IMG/VR virus record: IMGVR_UViG_3300023223_001004
Location: 1-52,622 of that record
Origin: a virus
Taxonomy: Duplodnaviria; Caudoviricetes
Direction: 5' to 3' (one strand)
Length of the DNA: 52,622 bases
Translations under genes and position numbers: made by a program
Shown here: positions 1 through 52,622 of the stretch, piece after piece
Layout of the letters: the number at the start of each line of letters is the position of its first letter
How positions within the stretch are numbered: position 1 is the first letter of the stretch
The notes under the pieces: generated by a model
Database searches by the model: none
The model's input: the letters and a program-made list of their open reading frames with translations, nothing else
Told to the model about the DNA's origin: nothing

Positions 1-144
1 GTTACGCGAACATCTGTAGTAAATCCTTGAGGCGCTTTGTTGCCAGTACCCTTAATGATATTACGACCCTCGCCTTCAGCAAAAGCAATATTACCATCAG
101 TTAAGATTTCAGCTTCAACATCAAAGCCAGACATCATTAATAAA
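1..144. repeat. Terminal direct repeat, left copy (circular assembly overlap)
   Basis: 1-144 is identical to 52479-52622 and lies inside the capsid gene, which reads in frame across the join. Confidence 0.97.
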
Positions 145-857
145 TCACGGGTTATCGGTACAGTTACCGCTTGACGATGAACAGTTAATTGTTCTGTGCG
201 ATAATTCGATATACTTTCCGATGAGGTTTCACGCTCCCCTTCAAACTGCGCCTGAAGAATAGCGTCCCGCACTGGAATATCTAAAGTTTTACCAGAGATT
301 GTACGCACACGACATACCCCGCGAAGAGGTGATATTTCAACAATTTCGCGCTGCAAGTCATCTTGCTCAGGAGGCATTACTAGAGCGCCCCCTTCACTGT
401 CAGAATCAGTGCGAAGAGTCGCTTTCGTTACACCATTATTAATCCAGTGTTTTAATTCGTGCGGAGTAATATCACCCTTGGCATATGCTGTAAGCTTTTC
501 GTACTCTTCAGTAGACTTCCAGTTAGCTACTGCATTGATATTTCCTTTGCGAGCAATTTCGATTTCCATTTCTTCCATGTGCTCTTGCATTTCTTTCTGC
601 TTCGTTTCAGCTTCAAGAGCAGCAGCAACTGATTGCTGATTTGTTTTTTCGAAGACATCAAGTTTTTTATGAATATCATCGATTTTAGTTTCTTGATCTG
701 CAGTTCGCTTACCGGCTTCTTTCAGTTCGGCAATTGAATCAACTGTTTTGTGCAATTCATCGACTAAGTTTTTAAACTTAGATTCATCGAACTTCCCACC
801 TTCACCTACCGCAGAAGCAATGGCCCTGGGTAGCGTTCTTAATTTAGTTCGTAACAT
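1..857 (-). CDS. Major capsid protein, HK97 family, 5' part (continues across the junction to 52046; about 429 aa in total)
   Basis: Missing from the ORF track. ATG at 857 reads MLRTKLRTLPRAIASAVGEGG, then a coiled-coil delta domain, then ATLRTDSDSEGGALVMPPEQ...EIVEISPLRGVC. In frame with MMSGFDVE at 137 (=52615). Directly follows the protease gene. Confidence 0.93.
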   Translation of the reverse strand, partial: MLRTKLRTLPRAIASAVGEGGKFDESKFKNLVDELHKTVDSIAELKEAGKRTADQETKIDDIHKKLDVFEKTNQQSVAAALEAETKQKEMQEHMEEMEIEIARKGNINAVANWKSTEEYEKLTAYAKGDITPHELKHWINNGVTKATLRTDSDSEGGALVMPPEQDDLQREIVEISPLRGVCRVRTISGKTLDIPVRDAILQAQFEGERETSSESISNYRTEQLTVHRQAVTVPITRDLLMMSGFDVEAEILTDGNIAFAEGEGRNIIKGTGNKAPQGFTTDVRV

Positions 858-859
858 AA

Positions 860-1945
860 CTATTTTCCTGTTAGTTGAGAGTTAATGTTATTCACTACTT
901 CGAGTGCCTTTGTGAAATCAACATCTCGTTGACCTCCAAGATCAACATCTCGTTGCTCCTGTTCCCAGTTCTTAGTAGATTCTACAATAAACTCAGCGCC
1001 TTTACGGGTAAAGCCAACTGAGCGTAAAACTTCTTCCATCTTACGGATAGAGTCGATAGGGCCAAATACGCCCTTAATGTACTCTACATCGAAAGATTTA
1101 GTGAATGGGGACTCAAGCCCCATCTTCTTATAATAAGACTCAACATGATTAATAACGGCTGGTCTATCGGTATCTGGTATGTTAACTCCGCCTCTTGCAC
1201 CTTGTAATGCACCAGCAGCTGCAAATATTCCACGCGGTACGGCTACCATACGACCATCGACTATATCAACAAATGGGAGTTTATAAGATCCAAATTCTTC
1301 TGCATTCTCACGGTCATACCAAAAAAATGCATCTTTATATGAAGCGTTAGGGGATTCAGTCGATCCGGTAAATTCTCGGACTCGACCATCTGCAGCATCA
1401 CTGTCCCATGACATTTCTCTACTGGCTAAAGGTAAGTCCTGAAATGTTGTCGCTGTTTTCATGCCAGTTACTACAGCTAACGGATTAGCAGGAATAGGTA
1501 CTAACGATATTTCCCATAACTTCAGCTTCTCGATTATGCGTCTACCTGCTTCCATTATTTGATCAATAATACTAAAGCCAATAGACATAGCTTTAAGTGA
1601 CCCAATCTTCATTTGAGGGATAACTCTACCTCTCACAAGGTCGTCTGATTTTGGTAACTTTCCTTTAACAAACAAACCTTCAGGGGTTACTTCAAATGAA
1701 ATAAAAATACCGATAGGCTCACTCATATCGTGAACCCATAATAATGGAGGGCTTTCAGATCTGATTTCTGCTATATCAAAAGCGCCTTGCTTAATAATAT
1801 CTCCATCACGATCAACATTACCGAATGTAGAAGCCAACCCTTCAAAGAAGAAAAAATCAGGATCGCTGTCGTCGATTTGCTTTATTTCAAAAGGTATAAC
1901 CTTTTTGCATAAGTGTTGTGGTGATTTAGTGAAATAATTTCGCAT
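860..1945 (-). CDS. HK97-type prohead protease with C-terminal extension domain
   Basis: FEGLASTFGNVDRDGDII, LLWVHD, MSIGF and LWEISLVPIPANPLA motifs. Start moved to ATG 1945 to avoid overlap with the upstream gene. Confidence 0.92.
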   Translation of the reverse strand: MRNYFTKSPQHLCKKVIPFEIKQIDDSDPDFFFFEGLASTFGNVDRDGDIIKQGAFDIAEIRSESPPLLWVHDMSEPIGIFISFEVTPEGLFVKGKLPKSDDLVRGRVIPQMKIGSLKAMSIGFSIIDQIMEAGRRIIEKLKLWEISLVPIPANPLAVVTGMKTATTFQDLPLASREMSWDSDAADGRVREFTGSTESPNASYKDAFFWYDRENAEEFGSYKLPFVDIVDGRMVAVPRGIFAAAGALQGARGGVNIPDTDRPAVINHVESYYKKMGLESPFTKSFDVEYIKGVFGPIDSIRKMEEVLRSVGFTRKGAEFIVESTKNWEQEQRDVDLGGQRDVDFTKALEVVNNINSQLTGK

Positions 1946-1967
1946 AGCAATACCTTTGAAATTTATA

Positions 1968-2732
1968 TTATCCATAATAAGCTGAACACCGACACTTTGC
2001 AACATTGTCAATGGTAGCCCCTTGGCTTGTATCACCTGGGAACATTAATGATTGATTCTGTACTATAAACGGCTTATTAGTTGGTACACGTTGTTTATTA
2101 GCCGCCAAATGTGAGTCACGCTGCTTGCCATCAACAATAGTTGTCCAATCTTTGGTTAATGTAGAAGCCGGCTGATGTACAACACTGACCACAAATGGAA
2201 TTAAACCTCCAACTACTTCGGCCTCTGTTAATTTCGTGACTTCAGCTGAGTTCTGAGTTTCAGTTAATCCAATAGTAACTGCTCTCACGTCAAATCTCTT
2301 TTGTAAAATATTACCGGCAACTAGCGCTATATTGGTTGGGTTAACTTCCACGCCCTCTTCTTGAAGCGATGTCATAGCCCCGCTGACAGCTTTGACCAAT
2401 TGATTTTGATTTGTTTCAGTAATAATCTGAGATTGCTCTAACGCTCTCCGTGTGAACCAAGGAAGAAGTGCGGCATCTATCTCATCGTCAGTTTGATCTT
2501 TCCTAAGACTACGTTTGAATTTATTTGATACCTCAAAATAGTGTGTATTAAGAGCGTCATTAAAATCATCCCGGTAAGATGAAGCTATTATAATGCTATT
2601 GGTCTTGACATATTCTCTTTTGAAATCACGTATCATACCATCGAAGATATTTGACACCGTTCTTTGTAAGGATTTTTCAAGGGTTAGCTTCTTGGCTAAA
2701 TCCTGCCTAGCTTGTTTAATCGGTGTCGTCAT
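1968..2732 (-). CDS. Head morphogenesis / minor capsid protein (Mu gpF, SPP1 gp7-like)
   Basis: C-terminal KDWTTIVDGKQRDSH...FPGD...KCRCS motif; lies between portal and protease. Confidence 0.88.
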   Translation of the reverse strand: MTTPIKQARQDLAKKLTLEKSLQRTVSNIFDGMIRDFKREYVKTNSIIIASSYRDDFNDALNTHYFEVSNKFKRSLRKDQTDDEIDAALLPWFTRRALEQSQIITETNQNQLVKAVSGAMTSLQEEGVEVNPTNIALVAGNILQKRFDVRAVTIGLTETQNSAEVTKLTEAEVVGGLIPFVVSVVHQPASTLTKDWTTIVDGKQRDSHLAANKQRVPTNKPFIVQNQSLMFPGDTSQGATIDNVAKCRCSAYYG

Positions 2733-4023
2733 CGAATACTCTTGGATTAGTTAAATCTTCATCTGAAGCTACCGGTAACATTGTCGCAGGCTTGTAAAGT
2801 GAATCAGCACCTTCTGAAAGTGGCTCTCTACCAAGTAATCCACGTATCTCGTTATCAGTCTCAACATTCAAATCTTTCCTAGTCTTAAGCTGATTGAGGC
2901 GTCTGGTTTGCAATGCTTCAATACTGTCTTCGTCAATACCTAACCTGAACACACTTGGATCAAGACCATATCTTGATATAAGCATTCTACTTAAGTTACC
3001 GTATATTTTTTTAGTTAATGGCAATACAGCATCATCATAGAGGGCTAATTTAGCTTCTGATTTATTATTGAATGTCGAACTTCCTTGATTAGCAAACTCA
3101 AGCGGTACTTTATAGATACCATATATTGATTCTTTACTTAGCATTCTGAGATTGACAAAATCCATATCTTTGTTTGATGTACCGAATTCTTTAAGATCCA
3201 TATCTTCAGCATCTACTACACCAATCTGAGCACCGCTAGTTCCACCAAATTGGGCCATTATTCGATTCTTAATGGTCTGGAAGTCTTCATCTCCAAGTTG
3301 TGTCTTGACGTTAAACACTAGTGATAAACGCCCACCCTTCTCAAGCATGTTGTTGTTATGCTTATGACCTAAAATCTGTTGGCGAATATCATCTGCTGCT
3401 ATACCGAGTAATGATTGACCACGAACTGCTGAATTCTCCCGGGTAGAAAACCCTCTTGCCTGATATAAGTTGGTTAAATTATCCCTTTGGTAGGTGACAG
3501 AGCCTTTAACATTCTTTCTATTATAGTTACCTGACCCTATTACATCTGATATAGATATGCTGGTAGTAAACCCATCACCACCCCTCACTACAGACATATG
3601 GCGAGGACTTAATGGGATTAGTTCAAGTGGTGGCTTTTCTAAACGTCCAATAGCAAGAACATAAAACTCATCTGTAACGAGATAGTTTGTAGCCAGATTC
3701 TTCTTGAAAAGTTGGCTGTCATAATCACGAGAAGGATTATTCAACAGATCAAGAATAGGATGATCTTTAATAATAATATCAACACCATCTTTCTTTTCAA
3801 TCAATACGGGTTCTATCTGAGCAAACTGTTCTGATATTAATTCTATTGGGGATGCTACAGCTGAAGAGTTTTCATAAAAGAAAATAGCTTTACTTGGAGG
3901 AATAGAAGTGCCAGCAAATGATAAAAAAGAGCTTGTGAGCTCATCAAAGTTAACAACTGTGGTGGCGCTCTTAGATTCTTCTGGGGCAAATAGCTTTGCT
4001 ATAGCTTTATGGATTAGATTCAT
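2716..4023 (-). CDS. Portal protein, HK97 family
   Basis: HPILDLLNNPS, DMDFVNLR, IYGIYKVP, STFNNKSEA and NEIRGLLGREPL motifs; size and position fit. Confidence 0.93.
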   Translation of the reverse strand: MNLIHKAIAKLFAPEESKSATTVVNFDELTSSFLSFAGTSIPPSKAIFFYENSSAVASPIELISEQFAQIEPVLIEKKDGVDIIIKDHPILDLLNNPSRDYDSQLFKKNLATNYLVTDEFYVLAIGRLEKPPLELIPLSPRHMSVVRGGDGFTTSISISDVIGSGNYNRKNVKGSVTYQRDNLTNLYQARGFSTRENSAVRGQSLLGIAADDIRQQILGHKHNNNMLEKGGRLSLVFNVKTQLGDEDFQTIKNRIMAQFGGTSGAQIGVVDAEDMDLKEFGTSNKDMDFVNLRMLSKESIYGIYKVPLEFANQGSSTFNNKSEAKLALYDDAVLPLTKKIYGNLSRMLISRYGLDPSVFRLGIDEDSIEALQTRRLNQLKTRKDLNVETDNEIRGLLGREPLSEGADSLYKPATMLPVASDEDLTNPRVFDDDTD

Positions 4024-4093
4024 TATGGAGCCCGAAATTTATACCAATTTTAAGTTTACCAGATAATTAAACTATTTAAACCATAACAATTCT

Positions 4094-4133
4094 CACTGGT
4101 CTAATCTGTTTATCATAATTTATGTGCAATAGT
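4094..4133 (+). promoter_or_regulatory. FadR-like box promoter 1
   Basis: CACTGGTCTAATCTGTT (4094-4110), 17 nt spacer ending TGTGC, then AATAGT; upstream of ORF 4157. Confidence 0.85.
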
Positions 4134-4156
4134 TAAATCTCACAAACGAATAGGGA

Positions 4157-4552
4157 ATGAAAATGGACATAAACGATCTAACAATTGGTCAAGCTAAAGA
4201 ATTATCATCAATGTTTGGTGGTCAAAGTCAGTTGGTTTCGGCTGGAATTTTAATAGACGCTATCGGCAAGTATGTAATTGTGCGAAGCAGAAATGAAGGT
4301 ATTAATGCGGGAATATTAAAGGCTGCTGATGATACAGGATGTGTTTTATCTGATGCCAAAAGGGTTTGGTATCATAAGCCAAAGGATAGTAAAACTTCTT
4401 GGTATGAAGGAGTAGCTAAAAGTGGGTTGGATGATAGTTCTAAGATATCTTGCTCTGTGTCTGAAAAATATATCATTGAAGATTACTCGATAACCGTATG
4501 TACTGATGAAGCAAGGGAGTCGATTTGTGGGATGAAGTCTCATGAAAGTTAA
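4157..4552 (+). CDS. Small phage protein, DUF6948-like
   Basis: IGKYVIVRSRNEGINAGIL...AKRVWYH motif recalled from phage proteins that accompany G-D-G-Y-G repeats. Confidence 0.65.
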   Translation: MKMDINDLTIGQAKELSSMFGGQSQLVSAGILIDAIGKYVIVRSRNEGINAGILKAADDTGCVLSDAKRVWYHKPKDSKTSWYEGVAKSGLDDSSKISCSVSEKYIIEDYSITVCTDEARESICGMKSHES

Positions 4553-4790
4553 CTCAATAAAGCAAAACTGGAATGGCTATGGCTCTGGCGATGGCGATGG
4601 CTCTGGCTATGGCGATGGCTATGGCTCTGGCTATGGCGATGGCGATGGCGATGGCTCTGGCTATGGCGATGGCTATGGCTCTGGCTATGGCGATGGCTAT
4701 GGCGATGGCTCTGGCTATGGCGATGGCTATGGCTCTGGCTATGGCGATGGCTATGGCTATGGCTATGGCTCTGGCTCTGGCTATGGGTGA
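4542..4790 (+). CDS. Glycine-rich (G-[YSD])n repeat protein
   Basis: Short non-repetitive N-terminus followed by strictly alternating Gly-X; start overlaps the end of the upstream gene. Confidence 0.7.
   Translation: MKVNSIKQNWNGYGSGDGDGSGYGDGYGSGYGDGDGDGSGYGDGYGSGYGDGYGDGSGYGDGYGSGYGDGYGYGYGSGSGYG
4575..4784 (+). repeat. Tandem hexamer repeat GGC(TAT/TCT/GAT)
   Basis: Directly visible; about 210 bp made of three hexamer variants. Confidence 0.97.
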
Positions 4791-4854
4791 ATAAAAAATT
4801 TCTAGGCCGAAATAAATCGGCGTGACTTTCCAGTCCACATAAACACTAAAACAA

Positions 4855-4885
4855 GACGAAAATAACTATTATGGTTATTTTCGTC
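4855..4885. terminator. Hairpin between convergent genes, probable bidirectional terminator
   Basis: 12-bp inverted repeat GACGAAAATAAC / GTTATTTTCGTC. Confidence 0.65.
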
Positions 4886-4886
4886 A

Positions 4887-6143
4887 TTATATGAACTCGA
4901 AGTTTACACCAGTTTTAAGTTTGCCAGATAATTCGAGGAGAGCATACACGCCTGCATCTAATCTATTTGGAGAGTAAGTAGATGTGAGTGGTACATATTC
5001 TTGATATTCCTCTTCTAATTTATCTAGCCCATCGGCATGGCGAACTAATCCCTGTTCGTATAAAGCACTTATCGGTTCTGCACGAGCATATTTCCCTTGC
5101 TTGGCATGAACTTTAATTATTTTACCTTTAAACCCCTTGCCCCGCAAGATGGTCTCTATCATATCACCACCTTGATTGGTTTCAACTACAATCGCGGCGG
5201 CATTATATTCGTCGTATGAGTCCATTGCAATTTGAGCCCATTTGTTTGGACTAGCCACTGCACTAAGGTCTTTATCTACAGAAAGAGACTTATCTTCATA
5301 CCGTGAAGCGACAACAATACCACACTCATCAGAATCTTCATGTGCAGTCGTTGATGGATCAACAGCAACTACCGTCCTAACCCTTGGACCCTTGTTCTCA
5401 ACTAGCTTGCATTGGATTATCATATCATAATCCCAAAGCGCTCCTTCTACGTCAGTCGAAAACTTACCAAGTTTAAATCTTTCTCGTTCTCTTTTTGATA
5501 GCGTGTCTAATAGTTCTTCATAATCTTCTGATATATTTTCCTTGTTGTCTTCTGGATTCATCGTAACGTAAGGAATTTTTTTCTTTAATGGATCCCCATC
5601 TATCGGATTAACGCCCTCGATGAAATATTTATATGTCCAGTGTTTTTTAGATGGTGGATTAAAGTCATACCATAACCGGTTAACTAACCCTGTCTTTTGT
5701 GCCAATCTGGTTTTAAGCATATTGACCGCGGCGAAATCTACCTGGGATGCTTCATTAATATAAATGGTCGCATATTCGTTGCCGAGTATTTTCTCCATTC
5801 TATCTTTTGAATCTATACCACCAAACCAAACTTGAGCGCCATTTGATGCTTCTAAAAACCAATCCTGTTTATTTTCCTTCCATACCAAGTCAGGGTTTAA
5901 CATCTTGGAAACTTTCTTCCAAGTGTCATACCAAACTGATTGTTTTACGTGGTTGAATCTTAATCGAACTATGAGGTGTCTTGAATCAGGTTCTTTTAAT
6001 GCCCGTAGCATGATGGCAAGACAAATGATTGCTGTCTTACCGGAGCGTCCACCACCTAACAAAGCGGCTTCCACTCCCTTGGAAAGTATTTTTATTGCTT
6101 CACGTTGCTTATCTGTCTTTTTGAATGTCCTGGTACATGGCAT
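4887..6143 (-). CDS. terL: Terminase large subunit
   Basis: Walker A GGGRSGKT, Walker B IYINEASQ, FNPP motif, nuclease motifs VAVDPS and PNRLDA. Confidence 0.95.
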   Translation of the reverse strand: MPCTRTFKKTDKQREAIKILSKGVEAALLGGGRSGKTAIICLAIMLRALKEPDSRHLIVRLRFNHVKQSVWYDTWKKVSKMLNPDLVWKENKQDWFLEASNGAQVWFGGIDSKDRMEKILGNEYATIYINEASQVDFAAVNMLKTRLAQKTGLVNRLWYDFNPPSKKHWTYKYFIEGVNPIDGDPLKKKIPYVTMNPEDNKENISEDYEELLDTLSKRERERFKLGKFSTDVEGALWDYDMIIQCKLVENKGPRVRTVVAVDPSTTAHEDSDECGIVVASRYEDKSLSVDKDLSAVASPNKWAQIAMDSYDEYNAAAIVVETNQGGDMIETILRGKGFKGKIIKVHAKQGKYARAEPISALYEQGLVRHADGLDKLEEEYQEYVPLTSTYSPNRLDAGVYALLELSGKLKTGVNFEFI

Positions 6144-6147
6144 TTTA

Positions 6148-6342
6148 TTATTTAAGTTCTAGCTTACGAGGAGTAGCTAAATGTTTTACGGAAGGAATAT
6201 AAAATCTTTTACAAAAAAACATCACGGCAGGCTCGTTAATTTTAACACTCTCAGTATCAATACAATAAAAAGGGCATTTATCAAGTACTGATTGAACCTT
6301 GGATAACCACTCTGTTTGCTTTTTATTATAAATCTTCTTCAT
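6148..6342 (-). CDS. Hypothetical protein between terS and terL
   Basis: 3' part of track ORF 6148-6474 from internal ATG (MKKIYNKK) fills the gap. Confidence 0.5.
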   Translation of the reverse strand: MKKIYNKKQTEWLSKVQSVLDKCPFYCIDTESVKINEPAVMFFCKRFYIPSVKHLATPRKLELK

Positions 6343-6790
6343 CTTTAGCCTGTACAACTTCCACTGTAGATACTGCGGTTTCTTGTTTATCGACAAGGCC
6401 CAAATCTCTGGCAATGATGTTAGGGTTAAGGAGTCCAGCGCTTGCACCTTCGAACTTCTGAGTTTTGATAACATTCTTAATTTTTTTTATGACACGGGAA
6501 AAATCTTTTCCTTCATCTGTATCTAAATTGAGATCCGATTCAAATTTAGTTAAGTATTCTGGGTGAGTATCAATGAATATACAAAGCCCTGAGATAGTCA
6601 TAGCTCGCATTAAATTCTTTTTACCCGTTACCGCACCTTGAAACACAATTGAGTCTGTGAGCGGGTTATCATGCGCCCATGTGAAGTATTCTGTTGCGGC
6701 ATTCCACATGTCTTCAGCTGTTGCGAATATCTTCTTTCTTCCATGTGTTGCTCTTGCTTCCCAGAACTTATTATTTTTAGGAGCGCCCAA
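6326..6790 (-). CDS. terS: Terminase small subunit, P22 gp3-like
   Basis: MGAPKNNKFWEARATHGR and LLNPNIIARDLGLVDK closely resemble P22 gp3; TTG start with GAGG RBS. Confidence 0.92.
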   Translation of the reverse strand: MGAPKNNKFWEARATHGRKKIFATAEDMWNAATEYFTWAHDNPLTDSIVFQGAVTGKKNLMRAMTISGLCIFIDTHPEYLTKFESDLNLDTDEGKDFSRVIKKIKNVIKTQKFEGASAGLLNPNIIARDLGLVDKQETAVSTVEVVQAKDEEDL

Positions 6791-6855
6791 TTGAACCTCG
6801 TTGATTAATTAAATTGATATCGTAACGCAACTATACCTTTCTAATCCATAAAAGT

Positions 6856-6881
6856 AAAAAAGCCCCTCTAAATTGAGGGGC
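6856..6881 (-). terminator. Intrinsic terminator ending the leftward early region
   Basis: GCCCCTC-loop-GAGGGGC followed by a T6 run on the minus strand. Confidence 0.85.
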
Positions 6882-6973
6882 AAACGATGCTTGGGAACAT
6901 CTATATTGTAACACACTTAATATTGGAAACATGTTAACAATAGTTTAACAAATACTATAAATCAAATTATTCG

Positions 6974-7168
6974 TTAATCTATCTTTTCAGCGATGTCTGA
7001 TAAGTTGTTATAAAACCAACCCGCCTTAAATGGTGAATATTCTAATTCAACCATATCACCATTCACAGATGTACAAACTACAATATTGCCCTCAACTAAA
7101 TCAACACCGCTAAAGTACCCTACAAGAGTAGTATCCTTTGTTAGTATCCAATCTCCAAGCGTGTCCAT
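6974..7168 (-). CDS. Hypothetical protein
   Basis: ORF with GAGGA RBS in a co-oriented gene string. Confidence 0.7.
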   Translation of the reverse strand: MDTLGDWILTKDTTLVGYFSGVDLVEGNIVVCTSVNGDMVELEYSPFKAGWFYNNLSDIAEKID

Positions 7169-7184
7169 AAATAAATTCCTCGTA

Positions 7185-7586
7185 TCATTCAGTAAAATAA
7201 GTACAGTCTATTTTGTATAAGGGCACTTGAGTTTTCCTCATTTCTTCATTGGATTTACCATAGTGAGGGTATTGAGAACACATTCCAGGTCTATTTTCAT
7301 AATCCGAACAACCAACTCCATTGAAGTTTCTACATAGGAAATAAGATTGTTTATTACCAGCTAATTTAACTAAATGAGGATTGATTTTCTTTGCTCTACG
7401 CTTGCTTATCTTAATAAGTAAGTGATGGATACGGTTTTCTTGATGCAATAATTCATCACAGTTTTTGTATCCATACCTTCTGGTGTACGATTGCCACTCT
7501 CGTAATGATTTATCTTCAAGTACAGATAATACTTCGCAACATTTACTGCATCGAGCTCCATTTATTAAGCAGTGTTCTTTACTCAT
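7185..7586 (-). CDS. YkgJ-like CxxCxxCC cysteine-cluster protein
   Basis: CSKCCE...C...GCSDYENRPGMCSQYP motif. Confidence 0.75.
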   Translation of the reverse strand: MSKEHCLINGARCSKCCEVLSVLEDKSLREWQSYTRRYGYKNCDELLHQENRIHHLLIKISKRRAKKINPHLVKLAGNKQSYFLCRNFNGVGCSDYENRPGMCSQYPHYGKSNEEMRKTQVPLYKIDCTYFTE

Positions 7587-7590
7587 TATC

Positions 7591-7965
7591 TTACGTTTTA
7601 ACTAGGGTGTAACCTGCATTGGCTAGAACCGCCTTTACACCTCCCCAATCTTCCACAAAGTCTCCAGCCTGAGAACTCCATAGGCGAATCTCAAAACTAT
7701 CCCAGTCCTGAATTTCATCTGTTCCTATCTCTTCAGGCCAGCATGATTTAATTTCTGGCTTGTCTACTACTTGCGTAGACTGTAATTTCTTTTCCAAACA
7801 CTCAATACGTTCACATGCAAATAAAACCATATCTGGACAGCCAGTTAATGCACCTACCTTGAAGTTATTACCTTCAATCATTAACCCATTCGCTGTAGAT
7901 GCGACTGTGGCCATTTGTTGCATTTTTTCTAAGGTGTAATCACCTTCAGCCTTTACGATTTCCAT
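7591..7965 (-). CDS. Hypothetical protein
   Basis: ORF with RBS, tight gene packing. Confidence 0.7.
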   Translation of the reverse strand: MEIVKAEGDYTLEKMQQMATVASTANGLMIEGNNFKVGALTGCPDMVLFACERIECLEKKLQSTQVVDKPEIKSCWPEEIGTDEIQDWDSFEIRLWSSQAGDFVEDWGGVKAVLANAGYTLVKT

Positions 7966-7984
7966 AATTTCTTATTCCTCGTTG

Positions 7985-8245
7985 TTATTTACTGTAATTC
8001 TTTGGACTAACACATATATGTTTCATTGATTCATGGTTAGTGTTATGAATATTCCCAATCGGGCAATCGTCACAATACGTTGAATCAATTTCACTGATTC
8101 GACTATATACACGATCATGAATGCATGTAAATTGACTTTGCTTTAGTATTAATTTTCTCGCAGTCTCTAACGCCTCATTTCTTTCTTGAATCATTTTTAC
8201 TGGTGTAAGCGCGTCATATTCTGACTGAGTTAATATATATTGCAT
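7985..8245 (-). CDS. Hypothetical Cys-containing phage protein
   Basis: MQYILTQSEY...YCDDCPI...C...YSK pattern; tight gene packing. Confidence 0.7.
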   Translation of the reverse strand: MQYILTQSEYDALTPVKMIQERNEALETARKLILKQSQFTCIHDRVYSRISEIDSTYCDDCPIGNIHNTNHESMKHICVSPKNYSK

Positions 8246-8262
8246 GAATCATATCTTCCTAT

Positions 8263-8478
8263 TTAATTTAACGGTTGGTCCCAAGGCATATACTCACCCT
8301 TTGCAGATTGGTGTAGGCAATAATCTAAAGTGTTACTGATAGTAACCATTCTAGATTTGCAATAGTTTAAAAGATTAATTTGGAAATCGTCTAAATCTAA
8401 CTCTGGATTGATATAGAGTATCCTATCGATTTTATCTTGGCGTTCCCGAGACATTCTAACCCATACAGAATCAATCAT
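8263..8478 (-). CDS. Hypothetical protein
   Basis: ORF with GAGGAG RBS. Confidence 0.65.
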   Translation of the reverse strand: MIDSVWVRMSRERQDKIDRILYINPELDLDDFQINLLNYCKSRMVTISNTLDYCLHQSAKGEYMPWDQPLN

Positions 8479-8658
8479 TCGCTCACTCCTCTACAGTCTT
8501 TGTTTGCTTTGCAACGCTAGGGTATTTGGCCTCAACATCAAATATTTTTTGAATATCCACATGGCATCTTTCAGCTGGAGTATTCCCATTTGCAAATAAA
8601 CTTCTTATGAAAAGTGCTATCGATGTTTTAAGTATTTTTTCCGACATCCGTCTTATTC

Positions 8659-9396
8659 CTATGCTACTTTTCCGGCAGTTTGAACGTCATTTAAACGTTG
8701 TTCTGCAGTTAAATATATGGAAGGTGTTTTCTCCATACCAATGAAATCTCGACCAGTTAAATAAGATGCCTCCCCAGTCGAGCCACTACCCATTGTATTA
8801 TCCAAAACTTTCTGACCAGGGACAGTGTATGTCAGGATCATGTTTATCAGTAAATCGATAGGTTTTTGATTTGAGTGTAAACGGTCTTTATTTGGGACAG
8901 GAGCGTAACGAAGAACAGAGCGAGGATGCCTGTCTGTATTCCCACCTCCTGAAGTAACTCTTTCAGCACCACCGTAACATTCACCAGACTTTCGAGTGTA
9001 AAAGCTATTTACTGGCTTATGTCCAGCTGTCTTTTGTGGGTTATATGTTGGTAGTTTTTTATAGAATACACAGATATTTTCGTGTGCTTGTAATGGCATT
9101 TTACTGGCATTTAAATGACCAGTTGCCCGTGACTTTTCCCATATCCAATCATAACGGTACATAGACAAATTACTACAGGCTAACACCTTGTCGAATGGAG
9201 GTTTAGCAAATAGAACTATGGCGCCGCTGTCTTTCACAATGCGATTGTATTGCTTCCACAACTCAGGCATATCAATCACCTTGTCCCATTTCTGGCGAGT
9301 CGTGCCAAAAGGAAGATCAGCAAGCACCATGTCAATACTATTACTTGGTAAATCATCCATTAACTCTAGGCAATTACCTTGCTGCAAATCGATCAC
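8659..9396 (-). CDS. Orphan DNA N6-adenine/N4-cytosine methyltransferase (beta class)
   Basis: Catalytic motif variant DLPF near the N-terminus, HSNQKP, SAM motif VLDNTMGSGSTG; no cognate restriction enzyme seen. Confidence 0.92.
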   Translation of the reverse strand: MIDLQQGNCLELMDDLPSNSIDMVLADLPFGTTRQKWDKVIDMPELWKQYNRIVKDSGAIVLFAKPPFDKVLACSNLSMYRYDWIWEKSRATGHLNASKMPLQAHENICVFYKKLPTYNPQKTAGHKPVNSFYTRKSGECYGGAERVTSGGGNTDRHPRSVLRYAPVPNKDRLHSNQKPIDLLINMILTYTVPGQKVLDNTMGSGSTGEASYLTGRDFIGMEKTPSIYLTAEQRLNDVQTAGKVA

Positions 9397-9435
9397 TTTC
9401 TTATTCCTGTATCACTTAATTAATTTTGAATGTTA

Positions 9436-9475
9436 ATTATACATCAGGTTTATTAGTTAAGTGGTCTGATGAGTT
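9436..9475 (-). promoter_or_regulatory. FadR-like box promoter 2 (methylase)
   Basis: AACTCATCAGACCACTT (9475-9459), 17 nt, then perfect TATAAT. Confidence 0.75.
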
Positions 9476-9478
9476 AAT

Positions 9479-9736
9479 TCAAGATATGTATCTTGTTGAG
9501 TAAATGCCGAGTAGCAACCCAATTAAGAAACAAAGTGTTGCATAGCTAATAGCATTTCGACCTAACTTTTTAATGAAAACTTGAGAGCTCCACTTGTGAT
9601 CTTCAAAAGACTGGCGCAATGAGTTGTATTCCATTGCTTTCTCATGAAATTTAAACTCCCAAGCATCGTGATTCTTTTTAATAGCTTCGGCTGCTTTTGT
9701 ATTTCGTTTGATAAACAGTGAATCAAAGTTATTCAT
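9479..9736 (-). CDS. Hypothetical membrane-anchored protein
   Basis: C-terminal hydrophobic segment. Confidence 0.65.
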   Translation of the reverse strand: MNNFDSLFIKRNTKAAEAIKKNHDAWEFKFHEKAMEYNSLRQSFEDHKWSSQVFIKKLGRNAISYATLCFLIGLLLGIYSTRYIS

Positions 9737-9744
9737 CTATAAAA

Positions 9745-9987
9745 TTAACTCACATGTTTTTTAAGAAAATTCTGTTTAAGTACACTTCCAGAAACTGTAG
9801 TAATTTTGGATAGTTGTTCACATTCCGATTCAGTAAGAATAGGGGAATCAAAGACATCTACAACTTGTTCAATTGAAGCACCAATAACCGTGGCTAGTTC
9901 AATAAAACCTTTAGCCCTAATAAAAGCTTGACTATGCGGCTTGGAGCTAAACGATATCGGTTGACGTTGTTCCTTAATAGCTTTCAT
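9745..9987 (-). CDS. Hypothetical protein, possible HTH
   Basis: ELATVIGASIEQVVDV is weakly HTH-like. Confidence 0.55.
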   Translation of the reverse strand: MKAIKEQRQPISFSSKPHSQAFIRAKGFIELATVIGASIEQVVDVFDSPILTESECEQLSKITTVSGSVLKQNFLKKHVS

Positions 9988-10210
9988 AACTTATTCTTAT
10001 GTTTTTTACGTTCGAGAAATTCATTATAGTTATTGGTTCGTCTTTTATCATATATTCCCATAAGACCAATGAGTACTATGATTACCAATATTAGAGGTAT
10101 CCCATAAAGAACTACATTATTCATCTTTTTTCTCCGTTGCTTTAGGGGAGGTAATTCGAGCTCTGATTTCTTTGCGAAAACTTCTACGTTTCTTTTGCTT
10201 GGTTTTCTTT

Positions 10211-10903
10211 TTACTCATGCTTGACTTCTTCCTTTTTTGGCAACTGAGGTTCTTTAATTGGCATTACTGCTAAGATACATTCTGGCAAATAGCAGCTTTG
10301 AGAGTGTTCATTGAAACGAAAATAACCTTCACCATCATACCAGCAATGAATTACTTTACCTTTACAGGCAATCCAACAGAAAGATTCAATAGACTTCCAT
10401 TGAAAAGAATTAAGACTTTGCCAGGTTGGTGTTTTCATCGGCTGATTTCGCATTTTATAAGCCATTGAATTAATGTCAGTAAAATTATTATCACGAGTGA
10501 CTATGACTATCGATTCATCATCAATAATAGATTTAAACATGTAACGTGCAATTGGGTTATCATTAAATGTTGACTCATGTTTTTCACCAACACCTTTATG
10601 GTTGAAATCGCCATCTGTCCATAAGTAATCTTCAGTATTACTTATATAGCGTAAATCAACAGCCCAATCTGGTGCGCCTTTGAACAGCCATTCAGTGATA
10701 TTGTGATACCCACAACCTCTCAGACTTACATTGCTTTTAAAATTCTGAAGTACAGGTTGCTCTGAAAAAAACACTAAATCGTGGTGCCAAATTAAACTTT
10801 CTTCAGGAATATCTAATCCGCATACTGCATGCATAGCTTTTAACTGCTCGTGATTCTTAACTTCACTATAATGTATCCAATCACCATCTTTAAAACCGTT
10901 CAT
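10211..10903 (-). CDS. Hypothetical mosaic phage protein
   Basis: 230-aa ORF with GAPDWA motif; first gene after box promoter 3. Confidence 0.75.
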   Translation of the reverse strand: MNGFKDGDWIHYSEVKNHEQLKAMHAVCGLDIPEESLIWHHDLVFFSEQPVLQNFKSNVSLRGCGYHNITEWLFKGAPDWAVDLRYISNTEDYLWTDGDFNHKGVGEKHESTFNDNPIARYMFKSIIDDESIVIVTRDNNFTDINSMAYKMRNQPMKTPTWQSLNSFQWKSIESFCWIACKGKVIHCWYDGEGYFRFNEHSQSCYLPECILAVMPIKEPQLPKKEEVKHE

Positions 10904-10933
10904 TTCACTGTCTCAATTAATTATTCTACTAAG

Positions 10934-10973
10934 ACAATAACCTGTTTAGTTCGATAAACAGATTAGACCAGTT
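10934..10973 (-). promoter_or_regulatory. FadR-like box promoter 3
   Basis: AACTGGTCTAATCTGTT (10973-10957), 17 nt, then TATTGT. Confidence 0.85.
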
Positions 10974-10976
10974 GAA

Positions 10977-11261
10977 TTAAATTAAAGAACGACCTTGACC
11001 TACACCTCTAACAAACACAGTAGCTGCACCAACTCCAGTAAGCTCAATATCATCCAGGTCTGCTAATTCAACTTCAAAAGTACCGTCTACCAAATCATCA
11101 TCAGGAAATGGCTGAGTACCTGTCTTAAACTGGAGTGCTGGTGTTACTGTTCCAATCACTTGGATATAATGCGTAAATTCTTTGCTTAAATCATTACCGA
11201 CTTGAGCCTTGACGCTTTTTGTCTCAGTATTGGCCAATGTAAAACTCGCACTGTAACTCAT
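10977..11261 (-). CDS. Hypothetical beta-rich protein, possibly virion-associated
   Basis: Thr/Val/Asp/Gly-rich; ATGA overlap with the upstream gene. Confidence 0.65.
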   Translation of the reverse strand: MSYSASFTLANTETKSVKAQVGNDLSKEFTHYIQVIGTVTPALQFKTGTQPFPDDDLVDGTFEVELADLDDIELTGVGAATVFVRGVGQGRSLI

Positions 11262-11536
11262 TCTATAATCTCCGGTGGTTTAAATAAATGCTTGCCTTGT
11301 GACCTTGATAATTGTATAGCAATATTGTTTGAACAATTATTAAATTCAGTGTCTAACTCTGCCTCTGTGAGTCCGTCCTCGCCAAATCCCATTGATTCGA
11401 TATCAATCGCTACTTCTTCTGGGTCACATACTTGACCAAATACATAGACCGTAACACCATCTAGTATGTACGATGCAGGATCTGGAAAGCTGTCTAAATA
11501 TAATTGTGAAGCTGTTTTTTTAAATGCTATGTACAT
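11258..11536 (-). CDS. Hypothetical acidic protein
   Basis: Coupled to both neighbouring genes. Confidence 0.65.
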   Translation of the reverse strand: MYIAFKKTASQLYLDSFPDPASYILDGVTVYVFGQVCDPEEVAIDIESMGFGEDGLTEAELDTEFNNCSNNIAIQLSRSQGKHLFKPPEIIE

Positions 11537-12546
11537 TATGGAAGCTCCAATATTCTTTTAACTGATACACTGCTTATAACTCCATTAAAAGTATCTTCTG
11601 CGAATTGAATCCTTCCGTCAGAAACAGGCTGGTCTATTCCTGAATAACTATCTTGGCTAGATGTTATGTTTTGAACACCAGAATTCCCTATAAAGAAAGC
11701 CATATTTCCAGATGTAACCTTAGAGTTAAGAGACCAAGAATAGATTTGAGTTATTTCTAAAATATTCATCTCTTGTAGCATAATTGCGAAAGCACCAGTG
11801 TAGTCTATATTGTAACTACCAGTTGATGGCTGTGTGACTGCTGCGTTTACAGTATCCCAACCCGCTAGAAGTTGGGGCGCTAATTCTAGCCCAATCCAAT
11901 CACCATCAATAAAAGTAAATTCTTCTCTGTCTGGTACATTTGTAGGTATGTTGTTATAGGTTAGAAGGTTGCTACCTTCTAGAGCCTGTTCGGTGTTACC
12001 GGTTGGTTCTTTGATACGCCAATTAAACGTATTACTTGATGTAGAGTTATCTTGTAATTTAGGGTTAGCAAAAACATTATCAAAAAACAGAGCACCATTA
12101 CTGACAGCTAACGCATCAATGACAAATGAATTCGCAGCTGCTACGGCATCCGTAACCGTATCAATAACAACACCTTCCTCCATGAATTTAAAATCATCAC
12201 CTAGCAACTCTACATCGTATCGTCTAAATTTATTGTCCTTGGTAGTTGCTACTGTTGATGTAACCTGTAAGCCGCCAATGTTAATGCTGGCAAATCCTGT
12301 GCTGAGTATTTGGAAAAAGTTAGCTGCTGAAGCTGATTGGCCTAATATTGTAAAAGTAGTTGCGGCTGTGGGTAGTATTACTTCCGCACCCGCTAAAAAG
12401 TCTCCTGTAGCTGTCCATGTATTCTCAAGCGTGAAAGATGGATTAAGCGTAAGGTCAGTCGTAATAAAAAACCGCTTCAAAATATTTTCAATAGCTTTTG
12501 CTAAAGAACGTTTTATAACTGGTTTAAAGACTCTTCTGATCAGCAT
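11536..12546 (-). CDS. Putative accessory fibre / lectin-like (LamG-like) protein
   Basis: Acidic beta-strand composition, C-terminal FNGVISSVSVK motif seen in carbohydrate-binding virion modules; function inferred. Confidence 0.5.
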   Translation of the reverse strand: MLIRRVFKPVIKRSLAKAIENILKRFFITTDLTLNPSFTLENTWTATGDFLAGAEVILPTAATTFTILGQSASAANFFQILSTGFASINIGGLQVTSTVATTKDNKFRRYDVELLGDDFKFMEEGVVIDTVTDAVAAANSFVIDALAVSNGALFFDNVFANPKLQDNSTSSNTFNWRIKEPTGNTEQALEGSNLLTYNNIPTNVPDREEFTFIDGDWIGLELAPQLLAGWDTVNAAVTQPSTGSYNIDYTGAFAIMLQEMNILEITQIYSWSLNSKVTSGNMAFFIGNSGVQNITSSQDSYSGIDQPVSDGRIQFAEDTFNGVISSVSVKRILELP

Positions 12547-12640
12547 AGAGTTATCTTTGAATGATAATGTACATTAATATTAATTGAAATTTGAATGTCA
12601 TTCAAGCTCACCGTTATTTCGTGCCATGTGTTTATAGATT

Positions 12641-13069
12641 TTAATTATCATGATCTGGCCACAAATGACAGACTCCTTTCGAGCAATCAATTAATCGAAT
12701 ACATTCAGTATGCCCTAAAGTACCATTATGAAGGTCTTCAATTGTGTATCGTTCACCTATAGCGGGATCGTACACTTCGTAATGCACGCCTACTCTTAGA
12801 TCTACAATAATACGATGTAGCATCTTCTTAGCACTAAGAGATGGGACAGTAACCAGATATAAATTACCAGCAAACATTAGTCCACCCTGCTCAAAATGAG
12901 GATAAATAGAATTTTGTACAAGAATTGCTATCTGCTCATTATTTTTATGAGGACCAGTACCGTGATCAACAATCAGCTTCTCCTGATTTACACCAGTAAC
13001 CATACTCAGACAGGCTAAAAGGCAGCACTTTTGCGTAAGTTGTTCCTGGTGCTCGATGTTATTAATCAT
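12641..13069 (-). CDS. Peptidase C39-like papain-fold protein
   Basis: Q...CCLLACLSMVTG, HRIIVD and VYDPA match the Cys-His-Asp layout. Confidence 0.65.
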   Translation of the reverse strand: MINNIEHQEQLTQKCCLLACLSMVTGVNQEKLIVDHGTGPHKNNEQIAILVQNSIYPHFEQGGLMFAGNLYLVTVPSLSAKKMLHRIIVDLRVGVHYEVYDPAIGERYTIEDLHNGTLGHTECIRLIDCSKGVCHLWPDHDN

Positions 13070-13610
13070 TTTTTATCTTCTTCCATGAATTCTTAATTTT
13101 GCTTCCTAAGCTAGAACCAAAAAAATATTGAATTATAGCACTGATAATTGTTCCCATTAAAAATCCAGTTATGGTATCGACTAATCTCGTATTAGCTTCA
13201 GGTATCTCTAAGAATGAGACAGCAAATATATACATAACTGAACTTACTGACCAGAAAGAAGCAAGGTAGTAAACGAAACGCTTAGAAAAAATATCATCCT
13301 GCTGTAAGGCTGTATTTTGCATATTACGAGCATCTTTTGTATTCTCCAAGGCCATTTCATCGAACTTATGTTTATCAGCCATGACAGCTTTGTGAAGCTC
13401 TAATTGTAACTCCGGATTGCCTTCAATCTCTTGAATTATCATATTATTAGTGCGGGAAAATCCTGGATTTGAACCTAATTTATCTGCTACAACTTTACTG
13501 GCTATTCCAAGTAGAGCCCTTGCAGGCTTCTCATTTTTACTTGTAAAAGCATCTACCACTTCTGGAACATATTTTAGGAGTGACATAGCTCCGGTTATTA
13601 ATCCAATCAT
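13062..13610 (-). CDS. Putative holin (GTA / 3TM type)
   Basis: DARNMQ...KRFVYYLA, two C-terminal TM helices, IIQYFFGSSLGSK motif. Confidence 0.7.
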   Translation of the reverse strand: MIGLITGAMSLLKYVPEVVDAFTSKNEKPARALLGIASKVVADKLGSNPGFSRTNNMIIQEIEGNPELQLELHKAVMADKHKFDEMALENTKDARNMQNTALQQDDIFSKRFVYYLASFWSVSSVMYIFAVSFLEIPEANTRLVDTITGFLMGTIISAIIQYFFGSSLGSKIKNSWKKIKND

Positions 13611-13629
13611 TTTTATTTCACCTGTTAGT

Positions 13630-13907
13630 TTATAGAATCATCTGACAAGTTATATTGCCATGGATACAAAGATATTTACGACCATTTTCATAATTTTGAA
13701 TATGTGATTCAGATCCTTTTAAAAATGATGCTAGTCCATTTATGTTGAACTCACCTTTTTCAGTAATGACTTGTGACCTAATACTATCATTCCGCTGGTA
13801 GGTATTTCAGTCACACTAATAACAAGACCAGCATCTACTGTAGTATATGATTCAGGTTCTGAGCACCCACTTAAAAATAGTATAATTGATATCAATAAAT
13901 ACTTCAC
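13630..13907 (-). pseudogene. Frameshifted lipoprotein gene
   Basis: GTG start, lipobox LSGC; frame breaks near 13793; the span is 278 nt, one short of an intact ORF. Confidence 0.6.
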
Positions 13908-14146
13908 TTGTTCCTATCCTTACGTTGTTTGGAAAATTGACGGTAATATGGTTCAGGTTTCTTTCTGAATTCTATTTCATTAAAAAATGGCTTAAGATCA
14001 AGATCGCCCATAGCCATGCCGAAAGCACGCAAAGCTACGCTGGCTTCTTTTACTGAACAACCTAAAGCATTAATCATCTTTGCAGTTATTCGGCTATTAC
14101 CAGCGTAGAAACCACCAATTATAATAACTTCCGACCCCATTATCAT
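13904..14146 (-). CDS. Hypothetical protein
   Basis: ORF with AAGGA RBS. Confidence 0.6.
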   Translation of the reverse strand: MIMGSEVIIIGGFYAGNSRITAKMINALGCSVKEASVALRAFGMAMGDLDLKPFFNEIEFRKKPEPYYRQFSKQRKDRNK

Positions 14147-14149
14147 TCC

Positions 14150-14327
14150 TTAATATTGTTTATCTATCATTACATTACTGGTTAAGTGAATTGATGTGTT
14201 AACCAACACATACAGGCTTCCAGTCATCGCTAGAAGATCCCAACATCCATACTTTTGTAATAATTACGGGTATAGCAATTACTGCTGATACTGAGAATCC
14301 TATAACTAACAAATTTGTAATTTTCAT
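14150..14327 (-). pseudogene. Small membrane protein gene, possibly frameshifted
   Basis: AAGGA RBS and MKITNLLVIG; stops after 42 aa; removing one A from the A4 run near 14255 extends it to the next gene. Confidence 0.4.
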
Positions 14328-14412
14328 ATGAGTTCCTTAAAATTTAGTTTGGATTGGTTGATTTTAGATCGGGTATACCCATGAACTTCACACCATTGTA
14401 TAAAATTACTAG

Positions 14413-14646
14413 TTAAGTGGTTTCACCTAATAAGGCATTATCAGTTTCAGTAAATGCAAACTTAAACAAATCAAGAGCCATATTCATATTTGTCACTTCT
14501 TCGCCAGAAATAGGTTTAAGTAATAGTAAACCATATTCAATTCCATCAATTACAAAAACAGTGCCTTCTGGTAAATCTTGCAACTCACTTTCATCATTCT
14601 TGATAAGAACATTTATTAACTTAAACTTATTCACGTAGAATTTCAT
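14413..14646 (-). CDS. Hypothetical protein (paralog of 16152-16379)
   Basis: AGGAG RBS; shared LDLFKFAFTETD motif. Confidence 0.7.
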   Translation of the reverse strand: MKFYVNKFKLINVLIKNDESELQDLPEGTVFVIDGIEYGLLLLKPISGEEVTNMNMALDLFKFAFTETDNALLGETT

Positions 14647-14678
14647 TCACTACTCTCCTATTAGTTATGTGTTGGTGT

Positions 14679-14945
14679 TTAGTTTAACCTTTTAATAAGT
14701 TTTCCATTCTCATCACATGCTTGGTTTTGCTTATTGAAATAAGTCGGCTTCATACCTGAGAATAAGTCTCCAAAGCCAGGATGTTCTAACTGTATCTTAT
14801 ACATATGCTTGAAGCTTACTGGTATAAACAAGAAGTAATCTCTAGACCAAGAGTATGTGAATATTTCAAATACCTTGCCAGCTGCAAAAGTTTTCTTAGT
14901 TGTAGTCCAGTACTTTGTGGTTTTCTTAAACATCTTCATTACCAT
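14679..14945 (-). CDS. Hypothetical protein
   Basis: First gene after box promoter 4. Confidence 0.65.
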   Translation of the reverse strand: MVMKMFKKTTKYWTTTKKTFAAGKVFEIFTYSWSRDYFLFIPVSFKHMYKIQLEHPGFGDLFSGMKPTYFNKQNQACDENGKLIKRLN

Positions 14946-14961
14946 TAATTAATTCAAACTA

Positions 14962-15001
14962 ATCATTACACATAAATTATGATGAACAGATTAGACCAGT
15001 T
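14962..15001 (-). promoter_or_regulatory. FadR-like box promoter 4
   Basis: AACTGGTCTAATCTGTT (15001-14985), 17 nt ending TGTGT, then AATGAT. Confidence 0.85.
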
Positions 15002-15012
15002 GAATTAGGCAC

Positions 15013-15036
15013 AAAAAAACCGCTAACGTGAGCGGC
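15013..15036 (-). terminator. Intrinsic terminator just upstream of box promoter 4
   Basis: GCCGCT-CACGTT-AGCGG followed by T7. Confidence 0.8.
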
Positions 15037-15095
15037 TACAATGTGAATTAGTTTAAACTTGAAACTGGCATTACACGTATTAAAGTTGATTTGTT

Positions 15096-15290
15096 TTAAC
15101 ATCCCAGTTGCTTAGTGCAAGCTTTAACATCAACATCAGTATCAAAAGGCATGTTATCAGGTATCTCAACAGTTTCACCACACGACAAACAGACTGCCAC
15201 ATCTGAATTTTCAACTGTGTAATCCATTACTCCACCATTCTTACAGTCTTGATGGTATAAACAGTATCTTGGGGTCAGCTTGATAATCAT
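15096..15290 (-). CDS. Small zinc-ribbon-like protein
   Basis: CLYHQDC and CLSCG motifs. Confidence 0.55.
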   Translation of the reverse strand: MIIKLTPRYCLYHQDCKNGGVMDYTVENSDVAVCLSCGETVEIPDNMPFDTDVDVKACTKQLGC

Positions 15291-15298
15291 TATATAAA

Positions 15299-15460
15299 TT
15301 AATCCAAATAACCTTCTTGCTTGGTAATACCACTACCAGAACCACTACTAATTATTTCTCTGGTAATACCTCCACCGGCACCATGATTTGTACATACATC
15401 ACCGTGACCATGAATAGCTTCTCCGCCACCCTCACCCATCACACCTTCTGAAACTTTCAT
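15299..15460 (-). CDS. 53-aa glycine-rich peptide
   Basis: Below the track cutoff; AGGAGG RBS; MKVSEGVMGEGGGEAIHGHGDVCTNHGAGGGITREIISSGSGSGITKQEGYLD. Confidence 0.6.
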   Translation of the reverse strand: MKVSEGVMGEGGGEAIHGHGDVCTNHGAGGGITREIISSGSGSGITKQEGYLD

Positions 15461-15481
15461 AACTACCTCCTAAATAATGTC

Positions 15482-15630
15482 CACCCTCTATTTTTACGCG
15501 CCGAGGGTGACCGGAATTGGCAGTTAGTTTCCGCTACCGGATTAAAGCGCTTTACTATTGGTGAAAGACTCTAACCATACCCGATTGATAAAGCCCTTTA
15601 TTCTTTATCGGCTAGAGCCCTTCACGAATA
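15482..15630 (-). ncRNA. Candidate structured RNA / leader
   Basis: 21-position stem (15556-15630) with one mismatch and three G-U pairs on the minus strand, an inner GATAAAG/CTTTATC hairpin, and two further hairpins. Confidence 0.55.
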
Positions 15631-15678
15631 ATACTTAAACCCCAATCTTTCTCGTTAATAAAATCCCGAATTTCATCT

Positions 15679-15912
15679 CTAATCCTCCTTGAACTGATCT
15701 TTAGCAATCAAAGTATCTATCTTGGTTTCATAATTATTAAGACAGTCGCCGCCCAATGTACGCAGCAACTTATTTTCTAATTCAGTAATGAAAGATTTCA
15801 TTCCATCAATAGTTAAAATACTATGTTCACTTAAATGGTTAATTCTACACCATGCCTTATCAGCTGTGTATTTATGTCTATACAACAATCTAACTTCTGT
15901 CTTTGTCATCAT
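15679..15912 (-). CDS. Hypothetical protein
   Basis: AGGAG RBS. Confidence 0.65.
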   Translation of the reverse strand: MMTKTEVRLLYRHKYTADKAWCRINHLSEHSILTIDGMKSFITELENKLLRTLGGDCLNNYETKIDTLIAKDQFKED

Positions 15913-15943
15913 TATCTCCTAAATAATACAAAGCTAATTTATT

Positions 15944-16165
15944 TTATATATCTAACTCTAATTTCACTTTATTCACCATCGACATTATTTCTCGATGAGG
16001 GTAATTCATTTCCAATAACTTAAGTAATACTCTCATCCAAGCTGCTATAGCGTCACTACTGTCATAATCTGCTACTTTTTCATAATGCTCCTCAATCTTT
16101 GCCCGAAGAATACCTTTTCGAGTATGACGGTTTAGGGCTTTGAAAAATTGTTTAAGTTTTTTCAT
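15944..16165 (-). CDS. Hypothetical protein
   Basis: Track ORF 15944-16192; probable start at internal MKKLKQ. Confidence 0.6.
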   Translation of the reverse strand: MKKLKQFFKALNRHTRKGILRAKIEEHYEKVADYDSSDAIAAWMRVLLKLLEMNYPHREIMSMVNKVKLELDI

Positions 16166-16379
16166 TGTCATGATCCACTTCAGTAAATCCAAATTTAAAC
16201 ATTTCGAGGCTAACGCTTAATGACACTTGATCTCCTGCAAGATTAACTGATTCATACTCAATACTTTCAATTTTAAAAGTAGTATTGGCTGGTACTTGAA
16301 ACATACAATGTCCTTCTGGTGTCCACCAGATAACCTGATCTATCTTGTGGTTGTTAGTGTAAGTCTTCATCTCACCCAC
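16152..16379 (-). CDS. Hypothetical protein (paralog of 14413-14646)
   Basis: Shared LEMFKFGFTEVD motif. Confidence 0.65.
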   Translation of the reverse strand: MGEMKTYTNNHKIDQVIWWTPEGHCMFQVPANTTFKIESIEYESVNLAGDQVSLSVSLEMFKFGFTEVDHDNEKT

Positions 16380-16662
16380 CTTTCGCTTTAGCTAGTAATT
16401 TGCAAATTTCATAAGTAACATTATCCAGATCATATTCTGGATGAGATTTACGTATTGCGTCTATTAAGGAAACGGTTCCTTCTAAAGTTTTATACATTTC
16501 ATCAGCTATAATCACGCGAAATTTTAACTCATCACATAAAGCTACAGTCTCAACATCACATTTTTCAGAAGCCATTAAATATTGATAGTCCAATTGAAGT
16601 ATTAAAAATTTAGTATCTTTTAATTTTAATCTTGCTTCTTCTGGTGTGGTCATGATCTGCAC
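16372..16662 (-). CDS. Hypothetical protein
   Basis: Coupled ORF in the gene string. Confidence 0.65.
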   Translation of the reverse strand: MQIMTTPEEARLKLKDTKFLILQLDYQYLMASEKCDVETVALCDELKFRVIIADEMYKTLEGTVSLIDAIRKSHPEYDLDNVTYEICKLLAKAKGG

Positions 16663-17126
16663 CTGCAGTGTTCATTTCCGCACATATAAGAATAATCTCC
16701 GTCATCGTGAGGTTTATCACAAACGAATTCTTCATTAATGCTTATGTATCTACTATCAGGGGTTACAGTATATTTCATATTACTAGCTGAGTTATACACT
16801 ACGTTGCCTTGAACTAATTTACGAGGTGGCGCTTCTAGAACAGACGATTGTTGGTATAGTTTTTTGAATTCCCCTGGAGGTTTACACTCAATACCTCTGA
16901 ATGTTACTGATATTTTATTTTCGTCGTAAAGTTGTTTTTCTGGTAAAGGTATCCACGAAATAATTTCAGAGATAGAGCCTATTATGTTATACCAACGCTT
17001 GAGGTCGTTATACCAGTAAACCTCACAAAAACCTTCTACTGAGTCTGTAAAATCGTTTTTATGTGTACCGTATCCTATAATATGCGTTCCGTCCTTTGGT
17101 GCCGTTTTTATATTTCTAAGCATCAT
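16650..17126 (-). CDS. DUF551-like domain protein
   Basis: IKTAPKDGTHII...SWIPLPE signature, Cys-rich tail. Confidence 0.7.
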   Translation of the reverse strand: MMLRNIKTAPKDGTHIIGYGTHKNDFTDSVEGFCEVYWYNDLKRWYNIIGSISEIISWIPLPEKQLYDENKISVTFRGIECKPPGEFKKLYQQSSVLEAPPRKLVQGNVVYNSASNMKYTVTPDSRYISINEEFVCDKPHDDGDYSYMCGNEHCRCRS

Positions 17127-17150
17127 TATTTATTCCTTTATAAGTTCTTG

Positions 17151-17342
17151 TTAAATATCTATCTGTTTATTAATTTCAACTTCCCTGATATCTACAGATG
17201 TACGTCTTTCTCTATATTTATTTTCATATTCCTGTATAGCAATACGCATATCAGTATTATTATCAAAAACTCCTACCAACTTACTTTCACTAGTGCCATA
17301 TTGATCACTTATCTCTACAGTCATTGTCACAATTTTAAGCAT
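17151..17342 (-). CDS. Hypothetical protein
   Basis: First gene after box promoter 5. Confidence 0.65.
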   Translation of the reverse strand: MLKIVTMTVEISDQYGTSESKLVGVFDNNTDMRIAIQEYENKYRERRTSVDIREVEINKQIDI

Positions 17343-17370
17343 TTTAATTATCCGTTGTTTTGATGATGTA

Positions 17371-17410
17371 ATGATTACACAAAAATACCGATAGAGTGGA
17401 CAGACCAGTT
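17371..17410 (-). promoter_or_regulatory. FadR-like box promoter 5
   Basis: AACTGGTCTGTCCACTC (17410-17394), 17 nt ending TGTGT, then AATCAT. Confidence 0.78.
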
Positions 17411-17556
17411 ATTTTTGTTCGACTTGATGGCACTTACCAGCATCCCAATTAAACGCGGGACGATAAACCTTTCCTTCGAACCATATACAGCCCATTTTAC
17501 GCCATTGATCCACTTGATTCCTATGCTTGCCTATCGTATCTGCAAATGCTCTTACA

Positions 17557-18135
17557 TTACCGTTTTGTTTTCGGAGACTTTAATTTGTTTAAAGCCGTTA
17601 TAGCCTCAAGGGGAACCATATTGGCTTTTACTTTTGGTTTCGGTATGAACGGGGTGAATATTTTTGTGATTTTTTCTAACTGATTAATCGTTCTAACTGA
17701 TAAAAGAACATCACGTATATTTCTTGAAACTTCTCTTGCTTCAAAAATTATGTTTTTAGCTTTTTCTATTTCAACTTCTAAGTGCTCTTTAATGCCTGAA
17801 GTACCTATATGAGCATAAGCACAAACATAAGTTCGACTTAAATCAACATTTCTTTGGATTGATACAACCTCATGATCTTTAAACGGACACATAACCTTGT
17901 ACCCAGCTTCCCACTTACCATATAGATTGAAGTTCTGAGTTCCTGTTACACTTCCAATTGTTTCCATTTCGTTTTTCAACTTCATCACAGCAGCTGAAAA
18001 CCCGTTATCTTTTTTGGATAAATATTTATCACATTTTTCTTTAATAGTTTGATCAATAGCTGCCATTTCATCCTTAAATTGATCTCTCATCACCGATTCA
18101 AAAAGCTGCGATCTTATTTCTTTATTTAAATTCAT
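17557..18135 (-). CDS. Nmad5-like (nucleotide-modification-associated domain 5) protein
   Basis: MNLNKEIRSQL start and VLLSVRTINQLEK near the C-terminus recall this family; size fits. Confidence 0.55.
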   Translation of the reverse strand: MNLNKEIRSQLFESVMRDQFKDEMAAIDQTIKEKCDKYLSKKDNGFSAAVMKLKNEMETIGSVTGTQNFNLYGKWEAGYKVMCPFKDHEVVSIQRNVDLSRTYVCAYAHIGTSGIKEHLEVEIEKAKNIIFEAREVSRNIRDVLLSVRTINQLEKITKIFTPFIPKPKVKANMVPLEAITALNKLKSPKTKR

Positions 18136-18165
18136 TTTTTCATTTCCATTTATTTGTGAGATTTA

Positions 18166-18205
18166 ACTATTGCACAACTTTATTGATTAACAGATTAGAC
18201 CAGTG
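18166..18205 (-). promoter_or_regulatory. FadR-like box promoter 6
   Basis: CACTGGTCTAATCTGTT (18205-18189), 17 nt ending TGTGC, then AATAGT. Confidence 0.85.
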
Positions 18206-18209
18206 AAAA

Positions 18210-18662
18210 TTAATCAAATACAAAATGTTCGTTAACTAGATCCTCGGTTTCAGGGACTGAACGAAACGACTGCATGTCTGACTTATATCGCTCATCAAGC
18301 TCATTTAACTTCGTTTCTTTCATCACGGACAGAAATGCTCGATAAAATTCTATATCTCGTTCCATGTGGTTTATATGCCTAATTTTCATCATAATTAAGT
18401 TATCAAGTGCTTCTTGTTCTGTTTTAAAGGCAATTCGACTACCTGATTTATGTATTCTGTACACCCTGATATTCATTCGTTTTAGATTTTGAAGAATAGT
18501 TTTTGATTCATCCATAAGCGGATGTGCAAGAAACCCTTTATTAAAACCTTGTATGCAAAAGTGAAAACACTCTGTCTCATGGAATGAATGAAATTTATTG
18601 GTTATTATAGTTAACCCTGTTTCTTCTACGACTATTTTCATTTTGTAAAATATAACTTTCAT
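18210..18662 (-). CDS. Hypothetical phage protein
   Basis: First leftward gene after box promoter 7. Confidence 0.75.
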   Translation of the reverse strand: MKVIFYKMKIVVEETGLTIITNKFHSFHETECFHFCIQGFNKGFLAHPLMDESKTILQNLKRMNIRVYRIHKSGSRIAFKTEQEALDNLIMMKIRHINHMERDIEFYRAFLSVMKETKLNELDERYKSDMQSFRSVPETEDLVNEHFVFD

Positions 18663-18690
18663 TTTTATTCCCCGATCGTTAAGTCTGATA

Positions 18691-18730
18691 AGTATTACAC
18701 AGGAATCATTCTAGACAGATTAGACCAGTT
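18691..18730 (-). promoter_or_regulatory. FadR-like box promoter 7 (leftward at the divergence point)
   Basis: AACTGGTCTAATCTGTC (18730-18714), 17 nt ending TGTGT, then AATACT. Confidence 0.85.
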
Positions 18731-18768
18731 GAATATTGTATAAATATCTAGTTGTGTAATAAATCAAC

Positions 18769-18800
18769 TTGAATTGGTTTATTTACTTGTGTATTATAAT
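18769..18800 (+). promoter_or_regulatory. Conventional sigma70 promoter for the cro-replication operon
   Basis: TTGAAT (18769-74), 17 nt, TATTAT (18792-97) with overlapping TATAAT; no FadR-like box in this register. Confidence 0.65.
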
Positions 18801-18826
18801 GCCACAAAATAACTAAAGAGGTTTAC

Positions 18827-19021
18827 ATGAATAAAGAAAAAATGCTGAAAAAACTAAAAGGGTATATTTATTCAGAGTTTGGGAATGCTAAAAAGTACGC
18901 AGAACATAAGGGTATTTCAAGAGCTTTTGTGAGTGCTGTATTGACTGGTAAATCAGAACCCACTGAATCAATGCTATCTGACGCGAGTATATCTAAAGAA
19001 GTGATTTATTCGCAGATATAA
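18827..19021 (+). CDS. Cro-like HTH regulator
   Basis: AKKYAEHKGISRAFVSAVLTGKSEP HTH; first gene of the rightward operon. Confidence 0.8.
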   Translation: MNKEKMLKKLKGYIYSEFGNAKKYAEHKGISRAFVSAVLTGKSEPTESMLSDASISKEVIYSQI

Positions 19022-19075
19022 AAATGCGCCACGGCTAAGTAGGCGCATAATCAACAATCAACGAGGTAAGTATAA

Positions 19076-20029
19076 ATGACCAGCAAGAGAAAGTCATTTG
19101 TTTTGCATAAGGACAGCTTAGAGATATTAACTGACCTGACAGATGAGCAGGCGGGAAAGTTAATTAAGGCTATATATGCCTATCAAGCAAATCAAGAAAC
19201 AGAACTAGATCAAATCACAAAAATGGTGTTTCTCCCATTCAAAAACCAGTTTGTTAGGGATAATGAAAAATACTTAGAAACCTGCGAAAAACGCGCAGAA
19301 GCTGGCTCTAAGGGTGGTTCTGTATACGCCAAAGATCCAGGTATCGACAATCATGGTGAACTACAGCTTTATGTTATCAGGCTGTATAACAATGATGAGG
19401 ACTTTATAAAAATAGGAACCACATCCTCAAAAATAAATAGGAGATTTTCAGGCCCTAAAAACATGCCTTACAACTACGAAGTTTTGTATCAGATAATAAA
19501 TCAGGATACCTCACTGGCACTAGAGTCATATTTTCATAATTTACTAGATGAATTTTCATACTCTCCAATCATAAAATTCCCCGGCCATTTAGAGTGCTTC
19601 ACTAAGGAAGCAATCAAAGAACTTCTTTTAAATGAATCGTTTGCACAAGCAAAAGTTAGCAAACCAAAGCAAAGCAAAGCAAAACTAGCAGAGAGTAAAA
19701 GTGTTAGTGATAGTGATAATAAGAGTAATAAAGAACTAACTAATGATCGATTCTCTGAATTTTGGGATATGTACGATAAGAAAAAAGATTCTGTTAAATG
19801 CAAATCCAAGTTTGCAAAACTAACAAAACAAGAAATTGAATTGTTATTTGAAAAACTACCGGCCTACATAAACTCAACACCTGATAAGCAATTTCGTAAA
19901 AACCCATACTCATGGTTAAACGGTAAATGTTGGAATGATGAAATAATACAATCTAGTCTAGAAGATCATATCAATTATAAATCAGGTTTCCAAGATAGAG
20001 ACTATGGCAAGACGGGGGATTCGATATGA
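19076..20029 (+). CDS. Replication initiator (DUF6291-type N-terminus) with internal GIY-YIG/T5orf172-like domain
   Basis: RKSFVLH...LTDEQAGKLIKAI...KRAEAGSKGG N-terminus; LYVIRL...FIKIGTT insert; C-terminal FSEFWDMYDKK...PYSWLNGKCWNDE. Confidence 0.82.
   Translation: MTSKRKSFVLHKDSLEILTDLTDEQAGKLIKAIYAYQANQETELDQITKMVFLPFKNQFVRDNEKYLETCEKRAEAGSKGGSVYAKDPGIDNHGELQLYVIRLYNNDEDFIKIGTTSSKINRRFSGPKNMPYNYEVLYQIINQDTSLALESYFHNLLDEFSYSPIIKFPGHLECFTKEAIKELLLNESFAQAKVSKPKQSKAKLAESKSVSDSDNKSNKELTNDRFSEFWDMYDKKKDSVKCKSKFAKLTKQEIELLFEKLPAYINSTPDKQFRKNPYSWLNGKCWNDEIIQSSLEDHINYKSGFQDRDYGKTGDSI
19648..19692 (+). repeat. AGCAAA iteron-like repeats, putative replication origin
   Basis: AGCAAA at 19648, 19658, 19668, 19673, 19678 and AGCAGA at 19687, inside the initiator gene and followed by AT-rich sequence. 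Confidence 0.55.
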
Positions 20030-20553
20030 GCCGATTAATGATTACATCCGATTTACATTTGGGTCATAAAAATATTCATAAATTCAGAACTCAATTTTCT
20101 AGCCCTGAAGAACATCATGAAATTATATTTGAAAACCTAGCTACAAACATACACAAAAAAGATTCTGTTTATTTTCTTGGTGATATAGCTTTTACAAATG
20201 AATGGCTGGAAAGAATTGAAAAAATAAATTGCGTAAAGAAAACCTTAATACTTGGTAATCATGATACTGAAAAATTAAAAATGGGTGCAATCATGATGAC
20301 ATTTGATTCTATCCATTCATTGCAAAAAAGAAGAAATTGCTGGCTTAGCCACTGCCCTATACATACCAGTCAATTCAGGGGTAGTAAGCTAAATATACAT
20401 GGCCACTTGCATAATGATAAGGTTTTAGCTTTAAGTCCAATATGGGGTGATATGCGTCCAGATTTAACGTACTTCAATGCATGCGTAGAGCATACTGATT
20501 ATAAACCCATTAGTTTTTCTGAGATTATTGAAAGGAGAAATTCTTATGAGTAG
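20026..20553 (+). CDS. Calcineurin-like metallophosphoesterase
   Basis: DLHLGH, LGD, GNHD, SHCP and HGHLH motifs. Confidence 0.9.
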   Translation: MSRLMITSDLHLGHKNIHKFRTQFSSPEEHHEIIFENLATNIHKKDSVYFLGDIAFTNEWLERIEKINCVKKTLILGNHDTEKLKMGAIMMTFDSIHSLQKRRNCWLSHCPIHTSQFRGSKLNIHGHLHNDKVLALSPIWGDMRPDLTYFNACVEHTDYKPISFSEIIERRNSYE

Positions 20554-21046
20554 GTATGCAACCGTTAAATTCGATGATTACAATGTTGAATGTGAAGGTC
20601 AGAAAGTCGCCCTGCAAACCTGCAAGAACCTTAAACACAATGCCATTATGACTGGAAGTTACGGAACCGGCAAAACAATGCTGGCTAACTGTATCGCTAA
20701 CCAGAGTGATAAATACAATAAACCGATAGTTACCACCCTGGCTAAAATTGGCAGACAGTTCCGTTCAGCTTTCAAGTGTGATGATTTTACCGAAACAGAG
20801 TTGATGGATGATATTTCAACAACAGAATTACTTGTTATTGATGAAATCGGTGTGTCAAGAATTGGCGATTTCGAATACCGGTACTTAAATGAAATAATTG
20901 ATAATCGTTATGACAATAGATTACCAACAATAATCATATCAAATCTGACAATTGATCAACTTAAAACCGCCATAGGAGATAGGTTGATTGATCGATTAAA
21001 AGAAGATGGCGTGAGTATTACCTTTAAATGGGACAGTTACAGATGA
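20546..21046 (+). CDS. DnaC/IstB-like helicase loader ATPase
   Basis: Walker A GSYGTGKT, Walker B LLVIDEIG, IIDNRY, TIIISNL, DRLIDRL. Confidence 0.9.
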   Translation: MSRYATVKFDDYNVECEGQKVALQTCKNLKHNAIMTGSYGTGKTMLANCIANQSDKYNKPIVTTLAKIGRQFRSAFKCDDFTETELMDDISTTELLVIDEIGVSRIGDFEYRYLNEIIDNRYDNRLPTIIISNLTIDQLKTAIGDRLIDRLKEDGVSITFKWDSYR

Positions 21047-21279
21047 TACACGCTAAAAATCAAACACAACTTGAGGTGTGGATTGTAAACTATATATCTA
21101 CATATGTAGTTGGTGAACAATTACCACCAGAGCGTGAATTATCATACATGTTTGGCGCTGGCAGACAAAAAATTCGAGAGGTAATGATAAAGCTTTGTGT
21201 TAAAGATATTGTTGCTAAATCACACGGCAAACCTAGCGTCCTTACAAAAGATATATTTGAATCAGAAGAGCATTTTTAA
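21043..21279 (+). CDS. Stand-alone FadR-like (GntR family) winged-helix DNA-binding domain, 78 aa
   Basis: GEQLPPERELS...GAGRQKIREVM...SHGKPS aligns by eye with E. coli FadR [11 protein letters not shown]...[11 protein letters not shown]...QHGKPT (recalled); ATGA overlap with the loader stop codon. Confidence 0.88.
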   Translation: MIHAKNQTQLEVWIVNYISTYVVGEQLPPERELSYMFGAGRQKIREVMIKLCVKDIVAKSHGKPSVLTKDIFESEEHF

Positions 21280-21287
21280 TTTATTCT

Positions 21288-21327
21288 GACTGGTCTAATC
21301 TGTTTTCTACCAATTATAAATTATAGT
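21288..21327 (+). promoter_or_regulatory. FadR-like box promoter 8
   Basis: GACTGGTCTAATCTGTT (21288-21304), 17 nt, then TATAGT. Confidence 0.85.
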
Positions 21328-21350
21328 TTACTAAAAACTAGGAGAATTAA

Positions 21351-21758
21351 ATGTCAATAGTATATAGCGATACTCAGGATGATTGGTCAAATCAATACAA
21401 ATCAAAAGAAGATGCGGCAACGATGGTTCTTGAGATTATGGATGATGAAGAATTTCAAAAATGCAAAACAGTAGAAATATATCAGGGCGAAATGTCAAGA
21501 CAGGTTATAACTGACTTTTTTGATATCACACGAATCATTGAAACAATATCAGATGCAGCATATGAAAATTGTGATGATTATCTTGAAGAATATTTAACTG
21601 ATATTGGCAACGAAGATATCGTATTGCTTAAAACCTTAGTTGAATCTCAATTAATAAAGTGGGCCAATGAAACAGGAAATCAACCAAATACATACAAAGT
21701 AAAAGATGTAAGGCCTGTTTGTTTTAATGTTTCAGAACTCAAAAAGGAATTATTATGA
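21351..21758 (+). CDS. Hypothetical acidic phage protein
   Basis: AGGAG RBS; very Asp/Glu-rich. Confidence 0.78.
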   Translation: MSIVYSDTQDDWSNQYKSKEDAATMVLEIMDDEEFQKCKTVEIYQGEMSRQVITDFFDITRIIETISDAAYENCDDYLEEYLTDIGNEDIVLLKTLVESQLIKWANETGNQPNTYKVKDVRPVCFNVSELKKELL

Positions 21759-21973
21759 ACAACGATTTTGTATATAACCAAGTGTACAAGGGTTCAATTA
21801 AAAAAGGTGCGAGTCAGGCTGAATCCACTAACGCAGCCGTAAAAGCGGTTGATGATTATAAAAAGAACAAATTCAAAGGTAAGGTTTTCAACTTAATAGA
21901 ATCGGCCATAAAAGAAGCTGTAAAAATATCTAAAGTATACAATAAAACACGTTCTAAATTCAAAAGATGGTGA
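21755..21973 (+). CDS. Hypothetical basic protein
   Basis: ATGA overlap, AAGGA RBS. Confidence 0.7.
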   Translation: MNNDFVYNQVYKGSIKKGASQAESTNAAVKAVDDYKKNKFKGKVFNLIESAIKEAVKISKVYNKTRSKFKRW

Positions 21974-22011
21974 CTGGTCTAATCACTTAAATCAACATTG
22001 TTTGTTAAGGT
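21972..22011 (+). promoter_or_regulatory. FadR-like box promoter 9
   Basis: GACTGGTCTAATCACTT (21972-21988), 17 nt ending TGT, then TAAGGT. Confidence 0.78.
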
Positions 22012-22040
22012 TATAACTCATAGTTAATTAGGGGAATGAT

Positions 22041-22253
22041 ATGGAAAACAGATTAGAGAAATTCGCAGCAACTTGGAAGATGGAAACTACTATTTCAGAG
22101 TCTACTTCTGAACAATGTTACTCCACAGATGCAGTTGAAAACTTGAAAGCCGTAACAAGCAACTTCATGCACTACATGAGTCTGCAAGATGGCGGTGTTG
22201 AATGGCTTGAAGAAAGATTAATTTCAGCTAAAAAGTTAGCTCAATCATCTTAA
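22041..22253 (+). CDS. Hypothetical protein
   Basis: AGGGG RBS; first gene after box promoter 9. Confidence 0.7.
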   Translation: MENRLEKFAATWKMETTISESTSEQCYSTDAVENLKAVTSNFMHYMSLQDGGVEWLEERLISAKKLAQSS

Positions 22254-22256
22254 CCC

Positions 22257-22430
22257 ATGAATCAACTTAACCTTTTTCCTCACCCTGACTATTACGGACT
22301 AATCAATTACTTGGCTACATGTTGCGGGATGAAAAACGGAAAAGCTGAAACATTTATAAATCAATATTTGGAGGGTGATTGGTTTTTCGATCCCAATTAT
22401 CAACCCGTTACATACGAGAATGAGTTATGA
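22257..22430 (+). CDS. 57-aa hypothetical protein
   Basis: Below the track cutoff; MNQLNLFPHPDYYG...; ATGA overlap with the next gene. Confidence 0.55.
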   Translation: MNQLNLFPHPDYYGLINYLATCCGMKNGKAETFINQYLEGDWFFDPNYQPVTYENEL

Positions 22431-22915
22431 GTAGAGAGATAAAGTTTAGAGGGATTAGCGAAGAAACAGGCGAATTCGTTTTCGGCTTCTTCCGTATATC
22501 AGGTTCAGGCAATTGCATTATTGATGAACTACATAATACGCCTAGAACTATGCAAGACCCTTGCGGTGATTGTGTATCGATAGCAAACGTTGTTAAGTAT
22601 GAATCAGTGGGCCAATACACCGGACTCAAAGACAAGAGCGGCGTAGAGATTTTCGAGGGGGATAAATTCAACACTCAAGTCTGCATTTCGCCTGACGGCA
22701 TTTCATCTGCTCATAATAATTTTCATTGGATAGATGTTGGATGTGTTGTTGTTTTTGAAAATGGTTCATTTTGGGGTGAGTGGAAGCTAGAAAATCACTC
22801 AAATCATAAATACACATTCAATAGATCTGGAAAGGTCAGAGTCTGTGATGAGTGCAACGAAGTCATAGGCAGCACTCACTCTAACCCTGAATTACTCAAT
22901 AAGGATGTAGCGTAA
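22427..22915 (+). CDS. YopX family protein
   Basis: REIKFRG, GQYTGLKDKSGVEIFEGD and EVIGSTHSNPELL signatures. Confidence 0.9.
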   Translation: MSREIKFRGISEETGEFVFGFFRISGSGNCIIDELHNTPRTMQDPCGDCVSIANVVKYESVGQYTGLKDKSGVEIFEGDKFNTQVCISPDGISSAHNNFHWIDVGCVVVFENGSFWGEWKLENHSNHKYTFNRSGKVRVCDECNEVIGSTHSNPELLNKDVA

Positions 22916-23091
22916 TGGATGATAGCTTCACACCAAAGCAAGCTTACTGCCCAAAATGCAACGCAAAGCATAAGTTTGGCATGAATAACATATCAATAGA
23001 TTGCTATCGATGCTTCACGGAGTTTGAGCCAAGAATTCACGAAAAGAGCAAGTATTTGGAGTTGGATGATAACGGAAAAGTTAAGGAGTGA
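22915..23091 (+). CDS. 58-aa zinc-ribbon protein
   Basis: Below the track cutoff; CPKC...CYRC; TAATG overlap. Confidence 0.6.
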   Translation: MDDSFTPKQAYCPKCNAKHKFGMNNISIDCYRCFTEFEPRIHEKSKYLELDDNGKVKE

Positions 23092-23097
23092 AGCATA

Positions 23098-23469
23098 GTG
23101 ACCTATCCAAGATGCCCTTACTGCTCAAACTTTTCTGATTTTGTAACGGGTAAAGAGATATACCCGCATCGTTCAGATTTATTCAACCTTAACTTCTACA
23201 GATGCGAACCATGTAAAGCATATGTAGGAACACATAAAGGCACCACGCAGCCATTAGGTAGATTAGCCAATGCAGAACTACGAAAAGCAAAGAGCGAAGC
23301 ACATAGAGCTTTTGATCCTTTGTGGAGAAATAAAACGATTAGTCGCACCAAGGCTTATAAATGGCTAGCGAAAAAATTAGATATGCCAGTGAAGGATTGT
23401 CACATAGGTATGTTTAATGTTGATCAATGCAGAGGTGTACTCGAAATCATGAAATCCGGATACACCTAA
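23098..23469 (+). CDS. DUF3268-like zinc-finger protein
   Basis: CPYC...CEPCKAYVGTH...PLGRLAN...AHRAFDPLW...CHIGMF. Confidence 0.85.
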   Translation: MTYPRCPYCSNFSDFVTGKEIYPHRSDLFNLNFYRCEPCKAYVGTHKGTTQPLGRLANAELRKAKSEAHRAFDPLWRNKTISRTKAYKWLAKKLDMPVKDCHIGMFNVDQCRGVLEIMKSGYT

Positions 23470-23474
23470 CAATC

Positions 23475-23514
23475 ATCTGGTCAAACCACTAATAACTAGT
23501 TTTTGAATTATTAT
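23475..23514 (+). promoter_or_regulatory. FadR-like box promoter 10 (dnaB)
   Basis: ATCTGGTCAAACCACTA (23475-23491), 17 nt, then TATTAT; more degenerate box. Confidence 0.68.
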
Positions 23515-23543
23515 ACTAAAACAAAAATAACAAGGGCTTATGA

Positions 23544-24920
23544 ATGGAACATCAGAGAATACCGCCTCATGATGATTATGCTGAACAAGGCGTTTTAGGT
23601 TCAGCAATAATAGATCACAGATGTGTTGATGATATTTTAGAGCGAGTCAAGCCTGAATATTTCTATAACCACAATCACAAAACTGTATTTGAGGCTATTC
23701 AAAGTTTATTCAGAAAGAAAATGCCTATTGATATTATTACAATGGAAATTGAATTAAACGAATCTAACCTGGATGATGAAAATATATTTAGATTTGTTGC
23801 TGATTTAGCCAAAAAAACTCCCTCTTCTGCTAATTATTCCACTTACATAGAGATAGTTAAGTCAGATTACCTCGCCAGAGAAGCTATATATCACACACAG
23901 GACGCGCAAAACGATTTATATACAAAGCCAAGGGAAGAAAGAATAAGTTCGGCCATGACCCATTTAAGTACTATTGGCGATAGTATTGATGATGTTGTAA
24001 AAAAAGATATTCGTGTTAAGGCTGGACTTCAAAGATATGTTGAAAAAACAGAGCAACTTCTAAAAAGTAAAACAGGAATATCAGGAATAAGAACAGGGTT
24101 AAGAGACCTAGACAAAAAAATAGGTGGATTCGAAAAATCTGATTTGATTATTGAGGCTGGTCGTCCATCTATGGGTAAAACAACTCTGGCATTAAAGCAT
24201 GTAGTCACAGAGGCATTAAGCGGTGGCTACCCGTTTGTGTTTAGTATGGAAATGCCAGAAGAGCAATTATATAGAAAAGCAATATCTATAGTTGGCAGGA
24301 TAGATGGCAATAGGTTAAAGAATCCAAATAATCCAGACAACCCGATGACTGAAGAAGATTGGACAAATCACACTAATGCAGTTGGTAAATTGATAAGTAC
24401 GAATCTTGCGATAGATGATAGATCTAATCTGTCTCCAATGGAAATGCGTATTGCCATTAAAAAATACAAACGTGATCATGGTCATTTACCCACTTTAATC
24501 ATGGTTGATTATCTTCAGCTTATGAAATCAAGTAACAAAGAAAATAGAACTCAACAAATCAGTGAAATTAGCATGGGGTTAAAAGCCATAGCCAAGGATT
24601 TTGAAGTGCCTGTTATTGCATTGTCTCAGTTAAATAGAAGCCTGGAGAACCGCGCAGATAAGCGACCTATCTGTTCTGACTTACGTGAGTCTGGTCAGTT
24701 AGAGCAAGATGCAGATATTATTATATTTATTTACCGGGATGAGGTTTATAACGAGAATACGCCAAATAAAGGGTTGGCTGAGATTATTGTAGGCAAGCAA
24801 CGTAACGGGCCTCTTGGAATGATAGGTTCAGTATTTATGGGTCAGTATTCAGATTTTGGTGACATGTCTCATAGAGTATTTATGGAAGACGAGCAGCCAG
24901 GTAAAAAACCAAATTGGTAA
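23544..24920 (+). CDS. dnaB: Replicative DNA helicase
   Basis: PPHDDYAEQGVLG, AGRPSMGKT, MVDYLQLM, LSQLNR and DLRESGQLEQDAD motifs. Confidence 0.97.
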   Translation: MEHQRIPPHDDYAEQGVLGSAIIDHRCVDDILERVKPEYFYNHNHKTVFEAIQSLFRKKMPIDIITMEIELNESNLDDENIFRFVADLAKKTPSSANYSTYIEIVKSDYLAREAIYHTQDAQNDLYTKPREERISSAMTHLSTIGDSIDDVVKKDIRVKAGLQRYVEKTEQLLKSKTGISGIRTGLRDLDKKIGGFEKSDLIIEAGRPSMGKTTLALKHVVTEALSGGYPFVFSMEMPEEQLYRKAISIVGRIDGNRLKNPNNPDNPMTEEDWTNHTNAVGKLISTNLAIDDRSNLSPMEMRIAIKKYKRDHGHLPTLIMVDYLQLMKSSNKENRTQQISEISMGLKAIAKDFEVPVIALSQLNRSLENRADKRPICSDLRESGQLEQDADIIIFIYRDEVYNENTPNKGLAEIIVGKQRNGPLGMIGSVFMGQYSDFGDMSHRVFMEDEQPGKKPNW

Positions 24921-24922
24921 CT

Positions 24923-24962
24923 GACTGGTCAGAGCAGTGAATAGTTAAAACTGAGTTATAGT
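24923..24962 (+). promoter_or_regulatory. FadR-like box promoter 11
   Basis: GACTGGTCAGAGCAGTG (24923-24939), 17 nt, then TATAGT. Confidence 0.78.
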
Positions 24963-24977
24963 GAATAAAAATATTAA

Positions 24978-25517
24978 TTGGGAATGATTGTGAATTTTAA
25001 ATATTCAATAAACCATTTTGGTGGATTATGGCCTAGCGTGTTTGATTACATGTATTTCGATTCTCATAATGATGAGTTTGTTTTTGAAGAAGAGATTACG
25101 CCTAATCCTAGTGTATTAATATGCACTCGTAATGATTTTGAATCTGAAGTTGCGATTCAAAAAAAATTGTTAAATATATGGGATGGAAAAGATATACCAC
25201 CAATTTCTGTTGAATGTGAATACATGGTTGGTGGTGGTATTAATTGGTTTAAGTGCAAAGTCATAGCCCATGAAGATAACCTTATCTGGATAAATAATTT
25301 AGATACTGGTTCAAAGCCATTAAAAAGAATAACAGAAGTTAAATTCAGACAACTTAATCATAATAAAGATCGTGATGAGTGGGTTGAAAAGGCGTTACTT
25401 CTGGATGTGTACACGGATAGTCTCAATAATGGCGGTATGATGTCTAGAACAGATTACACAAAAGCCATTTATGACGCCCAAAAATCAGGCGAATTACCAC
25501 AAGTTAAGCAGGAATAA
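24978..25517 (+). CDS. Hypothetical phage protein
   Basis: WDGKDIPPISVECEY motif common in gammaproteobacterial phage ORFs; start uncertain. Confidence 0.72.
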   Translation: MGMIVNFKYSINHFGGLWPSVFDYMYFDSHNDEFVFEEEITPNPSVLICTRNDFESEVAIQKKLLNIWDGKDIPPISVECEYMVGGGINWFKCKVIAHEDNLIWINNLDTGSKPLKRITEVKFRQLNHNKDRDEWVEKALLLDVYTDSLNNGGMMSRTDYTKAIYDAQKSGELPQVKQE

Positions 25518-25523
25518 AATGTT

Positions 25524-25835
25524 ATGAGAAAATACAATTTAAAGCCATGCCCTTTTTGCGGTGGTAAAGCAGAGGTTATTGAAACTGAGGGTTGTGATAC
25601 TCTTGCTGTCTGCACGAAATGCGATGTTAGTTGCGGTTTTAATTTTGGCGGAGACGAAAATGCATCTTCTGAAGCTTGGAATAAAAGAGTTGAAAAACCT
25701 TTGCCCGATTATGAAGGGGTGAGTAGCCTTGCATATTCAGCAAACAATGCCAATGGTTTATTCATGATTGTTCATGTGAAATTCATCAAAGACTTAATTA
25801 AATTACTAAGAAGAAAACGAGAAACTTCCTTATAA
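25524..25835 (+). CDS. Lar-family restriction alleviation protein
   Basis: LKPCPFCGG...CTKC...AWNKR. Confidence 0.78.
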   Translation: MRKYNLKPCPFCGGKAEVIETEGCDTLAVCTKCDVSCGFNFGGDENASSEAWNKRVEKPLPDYEGVSSLAYSANNANGLFMIVHVKFIKDLIKLLRRKRETSL

Positions 25836-25838
25836 CTC

Positions 25839-25878
25839 AACTGGTCTAATCTGTTTTTATGTATTTCACATATATACT
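25839..25878 (+). promoter_or_regulatory. FadR-like box promoter 12
   Basis: AACTGGTCTAATCTGTT (25839-25855), 17 nt, then TATACT. Confidence 0.85.
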
Positions 25879-25906
25879 CACCTTACTTGATAAAGGAGAC
25901 ATAAAA

Positions 25907-26248
25907 ATGATTATTCCAAATAATACAATATTTCTTGATTCATACATAGAAAAAGAAAAGTATATTGAATGTGCAATTACCAAAGCCAGGGAATGCTTAG
26001 AAAACGGTGAAGAATATAAATTTGAATACGCTGAAAAACAGGAAGTTAAAATATCTCTTGATAATATGGACGCCTGTATAGGTTTCTATCTTAGCAATAA
26101 TCATAATGATAGCCTATCACAGAGAATAAACGGGATTGTCTCTGCTAAAAATGACACCGAAATTTTAATTTTATCAAAAAATCTTAAGGACTGGTTCATC
26201 CAGTTAATCTCCGAAGAAATAGCTAATTTAGAATGGTTAGCTCAGTGA
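25907..26248 (+). CDS. Hypothetical protein
   Basis: Start moved to ATG 25907 (AAGGAG RBS); the track start overlaps the promoter. Confidence 0.72.
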   Translation: MIIPNNTIFLDSYIEKEKYIECAITKARECLENGEEYKFEYAEKQEVKISLDNMDACIGFYLSNNHNDSLSQRINGIVSAKNDTEILILSKNLKDWFIQLISEEIANLEWLAQ

Positions 26249-26547
26249 CTGATATAAGCGATTATTTCTCTATGGAGCAGAGAATATTAGAGCTTGAATC
26301 TGAAAACGAAAAACTGACAAAGATAAACTTAAATCTTTATAAGAATAACTCAAAATGGAAAATGAAATACAAAAAACTCTGCAAGCCAACAAGGAAAGAA
26401 ACAAGGACAAAACAGGCTACTATTGAAGTTCAAAACTGGATAGATGGAAAATCAAATAAAACATTTAGGAAAATTGCAGAAGAATGTTTTTTAAGCCGAG
26501 AAACAATTAAAAATATATCTTATAGATTGAGGCATAAAAATGATTAA
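26233..26547 (+). CDS. Coiled-coil protein with possible C-terminal HTH
   Basis: KTFRKIAEECFLSRETIKNIS is HTH-like. Confidence 0.6.
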   Translation: MVSSVTDISDYFSMEQRILELESENEKLTKINLNLYKNNSKWKMKYKKLCKPTRKETRTKQATIEVQNWIDGKSNKTFRKIAEECFLSRETIKNISYRLRHKND

Positions 26548-26758
26548 CTTCCATACTGATGGTTTAGAAAAAGATGTTGTGTTTAAGAATTGGAACTTCC
26601 AGGCTTGTGTATTGGCTCAGTTTCACAAGTACCGTGAACAGTACGGGGTTAAACATGGCGTTTATCGGGCAATTTGTTATTATCCTGATAATCAAGATTA
26701 CTATGTGAAAATCAGGCAGACAAAGAATAATATTATTGTGGAGTTAAAATTATTATGA
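26540..26758 (+). CDS. Hypothetical protein
   Basis: GAGG RBS, coupled. Confidence 0.65.
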   Translation: MINFHTDGLEKDVVFKNWNFQACVLAQFHKYREQYGVKHGVYRAICYYPDNQDYYVKIRQTKNNIIVELKLL

Positions 26759-27075
26759 ATGAATATCAAAATGCATTAAAAGTATTTGAAGAGGAGCTTG
26801 GGGAAATAGCAATAGAGCTTCTTTTGCTCCAGCAGAATGTATCCAAAGCTATTCGGTTTGGCATTGATGAGCAAAGAGATTTACCAACAAGCAATAAAGA
26901 AAGAATTGAGTTAGAGTGGAATGACTTGCTTGGCAGCTTAGAAAACTTAAGGCGTGTTGGGATTGATTTAAAACCAAACGTTGAAATGATTGATAAGAAA
27001 ATGTCTAAGATAAGTAAATATACAGATTATAGTAAAAAATTAGGCATGGTAACGGTTAAGTTTGAAGGCGTCTAA
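26755..27075 (+). CDS. MazG-like all-alpha NTP pyrophosphohydrolase
   Basis: EEELGEI...SKAIRFG...ELEWNDLL (ExxE...ExxD pattern). Confidence 0.65.
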   Translation: MNEYQNALKVFEEELGEIAIELLLLQQNVSKAIRFGIDEQRDLPTSNKERIELEWNDLLGSLENLRRVGIDLKPNVEMIDKKMSKISKYTDYSKKLGMVTVKFEGV

Positions 27076-27087
27076 TTCCAGCATTAA

Positions 27088-27109
27088 AGCCCTGTTATTT
27101 ATCAGGGCT
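27088..27109. terminator. Hairpin between convergent genes
   Basis: AGCCCTG / CAGGGCT inverted repeat. Confidence 0.55.
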
Positions 27110-27680
27110 GTGTTACATGCTTCCATCTTTTTTTTGTTTTTATCCCACTAACGGTAGATGCAGCTATATCATAATCTGAAGCGATTAATTTATGTTTTCT
27201 TTTGTCATTAAATATAGATTTTACTTGGTCTTTAGTAAGTTTTGACAGGGGTGAATCTTCACCTTTTCGACTTACGTGACGGTTTCTATTTACCATATCA
27301 TTTGAATTATCTTGATTGGTTCCAGCGTATAAATGGTCTGGATTAATGCATTTTCTGTTATCGCACTTATGCAAAACAAGAAGTTCGTTTTTTATTTCAC
27401 CTTTAAAGTGTTGGAAACTTAATCTGTGAGCACGGATTACTTTACCTTTGTAGCAAGCCATCCCGTACCCATCAACATTAATTACGCCAGCCCACTCCCA
27501 ACAACCAGAGTTTGAGATATTGTAATCAGATAAAACCTCACTTGCTGGTCTGCACTTGGCTGGCTTCCTTGGTATTAATCTACATTGTTTACAGTATGGG
27601 AATAATTTATCTTTTCTTAGGCTATCTTTGTGAAATTCTGATCTTGATTTTTTCTCGTTGCATTTTATGCAATGTTTCAT
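27102..27680 (-). CDS. HNH homing endonuclease with N-terminal zinc finger
   Basis: CIKC..CKQC, SGCWEW, RAHRLSF, VLHKCDNRKCINPDHL..GTNQDN, C-terminal HTH. Confidence 0.92.
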   Translation of the reverse strand: MKHCIKCNEKKSRSEFHKDSLRKDKLFPYCKQCRLIPRKPAKCRPASEVLSDYNISNSGCWEWAGVINVDGYGMACYKGKVIRAHRLSFQHFKGEIKNELLVLHKCDNRKCINPDHLYAGTNQDNSNDMVNRNRHVSRKGEDSPLSKLTKDQVKSIFNDKRKHKLIASDYDIAASTVSGIKTKKRWKHVTQP

Positions 27681-27685
27681 GGTAA

Positions 27686-27768
27686 ACCTCGTTAAAGTTT
27701 ATCGTTACTGAATTTGACGCCCAGGTAAGGTAACGAATCTTACTCTTCCCCCGCTAAAGGTAGGGCGC
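27686..27768 (-). ncRNA. Candidate C4/CI-like structured leader RNA of the HNH gene
   Basis: Three-way junction closed by GCGCCC/GGGCGT; loop ATTCGTTAC is complementary to two downstream TAACGA sites, one at the RBS. Confidence 0.55.
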
Positions 27769-28334
27769 TATGTTATTATAGTAGTTTGATTTTTTAGTTC
27801 AAGTTCTTTGTGTAGTTGTTGATATTTCTTGCCAATATTTATGATTTCATGAAGGTGTAATTTATCTCCACCTTGAAAGCATTCTAAATATTCAACCATA
27901 TCAAGTCCTATTTTTTTAATAAGTCGAACTCGATATCTAACTAAGTTACCCGATCGGTGATTGTTGCATGTCGAACATTGCTTGTGGATATTGTTTTCAT
28001 CGAACCTTAATTGAGGATGCCCGCCTTTTGACATGTAATGTCCTGCATGATACTGACCTTTATGGTGACGGCCACAGCTAATACATGGTTTAGCATCATC
28101 TCTTAATCGTATGTATTTGTTGCACCATTTCTCAGTTATCTTTAATTGATGACTTCTATCATTTATAAAAAACTCAGACTTCCTTTTTTGATGCTTCTGA
28201 TTAGCCTTTTTTTGCTCCTTCTTTTTAGCATAAGCGATCATGCAGGAATATTTTTTACAAACCTTCTGGAACGATTGAAACGGTGTGAAGTCTTCCTTAC
28301 AAGAATCGCATTTTTTTGGCTTTATGGTTTTCAC
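27768..28334 (-). CDS. ninG: NinG/Rap recombination endonuclease
   Basis: YIRLRD..KPCISCG...YHAGHY...LRFDENNIHKQCSTCNNHRSGNL. Confidence 0.93.
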   Translation of the reverse strand: MKTIKPKKCDSCKEDFTPFQSFQKVCKKYSCMIAYAKKKEQKKANQKHQKRKSEFFINDRSHQLKITEKWCNKYIRLRDDAKPCISCGRHHKGQYHAGHYMSKGGHPQLRFDENNIHKQCSTCNNHRSGNLVRYRVRLIKKIGLDMVEYLECFQGGDKLHLHEIINIGKKYQQLHKELELKNQTTIIT

Positions 28335-28591
28335 ATCCCATCCCCAAAATAAACTTGATCTGGCACAAAAGAATAACCAGTAAAAATAAGTTTTAGCATA
28401 GACTCATCAAACAAGCCAAGACGCTCATTTGTTCTGAACTCAGTACCATACACTTCAACAGCCTTTCTATCAAAAGCCCTGGCTGCGTCAACAGGTGAGC
28501 TATAAACACCAATGTGATAAGACTGCAAACCAACCATTAAGGTAGCATCATAAACATCATCATTTTTAGTAACACCTTTGAACTTTTTCAT
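28331..28591 (-). CDS. AP2-domain DNA-binding protein
   Basis: FKGV...HIGVYSSPVDAARAFDRKAVEVYG...N. Confidence 0.8.
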   Translation of the reverse strand: MKKFKGVTKNDDVYDATLMVGLQSYHIGVYSSPVDAARAFDRKAVEVYGTEFRTNERLGLFDESMLKLIFTGYSFVPDQVYFGDGM

Positions 28592-28718
28592 GCTATATAT
28601 TTCCTTTGTTCCTGTTGGAGTTGCACGATCTCCAGACTTCTATTGTAAGTTGAGCTCTTAACCTTTTATTCCTGAATATTTCCCATTCTATCACGGCTGT
28701 GTTTAGTTACCTAAATGC

Positions 28719-29168
28719 TCACCCTTCTTGTTTAATCATTAACGCATCAAAGTATAAATCTGATGGTTGAGTGAATATGCAATTGTATTTTTCAACAGCC
28801 CAAATTTCATACTTTGCTAGAAGCTTAGAGAATTTTTTAATTCCCATTTTTTTAGTTTCGGCCCTCATAACAACAGCTTTACCTGATATGGTTGCAACCT
28901 CTTCAGGTTCTAATTCACTAATAACGTAATTGTGAATAACTGTAGAGTTATAAACCTGCCCAGTGCTGTTATATATATGGTTTCCAAGCTCACCGTGCCA
29001 TTTAAATAATAATCTGTTTTGGGCTAAATTACGGCCATCTTCCAATATCTCAATGGTAACTTTTATATTTTTATCAGTGGATTCGTAAAGCTTATTTACC
29101 GTATTCATCACCTCATCGGCATCTTGCCTTGGGTTGGCTCTTTTAATTAGCCTTACTGTTTTAGTCAT
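28719..29168 (-). CDS. NinB/YbcN-like recombination protein
   Basis: RNLAQNRLLFKWHGEL motif; start moved to MTKTVRL (GAGGG RBS). Confidence 0.7.
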   Translation of the reverse strand: MTKTVRLIKRANPRQDADEVMNTVNKLYESTDKNIKVTIEILEDGRNLAQNRLLFKWHGELGNHIYNSTGQVYNSTVIHNYVISELEPEEVATISGKAVVMRAETKKMGIKKFSKLLAKYEIWAVEKYNCIFTQPSDLYFDALMIKQEG

Positions 29169-29358
29169 TTTCGCCCTCCCGTATGAATTCGCTAACCACA
29201 ACCCCATAAAATGAAGCCATCCCCTCAAGGTGTCTTGGGCTATTATCCCTCAACAATTTAGATAGATAAACGTTGGTTATTGATAAATGGTCTGCCAAAT
29301 CCCTCATTTCAAACCCCTTTCTAATATTCATAATCTTAACTGACTTCTTGATATTCAC
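29161..29358 (-). CDS. Small XRE/Cro-like HTH protein
   Basis: MRDLADHLSITNVYLSKL...MASFYGVVVSEFIREGE. Confidence 0.78.
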   Translation of the reverse strand: MNIKKSVKIMNIRKGFEMRDLADHLSITNVYLSKLLRDNSPRHLEGMASFYGVVVSEFIREGEND

Positions 29359-29437
29359 TGATTATCCTATGTATATTTACTATTTATCTTTTTTCAGTAT
29401 ACTAACTAATGTGATTTAAGTAAATAAGGTATCAGTA

Positions 29438-29941
29438 ATGCTTACTCAGGCAATGGTTAAAGAGTTATTCTCATACAACCCCGATACAGGCGTTGTCATA
29501 GAAAAAACAAGAAGAAGAGGGTGCTGGAAAAATATCGGGGATGAGACTGGTTATGCGCATGTTGATGGCAACACCATGTATTTGAGGGTTAGGGTAAATG
29601 GTAAACAATACTCGTTGCACAGATTAATTTGGCTGTACATGACAGGGAGATTACCCAATATCACTGACCATATTGACGGCAATGGCCTAAATAATAAGTG
29701 GGAAAACTTAAGAAGCACAGACCATTCTGGAAATGGCAAAAATAGAATGAAAAACTCAAACAATACCACTGGTATATGTGGAGTTACATGGCATAAGAAA
29801 TGTAAAAAGTATCAAGCACAAGCAGTGGTAAATAAGAAAACCATCTATCTTGGACTCTTTATTGATTTCTTTGAGGCTTGCTGTGCTAGAAAATCCGCTG
29901 AACTTAAATATAATTTTCACCCGAATCACGGGAAGAGATAA
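29438..29941 (+). CDS. HNH endonuclease with AP2-like C-terminus
   Basis: LHRLIWLYMTG...DHIDGNGLNNKWENLR...NTTGICGVTW...YLGLF. Confidence 0.92.
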   Translation: MLTQAMVKELFSYNPDTGVVIEKTRRRGCWKNIGDETGYAHVDGNTMYLRVRVNGKQYSLHRLIWLYMTGRLPNITDHIDGNGLNNKWENLRSTDHSGNGKNRMKNSNNTTGICGVTWHKKCKKYQAQAVVNKKTIYLGLFIDFFEACCARKSAELKYNFHPNHGKR

Positions 29942-29979
29942 CTGGTCTAATCTGTTAATTAATATTCTTGTGTAATAAT
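29940..29979 (+). promoter_or_regulatory. FadR-like box promoter 13 (recT operon)
   Basis: AACTGGTCTAATCTGTT (29940-29956), 17 nt ending TGTGT, then AATAAT. Confidence 0.85.
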
Positions 29980-30008
29980 TAATTCACATTAAAAAACAGA
30001 GAATTAAA

Positions 30009-30638
30009 ATGAATGGTTTTTATTTAAGAAGTCGCCACGGTGATTGTGGTGATAATGTAATGTTTCACAATAAAAATGGTCATGGATACGGCACTGATTT
30101 GGATAAATTGCACGTATTTTCTTTAAAGGAAGCACAGAAGCAATTAGATTGGGATATAGGAAATCTTCCGCTTTTAAAGTCTGCCGTTGATAATGCGTCA
30201 ATTAGAGCTATTAACCATCAATATCTGGATAAAAATGAAAACAAAAAATATGAAGGGGATGAATATATTGTCCAAATAAAAGGTTTTCACAATGGTAATG
30301 ATATAGCTTTTATTGTTTTGGGAGGTAAAACTTTTAATTACTCTGAAGCCACAATACTTTCAAAAATAGAAACTGGGTCATTTCCAGATAGTACCCACTT
30401 TATAATTTGGAATAAATTATATTTGGATACATTATCAAGGCGTACATTCCAACCTGAAAATATCAATACTAGAAAAATGATTACATCTCCCGGGATTAAA
30501 TATAAAAAACCAAGAAATCGAGAAACAACCGGGAAAGTTAGATGGAATTGCCATTGTTGCGGAAAGATTAATTGGCAGTTCAACCCTTATGATTTCGAAG
30601 GGTGTGTTGACATATATTGTGATGAATACAGATATTAA
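30009..30638 (+). CDS. Hypothetical phage protein with C-terminal Cys cluster
   Basis: GYGTDLDKLHVFS motif; CHCCGK...C....C. Confidence 0.75.
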   Translation: MNGFYLRSRHGDCGDNVMFHNKNGHGYGTDLDKLHVFSLKEAQKQLDWDIGNLPLLKSAVDNASIRAINHQYLDKNENKKYEGDEYIVQIKGFHNGNDIAFIVLGGKTFNYSEATILSKIETGSFPDSTHFIIWNKLYLDTLSRRTFQPENINTRKMITSPGIKYKKPRNRETTGKVRWNCHCCGKINWQFNPYDFEGCVDIYCDEYRY

Positions 30639-30650
30639 ATTTTAAGGAGA

Positions 30651-30851
30651 ATGAAGATGATTAATTACACCGGTGTACGGGAAGCTTATATTGAAGCGCA
30701 AAGGCAAATTGCCATTATTGAAGAGCAAGCAACCCAAATTGGAAAGCTTGCAAAATCCGATGCGATACTTAGAAGTATGCCAAGTTATATTTTAGCTGAG
30801 TTAAAAAAGAAGCTTAAAGATTACAACTCACATACTGGAGTATGGAAATGA
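30651..30851 (+). CDS. Hypothetical protein
   Basis: AAGGAG RBS. Confidence 0.7.
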   Translation: MKMINYTGVREAYIEAQRQIAIIEEQATQIGKLAKSDAILRSMPSYILAELKKKLKDYNSHTGVWK

Positions 30852-31855
30852 TCAACCAAATAGCAATAACAGAAGACACACCAGAAATAGAAGGCAGTAT
30901 TCTTGCCGTGATGCCTCGGGCAGTTAATTTGTCTGTTGTTCATGGCGCTATAGATATTAATGCAGAGCAAAACTACGCAATACAACAATTATATAAAAGC
31001 GAATTTGCCGCAAATATCGCAAGGAAAAATCCAACCAGCGTTCAGAATGCAATATTAAATCTTGCGGCAATTGGTATCAGCCTAAATCCAGCCACCAAAC
31101 ACGCCTATCTAGTCCCTAGAGACGATATGATATGTCTTGATATATCCTATATGGGTTTAATGCATTTGGCGCAGCAGGTTGGCTCTATCGAATGGGGTCA
31201 GGCTAAAATCGTTTATGCAAATGATACCTATGAAAACCAAGGGCTAACCAAAGAGCCGCTGCACAAGTTTGATGCTTTCGGTAACAGAGGTGAAAAGGTC
31301 GGCGTTTTCTGCACTGTCAAGCTTCCATCAGGTGATTTTCTGACGGAAGAGATGAGCAAAGAGAAAGTCATGGAAATCAAGGAGTCATCAAAATCTAAAA
31401 ACTCAAGTTACAGCCCGTGGAATACCTTCGAAGAGGAAATGTGGCGCAAGTCTGTTGTTAAGCGTGCAAGCAAGTATTGGCCTAAATCTAATAATAATCG
31501 TTTTGATACTGCCGTACATACGATTAATCAGCATGAAGGAATAGTTAATGATGACGCTGAAAAATCTGATGCAGTTAAAAAGCTTACTCACTATACTGAA
31601 GATGGGACAGATATAGAATTATTTGGGTTCCTTCAATCTCACAGGCGTAAAAATGAGGACTTTTACCTGTGGCTATATACTCAATTTCCAAGCGGAAAAA
31701 AAGTTTCTGGTAAACAAAAATCAAAAGATGGTCAAGACAAAGTTTTTGAGTATATTGAAATTTTTAAAAATGGTGATGAATCCGAAATAAACGAAGCCAA
31801 GGAAGAGTTAACTGAACTTGAATATAAAATAATTCAAATAGAAATAGCTGATTAA
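30842..31855 (+). CDS. recT: RecT-family single-strand annealing protein
   Basis: GISLNPATKHAYLVPR, LDISYMGL and SPWNTFEEEMWRKSVVKRASKYWP motifs. Confidence 0.92.
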   Translation: MEMINQIAITEDTPEIEGSILAVMPRAVNLSVVHGAIDINAEQNYAIQQLYKSEFAANIARKNPTSVQNAILNLAAIGISLNPATKHAYLVPRDDMICLDISYMGLMHLAQQVGSIEWGQAKIVYANDTYENQGLTKEPLHKFDAFGNRGEKVGVFCTVKLPSGDFLTEEMSKEKVMEIKESSKSKNSSYSPWNTFEEEMWRKSVVKRASKYWPKSNNNRFDTAVHTINQHEGIVNDDAEKSDAVKKLTHYTEDGTDIELFGFLQSHRRKNEDFYLWLYTQFPSGKKVSGKQKSKDGQDKVFEYIEIFKNGDESEINEAKEELTELEYKIIQIEIAD

Positions 31856-32172
31856 TGTATTCAAACGAATATCAAGATAATCTAGTCAGGAGTGCAATCA
31901 ATCTAATAAAAAAGCACCCTGGATGGATTATGAAACGCATAGCTTTAGAGTTAAGTATTGATTATAATTTCTTGTATCGTGAATTTGGCAAGAGAAATAT
32001 AAAGATGAGTGATATTCGTAAAACAAAGAAGCAGGGTAATTATCAGAAATTTGAAAGCCAAACAAAGAGGGGTTTAATTAAAATCCTACACCGTAACGAT
32101 AGAAACCGGGGAGACATTTACAGTGATCACGCCGGAGTCTATTTATCTGAGAATGCAAACAGAAGTGACTAA
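31855..32172 (+). CDS. Hypothetical basic protein, possible HTH
   Basis: MKRIALELSIDYNFLYR; TAATG overlap. Confidence 0.6.
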   Translation: MYSNEYQDNLVRSAINLIKKHPGWIMKRIALELSIDYNFLYREFGKRNIKMSDIRKTKKQGNYQKFESQTKRGLIKILHRNDRNRGDIYSDHAGVYLSENANRSD

Positions 32173-32195
32173 AATTAAAATATTAGGGGGAGCAG

Positions 32196-32420
32196 ATGAC
32201 TAAAGAAAATAGGAAGATATTTACTATTGAGTCAGGTATCGATGATAAAATTGAATTGATATCTGACGGTGAAAAATTAATTGTTTGTGTAGAAAATGAA
32301 TGGGCTGGAGATACAGAAACTGGATTTGGTGAATCGGGAAATATAACTCTAAAGTTAGAGCAGGTAATGATGATTGCTGATTTTATAGATGAACATATAA
32401 AAATCAATAGATCAAACTAA
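32196..32420 (+). CDS. Hypothetical protein
   Basis: GGGGAG RBS; last rightward gene. Confidence 0.65.
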   Translation: MTKENRKIFTIESGIDDKIELISDGEKLIVCVENEWAGDTETGFGESGNITLKLEQVMMIADFIDEHIKINRSN

Positions 32421-32441
32421 CGCACTGTAGAAAACGCAGGT

Positions 32442-32846
32442 TTAACCGCCTGCTGAAAACTTAAACGCTAACGCACTGATCATTACAATACCTATTAATG
32501 TTCCAATTAATGGCAATACAACTTTTGAGAATGACTGTCTAAAGTTATCAGTGAGTGCAGCTATTTTTTCAACTATTGATAAGCGTTTACGCAGGTCAAT
32601 ATTTTCTTGTTCAAGAGAATTCATGCGTTTATCAGCGACATCATCAATAATTACTCGTTCTGTCATACTTTGAGCAAGGGTTGATACCCCCCTTGCCATT
32701 TCCTTCATTCCTTCAGCGACTTTATCAAACGTTTTAACCATGTCTGCACTATTCTTCTCAAGGGCTTTTTCAAGGTGTTCGTGAGATTTCTCCAGGCTCG
32801 CCACAGCTATGACAAGTGAATCTAGTTTTTCCTTGTCCACGGTCAC
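32442..32846 (-). CDS. Coiled-coil protein with C-terminal TM helix (possibly lysis-associated)
   Basis: Heptad pattern followed by a hydrophobic tail; GTGA overlap. Confidence 0.7.
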   Translation of the reverse strand: MTVDKEKLDSLVIAVASLEKSHEHLEKALEKNSADMVKTFDKVAEGMKEMARGVSTLAQSMTERVIIDDVADKRMNSLEQENIDLRKRLSIVEKIAALTDNFRQSFSKVVLPLIGTLIGIVMISALAFKFSAGG

Positions 32847-33361
32847 GTACCCCCTCTGCTATCTCTGCTTGAACCTTCTGAAACTTTATAGATTCCCAAA
32901 TGTAATATCCTGCCAGACCACTGACTAAAAAAAGCGTGACCACGACTAATCCCACCAAGATGTCCAGTACCTCGCACATAATAAAATCCTTTATTGATCA
33001 AAATTAATTCCATAATGGTTGACACCCTGCCAAGCATTAAATAATAGGAATTATCGATCATTCCATAGGCTTTAATGAAATCAAGTAACATAGTACTGAT
33101 TAGTAAAACCCAAAAGAAAAAGTATAATTTCAAGTTATCTTGATCTGAAGCACAAGCAATACCTAGAAGCGTAGAAATAACGCATCCTCTAGCTATATTA
33201 TGGATATAATATTCGAAACCAGATAAGCTGGTGTAATAAAAGATTAGGGTAATACTGAAATTGATACAAGAAATGTAACATAGAGAAGAACCTTTGTAAT
33301 AAAGTCTTCTTAAACAAGTTAATAGGACTATTACTAGCCCTATCCAAACATCAACTATCAT
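32843..33361 (-). CDS. Multi-pass membrane protein
   Basis: Four to five hydrophobic segments. Confidence 0.7.
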   Translation of the reverse strand: MIVDVWIGLVIVLLTCLRRLYYKGSSLCYISCINFSITLIFYYTSLSGFEYYIHNIARGCVISTLLGIACASDQDNLKLYFFFWVLLISTMLLDFIKAYGMIDNSYYLMLGRVSTIMELILINKGFYYVRGTGHLGGISRGHAFFSQWSGRILHLGIYKVSEGSSRDSRGGT

Positions 33362-33425
33362 CTTGATTCGTTGGTTCTTGACTTTGAGGTGGGATTGGAT
33401 CGTCTTTTACTGGTGTACCTGGCAT
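33351..33425 (-). CDS. 24-aa Pro-rich micropeptide
   Basis: GGAG RBS, MPGTPVKDDPIPPQSQEPTNQDDS; upstream TGGTATAAT extended -10. Confidence 0.5.
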   Translation of the reverse strand: MPGTPVKDDPIPPQSQEPTNQDDS

Positions 33426-33508
33426 AATATTCTCCGATATAGTTAAAATAAAATCTCTAAAAAGAGACTTTGATTATATACCACATATTTTAGATTTAAA
33501 AATGTTAT

Positions 33509-33943
33509 TTATGTAGACCATTCCATATAATCATTAAGATATTCCTCAGGTGAAGCTTCACCTCCAGCATTCCAATATTCTTTGAGATACACTGACATAT
33601 CTTGAGCGTTTGTCGGTAAAGGGTTTATATCCATTAATAGTCTTTGTCTGGCCATGAAAATGTTATATTCAAGAGATCTAGTTAATTGCTTTTTATTACG
33701 AACAATTCCCAATCTAGCTGCATTGTTTAGTATGTTATCTGCATTTTGCCAAACAGAATCATGAACCCATTCCTCCATTTGAATAACGCCTCTAGCAGGT
33801 CCATTAGGATATTGCCACAAATATTGACAACCTTTACTTTCGTGAGCAACTATCATACATATCGCCATAACAGCATCATGGCTGAATGCATGCATATCTG
33901 ACAGAACTTCTTCAACTAATCTTTTAAATTGTCTATAAATCAT
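33509..33943 (-). CDS. Putative endolysin (lysozyme/transglycosylase-like fold)
   Basis: AHES catalytic-Glu-like motif and GPARGVIQME; position after the tail fibres. Confidence 0.7.
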   Translation of the reverse strand: MIYRQFKRLVEEVLSDMHAFSHDAVMAICMIVAHESKGCQYLWQYPNGPARGVIQMEEWVHDSVWQNADNILNNAARLGIVRNKKQLTRSLEYNIFMARQRLLMDINPLPTNAQDMSVYLKEYWNAGGEASPEEYLNDYMEWST

Positions 33944-34407
33944 ATTACCTCTGGTAGGTGAGAATCGAATTCCAAAAATGAGGGATCCATAGCAACTCGA
34001 TAGCCTTTATTAATACGCTCAAGCCCACGATTTAATCTATTAACGTCGATTTTATAGTTACCAGTAGTTTCAAAGTTACAATTGAGAATTAATTTAAGTC
34101 CATCACCGATATCAGCGATTTCTGCAATCATTCTAATATCATCACCCGCCGATATATCATCTACCAATCTTTCAGCCATTACCATAAGTTTTGAGACTGT
34201 ACCATCCGTTAGGATAAGACCGCTTGAGTCAGTATCAGTAATATCAGCTGAAATTACAAAATCAGTGTTTTTAGGTATCCAGTATATATCACCAACCTTT
34301 TCAGCTACAGTTATTCCTATATTAGTGATAGCGTAATTCGGCAGCACTGCAGGTACAATACCTGCTTCAAAAGCTATAGCATGCCTGCCTATTTTTTTAA
34401 TTTCCAT
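33940..34407 (-). CDS. Tail-fibre-associated hypothetical protein
   Basis: Position directly downstream of the fibre gene. Confidence 0.55.
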   Translation of the reverse strand: MEIKKIGRHAIAFEAGIVPAVLPNYAITNIGITVAEKVGDIYWIPKNTDFVISADITDTDSSGLILTDGTVSKLMVMAERLVDDISAGDDIRMIAEIADIGDGLKLILNCNFETTGNYKIDVNRLNRGLERINKGYRVAMDPSFLEFDSHLPEVI

Positions 34408-34409
34408 AA

Positions 34410-36473
34410 TTATTTCTCCAATAGAACTCTAGCACTGACCGTTATATTTTGTGCGGAAGCAACGTCTTTGGTGTTTCTAGCCTTAATAATTAGTGACTTC
34501 TTAAAAGGCTGCTCGGGCAAGTCTCTTACCATTACAGAGGCATTACTAGTGCCAACTAGCATCACAAAAGTTGCTGCCCCTGTTTTTGTTTCATCTCTTT
34601 GGAACGCTACCAATTCACCATCAATTATTAAATCATAATCAGGAACATTAGTACTTGCTGTGGCATTTTCTAAAGAGCAGTAATCTAGTATTCCTGAACC
34701 TTTTATATTCAAGAACTCGCTTGTTGGGCTAAGCCCGGTAAGGGATAAAGTTTTAGAAAATAAACCGCTAGGGTTGTCAGTACTTAAATCTAAAATCCAA
34801 CCAAATTCTACTAAATCAACTAAGAAACAATCACTTCTATTTGGGTATTCACTGATAGACTCAAACTCAGGTAAATTTTCCGCTATAACTGATGCAGTTA
34901 TTGCTCTGTTTTCAGATACCACTAGGTTTTTATTATCTGTAGAGGTTATCTTTCCATTGAGTGATCCTACTACATATGGTGTAGTAGGTGAGGTGCCATG
35001 ACTTCTTAGCCTAGAATCAAGAAGTACAGTGCCATCGATGGCGCCTTTAGCTATTGCAGCGTCTGCAATACCTATTGGCATCAAAGCGCCAGCACTAAGA
35101 AATTCTTCAGGCTGGAGAATTATAGCACCGGCAGCCTGTGAGTTATCACTATACATAAATCTATTGTCAGCTATTGGAACAACAGTTGATAGCGATGTGC
35201 TAGCTGCGTCATACGTAGAACCGCTAAACGATTGAGCGGGTTGGCTAATAGAATCATGCCGCTTATCAACACCTGTCCTGATAAGAGCTACCACGCGAGT
35301 ACCAAAGTTGACGCTGACCGTATGAACAATACCATTATACGATATATTGAAATTACCATTTGCATCTTTCAATATATGTATGGGTGTATTCCCTTGGAGT
35401 TGTTCAGAAATTATAGGGTCTAATTTTAACGGAGTTCCTATAGTTAAGGAAGTGTAAGCTGGCTGTACGACAGTGACAGCATAAATTCCAAGAACCTCAC
35501 CACTAGAAGAATCCACGGGATTTGTGACGCCTGAAAATCCAACTTGGTCTTGATCAAAATCCCAACCTGATACAGCAACAACCAACAATTCAGTAGACGA
35601 TTCAGCTAATACCCCTATAGGTTTTCTCCCTGAATTACCTCTAAATACATCTAAACTTGTGCCACTTAAACTGGCGGTTTCACTCATGAAATGTATATTA
35701 TGGAACCCTCCATCTAAATTAGGCACACTGACCGCTACTGAGAATCCATCTTGCATCCTATCTGCCGGAGTTTGAGAACTATTAGCTCTGGCACTAGTTG
35801 CTGCTGAGTCGAATAGGTTACCAGAAACTGCTGTATTAGAACCTGTAGCATTTGTAAAAGTATAGTTCTTAATGTTAACAGTAGTATCATTAGACTTACC
35901 AATTACACTGACCACATTATTAGGTCCATTTATACCTAAATCTACAATAGAAGGTCTAACAACTGAACCACCGCTAGTTGCGTGTCTTACTGTAGTGCCT
36001 ATGGAGAAAGATATACCATTGTAATCACCAAATCTTATCTCTGGGCCTTCAATTCCAACACTTCTATCGTTTACGGCAGCAAATTGATCTGTGCCACTTG
36101 CTATGGGTGTTATATCGAATCCTTTGAAATCTATAGTTTCTACTGAGGCATCCCAGATAATCTCTTCAACATCATTGTTAGTTATCACATCTATAGCCAA
36201 AGTAGAGCCATATACAAGTCCATCTACAGCACCAATGAATGTAGAGCCACCAACAGTTACTAGGTTATCCGTACTCACCTCTACAGTTTTAAATGGAAAA
36301 GAGTCTGTATATGATGTGGCACCTGTATTGAGTAAAGTGCCGCTACTGAACTCAGAAGGATATATTTTACTATCTTCACCAAGTTTAACATTTTCCTTGT
36401 CTGATATAGCTAATCCAGCTGTAAAATCAGCACTACCTAAAGCGCCTCCACCACCACCCACTAGTTCAGTCAT
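34410..36473 (-). CDS. Tail fibre / receptor-binding protein
   Basis: 687 aa, Ser/Thr/Gly/Val-rich, poly-Gly N-terminus, after the baseplate genes. Confidence 0.7.
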   Translation of the reverse strand: MTELVGGGGGALGSADFTAGLAISDKENVKLGEDSKIYPSEFSSGTLLNTGATSYTDSFPFKTVEVSTDNLVTVGGSTFIGAVDGLVYGSTLAIDVITNNDVEEIIWDASVETIDFKGFDITPIASGTDQFAAVNDRSVGIEGPEIRFGDYNGISFSIGTTVRHATSGGSVVRPSIVDLGINGPNNVVSVIGKSNDTTVNIKNYTFTNATGSNTAVSGNLFDSAATSARANSSQTPADRMQDGFSVAVSVPNLDGGFHNIHFMSETASLSGTSLDVFRGNSGRKPIGVLAESSTELLVVAVSGWDFDQDQVGFSGVTNPVDSSSGEVLGIYAVTVVQPAYTSLTIGTPLKLDPIISEQLQGNTPIHILKDANGNFNISYNGIVHTVSVNFGTRVVALIRTGVDKRHDSISQPAQSFSGSTYDAASTSLSTVVPIADNRFMYSDNSQAAGAIILQPEEFLSAGALMPIGIADAAIAKGAIDGTVLLDSRLRSHGTSPTTPYVVGSLNGKITSTDNKNLVVSENRAITASVIAENLPEFESISEYPNRSDCFLVDLVEFGWILDLSTDNPSGLFSKTLSLTGLSPTSEFLNIKGSGILDYCSLENATASTNVPDYDLIIDGELVAFQRDETKTGAATFVMLVGTSNASVMVRDLPEQPFKKSLIIKARNTKDVASAQNITVSARVLLEK

Positions 36474-37238
36474 TTAGAAAGTCCACCCGTCAATACCATT
36501 TGATTTAAAGCGCAAAAATAAACTAACGCCCCCAACAACTTGCAAAACTGGTGAACTCGATTCACCGTTTATTGTTTGTAACGCGGCAGGATTTATAATA
36601 GGCGTCACATCTTTAAAAAGTTTTTCTATTTCAACAATAACATACTGTCCTGATGGCACTAGAGATGCATCGGGTAATACGTAAGTTAATGAATCTTCTA
36701 TTTGATTTATTCTGTCAGCCACTAAAACTGCACCCCCACCAGTAACAGTATTGACTGTTAGAAAAGCACTTATTCTGGCATTGCTGGCTCCGTCACCTCT
36801 TGATATCTCAAAATTATTATTACTTTGAGAAAATCGTAGGGTCAAATATTCATTTGCTACAATATCTCCGTTAACTAAAGGCGTTTGCGCTGCAGTTACT
36901 ATCGCGACTACACCGATACCGTTTGCGTTTACTGTGGCTGCTAGAGTATTAGAAAAAGGTGCCTTGAATATTACTCGCTGCTTATCTATATAAGCTGTGG
37001 GTACTCTGAGTGCACCTAAACTAGTTAGTACATAAGCGTTTGATGCACCGGCTGATGAATAGAAATCACCCTGAGCTACATAAGTGCCGATTGATCGGGC
37101 TATCTGGAATAAATCGGCACCACTTAAGCTAATACCTGCAGCCAGCATGATATTTTGGAGTTCGTTAGCAAACGAATTATACTCCGCCGCCGGCAAGACA
37201 TCGATATCATCAATTTTAGGTAAATCTAGATTCTGCAT
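36474..37238 (-). CDS. Proximal tail fibre / fibre anchor protein
   Basis: AAEYNSFANELQNIMLAAGISL resembles Mu/SfV-type fibre N-termini; follows the gp48-like gene. Confidence 0.72.
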   Translation of the reverse strand: MQNLDLPKIDDIDVLPAAEYNSFANELQNIMLAAGISLSGADLFQIARSIGTYVAQGDFYSSAGASNAYVLTSLGALRVPTAYIDKQRVIFKAPFSNTLAATVNANGIGVVAIVTAAQTPLVNGDIVANEYLTLRFSQSNNNFEISRGDGASNARISAFLTVNTVTGGGAVLVADRINQIEDSLTYVLPDASLVPSGQYVIVEIEKLFKDVTPIINPAALQTINGESSSPVLQVVGGVSLFLRFKSNGIDGWTF

Positions 37239-37241
37239 ATC

Positions 37242-37835
37242 TTATCCTGTAAAAACAAATTTAACATCGACGTTACCAGGCACCAGCTGTAATAATACAC
37301 ATAATACCGTACCTAGCCCCAAGTCACTAGTAAAAGGAATTGCAAACGGTAAAGGGAATACCACTTGAGGTATTGGTAAGTCGATTACGATTGAATACTT
37401 TGCTGTTTTGGTATCCGGAAAAGTTCCAGGGTTCAATTGTTCAAAATCGAAACCAGGGACAGCAGTTGCGGTAAGTCCAAAAAAATCAATAACATTTTGA
37501 ATATCCTGTAAAAGTGTAGTTCCAGGAAACCTAGCAAGCTTCGCCACAACATTATCACGTCTTGTTTGAATATCGAAATTAGTACCAATGCATTGATCAG
37601 GAATGCCTACTGATACTTCCCATTCAGTTATAAGTAAGGTGGTTTGAAGAATGTCAATTTCTGTAAGTTTTAAATCAATTTGTTGCTGAAATCTAACGAG
37701 CTCACCACTTAAGCCTAATACCAGCTTATATAAATTCGCCTCTTCTATATTTTTACTTTCCCAAGCTGCACCATCAGGAAGATACGCGGCTAATATATCT
37801 CTTTCTTCTAGTTGAGTGTTAGCTTCAAAAATCAT
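37242..37835 (-). CDS. Baseplate protein, Mu gp48 / YmfQ-like
   Basis: LPDGAAW...LITEWEVSVGIPDQC...RRDNVVAKL. Confidence 0.85.
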   Translation of the reverse strand: MIFEANTQLEERDILAAYLPDGAAWESKNIEEANLYKLVLGLSGELVRFQQQIDLKLTEIDILQTTLLITEWEVSVGIPDQCIGTNFDIQTRRDNVVAKLARFPGTTLLQDIQNVIDFFGLTATAVPGFDFEQLNPGTFPDTKTAKYSIVIDLPIPQVVFPLPFAIPFTSDLGLGTVLCVLLQLVPGNVDVKFVFTG

Positions 37836-39154
37836 TAGAAAGTCACCAGACCAAGAGTTACAATACCGTCAAGACCAGGATCTATATCAGTTGTAGGGTC
37901 AGTTAAGGTAAAGCTTGCTAATTGAGTTCCGGTATCATCTTGAGTTAAAGTTATCGCAGTTCTGTATTGATCTTCAGTTACTATCTGTTCGAAGGTAACT
38001 GAGTCAGCAAAGAATGCTTGAAGGTTGGCAGTTATGTTAGCTCGCATAGAAGAATTGTCTGGTGATATCGCAGAAAATGTAAAAGCTTGAGCAGTCGGAA
38101 TTGGTGCCTTAACAAATAATTGGCTAGTCCCTGTATTTGCTGGAAGTAATTCATCCTCTATAAATGTTCTTACGTCTGCAATTTCGCTTGCATCAGGAAT
38201 TATATCAGAATCATTATCTCGTAAAAAAAATACAGATACATCACCTACTGATGTTGACTGAAGATCAGCATCATAAACTCGTTTTACAAATACTCTGGTA
38301 ACGCCATCAACATTTTCGATTACTTCTTTTATGATAGTTGGTGGATTAAAAGGTGTGCCAGGATTGGCGCGAAGTCCTAACAATCTTGCTACAGCGTCTG
38401 CTTCAGTTTCATCATCAGTACCACCTGTTATTGCTTCAGGTCTAACAAAGGCTGCTGAATCGATTCCAGCTATAACTGGTGCAGCATTTACTTGAGCGCC
38501 AGCCAATAAATTTTGGTCAGCTCCGGTGTCTTGTGATTCGACTTCAACTACTGCACTGTCCAGCGTGGCAGTGATAGTGCCAGTTGCAGGAGTCGTAGGA
38601 CTACCAACTATTTCATATTGAAATATTAAATTCGTGGAAGCAATGATAGGAAATGTACCATTGTATTCTGCTTGATCAGCTCCAGCTATTGTTGGGCTAT
38701 TCCCTGTAGCTAACCCATGATCGCTAGAAGCTGTTGCTGTAACAGTAGTGCCTACTCTAATCAAAGTTACAGAAACCACACTAGTTTGAATGGTGACTTC
38801 TGCTTGAGTGATCAATGAAACGTCACCGGTCACAAATACACTCGAAATAGGTAAAACAGTAGTTGGTGTACCCGTAACTGTTAATGGTCCACTTGATTCT
38901 GTTGCTGTCAATCTTGCTGTATCTTGGTACTGTAACCACCTATCAAGGAATTCATCCATAGCTGTTTGTGGAAATTGCTGATCAACTGATTGCTGGTCAT
39001 AAAGATATAAATCAAATACTCGCGCACCTAAGCTTTGAGCAAGAGCAAGGGCCCATTGCTCACTAATAGATGGGTCCAAATCAATTAAAGCAGTAGCTAT
39101 ATCAGAAGTTATCCGCTCTACAATTTGATCAAGTGTCGGTATTGGTAACGGCAA
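37835..39154 (-). CDS. Baseplate J / Mu gp47-like wedge protein with inserted beta domain
   Basis: FPQTAMDEFLDRW, GGTDDET, GVTRVFV; insert TATASSDHGLATG...YNGTF. Confidence 0.88.
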   Translation of the reverse strand: MPLPIPTLDQIVERITSDIATALIDLDPSISEQWALALAQSLGARVFDLYLYDQQSVDQQFPQTAMDEFLDRWLQYQDTARLTATESSGPLTVTGTPTTVLPISSVFVTGDVSLITQAEVTIQTSVVSVTLIRVGTTVTATASSDHGLATGNSPTIAGADQAEYNGTFPIIASTNLIFQYEIVGSPTTPATGTITATLDSAVVEVESQDTGADQNLLAGAQVNAAPVIAGIDSAAFVRPEAITGGTDDETEADAVARLLGLRANPGTPFNPPTIIKEVIENVDGVTRVFVKRVYDADLQSTSVGDVSVFFLRDNDSDIIPDASEIADVRTFIEDELLPANTGTSQLFVKAPIPTAQAFTFSAISPDNSSMRANITANLQAFFADSVTFEQIVTEDQYRTAITLTQDDTGTQLASFTLTDPTTDIDPGLDGIVTLGLVTF

Positions 39155-39578
39155 GTGTCTTCTCCCAAAGATTTACAGCTAAATTTAAAGACGGCCCACG
39201 CGGTATATCGACAACTCCAACAAGGGCTATACCTTGCTGAACCACTTCACCCTCAAAAGAAACTGATAAAGCTAGATTATTTTCGACCATCCATTGTAAC
39301 GATTCTTCAGCAAAACTAGCAGCCAATCTTGCATTTTCAGTTGTAGCTCTAGCCTGTTCTAATGTCCACAATAACGATCCAGCTTGAGTTTCTTTCACCA
39401 GGTCGATGATCCATCCTCTATTCTTTAACGGGTCAATTCGTTGTTGTGATTCACGCTTATCAGTGAATAATGAGAAAATAATCGAAGTAAAAAGCGAATC
39501 ATCTTTTACAATAGATCCATCAACGATTTCAAAATCATAATAACCTTTCTCATTATTTAATAATATATCGTCAGCCAT
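39129..39578 (-). CDS. Baseplate protein, Mu gp46-like
   Basis: IIFSLFTDKR...RGWIID...GSLLWTL...AEESLQWMV. Confidence 0.88.
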   Translation of the reverse strand: MADDILLNNEKGYYDFEIVDGSIVKDDSLFTSIIFSLFTDKRESQQRIDPLKNRGWIIDLVKETQAGSLLWTLEQARATTENARLAASFAEESLQWMVENNLALSVSFEGEVVQQGIALVGVVDIPRGPSLNLAVNLWEKTLAVTNTDT

Positions 39579-40201
39579 TATGCAGGTCCAGCTGTTGGTC
39601 CAGGTGCTGAAGAACCACTATTAATAACGTGTGTATGAGTACTATGGTTGACCCCATTAATAACAGCCTCTGGTGTAGTAATTGTATCATTAAAGTTCAC
39701 CGCTCCAGTAACATCCCAACTAGCTGCACTCAAAGTAGCTGCGCCTGTAACAGTGAAATCAAAAGTTCCACTGATAGTTGTAGTCATGTTACCTGTTACA
39801 TTAACAGTGGCGTCACCACCAATGTTTATTATACTGTCTTTTTTAACGGTCACAAGCAAGTCACCATTTTCACCAGATGTTGTTAAGTCTACATCACCGT
39901 TTTCCTTGAAGATAACCACACTCTTTGTGATCACGTTACCTATAGCAACTTCACCGGCCTTTAAATTCTTGAAACGTTCGCGAGGTGTCTGCTCAATACC
40001 AAATTTAGTTGATTCCTGCCCTTGATTCGAGAACATAAGTACAAATGCATCTTGAGGTGCGTTAGAAAACAAACCATAAGGCGTCATTATCACGTATTGA
40101 GTAGGTTTCCCATTATATTCACACTTACCTAAAGGCCAAGGAGTGGTATCGTCTAATACAATACGTTTGACTGCTCCTTTAATCCACTTACGAAAAGACA
40201 T
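39578..40201 (-). CDS. Baseplate central spike, Mu gp45-like
   Basis: PYGLFSN, LKAGEVAI, beta-helix repeats, C-terminal HTH metal-binding tip (HSTHTH). Confidence 0.88.
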   Translation of the reverse strand: MSFRKWIKGAVKRIVLDDTTPWPLGKCEYNGKPTQYVIMTPYGLFSNAPQDAFVLMFSNQGQESTKFGIEQTPRERFKNLKAGEVAIGNVITKSVVIFKENGDVDLTTSGENGDLLVTVKKDSIINIGGDATVNVTGNMTTTISGTFDFTVTGAATLSAASWDVTGAVNFNDTITTPEAVINGVNHSTHTHVINSGSSAPGPTAGPA

Positions 40202-41255
40202 CTAGTATACTCGACTTGGTGGTTAAACTTAGAGTAGGATCTAACGAATAAGCATCAGGAGGAGCGACTTTCAATGTTGTAGTGCTACCAGTTGTATTGC
40301 TGAACTTAAATCTTACCGACTCAATTAACATCTCGCTATCGATTGAAAGGAATTCATCTTTTACATAAACTAATTCATTGGGTATCCATACCTTACCATT
40401 AGCTGAATGCATAGGAACTGTTATATTGGCCGTATCACTTCTAGCCCGCCTAATATTCGATTCCCAATCAACCCTGTCTTGAAGTTGCTCAGAATTTAAA
40501 CTTTCTTCAGCATTAAACTCTAGCTTTCTGATAGTTCTAATATCACTATCTGTTGCTAAGGCAAGTGGTGATACTACAGTCTCTGGAGATTCATCGAATA
40601 CAGCTGCAGCAGGATTTAATTGAGAACGAGCAGTATATTTATTAAAACGCTCTCTTGTAGATACACTACCTGACGCAGCTATAATATTATTAGTTTTATT
40701 ATTTTTTACATTCTTTAAATTATTTGGATTAAGTGTGGTACCAGTTCTAGTAATTACTATCTGGCCAAGACCATTTGTTGTTAAAAGAACTTGGGCTTTT
40801 TTAGCGTAGCTATTTATAAAGTTAAAAATAGTCTGGCCAATATCACCACTGACTAATTCACCTTCCTTGAATTCTTTTATTGCACCTACTTCGTTAATTA
40901 CTTCAAGTCCCGTCACTTGCCTTACAACTTCCTCGAATGTAATAGGTGTTTGAAGCTCTTTAATATCGCCAAGAGTTGAATCTATGATATCACCGGTCAA
41001 ATCTCGACCTGAAAAAGTTATATTATGACTTGTGCCACTATAAGAAACATTGACAACTTCTACAAATCCAGTGAGAAAAATTTCACCATCTACAAGGATA
41101 GATATATCATCACCTGTTTTAACCGGGTAAGGTTCATCGGGTCTGGCTGGAGTCATAATGCTAAAACCGCCAGCAATACTTGTCATTGACCGTTCAACAG
41201 ATGCTTCAGTGAATCCTGCAAGGGTAGAGTTATTCAACTGAATAGCAATTGTCAT
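40188..41255 (-). CDS. Baseplate hub, Mu gp44 (P)-like
   Basis: SVERSMTSIAGGF, TGFVE, SGRDLTGDIIDST, WIPNELVYV. Confidence 0.88.
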   Translation of the reverse strand: MTIAIQLNNSTLAGFTEASVERSMTSIAGGFSIMTPARPDEPYPVKTGDDISILVDGEIFLTGFVEVVNVSYSGTSHNITFSGRDLTGDIIDSTLGDIKELQTPITFEEVVRQVTGLEVINEVGAIKEFKEGELVSGDIGQTIFNFINSYAKKAQVLLTTNGLGQIVITRTGTTLNPNNLKNVKNNKTNNIIAASGSVSTRERFNKYTARSQLNPAAAVFDESPETVVSPLALATDSDIRTIRKLEFNAEESLNSEQLQDRVDWESNIRRARSDTANITVPMHSANGKVWIPNELVYVKDEFLSIDSEMLIESVRFKFSNTTGSTTTLKVAPPDAYSLDPTLSLTTKSSILDVFS

Positions 41256-41509
41256 TCAGTAACCACTTCGAGAGAACCGGTAAGGCGTGATATATTCTGA
41301 CCAGTATTTAACTTCGCTACAGTAGCTGCATTATCGATATCCCCATAAAGTTGATATGACAATCTAGCAGCACCCAGCTTTCTTTTTAAGTCGATGATAT
41401 TAACTTGTGGTGTAGCTTGTTCTTTTTGAGCTAAGATTTCTTCTGCTGCAACTTGAACATCATACATGTCACTTTTTAAATCATTGCCAATATCACCGAT
41501 AATACTCAC
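41252..41509 (-). CDS. C-terminal portion of Mu gpN-like protein as a separate ORF
   Basis: LSYQLYGD...LN motif; own AGGAG RBS and GTG start. Confidence 0.65.
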   Translation of the reverse strand: MSIIGDIGNDLKSDMYDVQVAAEEILAQKEQATPQVNIIDLKRKLGAARLSYQLYGDIDNAATVAKLNTGQNISRLTGSLEVVTE

Positions 41510-42441
41510 GCGAAAAAGCTCCTATTTATTACTCGATCAAAAGAAGTATTAATTTTGTCACTAGTTTCACTTAATTCTGAAGTGGTTTCAAATGTTCTTG
41601 CAGTAGCTTGTTCATATAAACCAACAGCACTGAAAGATTGAACCACGTCATCTATAAGAGTTAAGTTAACCACTCTGGATCTTCTATCTCTTGTGGTAGG
41701 AGAAATAAACGTATCACCATCACCAAAAATAGTAAGAGAGTTTAGTGAATCTATGGAAGTAGTCAAAGCGGATAAATTATCATAGTTGGTGATCATAATA
41801 TCTGAGAATTCATCAGGATTAGTGGCAAAGAAACCTACATTGGTTTCCATATTTTTAAGGTCGCGTGTAATATTAGTTCTTATTTGATCTGAACCTGTCG
41901 AATTAGTGAGTACATCAGTGAAACCGGTTACAAACCCCAGTATTTTTAATTCAATACTGTCCTGGCTAGCGGAAGAAATAATAGGTTGAAATAAACTAGT
42001 GTATTTTGACCCGATATTAGTTCTACTTATCCTCGACTTACTCTGAAGATTATTTACAGAACCTGATAACTCAGTCAAAAAAGAACTTTCGTCACTGACT
42101 AAAAAAGTCATCTCAAAAAGAACTTGACCCTTTTCAGTGTCTCTTGTTGATATTATATATGGTGCAACACTTACATCAATCACACCGTAGTAAGGATGAG
42201 ATAGTCTATTCTGATTTTTATTTTTTAGAGCGTTACGTAAAGAGTCACGCAATGTAATCACATTAGATCCATGAACCAATGCTTGTATTTCGAAACGTGG
42301 TGGAATAGTACCGATTCTTTCAACAAATCGACTATCTGAATTAACGAATTCATGAATGGCAATACGTGGACCTTCTGTATTTCTTTCACTCCGCATAAGA
42401 AACGGCACATCGTTAAATGAGCCAGCAAGTAAAGAAATCAT
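41506..42441 (-). CDS. Mu gpN-like DNA circularisation / tail protein, N-terminal part
   Basis: AGSFNDVPF...GPRIAIHEF...LSHPYYG. Confidence 0.85.
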   Translation of the reverse strand: MISLLAGSFNDVPFLMRSERNTEGPRIAIHEFVNSDSRFVERIGTIPPRFEIQALVHGSNVITLRDSLRNALKNKNQNRLSHPYYGVIDVSVAPYIISTRDTEKGQVLFEMTFLVSDESSFLTELSGSVNNLQSKSRISRTNIGSKYTSLFQPIISSASQDSIELKILGFVTGFTDVLTNSTGSDQIRTNITRDLKNMETNVGFFATNPDEFSDIMITNYDNLSALTTSIDSLNSLTIFGDGDTFISPTTRDRRSRVVNLTLIDDVVQSFSAVGLYEQATARTFETTSELSETSDKINTSFDRVINRSFFA

Positions 42442-44780
42442 TCTATATTCACTCCTAAATTACCAAAGTCAGAAGTAAATGCAGCCTCTTGTATTTGTGA
42501 ATTCTGTGTGGCGCCAACTGTGATGTTACCGCTTAGGCTCATTTGTTGTTTAGCTATAACAGGTGAAAGTGCTTCAGGTGTTTTGTTAACGGTGGGTGCC
42601 GGTAGAGATGTACCAAGAGCACCACCTGTCAATGCGCCAAGACCTATACTGCCTTTCTCTACAAGAAATGATGCAACACTTTTTAAGCTTTCGAAGGATG
42701 GTAATAATCCGGCTATCTTATCCTGCAAAGCAGTAATAAGCTTCAATGGTCCAGAGAATATACCAATCAACATATCTCCGAACTGTGATAAAATTGGAAA
42801 CTTCTCAACCAAGTCAGCGACGAAACCACCCATTGAAGATCCAATTGAACCAAGCATACCCAAGAAAGGTGCTGCAAATGCTTTGGCTATATTGAAATAC
42901 TCAACAGTTTTTTGCTTTATTAAATCCCAGTTTTCTATTAATAACCCCAATCCAACCAATAAAGCACCGATACCAGTGGCTATCAATAACCCCCTAACAG
43001 CGAATTTAGCTATGTTAGCAGCTATTGACATTGCGTTAAGGCCCAGAGCAGCAGCGCCACCTGTGACACCAAGCATTCTGAAATTAATAGCTGTAGCAAG
43101 AACACCACCTCTTAATGCAGCCATTGCTGGAGTTAATACCAACACATCAAGTTTTAAAAACTTAAGGACGGACTCACCTTGCAAGAGAGCTATTTTAAAT
43201 TGATTAAAAGTAAACATTGTTGCTATTGTTGCGAGTCTAAAAGCTATCAATCCACCAACTGTTAACATTATTGCATTTACTACAGCTGGATTTGCTTCGG
43301 AGAAACTAGCAAAATTACTAGTCATTCCAGCTAATACTATTGACCCCTCAACAATAGAAGGAAGCAATCCAGTCGTTAAATTAATAGCTGCAATATTAAA
43401 CTCAGCACTTAGTCTAGCTAATGCTTTACCGGTAGTTTTTTGTCTAATTTCATATTCTTTTGTGACAGAATTTGCAAACTTTGTTTTATTAGATACTTTA
43501 TCAAGAGTTTTATTTAAAAGATCTAAGTTACCAACTGCTTTAAGAACAAATTTTCCTGCTTCAGCACCGAAAAGATCAATAATTACTTTGAATTTTTTTT
43601 CTTCACCAAGCTTATCTAGCTGGGTTAGTAGTTTTATTATTGTTTTTTGTGGTGCTTTTAATAAACTTGGCAATACAGAAGCTAATTCCTTTCTTTTTGC
43701 TATTGCAATAAACATCTGGTTCAACCCTGACGCTGCTAATTCTTGAGTAGTCTCAACTTGAGCAGCAAAAGCGGCAAACCCCACTGCTGCATCTTTTGGC
43801 ATTTTAACTGCTGACATAGCACCGGAAACACGACTAAGAATATTAATCATGCTAGGGGCTTTTGCTGCTGTCGTATTTGACAAGTGATTGATAGCATCAG
43901 CAACACTTTCTATATTTTTAATAGGGATTTTCATTCTATTTGAAATATTAGCCAAAGCATCTGCTGCAACTCCTGGTAACATATCAAAAGCAATTGCAGC
44001 TTTTGCGACAGTTAATGCAAAATCAGGTAATTCAGGAACATTTATTCCCAATTGCCCACCAGCAGTTACAATATCAGCCATACCTTTGGCACCGATACTA
44101 GTATCAATTCCTAATTGTTTAATGGTTTTCTGCATTTCAGCGAATTGTGCAGGTGTTTTAAAATCAACAACTTTTCTAACATCAGCCATAGCTGATTCGA
44201 AATCAATAGCAGACTTAATTGGTCGAGTAAATATAAAGGCGGCGGCGGCGGTGTCAAATAATTGACCCCGTAGTGAATCAGCCTGGCTTCTAGCCCGGCT
44301 TAATGCACTTGTAAGTTTATTGACTTGAGCAGTTACAGGCGCGAAAGAGGTTGTTTTAAGAGGCAAGCCAGTCGCCTTGATCATAGTTAACTGCCTTCTC
44401 ATATTAGCTAACTGATCGTTTGTTCTGGAAACTGATGCAGCCATTGCAGCTGATCGTTTACTAAGGGATATTAAGTTTTGGCCTTTAGGAGTATTCCTGA
44501 TAGCCCTGTTCATTTTTTCAAGTTTATCAGCACCAATACTAGTTGCAGCGTTTAGTTTCTTTGCTGCTTGTGCGGATAGATTAAAGTTACCAGCTAATTT
44601 TTGAACCTGGACTTTATTTATTGTTTTTGAAACTCTACCTAAATTTTTATCCAGCATTCTAGACGAACTAGATAATTTATTAATGGCTTTCTCTGCCTTC
44701 AATGCTCCAGCAGTTATTTTCTTTATCTGTGGAGAAAACTTATCTATGATTTCATATAAATAAGAGACATTAAAAGCCAT
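42438..44780 (-). CDS. Tape measure protein (TP901-type core)
   Basis: AIDFESAMADVRKVVDF motif; Ala/Leu-rich helical protein. Confidence 0.93.
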   Translation of the reverse strand: MAFNVSYLYEIIDKFSPQIKKITAGALKAEKAINKLSSSSRMLDKNLGRVSKTINKVQVQKLAGNFNLSAQAAKKLNAATSIGADKLEKMNRAIRNTPKGQNLISLSKRSAAMAASVSRTNDQLANMRRQLTMIKATGLPLKTTSFAPVTAQVNKLTSALSRARSQADSLRGQLFDTAAAAFIFTRPIKSAIDFESAMADVRKVVDFKTPAQFAEMQKTIKQLGIDTSIGAKGMADIVTAGGQLGINVPELPDFALTVAKAAIAFDMLPGVAADALANISNRMKIPIKNIESVADAINHLSNTTAAKAPSMINILSRVSGAMSAVKMPKDAAVGFAAFAAQVETTQELAASGLNQMFIAIAKRKELASVLPSLLKAPQKTIIKLLTQLDKLGEEKKFKVIIDLFGAEAGKFVLKAVGNLDLLNKTLDKVSNKTKFANSVTKEYEIRQKTTGKALARLSAEFNIAAINLTTGLLPSIVEGSIVLAGMTSNFASFSEANPAVVNAIMLTVGGLIAFRLATIATMFTFNQFKIALLQGESVLKFLKLDVLVLTPAMAALRGGVLATAINFRMLGVTGGAAALGLNAMSIAANIAKFAVRGLLIATGIGALLVGLGLLIENWDLIKQKTVEYFNIAKAFAAPFLGMLGSIGSSMGGFVADLVEKFPILSQFGDMLIGIFSGPLKLITALQDKIAGLLPSFESLKSVASFLVEKGSIGLGALTGGALGTSLPAPTVNKTPEALSPVIAKQQMSLSGNITVGATQNSQIQEAAFTSDFGNLGVNIE

Positions 44781-44782
44781 TG

Positions 44783-44950
44783 CTATTTTACCTTCTGTAT
44801 ATACTTGACCTGATAGTTTCTGAGCTTATTTAGCTCTGTATACGGTAAAGATTGGGCCTCCGAATAAGATAGCCCACCTTCGTAGAACTTTATTAGGTCA
44901 TGAATTAAGGCTTCCCAACTTTCTCCGTTTGGGAGTCTAAAGTAAAATTT
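44783..44950 (-). CDS. Tail chaperone G-T extension reached by -1 frameshift
   Basis: Slippery A AAT TTT at 44950-44944; the -1 frame is open to TAG at 44783, just before the tape measure ATG. Confidence 0.75.
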   Translation of the reverse strand, partial: KFYFRLPNGESWEALIHDLIKFYEGGLSYSEAQSLPYTELNKLRNYQVKYIQKVK

Positions 44951-45360
44951 ACAATCCACGTACCTATAATCATTTCCCAGTCATCAGCATCAATCTGCTT
45001 TGACAGGGTAGCGTTCAACGGAATGTCTTTATCCACAATAATAAATGGTAGAAGTTCTGTTTCCATCTTCTCGCAGAAATCGCCAAAGTCAAGAATACTA
45101 GGATCGCAAGAACCTAGGATCGCCATTATCTCTTCACCAGTAGGCATTTTTCCTTCATCACCAGGTTTAGGCTCTTCTTGCTTACCACCCATTTGAGCTA
45201 CTGCATTAGTTAGACCGCGCGAAACACGCTGCTTTAATTTCCTGCAAAATTTCCGATCATCACGAGAAGGAGCAATAAGCTCCAGCTCGAACGTCTTGTG
45301 GTTTGGCTCGCCTTTCTTGTCATACTTAAGCTCATTAGATAACTTAACAATAATAGTCAT
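44905..45360 (-). CDS. Tail assembly chaperone (G)
   Basis: Position between the tube and tape measure genes; slippery site near the 3' end. Confidence 0.8.
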   Translation of the reverse strand: MTIIVKLSNELKYDKKGEPNHKTFELELIAPSRDDRKFCRKLKQRVSRGLTNAVAQMGGKQEEPKPGDEGKMPTGEEIMAILGSCDPSILDFGDFCEKMETELLPFIIVDKDIPLNATLSKQIDADDWEMIIGTWIVNFTLDSQTEKVGKP

Positions 45361-45761
45361 GCTACAGGCTCTCCGTGGAATTCAACTTCAAATTCTCCAT
45401 CTTGAGAAAAAGCAATTTCAGAATCGGTTTTATTGAACATGTTACGGAAACTTCTTGTGAAATTTACCGCATCAGGATCGGTAGCACTAATCGCTACTCC
45501 AGTTAAATCATCAGTTAAGCGTTTCCACTCTTCATATAGATTAACATTTGAAGCAGTAGAAATAAGAGTAAACATAACTTTAGATACTTTCGATTCTGTA
45601 TCATTGGTTACCACATTTTCTGTTGATCTACCGCCAGCAGATTGAGCTCTAATGTTGATTTCACCAATACCGCCTACGTATTTAAACGAATTGGGCTTGA
45701 TAGAGATCAGTTCATTATTGACCTGTATTTGCGGGGTAGCTAAACCTTTGCTAGTCGCCAT
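45357..45761 (-). CDS. Tail tube protein
   Basis: 134 aa directly after the sheath gene; C-terminal DGEFEVEFHG as in Mu-like tubes. Confidence 0.82.
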   Translation of the reverse strand: MATSKGLATPQIQVNNELISIKPNSFKYVGGIGEINIRAQSAGGRSTENVVTNDTESKVSKVMFTLISTASNVNLYEEWKRLTDDLTGVAISATDPDAVNFTRSFRNMFNKTDSEIAFSQDGEFEVEFHGEPVA

Positions 45762-45765
45762 CTGA

Positions 45766-47292
45766 TTAACCTCCTAGATTAACTTGGATTGTACCAAGTA
45801 TGGTTCTAATCTGGCCCACTTGGAGAGGCGCAGCATTAATAGTAACCTTACCGTTAGGTACATCTGTCGTAACAACAAGATTCGTTTTAAAGTCTTCGAC
45901 TGCAGCAGTACCTGACTGAGTTACCGCAATGTCTGAAAGCTCTTTATAAAGTTCAACCTGGAAACCTCTGATAGAAGCCTCGTTCTCCATTGAGAATCCA
46001 GCAACTAAATCTCCGTCAGTCAAACGACTTTGAGCGTAACGAGTTTGATTGTTGACAAAGAAGAACTCTCTAATAACTCCTGATGAGTCTCGAACGTTCA
46101 GGAACTTAAATGTCGTGTCAGGGTTACCTGCTGCATCTGTAAGTGCCGTGGTAACTGTTTCACCAAAGATGTAATCTGAGTTGGCTTTATTATTACCATC
46201 TGTGGCTATACCATTTTCATTCAATTCTTTTTCATCAGTGAATGAGAACATATCAGCTGGATTAGGTAATTCAACACTAGCTATTAAAGTGTTGAAATAA
46301 GGCAACGTTGACGTCCCAGGTCCGCCAAAAGCGTCATTCGGAGCAGCTGCACTTAAAATACTAGCTATCGGCGCATCTTGAGTTAGTCGTAACGCTCGAA
46401 GAGCTCCAACCTTGGCGCTGAGTACATCAGGGAACTCTATAACCGCTGCACCCTTATGAGTGGCAGTATCTTTTGGTTTAGTTCCTGACAATACAATATT
46501 TTCAGTATTGAGAGCTAACGACTCTGCTTTCAAGTTCGCTAAAGTATCTACTGAGCGAGTAAATCCAACACCGTCTAAAACATCATCGGTTACATTAAAC
46601 CTAGCATCGAGTTCAGCCTTGAGCACTGCATCATCAAAACTGTCTGGCCAGATAATTGTCTGGTAACGGATATTAGCAATTGCATCAAACAATGTGGTTA
46701 ATACTGGGTCAGTTGCACCACCAGTCCAACCTGTTAATACTGGCGCTGTAACGCCGGCAACTATTCCTGAAGTCGTAATGGTGTATGAATTAGATAGCGA
46801 ACCGCCGTTTGAAGCGGTAATAGTAACTGTACCGGTAACGTTTGCCGCTGTGAAAGGCGCTTTGGTATCAGCTGTGATTGCAGCAACCAGAGCATCTGCG
46901 ATAGTTGTAATGGCAACGTCAGTATCCGCTACAGCTATCTCAAAGGTGTGATTAGTACCAGATCCTATTTTAAAGGTTAAAGTACCCGCTTCAGTAGCAG
47001 TACCAGCAAATACGACAACAGCTGTTCCTGCAGTCGCTCCACCATCGTCAGCTAAACCAATTGCATCAAGGCGTGTTTCTTCATTGACTGAACGGGCACC
47101 ACGTATCATGTAAGCTAGGTGAGCGCGAGCACCGAATAAGGTGTCTTCTTCTCCATTAGTTCCAATTTCAGTAACTAAATCACCGGACGTACCGCTAAGC
47201 AGTTGACCGATCACAAGGATCTTATGGTCTGTCAATCCGGCTAGTTGCTGTGCTGGAACAATCGAAAATGTAACTCTCGGATTGTTAGGCAT
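45766..47292 (-). CDS. Tail sheath protein, Mu gpL-like
   Basis: KILVIGQL, LFGARAHL, GTATEAGTL, GGATDP, TDAAGNPDTTF. Confidence 0.92.
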   Translation of the reverse strand: MPNNPRVTFSIVPAQQLAGLTDHKILVIGQLLSGTSGDLVTEIGTNGEEDTLFGARAHLAYMIRGARSVNEETRLDAIGLADDGGATAGTAVVVFAGTATEAGTLTFKIGSGTNHTFEIAVADTDVAITTIADALVAAITADTKAPFTAANVTGTVTITASNGGSLSNSYTITTSGIVAGVTAPVLTGWTGGATDPVLTTLFDAIANIRYQTIIWPDSFDDAVLKAELDARFNVTDDVLDGVGFTRSVDTLANLKAESLALNTENIVLSGTKPKDTATHKGAAVIEFPDVLSAKVGALRALRLTQDAPIASILSAAAPNDAFGGPGTSTLPYFNTLIASVELPNPADMFSFTDEKELNENGIATDGNNKANSDYIFGETVTTALTDAAGNPDTTFKFLNVRDSSGVIREFFFVNNQTRYAQSRLTDGDLVAGFSMENEASIRGFQVELYKELSDIAVTQSGTAAVEDFKTNLVVTTDVPNGKVTINAAPLQVGQIRTILGTIQVNLGG

Positions 47293-47488
47293 TATCTTTT
47301 ACCTCAGTTTGTGTCTTTTTAGCAGTAGTCCTTTTTACCAGTTCAATGCAATTATCCGTTTTCGCATCATTGAATCTATCGCGCCAGTACTTTTCTACTG
47401 GAACACCATTCTCACATTCTAGTGAAATAGTTGATCCAACCGGCTTATTTTGTAGTGGAGAATTAAGTTTAAATGTGAGTTTTTTCAT
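47285..47488 (-). CDS. Small pre-sheath protein, Mu gp38 / DUF2635-like
   Basis: KYWRDRFND motif; position immediately before the sheath gene. Confidence 0.68.
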   Translation of the reverse strand: MKKLTFKLNSPLQNKPVGSTISLECENGVPVEKYWRDRFNDAKTDNCIELVKRTTAKKTQTEVKDNA

Positions 47489-47526
47489 CTCATAACCTTT
47501 AATTATTTTGTTCTCATAACCACTGA

Positions 47527-48639
47527 TCATGGCTCGTCGTCCAAATTAATGTCAAATTCCATTGGTATATCATATAGTAGTTCACCATCGATGTCACGGA
47601 AGGCGCGGCTATCAAATGGCTCAACTTTATCACAGTCTGTAATGTCATAAACAGACTCAAATCTGTACTGGTGAGCATAATATGCTCTGTTGGTCGGGAA
47701 TTGTCCATGACCAACAAAATTAACTTGAAATTTATTCTGTTCTGTAACTGGTGTTGGCAGCTTTAACCCAAACAAAGTTCGTAATAAAGGAAGAATTAAT
47801 CCATCCCTGGCTATATCGAGAGCTTCAAGAGCACCTATATTATTCTGTCTACCAGTGGATCCAGTGGTTGGTATAAAAACATAAAATGAGAACGGATCAA
47901 TAAAGCGAGTTCTTGAATCATCTCCTGCCACAATAGAAGCTGTAGCATCTGAGTTGAGTGCACGATCTTTCGAAGCCAAGACATCCTCTGGCACTACGAA
48001 CCCCCATAAATCATTAACACCTTGAGATGAGTATTGCTCTGCAACTGCTTCAATACTGTCAATCGCTGTTATTCTCACTTGCGTATGCACATCACCGGCA
48101 GTAGTAGTATCTGGAACACTTGGAATGGCTGTATAAGTAAAAGTAGTTGTTGATGGAACACTAGCCACCTTGAATAACCCATTAAACCCAAACGGTAACA
48201 CTACATCCATTGTTTCAGATGAATTCAGTGTAGGTAATGTGGTTGCTGTATTCTTAACTATTATTATGCGTCTGCTGGGTACTTCCAGCACTTCAAAAGA
48301 ACCGTTCCAGTCTGTATCAGTAAAACCTGATAGGACAATAAAGGGAACATTGGTATCGCGTACATTTCTAGTCTGGTTATGATCGAGACCTGAAGCTATC
48401 TCAACCCTGAAAGTTTTTAAATCTGCATCTTCAATAGTCACAGAAACAATGGGCAAAGGAGTGACAATATTTTGAGCAGTAATAGCATCACTTGTTGTTA
48501 ACCCGTGAGCTGTAGGACTAGTATCAACGGTTACTGTATTGGAAACGCTGGTAAAAGTCGCAGCCAATTGAGCACTGAATAAATCAGTATATTTAGGCAA
48601 AACTCTTAGCATACGCGCTACTATGTCAGAAGGTTTCAA
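47527..48639 (-). CDS. Tail completion/terminator protein with inserted beta domains
   Basis: Position; HGLTTSD...NGSFEV...NGLFKV repeats; C-terminal RAFRDID. Confidence 0.65.
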   Translation of the reverse strand: MKPSDIVARMLRVLPKYTDLFSAQLAATFTSVSNTVTVDTSPTAHGLTTSDAITAQNIVTPLPIVSVTIEDADLKTFRVEIASGLDHNQTRNVRDTNVPFIVLSGFTDTDWNGSFEVLEVPSRRIIIVKNTATTLPTLNSSETMDVVLPFGFNGLFKVASVPSTTTFTYTAIPSVPDTTTAGDVHTQVRITAIDSIEAVAEQYSSQGVNDLWGFVVPEDVLASKDRALNSDATASIVAGDDSRTRFIDPFSFYVFIPTTGSTGRQNNIGALEALDIARDGLILPLLRTLFGLKLPTPVTEQNKFQVNFVGHGQFPTNRAYYAHQYRFESVYDITDCDKVEPFDSRAFRDIDGELLYDIPMEFDINLDDEP

Positions 48640-49057
48640 CGTTAGCCCTTAGATATGTCAAAGCATTTCTCCAATTCTTTTGAATCGATCTAAGCAAAAA
48701 TCTTCTGTGTTTCATTTTCCTAGTACCAACTTCAAGGAACTTAGCATATTCAGCATCATTGCCAAATTCCATAAATCTAAACCCCTGAACTTCATAACGA
48801 TGCTTCTTGATCAGATTACCAGAACGATTAGCTGGTGCCTCACCAGGAGCAGATGCTTGATGTCTAACTCTTCTTCCGCTAATTGTGACTCTTGATACTG
48901 TTCCCGTCTTTGGGCCTTGTCTTATTGACTGAATTGAATCTCTAACTAATTGCTTACCTAACCCATGCATTCCAGCATGAATACTGTTCTTATGACCAAT
49001 TCCAGATCTTTTAATCTGTCCCATAGTCTTTTTAACATTAGGCAAGGATTTTAACAT
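48626..49057 (-). CDS. HK97 gp10-like neck/tail component
   Basis: HQASAPGEAPANRSGNL...YAKFLEVGTRKMKHRRFL. Confidence 0.85.
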   Translation of the reverse strand: MLKSLPNVKKTMGQIKRSGIGHKNSIHAGMHGLGKQLVRDSIQSIRQGPKTGTVSRVTISGRRVRHQASAPGEAPANRSGNLIKKHRYEVQGFRFMEFGNDAEYAKFLEVGTRKMKHRRFLLRSIQKNWRNALTYLRANVETF

Positions 49058-49836
49058 TAAATTTTCCGTAAAATCATATTGTAGTTAACCTCAACTAACG
49101 TATTGTTCGAACCAGACCTGACAGCAAACCAGACATCAGAAAAAGACTGAATAACTAATGGTGTAATACTAAAGTCTAAAATAGTAGGATTATCAATACC
49201 TCCAAAAATACCAAGTACTAGTAGCGGCGAATTGGCTACTTTATTATCTCTTGACATTAGGAAAACTTTAGCATTAGCGTTTACATCAACCGTTGCCGCT
49301 ACAGATGTTATATATCCTCTAAATCCTGTCGGTATTGTTCTGTGAGAATTAAAAAGCTGACCTGAAGGGATGTTATCAGTAAAATCAATCTGCCCAAGAA
49401 GAAGAGATTCACCATCATGGTTGATAGTAATAACTCCTATATTAGCACCAGCTATTGATGATACGGTAGTTCCCGATGAAGTTACCACTGCATTGTCAAC
49501 TCTAAAGAATAAATTAGTAGTCTGAACCGTACTTACTCCGTTCATTGCAACTGTTTCAATTAATCGAACACCATTAATATCACAACCGAATACGGTAACA
49601 GTTCTTGCACCTGTACCGTCTATAGTGTCATTTACATCATCAGAAGCAATATTTATAACTGATGCAGTGGTAGGAAAGAACATTTGAGCTTGGGTGCTTC
49701 CTGGTACCCAAAGATCGGTAGTAACATTCATTGAGAAGCTTGGAACTATACCAAGTACTTTTTCGTCAAACTGGGTAACAAGTACATCAGAAGCTGTAAT
49801 GACTGGATCTATTTGGGGTCTATCTAACATACTCAT
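49057..49836 (-). CDS. Hypothetical virion protein
   Basis: Beta-rich, GTGARTVTVFG motif, in the head-tail cluster. Confidence 0.65.
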   Translation of the reverse strand: MSMLDRPQIDPVITASDVLVTQFDEKVLGIVPSFSMNVTTDLWVPGSTQAQMFFPTTASVINIASDDVNDTIDGTGARTVTVFGCDINGVRLIETVAMNGVSTVQTTNLFFRVDNAVVTSSGTTVSSIAGANIGVITINHDGESLLLGQIDFTDNIPSGQLFNSHRTIPTGFRGYITSVAATVDVNANAKVFLMSRDNKVANSPLLVLGIFGGIDNPTILDFSITPLVIQSFSDVWFAVRSGSNNTLVEVNYNMILRKI

Positions 49837-50195
49837 AGTGCACCCCTTGAGATGATAATTATTTCTCTTTCTGCTACTTCATCACTGAGCATGTGGAGTT
49901 GTATAAATCGAATACTGCTAAGATCGTCAGGGCTTAAACATGTATAGCCGTTTGCTTTAAACGCAACCTCCATTTCAAGACCTGTATCATTCATGCACTC
50001 GAAAAAATTAACGCCATCTATAGAGCCGTGGATTGTCATACTGGTGCTTGTCATATCTGCAGGGAACAAAAATCCAACTGCTACAGTACCGTGGAGATCA
50101 ACACCATTTGATACTTTAGTTCCAATTGGAACTGTTGCCTTACTGTCAAATGTCAATCTTGGAGTAAACTGTTTTGCCTGAAGCGCCATTTCCAT
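49833..50195 (-). CDS. Hypothetical virion protein
   Basis: GSIDGVNF motif; in the head-tail cluster. Confidence 0.62.
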   Translation of the reverse strand: MEMALQAKQFTPRLTFDSKATVPIGTKVSNGVDLHGTVAVGFLFPADMTSTSMTIHGSIDGVNFFECMNDTGLEMEVAFKANGYTCLSPDDLSSIRFIQLHMLSDEVAEREIIIISRGAL

Positions 50196-50199
50196 GTCC

Positions 50200-50589
50200 T
50201 TACTGCGTTGAATCTAAAGTCTTATCGCCTTTCTCACCGCATTCCAGAAGCAAGAAAAGATCCCGTTCTTCAAAATTGTTTATTCTTAATATTGCAAAAA
50301 AATTACCTTTAAATTCTACAACATGCTCTGTAGTTATGGCAAGACCTTCATCCCTAATTGTAAAAGCATGTGTTTTAACGCCCAGTAAGTTTGTGCCTTG
50401 GAAAATTTCAACTCCTGCAAATGTATCTGTTTTGGCAAAGCAAGATTGAGGATCAGTGAATACTTGACGATGAGATTCTGTGTCAAATAAAGGTGGAGCA
50501 ATATCACGAGCAGATATGATTATTTCATCACGCATATCACCGACTTGCGGTTTACGGAGCTTCCTTCTTTGAACGACTCGCTTGCTCAT
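50200..50589 (-). CDS. Head closure / head-tail adaptor (SPP1 gp16-like)
   Basis: GDMRDEIII...THAFTIR...FLLLEC; position fits. Confidence 0.8.
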   Translation of the reverse strand: MSKRVVQRRKLRKPQVGDMRDEIIISARDIAPPLFDTESHRQVFTDPQSCFAKTDTFAGVEIFQGTNLLGVKTHAFTIRDEGLAITTEHVVEFKGNFFAILRINNFEERDLFLLLECGEKGDKTLDSTQ

Positions 50590-51152
50590 ATTCTTACTAT
50601 TTTATTAAGATCGTATAAAGCCTTGATCTCTGGAGTCAATGAAAGGTCATCAACTGCAACTACATCGCCTCTATTCTCAAACAGGAATAAAAAATGTCCT
50701 TTTATAGCTTGGAGTAATGTTGGAGGTACTGTGGCAAAACCTGTAACAATGATAGCTGTTATCTGATTCATCTGAGCCAGTACATCAGTGGGAAAATCTT
50801 GATCTACTTGTTCAAGAATTCCTGAAATCTGTTTACCTTTTACTAGGTAATAAACAGTATTGGCTACAGTAGTTTCAACATTGTCTTCGTTGAAATATTT
50901 GACTGAAGTAATCGATACTACAGGATTTTTTCTGATGCATTCAAGGTCAGTAAACTCCGAACCGACACATTTCCATGTGTTTTGACTAAGCTCACGATTG
51001 GTGTATAACTCAGCGAAGTCTAATATAGAATCAAGTAAATCTTGATTAATTACATCTTCAGTAGTGGATTTTATACGAGCCCAACTTTTAGCTTTAGCTA
51101 AGTCAATTGGACGTGTACCAATTGCTGTTCGAGTATAAAGTAACTCAGCCAT
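50586..51152 (-). CDS. Head-tail connector (HK97 gp6-like)
   Basis: PIDLAKAKSWARI...AELYTNR...VPPTLLQAI...LFENRG. Confidence 0.88.
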   Translation of the reverse strand: MAELLYTRTAIGTRPIDLAKAKSWARIKSTTEDVINQDLLDSILDFAELYTNRELSQNTWKCVGSEFTDLECIRKNPVVSITSVKYFNEDNVETTVANTVYYLVKGKQISGILEQVDQDFPTDVLAQMNQITAIIVTGFATVPPTLLQAIKGHFLFLFENRGDVVAVDDLSLTPEIKALYDLNKIVRI

Positions 51153-51567
51153 TTAAGATTTCATCCGCTGACTTTTCACCAATACCAGGAAGGGCAATCA
51201 TATCTTCACGAGACATTGCTTTCAATTCCTCGATACTCTTACCGCTTTTATTGATAGCTTTCATGGTTGATTTAGAAAATTGATCTACGGGAGTTTCTTT
51301 TTCTGTGGTTCCTTCGCTTGAATCACCACCTGAAGAAGTGCTATCAGAACTATTGTCGTCAGAACTGCCATCACCAGTATCCTCACTATCACTGTGAGAA
51401 CTGTCGTCAGAAGGATCATGAATTGAGTCAACAACTCTCTCAGCTCCATATCTGTCTATAGCAGTTTGTGCCACTCCATCTGGCCAATCGGTTACTTCAT
51501 CAACTTCTACTTCAGTACGAACATGATTAACACAATAAGCATGTTCTTTCGCGTGTTTGATTAACAT
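51145..51567 (-). CDS. Acidic Ser/Asp-rich protein with C-terminal helix-hairpin-helix
   Basis: CAGGAG RBS before MLIKHAKE; EDMIALPGIGEKSADEIL HhH motif. Confidence 0.72.
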   Translation of the reverse strand: MLIKHAKEHAYCVNHVRTEVEVDEVTDWPDGVAQTAIDRYGAERVVDSIHDPSDDSSHSDSEDTGDGSSDDNSSDSTSSGGDSSEGTTEKETPVDQFSKSTMKAINKSGKSIEELKAMSREDMIALPGIGEKSADEILNG

Positions 51568-51606
51568 ACTAAACTCCTGAAGGAAGGGGGACAAGCCCCC
51601 TTAATA

Positions 51607-52035
51607 TTATGGTTGAGTACCGTCTTGTTCAGCTACTGGCTGATGTTTCGCCATGATCTGAATAGCAGTGGCAGAGAAAGCACCACCTGTAGTAACACCT
51701 GTTGATACGACAGATAAACGAACAAACCGTTTATTACCAACGTAACCAACACGACTAGCAGTGTCATCATCGGTTAAGATGAATCGAGGATTATTCCCCA
51801 AGAGATCATCACCGGCAACGGTTGTTGCACCACTCAAACCAGAGTCATCACTATCTTCAAGAAGAACAGTGTAAACACCGTCCGTAATCGTAGCTGAAGA
51901 TAACGTAAACTCAAGACCTTCCAACCCTTCAGTATCGATAATAGCACCTACTGTGGTGGTATTAGTAACGATGGATTGGGCCAATAAAGCGACCGCTACA
52001 TTCATGTCGCTGTGAATATCATATGCTGCTGACAT
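51607..52035 (-). CDS. Putative capsid decoration / cement protein
   Basis: Directly after the capsid gene; VGYVGNKRFVRL motif; beta-rich. Confidence 0.65.
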   Translation of the reverse strand: MSAAYDIHSDMNVAVALLAQSIVTNTTTVGAIIDTEGLEGLEFTLSSATITDGVYTVLLEDSDDSGLSGATTVAGDDLLGNNPRFILTDDDTASRVGYVGNKRFVRLSVVSTGVTTGGAFSATAIQIMAKHQPVAEQDGTQP

Positions 52036-52045
52036 AACAGTCTCC

Positions 52046-52622
52046 TTATAGGATTTTAAGCAGTTTGATTGCTTCAGGGATTGTAACCTGACCAGTCAAC
52101 CAACGCATTAGTTCAAATTCGACGATAGCCTCTTTCTTACGAGTGATTTCGTCACGAATTACCGCCATACCAGTACGATCTACGATCGTATAACCTCTAC
52201 GGAAGTCAGCAAATGCAATTGGAAATGCATCAGTAGCTATATCATCCATATCGTTAGCAATCAAGTAAGGTGAGCCAGCCAATGTATTTGCTACAACACC
52301 GTTTAAACCAGGTTGCCACAAAAAATCACCAGTGGTTGATTTTAAGGTACGAATGAAAGCTAAAGTCCGACGATTCAACGTATAGATTGGTGAGTAACCA
52401 GTCTTTAAATCACCTGTCAAAAGCAAAACATCAGTTGCCGTAAGGGTATTTGAAGATTCTGATATACGTGCAGCAGCAGTTACGCGAACATCTGTAGTAA
52501 ATCCTTGAGGCGCTTTGTTGCCAGTACCCTTAATGATATTACGACCCTCGCCTTCAGCAAAAGCAATATTACCATCAGTTAAGATTTCAGCTTCAACATC
52601 AAAGCCAGACATCATTAATAAA
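52046..52622 (-). CDS. Major capsid protein, HK97 family, 3' part
   Basis: GTGNKAPQG, LKSTTGDFLWQPG, TLAGSPY, IAFADFRRGYTIVDR, PEAIKLL. Confidence 0.93.
   Translation of the reverse strand, partial: LLMMSGFDVEAEILTDGNIAFAEGEGRNIIKGTGNKAPQGFTTDVRVTAAARISESSNTLTATDVLLLTGDLKTGYSPIYTLNRRTLAFIRTLKSTTGDFLWQPGLNGVVANTLAGSPYLIANDMDDIATDAFPIAFADFRRGYTIVDRTGMAVIRDEITRKKEAIVEFELMRWLTGQVTIPEAIKLLKIL
52479..52622. repeat. Terminal direct repeat, right copy
   Basis: Identical to 1-144. Confidence 0.97.

Follow-up and report, generated by a model that had tools for sequence, protein, structure and literature searches.

A phage gene for a FadR-type DNA-binding domain without the acyl-CoA sensor, and FadR-operator-like boxes in the promoters of the same phage

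What could a phage do with the DNA-binding domain of the fatty acid regulator FadR when the acyl-CoA sensor is missing, and which protein reads the repeated box of its promoters? Both questions are raised by a small gene, hereafter mini-FadR, located in the window analysed here, that is the whole 52,622-nucleotide stretch of phage DNA; the phage is of marine type. A first-pass annotation, made from the sequence alone, had described this gene as a FadR reduced to its DNA-binding domain and had offered two models for it: either a ligand-blind activator of 13 box promoters, or a protein that modulates host FadR, the latter being the actual activator of these promoters. The gene and its surroundings are organized as follows.

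18731-18765, + strand: second promoter candidate, TTGAAT, then TGTGTAATAAAT
18769-18797, + strand: candidate box-less sigma-70-like promoter, TTGAAT-17-TATTAT, consensus match only
20528-21046, + strand: DnaC/IstB-like helicase loader gene, whose TGA stop overlaps the mini-FadR ATG (ATGA)
21043-21279, + strand: mini-FadR gene, coding for a 78-aa stand-alone GntR/FadR-type winged helix-turn-helix with the C-terminal tail KDIFESEEHF and without an effector domain

The translation of the 78-aa ORF (21043-21279, + strand) is exactly as previously annotated. The start at 21043 is favoured over an upstream ATG at 21028, since the relative P0002 likewise opens with MINAK in the family alignment. The proposed coupling to the helicase loader gene also holds, the two genes overlapping by 4 nt, and the upstream gene matches both Pfam IstB_IS21 (2.3e-13) and the PHROG DnaC-like loader (2e-47). 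The candidate promoter at 18769-18797 precedes an operon composed of HTH, replication initiator, phosphoesterase, DnaC-like and mini-FadR genes; in DNA this rich in A+T, sigma-70-like consensus matches as a class are no more frequent than chance predicts (17 in the promoter scan versus 22.6 expected). The first box of the + strand comes after the mini-FadR stop codon. It had been placed 8 bp downstream; the box is present, but the gap is 9 nt, as the stop ends at 21279 and ACTGGTC begins at 21289. Counted to the 19-mer form of the box (21286), the distance is 6 nt.

Mini-FadR belongs to the GntR family, its residues 20-64 matching Pfam GntR PF00392 with 33.9 bits (cut-off 27). As was annotated, the C-terminal dimerisation and acyl-CoA-binding domain is missing: FadR_C (PF07840) was detected neither in the protein nor in the six frames of the 52.6-kb phage record, and the control E. 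coli genome was matched. The extent of mini-FadR corresponds roughly to FadR residues 1-80, with about 32% identity. Whole-protein scores against the NCBIfam FadR equivalogs, whose alignment covers the N-terminal domain only, do not reach the cut-offs (28.5 bits versus 249.2 for TIGR02812 and 27.5 versus 189 for NF003444). Judged by a score so far under the equivalog cut-off, mini-FadR is no FadR orthologue.

Its FadR-type identity is borne out in part. With the single protein, profile ranking does not resolve FadR (1.1e-6) from PdhR (5.5e-7) and NanR (6.8e-7), both of which score marginally higher, but the family profile and the tree designate mini-FadR as a FadR relative composed of the DNA-binding domain only. 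Indeed, an exhaustive HMMER search gave a family of seven members, 71-78 aa long, with the HGK wing present in all and an acidic tail with an aromatic last residue (SEEHF type) in six. When the profile of these seven members was compared to the PDB, six FadR sequences came on top (3.5e-13 to 1.4e-12, about 51-52 bits), followed by PdhR with 41 bits, about 11 bits lower. Furthermore, the NCBIfam FadR models match 7/7 family members (best 5.8e-12). The tree places 10 minis together with 3 FadR and 8 halves of tandem two-domain forms in one group (UFboot 86 / SH-aLRT 73), and 22 other GntR paralogues, drawn from two FadR-encoding genomes, fall outside it. The anticipated grouping of the minis with FadR is thus recovered, but at a node of moderate support and from 91 columns. 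The tandem forms of this clade have no effector domain; two of them carry the source label 'DNA-binding FadR family transcriptional regulator'. The AF2 model of mini-FadR (pLDDT 81.7) shows three helices and a two-strand wing, and the comparison with FadR-DNA structures is favourable, since its best four Foldseek PDB matches are FadR, the top one being the V. cholerae FadR-DNA complex (rmsd 1.4 Å). A homodimer prediction, with two copies and the family alignment, gave a score of 0.00, which weighs neither for nor against dimerisation. Collectively, mini-FadR is, by its sequence, a winged-helix DNA-binding domain, probably of the FadR clade, followed by a short acidic tail.

The residues that contact DNA in FadR are, according to PMC4259882 and PMC4537474, R35, T44, R45, T46, T47, R49 and H65. 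Of the seven listed there, four (R35, R45, R49 and H65) are kept in mini-FadR; the alignment places R31, R41 and H61 opposite R35, R45 and H65, the three residues for which counterparts had been announced. The other three are replaced (T44G, T46Q and T47K), and the specificity of mini-FadR could, in turn, differ from that of FadR. The RTT motif is retained in the relatives P0007, P24 and G002. The HGKP wing had been called typical of FadR, and it is found in 3/3 FadR sequences versus 0/22 of the other GntR paralogues from the two FadR-encoding genomes. The DNA-binding domain of FadR itself is almost identical across E. coli, Bowmanella and Colwellia.

No near-identical DNA was found among GenBank phages, and searches with the phage TerL and DnaB revealed distant relatives only, the best DnaB match (43%) being with Alteromonas phage P24. 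The tblastn search of mini-FadR against phages gave three weak matches, of which P24 is the only useful one. No related loci were found by a viral-contig search with mini-FadR, P0002 and P0017, and a word-index protein search at near length returned the query alone. A metagenome scan with P0002 yielded two full-length GntR genes from high-G+C bacteria, which were set aside as irrelevant.

The box is a 16-bp sequence, ACTGGTCTAATCTGTT, with the core ACTGGTC. Its abundance in the phage is far beyond chance, with 8 matches to the 19-mer at up to 3 mismatches (0.02 expected) and 16 matches to ACTGGTC (3.6 expected). Instead of the 13 box promoters initially claimed, 11 promoter-associated boxes were counted, namely seven exact 16-mers, one with 1 mismatch, one with 2 mismatches and two with a degenerate right half, to which one FadR-like palindrome upstream of dnaB can be added as a possible twelfth site.

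4095-4110, + strand: exact box, then 12 nt, then TGTGCAATAGT; promoter of gene 4157-4552
10957-10972, - strand: exact box; promoter of gene 10211-10903
14985-15000, - strand: exact box, then 12 nt, then TGTGTAATGAT
17394-17409, - strand: box with degenerate right half (ACTGGTCTGTCCACTC), then 12 nt, then TGTGTAATCAT; promoter of gene 17151-17342
18189-18204, - strand: exact box, then 12 nt, then TGTGCAATAGT; promoter of gene 17557-18135
18714-18729, - strand: box with 1 mismatch (…TGTC), then 12 nt, then TGTGTAATACT; promoter of gene 18210-18662; adjoins the divergent + strand early promoter region
21289-21304, + strand: exact box ACTGGTCTAATCTGTT, 9 nt past the mini-FadR stop; promoter of gene 21351-21758
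21973-21988, + strand: box with 2 mismatches (ACTGGTCTAATCACTT); promoter of gene 22041-22253
23476-23491, + strand: FadR-like palindrome TCTGGTCAAACCACTA, possible twelfth site, upstream of the DnaB-like helicase gene 23544-24920
24924-24939, + strand: box with degenerate right half (ACTGGTCAGAGCAGTG); promoter of gene 24978-25517
25840-25855, + strand: exact box; promoter of gene 25859-26248 or of the next start
29941-29956, + strand: exact box, then 12 nt, then TGTGTAATAAT; promoter of gene 30009-30638

The arrangement of these promoters is strikingly regular. At least 11 phage promoters have, as read from the sequence, 17 bp between the box and the -10 element downstream of it, and in six of them exactly 12 nt separate the box from TGTGnAATnnT. 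In E. coli fabA, ACTGATCGGACTTGTT is followed by 18 nt and then by TATCCT; the phage promoters are, from their sequence, of this class II-like fabA type, with the operator centred near -40, just upstream of the -10 element, and no separate -35. According to PMC9329746, FadR is an activator of fabA and fabB, whereas its repression of fad genes is exerted at sites over -10/+1. The predicted position of the phage box, -45 to -30, with a -10 element that is often extended, would match the activating site of fabA and not the repressing -10/+1 site. Two other assignments of the box were rejected. Sigma-54 promoters carry the motif GG-N10-GC; in the box the TGG-to-TGTT spacing is 7 nt, and this assignment is further disfavoured by the conserved extended -10 element that lies 12 nt past the box. 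A PsrA operator was rejected on sequence, by comparison with the PsrA motif.

Does the box itself correspond to a FadR operator? PMC9329746 gives the 17-bp FadR operator consensus as aaCTGGTCnGACC(T/A)Gtt, with which the box ACTGGTCTAATCTGTT agrees at 13 of the 15 specified positions, and the right half, for which no selection was made, agrees with the same consensus at 7/8 positions over 48 sites. These sites are the non-redundant promoter-like occurrences of ACTGGTC from 13 of the 14 phage records scanned, the single site of P24 being outside the filter. A scan of bacterial genome contigs for the exact 16-mer returned at least 81 stretches, with about 280 expected by chance in 596 Gb. Two Colwellia chromosomal copies sit between MBL-fold hydrolase and EamA transporter genes, away from fad genes. 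Among the 80 bacterial loci listed, at least 11 have the exact 16-mer 10-90 nt upstream of a fadH orthologue (61% identity to E. coli fadH); among the matches listed, it also occurs once upstream of FadD (947.9 bits, cut-off 884) and once upstream of FadL (672.5 bits, cut-off 585). All five of the box-carrier genomes checked, with fadH-type or Colwellia-type loci, encode FadR above the equivalog cut-off. These data uphold the annotation of the box as a FadR-type operator; the phage boxes are putative FadR operators, copied into at least 11 early/middle promoters.

In the commonest box, two key positions of the right half deviate from the FadR consensus, and unrelated phages share this non-consensus TAATC, which may mean that canonical FadR is not the reader. 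The boxes might instead be read by another phage-encoded factor or through some property of the host polymerase; mini-FadR would then act on host genes or on itself only, and the likeness to FadR operators would be a by-product of promoter cassette exchange. This is consistent with the exact TAATC core common to phages of 37% and 44% G+C, with the whole promoter-plus-leader cassettes common to otherwise unrelated phages, and with the overlap between the 3' end of the box and the -35 position. However, the same 16-mer precedes bacterial fadH, fadD and fadL, variant phage boxes drift toward the FadR palindrome (ACTGGTCAGACCTCTT, ACTGGTCAGACCACAT), and no shared phage protein was found by blastp among G001-G003, so that we consider a reader of this kind very improbable.

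The distribution of the gene and of the boxes among phages bears on the role of mini-FadR. In each of the four mini-FadR phages, namely this phage, G002, G003 and Alteromonas phage P24, a box lies no more than about 210 nt from the gene; P24 has no other such box in its 46.9 kb. In G003 and P24 the box promoter is directly followed by the mini gene, which in G002 is the second ORF. The expected co-occurrence is thus seen from the side of the gene but not from that of the boxes, since mini-FadR is present in 3/8 complete box-bearing phage genomes and no GntR-like ORF was found in the other five (G001, G006, G007, G010 and G011). These five carry 4 exact and 5 variant boxes (G001), 6 boxes each (G010 and G011) or 1 box each (G006 and G007). 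When all ORFs of this phage were compared by blastp to five box phages, no protein was common to all of G001-G003.

One of the two initial models presents mini-FadR as a dedicated and necessary activator of middle genes, comparable to MotA, in which host FadR takes no part. The location of the gene in a box-less early operon, ahead of the first + strand box, would suit such a factor, as would the invariant left half-site and the variable right half, which resemble the target of a monomeric reader; the tandem forms of the same clade suggest that such domains could work without an effector domain. But this model is weakened by the five box phages without a GntR-like ORF, with which it cannot be a general rule, and by the absence of any protein of this phage common to all of G001-G003 in the blastp comparison. 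Since the identical sequence is, in addition, a chromosomal operator of bacterial fad genes, with FadR encoded in the five carrier genomes checked, we regard a dedicated activator as distinctly unlikely. The other initial model, with host FadR as the reader of the promoters and the mini-protein as a modulator, fits better, as box promoters exist in five complete phages without a GntR-like protein.

The mechanism that we propose follows the latter model, and we see its chances as evenly balanced: host FadR would read the boxes, and mini-FadR would be an accessory, ligand-blind second reader that holds the FadR-bound state. The acyl-CoA-free dimer of host FadR would bind the boxes and turn the promoters on, by which phage early/middle transcription would be tied to the lipid status of the host. 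Mini-FadR would be co-expressed with the replication genes of the box-less early operon and would read the same boxes, chiefly their perfect left half-site CTGGTC, without acyl-CoA sensing. In this way it would keep the box promoters, and probably host FadR targets too, 'FadR-bound' at any lipid status. FadR binds as a dimer held by its C-terminal domain and, since this domain is missing, a lone mini-FadR domain may bind weakly. We infer both the identity of the box binder and the sign of its effect from sequence comparison, and presume that FadR is present in the host of this phage.

Mini-FadR could also act in the opposite direction, occupying the boxes or their left half-sites without activating and competing with host FadR. 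The box promoters would then be shut off as mini-FadR accumulates, in an early-to-late switch or a negative feedback, and host fad and fab control would be disturbed. The position of the mini gene just after a box promoter, first in G003 and P24 and second in G002, is the usual layout of negative autoregulation. Moreover, a protein devoid of the dimerisation/effector domain may bind without the activating contacts of FadR, and the gene is accessory, being present in three of the eight complete box phages. In this phage, however, mini-FadR would be early, ahead of the 11 promoters to be silenced, those of replication and recombination genes included, and the acidic tail with its aromatic end, found in 6/7 members, looks more like a contact surface than dead weight. 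Such an antagonist therefore seems rather unlikely to us.

If host FadR is the main reader and mini-FadR an accessory one, a broader picture could be drawn, which we put forward tentatively and with slightly less than even confidence. A guild of marine gamma-proteobacterial phages would use the FadR operator as a standard early/middle element, with infection gated by the acyl-CoA pool; in a subset of them, the sensor-less mini-FadR would override this gate and lock the host fad/fab regulon in a 'no fatty acid' state. That phages rely on general host factors and encode versions of host regulators is already known. Neither a full-text search for the 16-mer nor the titles and abstracts listed by a search for FadR and phage gave an earlier description of FadR operators as building blocks of phage promoters, or of a naturally occurring FadR cut to its DNA-binding domain. 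If true, phage gene expression would be linked to host lipid metabolism via a well-understood ligand-controlled switch. If this reading is right, mini-FadR offers a natural, ligand-blind minimal FadR, and a FadR-box promoter would indicate a FadR-bearing gamma-proteobacterial host, which could serve as a host-range clue for uncultured phage contigs. The reading can be put to the test directly in E. coli, as the DNA-binding domain of FadR hardly differs between these hosts.

Mini-FadR resembles FadR of gamma-proteobacteria (E. coli, Vibrio; PDB 1hw1/1h9t, 4p9u) in its winged-helix fold, its HGKP wing and the residues R35/R45/R49/H65, and the phage boxes are of the operator type CTGGTCnGACC(T/A)G and, as at the activated fabA promoter, stand 17-18 bp upstream of the -10 element. 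It differs in size, 78 aa versus 239 aa, as it lacks the acyl-CoA-binding/dimerisation domain and has an extra acidic tail, SEEHF. Isolated GntR domains of the same size and fold are found in the PDB (PdhR 1-75, 5kvr; AraR DBD, 4egy; LutR DBD, 8pqm), but these fragments are laboratory truncations, whereas mini-FadR is a natural gene with relatives of 71-78 aa and tandem forms. VqmA of vibriophage VP882 is reportedly a phage-encoded homologue of a host transcription factor that reads host-type sites and, like mini-FadR, a phage copy of a host regulator able to act on phage and host promoters. VqmA, however, is said to keep its ligand-binding domain and to listen to the host signal, whereas mini-FadR, with its sensor deleted, would be deaf. 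Middle promoters of the T4 MotA type have a conserved box in place of the -35 element, followed by a sigma-70 -10 element; as in the phage studied here, the box lies at a fixed distance from a good (extended) -10 element, without a -35, in front of many early/middle genes. Unlike the MotA box, the phage box is of the operator type of a host regulator and is also present in phages without a cognate phage factor.

The window is a complete virus record (52,622 bp, 37% G+C) bounded by direct terminal repeats. Among its genes are those for tail sheath, tape measure, baseplate, portal, large terminase and protease, which identify it as a contractile-tailed phage. On re-reading, the ORF of mini-FadR, a stand-alone winged-helix protein of 78 aa, agreed exactly with the sequence given in the first-pass annotation. 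Its ATG overlaps the stop codon of a DnaC/IstB-like loader gene (ATGA). The ORF closes a plus-strand block beginning at 18827, in which the genes ahead of it encode, in order, a small HTH protein, a replication-initiator-like protein (DUF6291/T5orf172), a phosphoesterase and the loader. The only domain that Pfam recognizes in it is a GntR winged helix, which spans residues 20-64 (33.9 bits against a cut-off of 27). The C-terminal domain of FadR, earlier said to be missing from the protein, was indeed not found in any of the six frames of the whole phage.

Genes of the window mentioned in the text or observed beside it
21043-21279 (+), mini-FadR
19076-20029, replication-initiator-like protein with DUF6291 N-terminus, T5orf172/GIY-YIG-like middle and PHROG 'replication initiation protein' C-terminal part
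27102-27680 (-) and 29438-29941 (+), two HNH_3 endonuclease genes of the early region, beside NinG and NinB homologues and a RecT-like gene

Compared alone with GntR subfamily models, mini-FadR scored 5.5e-7 with PdhR, 6.8e-7 with NanR and 1.1e-6 with FadR, the order in a PDB sequence search being similar; by itself, this sequence cannot be given a place among the FadR-like GntR subfamilies. When 1.84 billion representatives were searched exhaustively with HMMER, 22 proteins were returned at E ≤ 0.001, including six short proteins of 71-78 aa (P0002, with 54% identity, P0007, P0011, P0013, P0017 and P0019). A family profile built from mini-FadR and these six placed six FadR sequences on top of the PDB (3.5e-13 to 1.4e-12, about 51-52 bits), followed by PdhR at 41 bits and the rest at ≤36 bits. 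Two FadR models of NCBIfam match all seven members, as does only one other model, GlcC, and the best E-value over the seven (5.8e-12) belongs to the FadR models. The AlphaFold model of mini-FadR has a mean pLDDT of 81.7, with a low-confidence tail. Its four best Foldseek matches are FadR structures, as the first-pass annotation would have it. They lead other GntR domains by little; the top match is the V. cholerae FadR-DNA complex (rmsd 1.4 Å, 65 columns, 32% identity).

The HGK wing is present in all seven short proteins and HGKP in five. At the C-terminus, six of them carry an acidic tail whose last residue is aromatic, with the sequence (K/R)D...SEEHF or one close to it, while P0019 ends in EEET. 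The SEEHF-type tail (window 21250-21279) is absent from the short proteins of Alteromonas phage P24 and of the phage records G002 and G003; at a guess, it may contact RNA polymerase or another partner. Seven FadR residues are named as DNA contacts in excerpts of two papers (PMC4259882, PMC4537474). Conservation of R35, R45 and H65, previously proposed, holds, and R49 is kept as well; T44, T46 and T47 are replaced by G, Q and K. R-T-T is retained in P0007, P24 and G002. According to the excerpt of PMC4259882, F74 and W75 of FadR pack against W60. The KDIF motif after the wing can be aligned with N73-F74-W75, where MAFFT puts gaps; if so aligned, mini-FadR would end about where the FadR linker ends.

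Four further relatives of 153-168 aa (P0003, P0005, P0008 and P0021) each carry two FadR-like winged-helix domains and no effector domain. These tandem forms, two of which bear the source label 'DNA-binding FadR family transcriptional regulator', look like single-chain 'pseudo-dimers' and suggest that pairs of domains are the working unit. A maximum-likelihood tree was computed from 49 domains over 91 columns, comprising 10 short proteins, 8 tandem halves, 3 FadR, 6 full-length HMMER matches and 22 other GntR paralogues drawn from one Bowmanella and one Colwellia genome. A grouping with FadR, the point to be checked on first pass, was recovered with moderate support, all short proteins, tandem halves and FadR falling in one group (UFboot 86, SH-aLRT 73 over the 91 columns) that includes none of the 22 paralogues. 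Since the FadR branch within this group is long, the short proteins are not recent captures of host fadR.

The window contains eleven boxes. Seven are exact copies of ACTGGTCTAATCTGTT, two others differ from it at one and at two positions, respectively, and the remaining two have a degenerate right half. Each of the eleven shares the strand of its gene and stands 46-56 nt ahead of that gene's start codon, which has a ribosome-binding site; none was found at the structural (late) gene clusters of the window. An extra FadR-like palindrome, TCTGGTCAAACCACTA, lies upstream of a DnaB-like gene. As quoted in an excerpt of a review (PMC9329746), the FadR site is the 17-bp palindrome aaCTGGTCnGACC(T/A)Gtt. 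The phage box agrees with this quoted consensus at 13 of 15 specified positions, the misses being G10 to A and C12 to T, and the window boxes are predicted to be FadR operators. In place of the consensus core, the phage boxes favour TAATC. It is very improbable that the boxes are read by an unrelated factor.

In six of the eleven cases, the box is followed after exactly 12 nt by TGTG(C/T)AATnnT, which we read as an extended -10 element (TG-n-AATnnT). On this reading, the box would occupy about -45 to -30, at a distance of 17 nt from the -10 hexamer. A similar arrangement is observed for E. coli fabA, which is activated by FadR according to the same review excerpt (PMC9329746): its site ACTGATCGGACTTGTT, included in an oligonucleotide in the excerpted text of PMC4537474, is followed by 18 nt, as against 17 nt in the phage, and then by TATCCT. 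Such a placement, like that in fabA, speaks for activation.

An exact-match scan of IMG/VR for the 16-mer gave 29 stretches, many of them promoter-like, and 12 box-bearing records (G001-G012) were examined whole. Two phage groups, of about 44% and 39% G+C (G001-G005 with G010-G012, and G008 with G009), carry 3 to 9 sites per record ahead of genes; G006 and G007 have one site each. The sites are the same 16-mer and variants, such as ACTGGTC(A/G)GAGTTGTT, ACTGGTCAGACCTCTT and ACTGGTCAGACCACAT. Requiring that ACTGGTC precede a ribosome site and a start codon yielded 48 non-redundant sites from 13 of 14 phage records scanned, of which at least three are probably chance matches inside genes; the single site of P24 is too far from its start codon for this filter. 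The unselected right half agrees with the quoted FadR consensus at 7 of 8 positions, the exception being position 11, with A at position 10 in 46, G at 14 in 39, T at 15 in 41 and T at 16 in 40 of the 48 sites. Besides, record G012 and L086 (PAPM01000040.1, from a 'Pseudomonadales bacterium' MAG) are both 27,754 bp long with a box at 4496 and the same following sequence, L086 being probably a phage contig inside the MAG. A promoter-plus-leader cassette (box, extended -10, ...TAGTTAAATC..ACTTAAACGAAAGG...) is common to otherwise unrelated phages, and this sharing suggests mobile promoter modules.

Locations of the cassette
window 4095-4160
window 18140-18204 (-)
G006, 29717 (-)
G007, 17110 (+)
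L131, locus of a Methylomarinum MAG

A bacterial scan with the exact 16-mer, one genome per species, gave 81 stretches among the matches listed, 80 of them readable loci. In 11 of these 80, the box lies 10-90 nt upstream of a fadH orthologue (Bowmanella 2, Lacimicrobium 2, Aliikangiella 3, Kangiellaceae MAGs 3, gamma-proteobacterial MAG 1), a gene with 61% full-length identity to E. coli fadH (2,4-dienoyl-CoA reductase). Upstream of fadH in E. coli K-12 itself (L177, 205-240) stands AACTCATCCGACCACAT, similar to the G008/G009 variants ACTGGTC(A/G)(G/T)ACCACAT. The box also precedes FadD in one Alteromonadaceae MAG and FadL in one Enterobacteriaceae MAG, both above NCBIfam equivalog cut-offs. 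In Kangiellaceae the fadH box runs into a TATAA(A/C) motif, whereas that of Bowmanella and Lacimicrobium stops 10 nt short of the ATG; judged by sequence, both placements would be repressing. In L074 (Cognaticolwellia) and L121 (Colwellia), the box separates two divergent genes, one encoding an MBL-fold hydrolase and the other an EamA-family transporter. These genes may be unrecognised FadR targets, though no tie between them and lipid metabolism could be made. FadR itself was found above the equivalog cut-off (329-377 bits vs 249) in all five genomes checked, a set made up of a Colwellia MAG and four genomes with the fadH locus; the MAGs with FadD and FadL lie outside it. The FadR DNA-binding domain matches that of E. 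coli nearly letter for letter, which would account for the use of one operator in phages of different hosts.

The box phages were surveyed for mini-FadR with the family profile and Pfam GntR. Among eight complete genomes, only the window, G002 and G003 have the gene; it was not found by these searches in G001, G006, G007, G010 and G011, nor in six box-bearing phage fragments. Unrelated genes occupy its G002/G003 slot in G001, G010 and G011, and blastp detected no window protein common to all of G001-G003. In the other direction, the co-occurrence to be surveyed on first pass is strong, a box being found beside the gene in all four phages that have it.

Boxes beside mini-FadR genes
window, 9 nt past the stop codon
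G003, 48 nt ahead of the start codon
G002, one short ORF upstream
P24 (cultured temperate phage of A. macleodii by its GenBank annotation), 126 nt upstream, the sole such box in 46.9 kb

A role as dedicated activator, the first model of the first-pass annotation, is improbable, the gene not having been found in most complete box phages. Box use without a phage mini-FadR makes host FadR the likeliest general reader. Mini-FadR is an accessory gene; its protein would be expected to read these sites too but, by its domain content, could not respond to acyl-CoA. As a competitor of FadR, it would occupy these shared sites, a role that we regard as rather unlikely. With moderate confidence, we prefer to see it as a surrogate for FadR, or a reinforcer, that is blind to the ligand, since mini-FadR would be made together with the replication genes, and upstream of their block there are -35/-10 matches of the ordinary kind but no box placed for activation.

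A full-text search did not find the 16-mer in the papers covered, and none of the titles and abstracts listed for FadR and phages deals with FadR-box phage promoters or a phage FadR domain. Phages are already known both to use host regulators and to carry copies of them; the case described here is a specific one, widely distributed among uncultured marine phages and open to direct testing.
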